Assembly (NCBI GenBank): GCA_038046385.1
Contig: JBBSWH010000015.1
Location: forward strand, 1 to 15,616
DNA from: Nanobdellota archaeon
GTDB taxonomy: Archaea; Nanobdellota; Nanobdellia; Woesearchaeales; GW2011-AR4
Reading direction: 5' to 3'
Length of the DNA: 15,616 nucleotides
Positions 1-15,616 of this stretch are shown here, piece by piece. Below the pieces are notes generated by a model. The model was not told the origin of the DNA, ran no database searches, and saw only the letters and a program-made list of their open reading frames with translations. Position 1 is the first letter of the stretch. The number at the start of each line of letters is the position of its first letter. The translations under genes and the position numbers were made by a program.

Positions 1-1222
1 AAAATACTATTTAATAGACAGCGAAAATAAAGAAGCTTTTGTTGATACTACATTATTAAATAATAAAGGAGATGATTTTTATCATTCTTTGTATGTCAAA
101 GGTGGTTATTTTGACAAGTTTGAATTTTTAAAAACAAGATATGAAGACACTTACAATAACCTTATTGAAATTATAAATAAATTTTTAAGAAATAAAAGGA
201 AACCTTATTTGGAGATATTCTCAAATAATAAATTTAAGGAATTTGAAGAAAAGAACCTATTGCCTAAATTTAGCTCATTTGAAGAAAGCACAAAAAAGCC
301 AATTTATAAGGAAGTGGTGAGGGAAGTTATAGAGTTTGCTCCCTCTCTTGTATCAAGTAAATTTGCCAATGATGATCAAAGAAAAGTTTTGCTACAACTC
401 ATAAACAAGTTGTTAGATGATGAAAATTCAAGAAATGATTTATATGAAATATTGGAAGTGCTTGTTGATGATGAAAACAAGTATCTTTTGGAAGAATTAA
501 ATGAAAAGTTAAAAAAATATGGTTTGAAAAATATTTTAGGTTTAATAAAAACTATTGAAAGGAGAATTGAAATTATTAAACGACTTAAAAGCATGGTTGG
601 TGATGAAAAGGAATATTATTCTGAATCAGATTTGCAAAAAGAAATTGAAGAGCATTTTTGGATTTTTGGAGAGGAATATAATTTGATGATTGGGGCGGAA
701 GATGATGATTTTACTAAATTAAGGAAGTTGTATTATGAAAAAGTCAAAAAGATGAAAAAAGAAGAATATGAGGAACTCTTTGTTTCAAAAAAGCAAGTTG
801 ATTTATTTATTTGTGGAGTAGTCCCAGAAGGAAAGAAGAACAGAAATCTTATAGTTGAAATAAAAAAACCAAAAGAATATCTAAAAAAAGAACATTACAT
901 ACAAATAGATGATTATAAAGACATAATAATGGACATCCCAGAATTTAATTCTCCAGATAAAAATCATTGGGAGTTTATTTTGTTATATACCGATATTTCT
1001 AAAGAATACAAAACTTTTTTTGATGGAGAAATAGAAAACAAGCTTACGGGCTTAACAAAAGAAACCAATGCCTTTAAGATTTTTGTAGTAAAATGGGCTG
1101 ATTTGCTTGATGAAGTTGATTTTAGAATGAAATTCCTAAAAGAGAGATTGATTGAAAGAAAGAATAATAAAAAACCAAAAATACAAGAAGCTCATTTTTC
1201 TAAATATGAACAAAAAAATTAA
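1..1222 (+). CDS. 5'-truncated protein with C-terminal PD-(D/E)XK (Shedu/Mrr-like) nuclease domain; probably an ATP-binding GHKL/MORC-type ATPase-nuclease fusion
   Basis: Frame is open from position 2 (KYYLIDSENKEAFVDTTLLNNKGDDFYHSLYVKGGYFD...), so the true start is upstream of the window. C-terminal motifs: E-x2-LQK-x-IE-x-HFWIFGEEY, VDLFI, LIVEIKKP, QIDDY. The ATPase domain is not visible and is inferred from family resemblance. Confidence 0.7.
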   Translation, partial: KYYLIDSENKEAFVDTTLLNNKGDDFYHSLYVKGGYFDKFEFLKTRYEDTYNNLIEIINKFLRNKRKPYLEIFSNNKFKEFEEKNLLPKFSSFEESTKKPIYKEVVREVIEFAPSLVSSKFANDDQRKVLLQLINKLLDDENSRNDLYEILEVLVDDENKYLLEELNEKLKKYGLKNILGLIKTIERRIEIIKRLKSMVGDEKEYYSESDLQKEIEEHFWIFGEEYNLMIGAEDDDFTKLRKLYYEKVKKMKKEEYEELFVSKKQVDLFICGVVPEGKKNRNLIVEIKKPKEYLKKEHYIQIDDYKDIIMDIPEFNSPDKNHWEFILLYTDISKEYKTFFDGEIENKLTGLTKETNAFKIFVVKWADLLDEVDFRMKFLKERLIERKNNKKPKIQEAHFSKYEQKN

Positions 1223-1331
1223 TTTTTCTTCTTTTTGGACTATCTCAATAATGGCCTTTACAAAAATGGCAGATTATGGGGTTTTTTGATATCCACTCAT
1301 GCAATGAATAGCCCGAGAGTTAAGACTAACC

Positions 1332-1673
1332 TTACTTCAGACTATGGATAAGAAAATAAATGAAAGTTACTAAAAAGCAAGCTTGAATAAAAACATGAAA
1401 AAGAACCATCATTAGCCAATAATCACTATACCCTTTCTCTCGTCTTTCATTAATATTTTTAACAAAAACAGCAAATGTTTCATTTATAAACCAAGCAAGT
1501 ATACTATACAAAACACCAATAAAAGAAAATAATTGGACTTTGGCTTGAGATGCTACTATAACAGGAAGGAATAAAGATAATCCTAAGATAATTGAAGAAA
1601 GGGCAAAAATAGGTTTATAGAATACATCAAATTTAAGGTTTTTAAAAAATTCAGCTATAGCTCCCGATACCAT
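1332..1673 (-). CDS. Small membrane protein, about 3 TM helices, hypothetical
   Basis: 113-aa ORF with three hydrophobic stretches; TATA-like TTTTATAA about 25 nt upstream on the minus strand. Confidence 0.7.
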   Translation of the reverse strand: MVSGAIAEFFKNLKFDVFYKPIFALSSIILGLSLFLPVIVASQAKVQLFSFIGVLYSILAWFINETFAVFVKNINERREKGYSDYWLMMVLFHVFIQACFLVTFIYFLIHSLK

Positions 1674-1794
1674 AAATTCGCAATAAGAGGGGTGAGCTTA
1701 TAAAATTTGCCTAAAGATTCATTCTTTTTAGTTACTTATTGGTAAAGCTTAAGGGTGTCAAAGATAAGATTAATTAATATAGTAACTTAGGCTA

Positions 1795-2259
1795 TTATTT
1801 TCGATTTTTGATATCTTCAATTTCATATTTATATATTATAATTTGGTTATTCTTTGCTTGCTCAAGTTTTTTTAGTAAAGAAACTGAAACATTACCTGTT
1901 GGAGTTTGAATTTTTTTGTTTTTAGATAATTCTGCAGGGAAAACTATAATATTGTGCCTAGTTATAAATGCAAAATATGGTTTAAACCCCCAAATTTTGG
2001 ATATTTTTTTCAATTTTTTGTAATCTTTTTTAAGGTTTTTTGACCAAGAATTGCGGGTTTGAGTCTTTACACTAATAGCGATGTTTCTTTTTTTTGAAAA
2101 TGTTTTTCCATTGATATCTTTTACAACCAAGTCAAATCCAGCAGTTCTAGCCATTATTACATGCATATTTTTCTTAACTAGCCGATAGGCAAGAAGAGAT
2201 TCTCCAAATTCTCCAGAAATTAAAACATCTTCTCCAATATTGGTATGAAATTTGACCAT
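1795..2259 (-). CDS. PD-(D/E)XK restriction-endonuclease-like / Hjc-like nuclease
   Basis: Motifs GEFGE (helix E), GFDLVV (D) and IAISVKT (x-x-K, Ser in place of E/Q); basic 154 aa; TTTATATA about 23 nt upstream. Confidence 0.7.
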   Translation of the reverse strand: MVKFHTNIGEDVLISGEFGESLLAYRLVKKNMHVIMARTAGFDLVVKDINGKTFSKKRNIAISVKTQTRNSWSKNLKKDYKKLKKISKIWGFKPYFAFITRHNIIVFPAELSKNKKIQTPTGNVSVSLLKKLEQAKNNQIIIYKYEIEDIKNRK

Positions 2260-2373
2260 ATAATAAGTTTGTTACATCATCTATATAAAAATTGCTCAAA
2301 TTTAAAGGTTATTGTTTGTTTAATACTCGGCAACCCCGCACATTTTATATAATACCTCTTCCAGAACGCAATT

Positions 2374-3252
2374 ATGGAATATATAGCAGGTTTACCGAGC
2401 ATCATCTCTTTCGTTATAGCTTTCATCGTTCTATTAATCGGTTCAATCACCGACTTAAAAACAAGAGAAGTGCCTGACTGGGTAAACTACGGCTTAATAA
2501 TAAGTGGAATTGGATTAAACCTGCTCTTCTCCATAATCCTTAACGATAAATCTTACATAATAAACAGCATCGTAGGATTATCAATCTTCTTCGGAATTGC
2601 GTACTTTATGTTCTACGCCGGACAATGGGGCGGGGGAGACTCTAAAATGCTCATGGGACTGGGTGCAATGATTGGAATCAACTTCGAAGGCTCGCAATTC
2701 CTATTCGGATTCCTAATAAATGCATTAATCATCGGCGCATTCTACGGCATTTTCTGGAGCTTTTACCTGGCGTTAAGAGATAAAAAGGCATTCACAAAGG
2801 AATTAAAACGTATTTTATCAAAACAAAACGTAATGGAATGGAAAAAGGTCATTTTAACAGGATGCGCAATAGCATTAATATCTTCTTTTTTTATAGGAAT
2901 AGTTTACGTAAGAATTGCAATCTTATCTGTTGCGTTCATGGTATTAACAACATTCTACGTATGGATATTTGTCAAGTCAATTGAAAAATCATCAATGTAT
3001 AGATTAGTAGAACCGTACAAATTAACAGAAGGAGACTGGATTGTAAAGGATGTTTACATCGGAAAGACAAGGATAACCGGCCCAAAGGATCTGGGGATAG
3101 AGAAAAAAAATATTAAAATATTAATAGAAGCATATAAGAAAAGAAAAATCGGGAAGATTTTGATAAAAGAAGGAATTCCGTTCGTGCCGAGCTTTTTCAT
3201 AGCATATATCCTTACGTTTATTATAGGGAATCCTATTTGGCTTTTGTTTTAG
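2374..3252 (+). CDS. Prepilin/preflagellin peptidase, family A24 (FlaK/PibD/EppA-like)
   Basis: Catalytic Asp motifs DLKTREVPD and GGGDSK, many TM helices, C-terminal LTEGDWI...EGIPFVP; TTTTATATA about 25 nt upstream. Confidence 0.93.
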   Translation: MEYIAGLPSIISFVIAFIVLLIGSITDLKTREVPDWVNYGLIISGIGLNLLFSIILNDKSYIINSIVGLSIFFGIAYFMFYAGQWGGGDSKMLMGLGAMIGINFEGSQFLFGFLINALIIGAFYGIFWSFYLALRDKKAFTKELKRILSKQNVMEWKKVILTGCAIALISSFFIGIVYVRIAILSVAFMVLTTFYVWIFVKSIEKSSMYRLVEPYKLTEGDWIVKDVYIGKTRITGPKDLGIEKKNIKILIEAYKKRKIGKILIKEGIPFVPSFFIAYILTFIIGNPIWLLF

Positions 3253-3360
3253 TTTTGCCATCGTTCGCATTAAATGTAGAATTAAATTGCAAAATTCTCT
3301 CTGGAACTCCGAATTTTGCTTTATTGTTTGATAGAAAATGCTCACATAGTGATGGCAAAA
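3253..3360. repeat. Nested inverted repeats between convergent genes (terminator or MITE-like)
   Basis: TTTTGCCATC (3253-3262) / GATGGCAAAA (3351-3360) enclose GCAAAATTC (3289-3297) / GAATTTTGC (3311-3319). Confidence 0.55.
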
Positions 3361-3395
3361 ATGGTGTTCTCAACAAAACTGATTAAAGTATCCTT

Positions 3396-3716
3396 CTAAG
3401 CTTCAACTTCCTTAGAAAGCAGTTTTTCTGTTTCGAGCTTTGTTATGACATTGTCCATCTTTATAAGCTCTTTTACCCAGACATTTTTTGTATTAAGCTT
3501 GAACAGCTTGGCATTTCCTATCTTTCTTGTAAGAATGACTATCTCTTTTTTGGTTAACTGTGCCCATATTTCTGAGAAGGCTGTCCATCCCACTCCGGAA
3601 TTCTTGGCTATTTCTGTCATGCTGTAGTCCATATCCCTCCCTTCTATCAAAAAGTCCAGCACCCTGATTAGAGGGTAATCTCCAAAATATTCCGCAAACA
3701 CGCTTTTTTCTTCCAT
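3396..3716 (-). CDS. Winged helix-turn-helix protein
   Basis: RVLDFLI...DYSMTEIAKNSGVGWTAF...L...IVILTRKIGNAKLFKLN wHTH pattern. Confidence 0.85.
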   Translation of the reverse strand: MEEKSVFAEYFGDYPLIRVLDFLIEGRDMDYSMTEIAKNSGVGWTAFSEIWAQLTKKEIVILTRKIGNAKLFKLNTKNVWVKELIKMDNVITKLETEKLLSKEVEA

Positions 3717-3738
3717 ACTTATGCAATAAGTAGGGTAC

Positions 3739-3794
3739 TATTTAAACATTTCTATTTTTGATAGTCATGGTTCATAAAAAGAAAACTATAAATA
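3739..3794. promoter_or_regulatory. Back-to-back archaeal TATA boxes for divergent, probably leaderless genes
   Basis: Minus TTTAAATA (3746-3739) about 23 nt before ATG 3716; plus GAAAAC-TATAAATA (3781-3794) about 25 nt before ATG 3820. Confidence 0.6.
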
Positions 3795-3819
3795 TGAGTG
3801 CTCCCTTTTAGAGTTTGTT

Positions 3820-4074
3820 ATGGATGAAAATCTGATTATAAAAAAGTTTATTGTCAGGAAGCTTTATAGGAAAAGAATGTGGCTGCATAAGCATACTAAC
3901 ATCAACAACCTTTCAAAAGGACTGTCTAATGAATTAAGGGTTTCAAGAGAGGTTAAGAAAGCCATAGAAGAACTTCTTAAAGAGCAAATATTATTGTCAA
4001 AGCCAACTCATTATGGATTGGAAGTAAGCCTGAATCCTAAAAAGATAAAAGAAATTGAGGAACTAATACAATAA
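3820..4074 (+). CDS. Small basic hypothetical protein, probably wHTH-like
   Basis: 84 aa, W-x2-KHT...L-x-KG...KPTHYG-x2-VSLNP; has its own TATA box. Confidence 0.75.
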   Translation: MDENLIIKKFIVRKLYRKRMWLHKHTNINNLSKGLSNELRVSREVKKAIEELLKEQILLSKPTHYGLEVSLNPKKIKEIEELIQ

Positions 4075-4075
4075 T

Positions 4076-4600
4076 TCAAGGTATCCTTCTCATCTGATTT
4101 GAAAAGTATTCATCCTCTTCAGGGGAAAATGATGCTTGTTTAACAGCAGGAATGCGAGGCTTTCTATCGGGTTTTTGCACTGCAACATTGCGAGTTTGGT
4201 CTTTTAATTTCAATTCGACTGTTGACATTTCTTCTTCTGTCAGCTGCTTTGGAGCCCATTGCAGATTAACGCCATCATTATCTTTACGAGGTATAACATT
4301 TATCGTAAAGTGCGCAACTGTCTGGCCAGCTGGAATGCCGTTTGAAACAAAGATATTCGTGCCTTGCGCTCCAAGATTTTCAAATATTGCGCTTGATATT
4401 TTATTTGCAACCTGAAAGAGTTTAGCCAACTCCGCATCTGGAACCTGTTCCATTATCGGATAATGGTTTTTTGGCAGGATAAAGCAATGTCCGGGATTTG
4501 CTCCGTTAACATCAAGCACTGCCAATATTAAGTCATCTTCATAAACTTTCTTTGATGGAATGCTTCCAGCTGCTATTTGGCAAACAATGCAGTTGCTCAT
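4076..4600 (-). CDS. HIT family protein with degenerate histidine triad
   Basis: CIVCQI, VYEDD, LDVNGANPGH, PKNH, GQTVAHFTINVIPR; ATGA-type overlap with the upstream paralog. Confidence 0.9.
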   Translation of the reverse strand: MSNCIVCQIAAGSIPSKKVYEDDLILAVLDVNGANPGHCFILPKNHYPIMEQVPDAELAKLFQVANKISSAIFENLGAQGTNIFVSNGIPAGQTVAHFTINVIPRKDNDGVNLQWAPKQLTEEEMSTVELKLKDQTRNVAVQKPDRKPRIPAVKQASFSPEEDEYFSNQMRRIP

Positions 4601-5268
4601 TTTACACCCAGAATCCTTGAAATGTCATCAAGGTCTATGCTTTCTTTTTTTGGTGAAGGCTCTTTTTGCAACTCTTCGATTTGCTGTTGCGGTGGCAGTG
4701 GAGGTGGGATTGCTTCTTTAGGTGTAGGCATCTTTGGTTGTGGAGTTGGAGAATGTTCCTTCTCTACCGGCATTCCAAGCGCAACTGCTAATTTATCGCC
4801 AATTAAATCAATCTGCGCCTGATCCATTGATTTCTGCGGAAGAACAAAGTTTAAACCGTCATTTTCTTTGCGGGGAATAATATGAAGCATGAAATGCTGC
4901 GCTCTTTGGCCGGCGGCAATTCCATTTGCTGCTATTATATTAGTGCCTTGAGCATCTATAGACCTTAAAATAGAATTTGACAACTGCTTTGCAGCCAAAA
5001 ACAAATGCGCGATATCTTCATCCGGAATCTGAGGCATTATGGAATAATGCTCTTTCGGAAGCAATAATATATGTCCCGGATTGGCCGGATTGATATCAAG
5101 GATTGCAATAACATTTTCATCATCATAAACTTTCTTTGTCTGTATCTTTCCAGCAACTATTTGGCAGAAGATGCACTGCTTTTTCTGAAAATCCTTTAAT
5201 TCTTCAGGAGACATTTGCTTTATTTTCTCCTGCAAGGCATTTATCTGCTCCTGAGTCATTTCTGCCAT
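4597..5268 (-). CDS. HIT family protein with degenerate triad, N-terminal helical extension and Pro-rich C-tail
   Basis: CIFCQI, LDINPANPGH, PKEH, GQRAQHFMLHIIPR; GGGGG RBS-like sequence upstream. Confidence 0.9.
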   Translation of the reverse strand: MAEMTQEQINALQEKIKQMSPEELKDFQKKQCIFCQIVAGKIQTKKVYDDENVIAILDINPANPGHILLLPKEHYSIMPQIPDEDIAHLFLAAKQLSNSILRSIDAQGTNIIAANGIAAGQRAQHFMLHIIPRKENDGLNFVLPQKSMDQAQIDLIGDKLAVALGMPVEKEHSPTPQPKMPTPKEAIPPPLPPQQQIEELQKEPSPKKESIDLDDISRILGVK

Positions 5269-5269
5269 T

Positions 5270-5359
5270 TTATTTTGCCCCCGGCTTGTTTTTATTGGAA
5301 TTTCCTGCTGCTAAAATGGCTGAAATTACGAACGATAGTGAGATTATTTGTTCTGCCAT
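5270..5359 (-). CDS. Possible 29-aa upstream ORF (MAEQIISLSFVISAILAAGNSNKNKPGAK)
   Basis: Manual translation; fills the gap between the 5366 stop and the HIT ATG at 5268 and shares the start context AAAATGGCAGAA with the HIT gene. Confidence 0.3.
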   Translation of the reverse strand: MAEQIISLSFVISAILAAGNSNKNKPGAK

Positions 5360-5365
5360 TTTGTT

Positions 5366-6343
5366 TTAATCCCTGTTGTTATGCTGGCTTATGCCTTCCA
5401 TTTCCTTCGCAACATAAAGCCCGTCAAAACTGTCTGTACATTGCTTGGTTAACTGCTTATTAAGGGTGTAAGATAAGGTTTTTTTGCCGATAAGCTCATC
5501 AAAACTCCAGATTATCATTTGATTATTTTTTACTATTATCTGTGCGCCATCACCTATTTTTTCACCAAGGTAATCACTTAACTTGTCAACACAGCCTGTA
5601 GGTATTGACTCATAATAAACAAAATTCTTTAGTTTGATGCCATTCTTCACCTTTATTTTTATCTCTACTTTTGTTTTCTGGCTTTTTGATGTGTCAATTT
5701 GCCTAGACACAGAATCTAGATTGCTTTTAGCAAGTTCGTGTTGCGGCCTTGCCTCTGCTTCGTCGTTAGGGCAGCCCGTACACGCTCCACCACCTGCATC
5801 CATTATTGAAGTTAATCCTTCTTCTGTTACAATGACTGGCTTGAAAGTGCATTCCGGCTGATTTGGATCGGCTTCAACTGCCACAGAAGTTCCTTTGCCT
5901 TCAATTGAAAATGCTATCTTCTCAAACTTCGGGACAAAACAGATGTAATAAGGATTCTGCATGTCTAGGTTTCCTGCATAAAACGATGAAGCGATGTCGC
6001 TGTTTTTGATAAGATAAACGTTGTCCCTTGTCTTGTTTTTAACAGCTTCTTCAAGTATAGGCATGTCGCTGAAGAAATCTTCGTTTATTTCCTTAGTATG
6101 GTCAAAAAGAAGTATCTGCTCGACATTACACGGCGTCTGGAATGATCTTGATTCTTTTTCTCCGTATCTTAATTCTTTGTCCAATCCCTTAATGTCAATT
6201 TCAAACTTTGAAAACTCTGTGCTGCAGGAGCTTCCCCTGACTGCGTTTATTATCTTGTAGCCTACAAACAGTATCATCACGGAGAAAACAGCAATAAGCG
6301 CGTACTTGAAAACCTCTCCGATTATCTGGGATTTTTTATCCAT
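5366..6343 (-). CDS. Type IV pilin-like surface protein with class III signal peptide
   Basis: N-terminus MDKKS|QIIGE followed by a hydrophobic helix (Q+1, E+5 pattern); several Cys; beta-rich C-terminal domain. Confidence 0.75.
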   Translation of the reverse strand: MDKKSQIIGEVFKYALIAVFSVMILFVGYKIINAVRGSSCSTEFSKFEIDIKGLDKELRYGEKESRSFQTPCNVEQILLFDHTKEINEDFFSDMPILEEAVKNKTRDNVYLIKNSDIASSFYAGNLDMQNPYYICFVPKFEKIAFSIEGKGTSVAVEADPNQPECTFKPVIVTEEGLTSIMDAGGGACTGCPNDEAEARPQHELAKSNLDSVSRQIDTSKSQKTKVEIKIKVKNGIKLKNFVYYESIPTGCVDKLSDYLGEKIGDGAQIIVKNNQMIIWSFDELIGKKTLSYTLNKQLTKQCTDSFDGLYVAKEMEGISQHNNRD

Positions 6344-6397
6344 GGCGCATAACTGAAATGTAAGTTATTTAAATCTTGTGCAATAAATACACGTAAA

Positions 6398-7180
6398 ATG
6401 ACTAAATTAGTGCTGGATTTGACGAAAAGCATAGATGAGAACGCCACTGTTTACTTTGAAAAAGCCAAGAAGATAAAAAGGAAGATAGAAGGCGCAGAAA
6501 AGGCCTTAGAAAGCAATCTAAAGAAGTTAAAAGAATTGGAAGCAAAGCGCGATAAATTCCTTGAAAAAACAAAAAAAGAAAAGTCTGACAGAAAAAAAGA
6601 GTGGTACGAAAAATTCAGATGGTTCACAAGCTCTGAAGGGTTTCTCATAATTGGAGGACGCGATGCAACATCAAACGAAATCGTCATCAAAAAGCACACT
6701 GATGCGAATGATTTAGTATTCCACACAGACATGGCCGGTTCTCCATTTTTTGTAATAAAAACGGAAGGGAAAGGTGTCAGTGAAAAAACAAAGGAAGAGG
6801 TTGCAGACGCAACGTGCACTTTCAGCAGGGCATGGAAATTGGGACTGCAAACGACTTCTGTTTTTTACGCCAATCCTGACCAGATAAGCAAAAAGACAAA
6901 ATCAGGCGAATATATGGGCAAGGGAGCATTCATGGTCTATGGCAAAACAATTCATGTGAACAACAAACTGAATCTTGCTGTTGGGATGAACAAAAACAAT
7001 CAGATAATGTCGGGCCCATTGGAAGCAATAAAAGCCCATTGCGAAAAGTATGCAATTATAGAACAAGGCACGGAAAAGGCAAGCAACATAGGAAAGATAT
7101 TAAGGCATAAATTAGGCGGAGAGCTGGACGAGATAATAAGAGCGCTGCCGTCAGGCGGATTCAAAATTTCCAAGCATTAA
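6398..7180 (+). CDS. NFACT RNA-binding domain protein (DUF814; short Rqc2/RqcH-like)
   Basis: ENATVYFEKAKK coiled coil, WYEKFRWF-x-SSEGFLIIGGRDATSNE, FHTDMAGSPF, SGEYMGKGAFMVYG. Confidence 0.92.
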   Translation: MTKLVLDLTKSIDENATVYFEKAKKIKRKIEGAEKALESNLKKLKELEAKRDKFLEKTKKEKSDRKKEWYEKFRWFTSSEGFLIIGGRDATSNEIVIKKHTDANDLVFHTDMAGSPFFVIKTEGKGVSEKTKEEVADATCTFSRAWKLGLQTTSVFYANPDQISKKTKSGEYMGKGAFMVYGKTIHVNNKLNLAVGMNKNNQIMSGPLEAIKAHCEKYAIIEQGTEKASNIGKILRHKLGGELDEIIRALPSGGFKISKH

Positions 7181-7184
7181 AATT

Positions 7185-8531
7185 CTATTCTGAGTCTTTG
7201 TCCCGTATTAAATAAATTCTGAATCCTAATGCTAAAACCAGCAATAAGAAGGCTGCTATAATCGCGTGGTTAATTGCAGGATTTTGTATTCTTGTAAGTT
7301 TTTGAATCTGAGGGAGTCTTCCTTCCCTTACTGCGTCCACTAGCTCATTTGTAATTTCCATAACTGCAGAGACATCTTTCTTGATTACTTCAATTTCAAC
7401 ATTAATCTCTTTCTGAACATTAGTAGATTTGGCAATGATTTTTCCGCTGTATTTTCCAATTTCATTTTCGGAAGGGTCAAATGTAAATTTCACAGTCTTG
7501 CTTTGCCCGCGGCTAATCTCAAAGTTACTCTCGCTTATTGCAATAAACTTCTCAAGGCCTTCCAGAGTGATTGAGATGCGCAGCGGGGATTCTCCTGTGT
7601 TTATGACAGTAAACTCCCTGGTTAATATCTCCTCATTAAAAGCTGTTGAACGTATAGATTCAGGGCTCACTTCAAAAGCTTCCTGGAAAGGCTGAATAAT
7701 TCCACCGCCGCCTCCGCCGCCTCCCCCTCCTCCACTGGATCCGCCATTTGATGCAGGTTCTGCTTCGACAGGTGTTTCTTCTGATGAATAAGTGCTCCAT
7801 TGGCTTACGCTAAATACAAACCTCCCGCCTGAATAAGCTATTTTTGTGCATATGCTGCCCGGGCATACACTGCCGTCCCTTAATATTCTAGGATTCGAGA
7901 AAGTCAGTCCAACAAGCTGCAGGACTGCAGACTTATTCAAAGAAGGGGCTGCGCTCGAGTCAACCCTTATTCTGTTTTGTGATATGTTGATATAGCTGTT
8001 CAGGTCCAAATCCTGGCTTATATCCACATCCTGGCTGAAATTTATTTTCCCGTAAGTTGTGATTTCAACAACAAAATTTGTTATGTTCCTGACATCAACT
8101 AAAGACAGGTTTGTAGTAGAGCCGTTAAAGCCGGAAAATGAATTTATGTAAACTGTTCTGCTTGGCCCACTTCCAACAAACCCAAAGCTGTCTGTGCAGT
8201 TGATGCTCCAGTTGTAGGGCCCAAGCGGGGAATTGTTCAGCTCAAAAAAAACAGCAGTGGATTGCGGAATAAGAGTGAGATTTGTCGAATTAAGCATGTT
8301 GTTGACTATGAAAGAGCAGTTGCTTATGGCGCTTTCATCGCTTGCATTGTAATAAAATGAAAGGTTTCCGTAGCTGCCTGCAGAATTATTGAATGGGGAA
8401 ATCAAACTGATTACTGGTCCGGTGCTGTCTGTTATTTGCAGCCCAATGCCTACACTTTGGCCATTGGCAAATTTAGAAGGGAATATCATTATTGCCAACA
8501 GCAATAAAAAAAAGATTATCCATTTTTTCAT
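7185..8531 (-). CDS. Membrane-anchored surface glycoprotein with Ig-like domains and poly-Gly linker
   Basis: Signal peptide; GPVISLISP...YNWSINCTDSFG Ig-like unit; many N-x-S/T sequons; SSGGGGGGGGGGG linker; FTVINTGESPL domain; C-terminal TM helix. Confidence 0.85.
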   Translation of the reverse strand: MKKWIIFFLLLLAIMIFPSKFANGQSVGIGLQITDSTGPVISLISPFNNSAGSYGNLSFYYNASDESAISNCSFIVNNMLNSTNLTLIPQSTAVFFELNNSPLGPYNWSINCTDSFGFVGSGPSRTVYINSFSGFNGSTTNLSLVDVRNITNFVVEITTYGKINFSQDVDISQDLDLNSYINISQNRIRVDSSAAPSLNKSAVLQLVGLTFSNPRILRDGSVCPGSICTKIAYSGGRFVFSVSQWSTYSSEETPVEAEPASNGGSSGGGGGGGGGGGIIQPFQEAFEVSPESIRSTAFNEEILTREFTVINTGESPLRISITLEGLEKFIAISESNFEISRGQSKTVKFTFDPSENEIGKYSGKIIAKSTNVQKEINVEIEVIKKDVSAVMEITNELVDAVREGRLPQIQKLTRIQNPAINHAIIAAFLLLVLALGFRIYLIRDKDSE

Positions 8532-8573
8532 TAAAGTATCAAACCAGCATATTTGTTTAATTATTTTTCTGTT

Positions 8574-9104
8574 TTAAATAAATTTTCTGGGTTTGCTTCT
8601 TGCAGATTTATTTGAATTTTTGCTTTTAAAGACGTAGAACAGGAATGCCAGCACCATAACGGCGTAGATTACGTACTTTTGGTTTACATAAACTTTATTT
8701 GGATCTTCAATCGCCTTTAGATTGAAAGTTTTGCTAATCTTCAGCCTTATTGGAAGGCCTTCTCCGCTTGGCTCTACTTCGCTTACAGTGTACCCCGCCA
8801 CATAGGTTCCAGGCTGTTTAGGCGCCGTTACATTAAAAAAGATGCTTAATCCTGTTTCTTTTGGAGCAAGGGCATAAACCTCTTTGTAGTCTACAGCTTT
8901 CATGAATGTGCTGTCATAGTCCAGCTTGATTCCTGTTGATTCATCGCTTGGGTTCTGAAGCCTTATGCCATATAATTTTGAATCTCCAGCTATGAGTTCC
9001 ATAGTGCCATTAACAAGGTAGTCTGAAGCAACGCTTATTGCATTTGCATTGATTGCAATTGTTAAGAAAACCAAAAAAAGAAAAATTATGCCCTTCATTG
9101 TCAT
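8574..9104 (-). CDS. Secreted single Ig-like domain protein with C-terminal TM anchor
   Basis: Signal peptide, MELIAGDSKLYGIRLQNP beta-sandwich start, C-terminal TM helix and basic tail. Confidence 0.8.
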   Translation of the reverse strand: MTMKGIIFLFLVFLTIAINANAISVASDYLVNGTMELIAGDSKLYGIRLQNPSDESTGIKLDYDSTFMKAVDYKEVYALAPKETGLSIFFNVTAPKQPGTYVAGYTVSEVEPSGEGLPIRLKISKTFNLKAIEDPNKVYVNQKYVIYAVMVLAFLFYVFKSKNSNKSARSKPRKFI

Positions 9105-9130
9105 TTATTGTAATGAAGGGTTAATAAATT

Positions 9131-10084
9131 TTATGGTGAAGTCACGGCAGTAATGTTCCATGTGGCGTTATACAGCTGCGTGCTCAATCCATTGCTTGGG
9201 ACATTTACCCACAAAAATGCGCTTATGTTCCCTTTGTCTGCATTCGGGCCAAATGCACCTGTGTGCCCGTGCCTGAAGGTTATATTTCCTCCCGTTTCAG
9301 GGTCTCTTAGGTTGATTATTCCGTCTGCTGGGAATGCAAGCCTCAAGCTGGAGCTGCTGTTTGTCAAGTTAACTCCGAAGTTAGTTACGCTTATTGCCTC
9401 AGAGGGAGTAGTCGTTCCTGTCAATGCTGATGCAGTCATATTGATCTGTCCGAAGTCGTCATTTCCTGTGTTGTTCATCAGCAAGTGCGGATAAGCCAAT
9501 ACGTTCTGCTGGCCAAGGTTTACGTTGCTGAAGTTAAGGGCTGTGTTTGGCAATGAGATGGATGATACTGTATTGACGGTGAATATCATAGAATCATTAT
9601 ATGCAGAGCCGCCCATGGTGTCCTTGATTGATATATTGGCAACCCATGTTGCGCTTGCGTTAACATAATAAGGAATGGTTACTGTGCAGTTTATCACAAC
9701 GACAGTGCTTGACTTGCTTGCATTTCTGCATGTGCTGAATTCTGTTCCGCTGTCTGAAACATTGCTGTACCATTGGCTGCCTCCAAGTGTAAGGTTGACA
9801 ACAGCCTTGGTTGCATTTATCTGTCCGGCTCCGTCTGGGTCAGTTACATTAAAAGATAGAAAAATAGTTGTAGTTCCGGTTGCAGCCGGGTCAACGCTAA
9901 ACTGGCTGCTTCCAAGAGAGGTTGTTATATTTGTAATAGTTATTGTGGGGTTTCTGTTGGAAATTGCAAGCTGGACTTGGAACCCGAGCCTGATTGTAGA
10001 AGCATCTGCATAGACAATAGGTATACTCATGATAATTGCTAAAATTAAGAATAATAAACTTCTTTTTTTTATTTTTAGTATCAT
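9131..10084 (-). CDS. Secreted, heavily N-glycosylated beta-rich protein with no membrane anchor
   Basis: Signal peptide ending VYA; 19 N-x-S/T sequons counted by eye; ends LWVNVP...LYNATWNITA. Confidence 0.85.
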   Translation of the reverse strand: MILKIKKRSLLFLILAIIMSIPIVYADASTIRLGFQVQLAISNRNPTITITNITTSLGSSQFSVDPAATGTTTIFLSFNVTDPDGAGQINATKAVVNLTLGGSQWYSNVSDSGTEFSTCRNASKSSTVVVINCTVTIPYYVNASATWVANISIKDTMGGSAYNDSMIFTVNTVSSISLPNTALNFSNVNLGQQNVLAYPHLLMNNTGNDDFGQINMTASALTGTTTPSEAISVTNFGVNLTNSSSSLRLAFPADGIINLRDPETGGNITFRHGHTGAFGPNADKGNISAFLWVNVPSNGLSTQLYNATWNITAVTSP

Positions 10085-10193
10085 TTTAGGGTGTATTTCT
10101 GCCTTATCACCGCCATGCTACCACCAGAGTTTCAGCTAAAATAAAAGGCTATAAACTAACCTCTAGCACGTGATTCACTATTCTGAATAAGTT

Positions 10194-10242
10194 GATATTT
10201 AAATCTTTCGTTTTTTATATACTAGTATACCATTTCGTATAC
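10194..10242 (-). promoter_or_regulatory. BRE+TATA promoter for the surface-protein operon with adjacent palindromes
   Basis: Minus CGAAAGA-TTTAAATA (10210-10196); TATACTAGTATA palindrome and repeated GTATAC just upstream. Confidence 0.55.
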
Positions 10243-10360
10243 TTCTGGTTTATTCATTTCTGGCAGTTTTGAGCGGTTTTACTTGCTTACTGGATTTTTG
10301 TGAGTGGCGGAACCAAAAAATTTTAATAACACTGGGACAATTACCTTTCAAGTGAACCTT

Positions 10361-10912
10361 ATGGAAATGAACACTGACAACCTAAAATTAAGCATTGGCG
10401 GAAATGCGCCTGATTTCAAGCTTCCTGGAACAGATGGCAAGGCATATAATATTGCAAGCTTCAAGGGCAAAAGAGTTCTTGCTGTAATTTTCATGTGCAA
10501 CCACTGCCCTTATGTGCAGGGAAGCATAGAACGCATGAAATCAATCCAGTCAGAGTTCGGGATAAAAGGACTGCAGATTGTCGGTATTAATTCAAACGAC
10601 CAGCTTAACTATCCTGATGATTCCTTTGAGAAAATGATAGAACTTTCAAAATCAAAAAAACTTAATTTTACGTATTTAAGGGATGAAGATCAGCATGTTG
10701 CAAAAGACTATGGGGCGCAATGCACGCCAGAATGCTTTGTTTTCGATGGAGAAAGAAAACTAAGGTATCATGGGAGGATTGATGATTCTCCAAAAGATGA
10801 AACAAGAGCAACAATAAGCGACTTGAAAAATGCGATTGACGCTTTAATACACGGCAGAAAAGTCGCAATTGAATTGGCGCCTGCAATTGGATGCTCGATA
10901 AAGTGGCGCTAA
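10361..10912 (+). CDS. Thioredoxin-fold redoxin (AhpC/TSA-like, CNHC motif)
   Basis: APDFKLPGTDG, FMCNHCPYV, VGINSND, YGAQCTPE, YHGRIDD, GCSIKW; ATG 10361 or 10367 is more plausible than GTG 10304. Confidence 0.92.
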   Translation: MEMNTDNLKLSIGGNAPDFKLPGTDGKAYNIASFKGKRVLAVIFMCNHCPYVQGSIERMKSIQSEFGIKGLQIVGINSNDQLNYPDDSFEKMIELSKSKKLNFTYLRDEDQHVAKDYGAQCTPECFVFDGERKLRYHGRIDDSPKDETRATISDLKNAIDALIHGRKVAIELAPAIGCSIKWR

Positions 10913-11325
10913 ATCTTCAACAATACGAGATTTGTGTTTCCCATGCTCTTTTTTTCAATCACTTCCCTTTCTGATAATTTCTGAAGGATTCTTGAAATCT
11001 GCACTTTTGTAAAGCCGGACAAAACCACCAGCTTGTTCTGCTCAATTGAATTGTTATTATCAAGCAAAATCTTCACAACAATCCTTTCTTCATTTGGAAG
11101 CAGCTTGAGTACTTTTTCAATCTGCATCCTGTTGATTTTGAACTGGAACATCACGACAATAAAAGCGCCTACAAAAATTGACAGGAAAGAGATTGCATAA
11201 ACAATCAATGGCAGCTGCTCATTTGTCGCAGAAGTGTAAAATCCGTTTACAACAGCGAATGTAATTCCCAGCAAGAAAACTAGCATTAGCCCTATGACAA
11301 GCCTCTTGTTGTCTATCTCCATCAT
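10909..11325 (-). CDS. Membrane-anchored winged-HTH (MarR-like) transcriptional regulator
   Basis: Two N-terminal TM helices, then L-x2-EE...IEQNKLV-x-LSGFTKVQISRILQKL...IEKKSMGNTNLV. Confidence 0.85.
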   Translation of the reverse strand: MMEIDNKRLVIGLMLVFLLGITFAVVNGFYTSATNEQLPLIVYAISFLSIFVGAFIVVMFQFKINRMQIEKVLKLLPNEERIVVKILLDNNNSIEQNKLVVLSGFTKVQISRILQKLSEREVIEKKSMGNTNLVLLKI

Positions 11326-11543
11326 TCAATCTCTTTTTTTAGCCTGTTGTATTCTTTTGAGCTTATTTCGCCTGATGCAAGCCTTTTCCTGAGGATTTGC
11401 TCAGCTGTCTGGTTTCTGCAGTTTTTTCCATTGAGCATCCACCATATTACAGCGAAAAAAAGCACAATTATCAAAAGATGATATATCCACCCAAATCCAA
11501 TTCCAAAATAATTGCCCATCATCGGGCATGTTCCATATGCCAT
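11322..11543 (-). CDS. SHOCT domain membrane protein
   Basis: CPMMG...GFGW, one TM helix, AEQILRKRLASGEISSKEYNRLKKEI. Confidence 0.9.
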   Translation of the reverse strand: MAYGTCPMMGNYFGIGFGWIYHLLIIVLFFAVIWWMLNGKNCRNQTAEQILRKRLASGEISSKEYNRLKKEIE

Positions 11544-11615
11544 TTTTCATCATCTCCTGCTGAATCAATAATATTTTCCACTATATCAATATTTCTAAAA
11601 TAAAAAATAAAAGAA

Positions 11616-11972
11616 TCAGCCCATCATTGGGCATCCTCCTTTTCCTTTGAATCCGCTTTCCTCATGAAATTTTTCCATCTTTTCGTGCATTTGCTTTGCA
11701 AGTGAAAAATCTTCTTCGCTTTGAACCCAAGGCATCATGTTAAAGCCGGTTTCTTCCCTAAATTTGGAAAAGTCTGCGTAAGTTCCTTCTTCCATTATCT
11801 GGTACATTTCTGCATGATATTGCATCATTACCTGCCTCTTTCCAATATCATTTCCAATATCGCTGTTCCAGTTTTTGCCGCTGTTTCTCCACATTCCCTG
11901 GGCAAATGCAATCCCGACTATAGCCAGCAAGCCCAAGATTGCCGCTGCCGCAATAAATAATTTTTTTGACAT
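11616..11972 (-). CDS. Secreted Met/His/Gly-rich hypothetical protein
   Basis: Signal peptide ending AFA, GGAGG RBS, Met-rich, ends GGCPMMG. Confidence 0.8.
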   Translation of the reverse strand: MSKKLFIAAAAILGLLAIVGIAFAQGMWRNSGKNWNSDIGNDIGKRQVMMQYHAEMYQIMEEGTYADFSKFREETGFNMMPWVQSEEDFSLAKQMHEKMEKFHEESGFKGKGGCPMMG

Positions 11973-12012
11973 TTTAATCTTCCTCCTTGTTTTAATTCAA
12001 ATCTAATGGTTG

Positions 12013-12096
12013 CATAAGATGAAACGAGATAACTATTTTGCTGAAACTAGTTGAGAAATGGTGAAACATAAGATGGTTTTTGTGAAACGTTGAAAT
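12013..12096. promoter_or_regulatory. Phased TGAAAC direct-repeat array, putative operator
   Basis: TGAAAC at 12020, 12042, 12062 and 12083 (spacing 22/20/21), plus TGAAAT at 12091. Confidence 0.55.
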
Positions 12097-12169
12097 CTAG
12101 CTTGTGCCTGCCATTAGGCTATCTATCTAATAGAGATAGCTTTAAAAATTGCTCAATTTCCTTTTATCT

Positions 12170-12643
12170 ATGAAAAACTATAGAAAGTATATGACTATGA
12201 CCATGTATTTTTATGGAGGCGGAGCAATATTTCATCAGAGGCCTTCAAACCAGTCTTATATAACTTTAGATCCCAACCAGCCTTTAAAACCGCATGATGG
12301 GCCTGTAGACTTAACAAAGTTATTGTTTGAACTCAGCATGGCTCAAGCCCCATCAGACACATTTAACCCTGTACGTGTACGTGATGCGGGAGAAGCAGAG
12401 AAACTGGTAAGGGCAATAACCAACCATTATAGTTTGCGTTCATCTATGCGGGCAATAGGGTCAGGCCAGGATGTTTCGCAAAATGTCGATGCAGCCATAC
12501 GAACATCTTTGAATATAAAATCTGATGGGCAGCTACCCTATTTGGAAGCAGCGCTTAGGATGAATAGGAAACATCTCAAGCTTTTAAGCAGGCCTGAAGA
12601 AGAGATTGTTGCGCGCTTGAAAGCCCTTCAGCCAAGATTATAA
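12170..12643 (+). CDS. Hypothetical protein, paralog of 12762-13214
   Basis: Full-length similarity to the downstream ORF; TTTAAAAA at 12141-12148 supports ATG 12170. Confidence 0.75.
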   Translation: MKNYRKYMTMTMYFYGGGAIFHQRPSNQSYITLDPNQPLKPHDGPVDLTKLLFELSMAQAPSDTFNPVRVRDAGEAEKLVRAITNHYSLRSSMRAIGSGQDVSQNVDAAIRTSLNIKSDGQLPYLEAALRMNRKHLKLLSRPEEEIVARLKALQPRL

Positions 12644-12664
12644 ATTCTTCAAGCAGCCTCACCG

Positions 12665-12727
12665 ATTCATGGCAGGAAAATCCCTATTGAAATAGCGCCT
12701 GCAATTGAGTACCATATTAAACGGGGA
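12665..12727 (+). pseudogene. Diverged remnant of the 3' end of the redoxin gene
   Basis: IHGRKIPIEIAPAIEYHIKRG versus IHGRKVAIELAPAIGCSIKWR (10847-10909); 44/63 nt and 13/21 aa identical by manual alignment. Confidence 0.75.
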
Positions 12728-12761
12728 TATATTTTTAAGTTAATCTTGATTTCTTTGAGGC

Positions 12762-13214
12762 ATGAAAACTGATTTAGTTATGGCAAGCTATTTTTTTGGT
12801 GGAGTGGCTACTTTTTTAGACAAGGCAACTAACCAAACATACATAGCTAATGTGGACGATTCAAACGCAACTTTAAGGCCGTATGATAGATCAAAAGATT
12901 CTAGATTCCTACTTGACATAGCAATGGTTGAAATGACCCACTTCTACGCCCATAAGGTTCGATGCGCTAGTTTCGCTGAAGCCACAGATACTGTTAGGGC
13001 TCTGGCAAATTATGATAATCTAAGTATGGGCATCTCTCTTGCCAGAGGAAAAACTAGCCCAGATATGGAAAAAACTATTGCTGTAATAAGGGAAATGGCA
13101 GATAAAATAAGAGCAAACAACCAGATACCCATTTTAGAACAAATAGTACAAGAGGAGGGTATTCTTCCTCTTTTAAGTATGCCTACAGATGAGCTTATAG
13201 CAAGTTTGAGATGA
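12762..13214 (+). CDS. Hypothetical protein, paralog of 12170-12643
   Basis: YFFGGVATF...NQTYI versus YFYGGGAIF...NQSYI; LLSMPTDELIASLR versus LLSRPEEEIVARLK; GAGG before ATG. Confidence 0.75.
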   Translation: MKTDLVMASYFFGGVATFLDKATNQTYIANVDDSNATLRPYDRSKDSRFLLDIAMVEMTHFYAHKVRCASFAEATDTVRALANYDNLSMGISLARGKTSPDMEKTIAVIREMADKIRANNQIPILEQIVQEEGILPLLSMPTDELIASLR

Positions 13215-13265
13215 TGAGATTATAGCAAGTTTGAGATGATGAGATTATAGCAAGTTTGAGATGAT
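13188..13265 (+). repeat. Tandem repeat, 25-bp unit x 3.1
   Basis: GATGAG(C/A)TTATAGCAAGTTTGAGAT at 13188, 13213 and 13238; no spacers. Confidence 0.95.
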
Positions 13266-13279
13266 AATCTTAAATAATT

Positions 13280-14281
13280 TTACCCAATATTTTTCTCACA
13301 GTCTTCATAGTTTCTTTTAAGCGCAGGATTATCAGGATGTTTCTTCAGCTCTTCTTCAAGAATTTCTTTGGCCCGTTTGAACTTGCCCATTGACATATAC
13401 ATAACGGCAAGGTTGTTTGCAGGAGATGGTTTGTCTGGATTAGATTTCATGCTTTTCTTGAAATATTCTATCGCACGATCCTTATCGTTCATTCTTAGAT
13501 AAATCTTGGCAATTTCTGAATACGGCAGCTTGTAAGCAGCATCAATTTCCACTGTTTTTTCGAAATATGCAATTGCATTTGCAAAATCTTTCTTTCCCAT
13601 GAACATGCGCGCAGTCTGGTAGTTGTATCTTGCGTTTTCAGGATTTTCTTCAACTTGCCTTATTATTATCTTTGAGTACATATCTGCTTTTCTTTCAACA
13701 AAAGCAGCATCTTTTACAGAGCCGAAATGGTGCAAAACAACATCTGTTTTTTCGTATTTCATTCCTTTTTCCTTTATCGATTCTTCTACAAGCTCGTGCA
13801 CCCTGTGCCTGAAATGAATCCCTTTATTATTCCTGAAAACTCTCACAAGATTGTTCAAAACATAGAACGGATATTTTTTTACAGGCTCAAAATCTGTTTT
13901 GTTGCCCATCGCACCGTCAAAATAATCTTTTATGTATGAGCGCTGCTGGAATGAAAATCCTGCTGTTCCATTTCCTGCATTTTTTATCATCTCTTTTATT
14001 TTTTCACAGTCTTTTTCTTCCAGAACTTCGTCTGCATCCAGCACTAAAACCCAGTCTTTTGTTGCGTGCTTCAGGCTTTCGTTTCTTGCAGCAGAGAAAT
14101 CATCAGCCCATGCGAAGTCAAAAATTTTTGCATTGAACTTTTTTGCAATTTCCTTTGTCTTGTCTTTGCTTCCTGTGTCGATAATTATAATTTCATCCAC
14201 AATGTTTTTTATAGAAGTTAAGCACTGCTCAAAATAGTTTTCTTCATCTTTTGCTATCATGCATAATGAGATTGATGTCAT
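13280..14281 (-). CDS. Glycosyltransferase family 2 with C-terminal TPR repeats
   Basis: ISLCMIAKDEE, IDTGSKDKT, DDFSAARN, LDADE, RVHE, followed by TPR helices. Confidence 0.93.
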   Translation of the reverse strand: MTSISLCMIAKDEENYFEQCLTSIKNIVDEIIIIDTGSKDKTKEIAKKFNAKIFDFAWADDFSAARNESLKHATKDWVLVLDADEVLEEKDCEKIKEMIKNAGNGTAGFSFQQRSYIKDYFDGAMGNKTDFEPVKKYPFYVLNNLVRVFRNNKGIHFRHRVHELVEESIKEKGMKYEKTDVVLHHFGSVKDAAFVERKADMYSKIIIRQVEENPENARYNYQTARMFMGKKDFANAIAYFEKTVEIDAAYKLPYSEIAKIYLRMNDKDRAIEYFKKSMKSNPDKPSPANNLAVMYMSMGKFKRAKEILEEELKKHPDNPALKRNYEDCEKNIG

Positions 14282-14282
14282 T

Positions 14283-15224
14283 TTAGTAAGTGTTTGTCAA
14301 AACAACATTTCCATCGCTGTTTTTTATAGTAAGTGTGTCTCCGTCATTGTTCCAGATACACCCCCTTGCATTGCCCCAGTAAACCTTTGAAGAATCGCTT
14401 GTTCCTTGACCGCTGTAAAGCTTGATTCTTCCGCTTCCATCCAGCGCAAATCCAGTAAATGTGTATGTTTTTGATGACGCGTCGCTTACCTTCCATCCGT
14501 CTAAGTTGCAGGAATTGCTGCATTTGTTCCTAAATTCTACAAATTCTTCGTCAGTGTTGCATTCATTTTCCGGAGGATCATAATTAAACTCAAGGATTTC
14601 AATGCAGTCATCGCATGGTCCGCTGCTTGACTGTGTCTGCGCTTCGTTTTGCACATTGTTCACTTGCACTTCGCTATCTGTACATTCATCATTGACGCAC
14701 GAATATTTGCATTTTTCAACAAGGCCCCATCCGGCACCGTTTGGAAGGCAAACTTTAAGCTCGCTGCCAAAACAGTTCATTGCAGGAGGCGTGCAAACTT
14801 TTTCGCTGCATTTTCCGTCCTTGCATGACTGCGGGCATTTTTCAATATCTTTCCATTTGCAGTCTTCTGTTTTGTAGCCTCTGTATTTTTCGTCAATGCA
14901 TTCCCAGCCTTCACCGCATCCTTTTTCCTTTACTATTTCGGCTGGAACACATTTTTTGCTGCAGGCTGCGTCAGAATAAGGTTCTGTTTTCCACTTTCCT
15001 GCTTCAAGGTCGCATTCATTGTATGCTTCGTTTCCGTTGCATTTTTCACTTGAAATGCAACAATTGCTGTCGCAAAATTTTCCATCTGGGTAAGCGCATG
15101 CCCTGTATATTTTTGCGGCAACCTCCCCAGTTATTTCAGAAACATCTTCAGTGTTTTTGGAGCATGCAGGGAGCAGAGCTATCAATAATAAGATGCAAAA
15201 TGCAATTGTATTTTTCCACCCCAT
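14283..15224 (-). CDS. Lipoprotein with Cys-rich repeats and C-terminal lamin tail domain
   Basis: Lipobox LPAC; C-x3-C-x4-C repeats; EFVEFRN...LDGWKVSD...LYSGQG...WNNDGDT-L LTD signature; GGGGG RBS supports ATG 15224, while the GTG at 15245 lies inside the tRNA 3' exon. Confidence 0.85.
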   Translation of the reverse strand: MGWKNTIAFCILLLIALLPACSKNTEDVSEITGEVAAKIYRACAYPDGKFCDSNCCISSEKCNGNEAYNECDLEAGKWKTEPYSDAACSKKCVPAEIVKEKGCGEGWECIDEKYRGYKTEDCKWKDIEKCPQSCKDGKCSEKVCTPPAMNCFGSELKVCLPNGAGWGLVEKCKYSCVNDECTDSEVQVNNVQNEAQTQSSSGPCDDCIEILEFNYDPPENECNTDEEFVEFRNKCSNSCNLDGWKVSDASSKTYTFTGFALDGSGRIKLYSGQGTSDSSKVYWGNARGCIWNNDGDTLTIKNSDGNVVLTNTY

Positions 15225-15239
15225 GTTTACCCCCATTAA

Positions 15240-15474
15240 CGCCACTGCTCGGATTACTCAAAAACGCCGGCGCCCGGATTTGAACCGAGAGATCCTTTCG
15301 GAAAGCGGTTTTCGAGACCGCCGCAATGCCGGATTATGCGACGCCGGCATAGCGTTTTTGAGTTCCCAAAAATCATTGATTTTTGTGATGAACCGAGAGA
15401 TCCTTTCGGAAAGCGGTTCGCCCTGATAAATAACTGTTCGAGACCGCCGCAATGCCGGATTATGCGACAGTGGC
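15240..15474 (-). tRNA. Outer tRNA-Ser(CGA) in three exons (15474-15437, 15418-15389, 15255-15240) with an 18-nt intron at 37/38 and a 133-nt T-loop insertion at 57/58
   Basis: Joined exons give an 84-nt cloverleaf: acceptor GCCACTG/CAGTGGC + G73, anticodon arm GCGGT-CTCGAAA-ACCGC, long variable arm, T arm CTCGG-TTCAAAT-CCGAG. Confidence 0.75.
15265..15348 (-). tRNA. Inner, intronless tRNA-Ser(CGA); CCA not encoded
   Basis: GCCGGCG/CGCCGGC acceptor + G73, anticodon CGA, variable arm TCC-GAAA-GGA, T arm CTCGG-TTCAAAT-CCGGG; 84 nt. Confidence 0.95.
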
Positions 15475-15498
15475 ATATTGTTAAGTTAAAATTGTCTG

Positions 15499-15513
15499 TA
15501 TTTAAGCTTTTTT
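15499..15513 (-). promoter_or_regulatory. BRE+TATA promoter of the outer tRNA
   Basis: Minus AAAAAAG-CTTAAATA ending 24 nt before G1 at 15474. Confidence 0.65.
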
Positions 15514-15517
15514 AGAA

Positions 15518-15565
15518 TTAATGGTCAGAGCAGTCCCATTTGAAGCCGCAGTTGGGGCAGATTAT
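15518..15565 (-). pseudogene. 3' end of a small CPxCG zinc-finger gene, apparently interrupted
   Basis: Translates IICPNCGFKWDCSDH*; in-frame TAA at 15583-15581 inside the palindromic element. Confidence 0.55.
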
Positions 15566-15613
15566 TGTAAATTCATGGGTTTAAAACCCCATGCTTTAGC
15601 ATGAATTTACAAT
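15564..15613. repeat. 50-bp palindromic element (MITE/REP-like or intron-like)
   Basis: Perfect 14-bp terminal inverted repeat ATTGTAAATTCATG/CATGAATTTACAAT with internal hairpins CATGGG/CCCATG and CATGCT/AGCATG. Confidence 0.7.
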
Positions 15614-15616
15614 CCC

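Follow-up and report, generated by a model that had tools for sequence, protein, structure and literature searches.

A complete tRNA-Ser gene enclosed by the T-loop of a second tRNA-Ser gene in a woesearchaeal genome

Interrupted tRNA genes, whether intron-bearing, split, or permuted, are central to the debate on tRNA gene evolution. The locus described here adds a question to this debate: when a tRNA gene is interrupted by a whole second tRNA gene, does one precursor give rise to both tRNAs, or does only the enclosed one function? The window, i.e., the whole stretch of DNA analysed, is the entire contig C15 (15,616 nt) of genome G000, a 1.28-Mb assembly of 19 contigs with 38% G+C that is 85% complete and presumably derives from a DPANN archaeon of the Woesearchaeales. 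On its minus strand, at 15474–15240, a complete tRNA-Ser(CGA) is enclosed by the T-loop of a second tRNA-Ser(CGA). This nesting had been claimed in the original prediction, and the sequence, ARAGORN, and Rfam bear it out at the same coordinates.

The outer gene consists of 15474–15389 and 15255–15240 and is broken after T-loop base 57 by a 133-nt insert (15388–15256). Its former piece has GCCACTG at the 5′ end and GGTTCA at the 3′ end, and the latter reads AATCCGAGCAGTGGCG. The insert is arranged in the order TCA, a 19-nt hairpin, GGA, a 12-nt helix strand, TAT, the inner tRNA, and the complementary helix strand (Table 1). The leading 3 nt of this last strand are shared with the 3′ end of the inner tRNA, and its T-run could have an additional role as a terminator.

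Table 1. Features of the nested tRNA-Ser locus on contig C15 and examples of A/T-rich hairpin sites elsewhere in G000.
Feature	Position	Strand	Basis
Outer promoter: A-rich stretch and TATA-like CTTAAATA, about −32 from the outer 5′ end	15499..15513	−	sequence
Outer exon 1a: acceptor 5′ strand GCCACTG, D-arm, anticodon stem 5′ strand, loop through base 37	15437..15474	−	
18-nt intron of the outer gene, canonical 37/38 position	15419..15436	−	strict BHB test
Outer exon 1b: anticodon stem 3′ strand, long variable arm, T-stem 5′ CTCGG, T-loop TTCA (ends at base 57)	15389..15418	−	
Start of the T-loop insert: TCA, hairpin 1 CAAAAATCAATGATTTTTG (15385–15367), GGA	15364..15388	−	
Closing helix (helix 2), 5′ strand ACTCAAAAACGC	15352..15363	−	12 contiguous pairs with 15267–15256
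Inner tRNA-Ser(CGA), complete, intron-less, acceptor GCCGGCG/CGCCGGC	15265..15348	−	ARAGORN, Rfam
Closing helix, 3′ strand GCGTTTTTGAGT	15256..15267	−	pairing with the 5′ strand
Outer exon 2: T-loop AAT, T-stem 3′ CCGAG, acceptor 3′ CAGTGGC, discriminator G	15240..15255	−	
A/T-rich hairpin sites, examples	C6:5848–5914, C3:17150–17219, C9:17565–17623, C13:9253–9306		

Standard tRNA finders detect only the inner gene at this locus: Rfam scores it with 47.9 bits against RF00005 (cut-off 29), and ARAGORN also calls tRNA-Ser(CGA), while the outer gene is missed by both. When the outer exons were joined in silico with both inserts taken out, ARAGORN returned a tRNA-Ser(cga) of 84 nt with all stems paired and a long variable arm of the Ser type. 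The original prediction had expected such an 84-nt tRNA from joining the two outer pieces and had proposed a finder run as a check; the tRNA-Ser(CGA) is obtained, but 15474–15389 is itself 86 nt long, and the 18-nt intron (15436–15419) has to be removed as well. ARAGORN’s own placement of this intron is 2 nt off and gives Ala-cgc, whereas cutting at 37/38 gives Ser-cga. The acceptor halves pair 7/7 outer with outer and 7/7 inner with inner, and cross-pairing between outer and inner halves leaves 2–3 mismatches; the acceptor stems are thus orthogonal with full compensation, as had been predicted. Bases 8–57 are the same in the outer exons and the inner gene of G000, which indicates gene conversion between the two.

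The claim that only the outer gene has a TATA box also holds for boxes at the proper position. A 7/8 match to TTTAWAWA lies at −32 of the outer gene (promoter-like sequence AAAAAAGCTTAAATA), picked by eye from a scan output that listed an equal-scoring match at −42, whereas the best match of the inner gene is 6/8 at −14. Matches of at least 7/8 at −29 to −37 precede 17 of the 23 other ARAGORN tRNAs of G000. The 235-nt precursor folds with −87.9 kcal/mol (z = −4.1), a stability equalled by 0 of 200 shuffled sequences, and the minimum free energy structure contains the outer acceptor stem, hairpin 1, the closing helix, and the inner acceptor stem.

The locus is flanked by two further genes and a repeat. 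An ORF with a lamin-tail domain (14283–15245, minus strand), secreted-looking, overlaps the end of outer exon 2 if read from its listed GTG start; by eye, translation more probably begins at an ATG ~20 nt downstream. On the other side, at 15518–15580 (minus strand), just the last ~20 codons (THEFTIICPNCGFKWDCSDH and the stop) of a zinc-ribbon gene are open, preceded by stops; in relatives, the zinc-ribbon gene stands upstream of this tRNA locus. The contig ends at 15550–15616 in a palindromic repeat with arms of ~13 nt around GGGTTTAAAACCCC. Several unrelated contigs of the metagenome run X1 match 15561–15614, and a near-identical copy of the palindrome adjoins a two-hairpin module (see below) in G214, a genome of another family. 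The palindrome is a dispersed repeat that probably broke the assembly, and the zinc-ribbon gene of the window seems to be cut by it.

With 142 nt between the feature and the contig end, and with identical stretches of 50 nt present twice, an assembly artefact from near-identical tRNA repeats might be suspected. However, single metagenome contigs (Logan) from other runs cross both junctions with 0 differences, covering 15188–15438 (run X3, study P2) and 15173–15434 (X5, P3), which answers the call of the original prediction for spanning sequence. Two contigs of run X1 (P1), 15100–15340 and 15313–15466, also show 0 differences. These runs are public groundwater metagenomes, one of which may be the source sample of the window. 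A search for RNA runs with this stretch found none. The same nesting was also found in other genomes and metagenomes, and an artefact is scarcely credible.

Relatives were searched with the locus sequence, with patterns, and in metagenomes. As proposed when the locus was first noted, related genomes do contain the same arrangement: nesting recurs, and the closing helix covaries. Nine nested loci, the window included, are distributed over four families of the order and metagenome contigs; they involve Ser-CGA, Ser-TGA, and Arg-TCG genes and three intron positions, and the anticodon is equal inside and outside in all nine. T-loop nests like that of the window occur in G032, which belongs to another family and has Ser-TGA in Ser-TGA, in G006, G018, and G015 from the window’s genus, and in the metagenome contig L043. 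In G243 and L036, an inner Ser-TGA is located just 5′ of the T-stem, with closing helices of 14 and 12 bp, and in G486 an inner Arg-TCG sits in the D-loop; the outer genes of these three also hold a tRNA-less copy of the same T-loop insert. The closing helices have 12, 13, 14, 13, and 13 contiguous pairs with differing sequences, and 11/13 in the decayed G015. The outer acceptor halves are 130–250 nt apart, yet they are paired 7/7 in 6/6 T-loop nests, and cross-pairing with the inner halves gives 2–3 mismatches. All 15 Ser genes tested fold as tRNA-Ser once the inserts are removed in silico, including the outer genes of G000, G006, G018, L043, and G032, and both the outer and inner Arg-TCG genes of G486 fold after the same treatment. 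Between G018 and L043, the entire unit is 95–100% identical, exons and introns alike.

The exact T-loop pattern is rare, occurring in 3 of 401 genomes of the order sample and 3 of 43 of the genus; in family f9, G032 alone has it among four genomes. In the phylum sample, a pattern scan found matches in 38 of 401 genomes, compared with 16 matches in a backwards control, and only those in G307, G486, G513, G243, and G631 were true modules by eye; the G631 module is the same as that in L036. Among 12 metagenome stretches, four were tRNA-related (L036, L041, L043, and L047), and the other eight were discarded as chance matches. Within G000, flank complementarity around 27 tRNAs gave no nested tRNA besides that of the window.

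Comparison within the genus shows how the partners change. Synteny of the locus extends to several members of the genus: a small gene with the ending CPNCGFKWDCSDH precedes it (relatives assessed by eye). In G013, G003, and G001, the GCCAAGG-type gene is un-nested, whereas in G006, G018, L043, and G015 this type lies outside and a GCCACTG/GCCACCG type inside, and hairpin 1 and the closing helix are homologous across these four, i.e., they represent one common nest. The outer gene of G000 corresponds in type to the inner gene of G006, G018, and G015, and the upstream gene end is the same. Between the outer genes of G006 and G018, 12 of 85 positions are changed. Stems contain 10 of these, and four of the five changed pairs are paired in both; G006 contains no second intron-less gene with the outer’s anticodon arm to copy from. 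The G018 outer gene differs from its un-nested G013 orthologue at only 1 of 84 bases, while the coding DNA beside it shows 75.6% identity over 217 nt. Judging from these alignments, the intact outer genes evolve like working tRNAs.

Loss has affected either partner. In G015, the outer 5′ exon is without the anticodon, variable, and T arms, next to an intact inner gene; G018 shows the reverse, an intact outer gene around an inner gene that is short of ~41 nt in its 3′ half in comparison with L043 (G018 is a 62%-complete MAG, so this deletion could be an assembly error). In G011, a gene resembling the inner one is preceded by a promoter of its own, and the outer 3′ exon persists behind it as a decayed copy. 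Decay of the outer exons in relatives was to count against the original prediction, and the outcome is divided: they are intact in G006, G018, L043, and G032 but decayed in G015 and G011. Because a nested pair is redundant, either partner can be lost over time. Taken together, the tRNA-like evolution of the outer genes, the reciprocal loss, the orthogonal acceptor stems, and the covarying helices argue that the outer tRNAs are made.

The two interruptions of the outer gene have different junctions. In the strict hBHBh′ test, the splice sites of a bulge-helix-bulge (BHB) lie in two bulges of 3 nt separated by 4 bp, and an exon–exon helix h flanks the motif. The 18-nt intron at 37/38 has h 4/4 and H 3/4 and passes; the same level is reached by 13 of the 19 ARAGORN-predicted introns of G000, which were allowed shifts of ±4. 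Introns are common in this genome, as 19 of its 24 ARAGORN tRNAs contain one. By contrast, none of nine sequences passes at the T-loop junction, with h 0/4 in eight of them and 1/4 in one. A canonical BHB at shifted T-loop sites (18 × 19 boundary pairs) was also considered and rejected because the best candidates either leave the T-loop with an incorrect length or depend on wobble pairs. The RNAalifold consensus of seven tRNA-less T-loop modules is a three-way junction made of the T-stem and two hairpins that abut without a linker, and the splice sites coincide exactly with the outer feet of both hairpins. Since the junction is of this kind and not a bulge-helix-bulge, removal of the T-loop insert is uncertain.

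Among the seven modules, 10 of the 21 pairs of the two hairpins show compensatory change. The foot of hairpin 1 is invariant in its U:A and C:G pairs, as is that of hairpin 2 in A:U, C:G, and U:A. The motif TC..GAACT is kept in all relatives, while the stem of hairpin 1 covaries. The conserved GAACT in the module centre has alternative partners, namely, the two intron ends or the exon GGTTC (52–56). By eye, its pairing with the exon forms a correct 5′ half of a BHB, with the helix GGTT/AACT, a bulge of C56 and A57 followed across the splice site by U, and then hairpin 1; no matching half was found by eye for the 3′ site of the insert. A canonical BHB does fit, also by eye, the T-loop introns at 59/60 in the relatives G019 and G001 and on contig C6 of G000. 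The C6 gene (L002; 173697–173774, plus strand) is a Ser-like class II tRNA gene whose anticodon loop, TTGATAC, gives GAT by position; its T-arm intron fits the 59/60 BHB, and a copy of its own anticodon arm lies upstream. It is of the same odd kind as the tRNA-like gene on C5 described below.

The two-hairpin module is not restricted to nests. A covariance model, R1, built from the seven tRNA-less T-loop modules, has matches in 47 of 151 genomes of the order sample, with at most 17 per genome. Eight are in G000: that in the window (15328–15397, minus strand) with 39.3 bits and an E-value of 5e-7, and seven more. Of 15 matches inspected, nine are intergenic with their own closing helices of unrelated sequence, and four are T-loop modules in a 3′ fragment after a complete tRNA (G134, G069, G169, and G132). 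Loci L047, L054, and L057 share this layout of a complete tRNA and then a 3′ fragment with a T-loop module. One match is an anticodon-loop intron of a tRNA-Thr in G199, with no adjacent copy, whose 3′ arm is able to pair loop bases 32–35 as a canonical BHB helix by eye, and one lies in the T-loop of the tRNA-like gene on C5 of G000. T-loop modules are nearly always beside a complete tRNA with the same anticodon, the exceptions being L041 and the C5 gene. The latter (~67,990–68,230, minus strand) has a Ser-like class II body, the acceptor strand GCCGCGG, discriminator G, and an 84-nt T-loop insert with the two-hairpin module. With the insert removed in silico, ARAGORN reads it as tRNA-Leu(aag) with an A–C mismatch in the anticodon stem, and a copy of its anticodon arm lies ~50 nt upstream.

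An exact scan of G000 for TC..GAACT..AGT gave 13 matches compared with 32 in a reversed-sequence control, and the copy on C9 is the only convincing one. It has the ends TC..GGGAACT..AGT/AATC, with the slash at the junction, like the T-loop insert, and is a near-identical tRNA-less unit; it may be a relic of a tRNA 3′ part. A/T-rich palindromic hairpins (CAAAAATCnnnGATTTTTG) are scattered in the intergenic DNA of G000, either single or as two-hairpin units closed by a third helix (Table 1). One layout is found after a complete tRNA at L047, L054 (G307), L057 (G513), L081 (G134), and L085 (G132). Its first part comprises a trailer, a short spacer, and an inverted part-copy of the T-arm that pairs with the next T-stem/TTCA; its second part comprises the two-hairpin module and the 3′ end of the tRNA, after which the trailer (5–28 nt) recurs in identical form. 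This arrangement of a complete tRNA plus a fragment looks like a repeated rearrangement product. A Y1 transposase domain of the IS200/IS605 or REP-associated type is encoded in G000 (C10:41904–42236, plus strand; 53 bits) and twice in G006, and it is absent from all three of G032, G243, and G486 (94–99% complete). It is a possible mobiliser of the hairpin repeats.

The enzymes that processing would need are encoded in G000. RNase P RNA (121 bits, cut-off 84) and RNase Z (334 bits) are present, the splicing endonuclease EndA is a single match of 200 aa with 118 bits, and RtcB is found in five of five nest-bearing genomes tested, G000 among them. As G000 is only 85% complete, a second EndA subunit may be missing from the assembly. 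The EndA gene and the RNase Z gene (369-aa ORF) are divergent neighbours with overlapping upstream regions (L048; C6:70931–74191); within L048, EndA occupies 1186–1788 and RNase Z 216–1325 on the minus strand.

On this basis, a pathway can be proposed. Transcription would start at the sole promoter, upstream of the outer gene, and give a precursor of ~235 nt in which both genes are presumably co-transcribed. The precursor would fold into the outer acceptor stem, the outer T-stem, and the 12-bp helix around the folded inner tRNA-Ser(CGA), which RNase P and RNase Z would then release. As with the halves of a split tRNA, base pairing in their own stems and in the closing helix would keep the outer parts together. 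The remainder of the T-loop insert and the 18-nt intron would be cut out and the ends joined by RtcB, and the end product would be a second tRNA-Ser(CGA) with a different acceptor stem.

That one precursor yields both tRNAs, the main suggestion of the original prediction, appears to us somewhat better supported by the genomic data than not. Nesting, its recurrence, the presence of the enzymes, and the occurrence of a module of this kind as an anticodon-loop intron in G199 stand on its side; the lack of a strict bulge-helix-bulge at the T-loop junction in 9/9, the nature of the insert as a dispersed repeat, the outer decay in some lineages, and the single 200-aa EndA match stand against it. The competing explanation is that only the inner tRNA is functional: a two-hairpin element with a replacement tRNA of the same anticodon would have landed in the T-loop of a resident gene, whose remains now serve as promoter, 125-nt leader, and trailer and are on the way to decay. 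The absence of a BHB, the repeat-type insert, the constant redundant copy, and the outer decay keep this explanation alive. An equal anticodon in 9/9 nests is what would be expected if the insert must complement the gene it broke, and the association of modules with redundant copies is the pattern expected of a disruptive insertion tolerated only there. The decayed outer gene of G015, the relic of the outer 3′ exon after the inner-like gene with its own promoter in G011, and seven loci with a complete tRNA plus a 3′ fragment containing the module fit it as well. Gene conversion between the two genes of G000 also means that outer exon 1 could look intact without selection. Against it, every outer stem is kept across species-level divergence with changes compensated, the outer gene of G018 is intact where the inner one is broken, the outer gene has a normal BHB intron, and its acceptor strands are complementary despite their wide separation. 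We regard a functional inner tRNA alone as rather unlikely.

Both explanations are compatible with a mobile origin at the DNA level, which is plausible, if a little short of an even chance. The modules would be small mobile or recombinogenic palindromic elements that enter hairpin loops (T-arm, D-arm, and anticodon arm), the closing helix would be the inverted-repeat pair of an element that picked up a tRNA, and cycles of insertion and decay would turn over tRNA genes. Such an origin is suggested by the intergenic copies of unrelated sequence with their own closing helices and by the near-identical tRNA-less unit on C9. It also agrees with cassette similarity, since the G000 cassette resembles that of G032, a member of another family, more closely (81% over 182 nt) than that of G006, a member of the same genus (76%). 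A further point in agreement is that the outer type of G000 is the inner type of G006, G018, and G015, where the locus follows the same gene end. The Y1 transposase of G000 and G006 would suit it, but the domain is found in 0/3 of G032, G243, and G486, and the inserts show no target-site duplication and no conserved termini beyond TC..AGT. Archaeal integrative elements target tRNA genes, so the nest could also be imagined as the remnant of a site-specific integration of a virus or plasmid with duplication of the att site. Indeed, the tRNA 3′ end and 5–28 nt of trailer are duplicated at L047, L057, G132, and G134. In the window, however, the 3′ piece of 16 nt is complementary to the 5′ strand of the outer gene, not to the inner gene, the 133-nt insert has no direct repeat at its ends, and 0/9 ORFs scanned contain an integrase domain. 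A simple att-site duplication, already argued against in the original prediction, is thus a poor fit, and such a remnant is very improbable.

If the two-tRNA pathway and the mobile origin are combined, a more far-reaching and frankly speculative proposal emerges, which we consider unlikely as a whole. Woesearchaeales would possess a class of non-BHB tRNA introns in the form of a mobile module: two hairpins abut, and a GAACT guide in the centre pairs with the ends of the module. This element would enter the loops of tRNA arms and could carry a whole tRNA in one hairpin; such precursors would give two tRNAs, the outer one by split-tRNA joining in cis. Cycles of nesting and loss would replace tRNA genes, and separation of the outer parts in the genome would lead to split tRNA genes of the Nanoarchaeum type.

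Several known systems resemble the nest in part. Split (trans-spliced) tRNA genes were reportedly described by Randau in 2005 in Nanoarchaeum equitans, and they also occur in some Crenarchaeota. Such genes are also treated in PMC3218864. As in split tRNAs, tRNA parts are brought together in the nests by a 12–14-bp helix from sequences beside the break, the host belongs to the same phylum as N. equitans, and the outer parts would be physically split halves once RNase P and RNase Z have removed the inner tRNA. Split tRNA genes are encoded at separate loci, each half with a promoter of its own; in the window’s nest, both parts fit into 235 nt behind one positioned TATA-like box and probably lie in one transcript; in addition, the break here is in the T-loop (57/58), its junction is without a BHB, and a whole tRNA lies between the parts. 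Archaeal tRNAs with multiple or non-canonical BHB introns are said to have been described by Sugahara and Fujishima. Archaeal tRNA introns are reviewed in PMC4033280 and PMC4090602, as far as their accessible text goes. As with these introns, removal of the insert restores the cloverleaf, and the outer genes carry ordinary BHB introns too; unlike them, the insert is at 57/58, forms a three-way junction of two abutting hairpins, and contains a whole tRNA.

Other precedents concern RNAs within longer precursors. The tRNA-Trp intron of Euryarchaeota contains a C/D box RNA, and the proposed pathway would likewise produce a tRNA and a second functional RNA from the intron of one precursor; yet the passenger here is a tRNA with the same anticodon that would be released by RNase P and RNase Z and not as an excised intron. 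In archaeal rRNA operons, a tRNA is located between processing stems and is similarly enclosed by long helices in a longer precursor, but the enclosing RNA in the nest is another tRNA, and its stems are without a BHB. The Caldiarchaeum case reportedly involves a 1.8-kb recombinase-bearing element. For this archaeon, a model of tRNA gene disruption by mobile elements is outlined in PMC3293823. As in this model, tRNA fragments and introns would arise together by DNA rearrangement, but the insert here is 133 nt long and carries a tRNA.

In a full-text literature search, we came across no account of a tRNA gene that lies within a tRNA intron. The sole match for “intron-encoded tRNA”, set aside, was a paper on trypanosome tRNA-Sec, to go by its accessible part. 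In the accessible text of PMC4033280, a nested tRNA is not described and the word “nested” occurs 0 times, and the accessible text of a Nanobdellota preprint (10.64898/2026.05.13.725050) does not describe a tRNA inside a tRNA intron. The same part of this preprint reports “missing tRNAs” for these archaea. Standard finders give 24 (ARAGORN, 19 with introns) or 21 (Rfam) tRNA genes in G000, and many are probably hidden by multiple or unusual inserts. Since the finders see the inner gene alone and just 21–24 tRNAs in this genome, the “missing tRNAs” may partly be hidden nested genes.

To our knowledge, no intermediate between intron-bearing and split tRNA genes has been available so far. A tRNA gene that encloses another tRNA and whose outer parts are joined by a long helix is a candidate for such an intermediate, and it is found in the phylum of Nanoarchaeum. 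If the outer gene is indeed spliced, its junction would represent a type of substrate that is undescribed for the archaeal splicing endonuclease.
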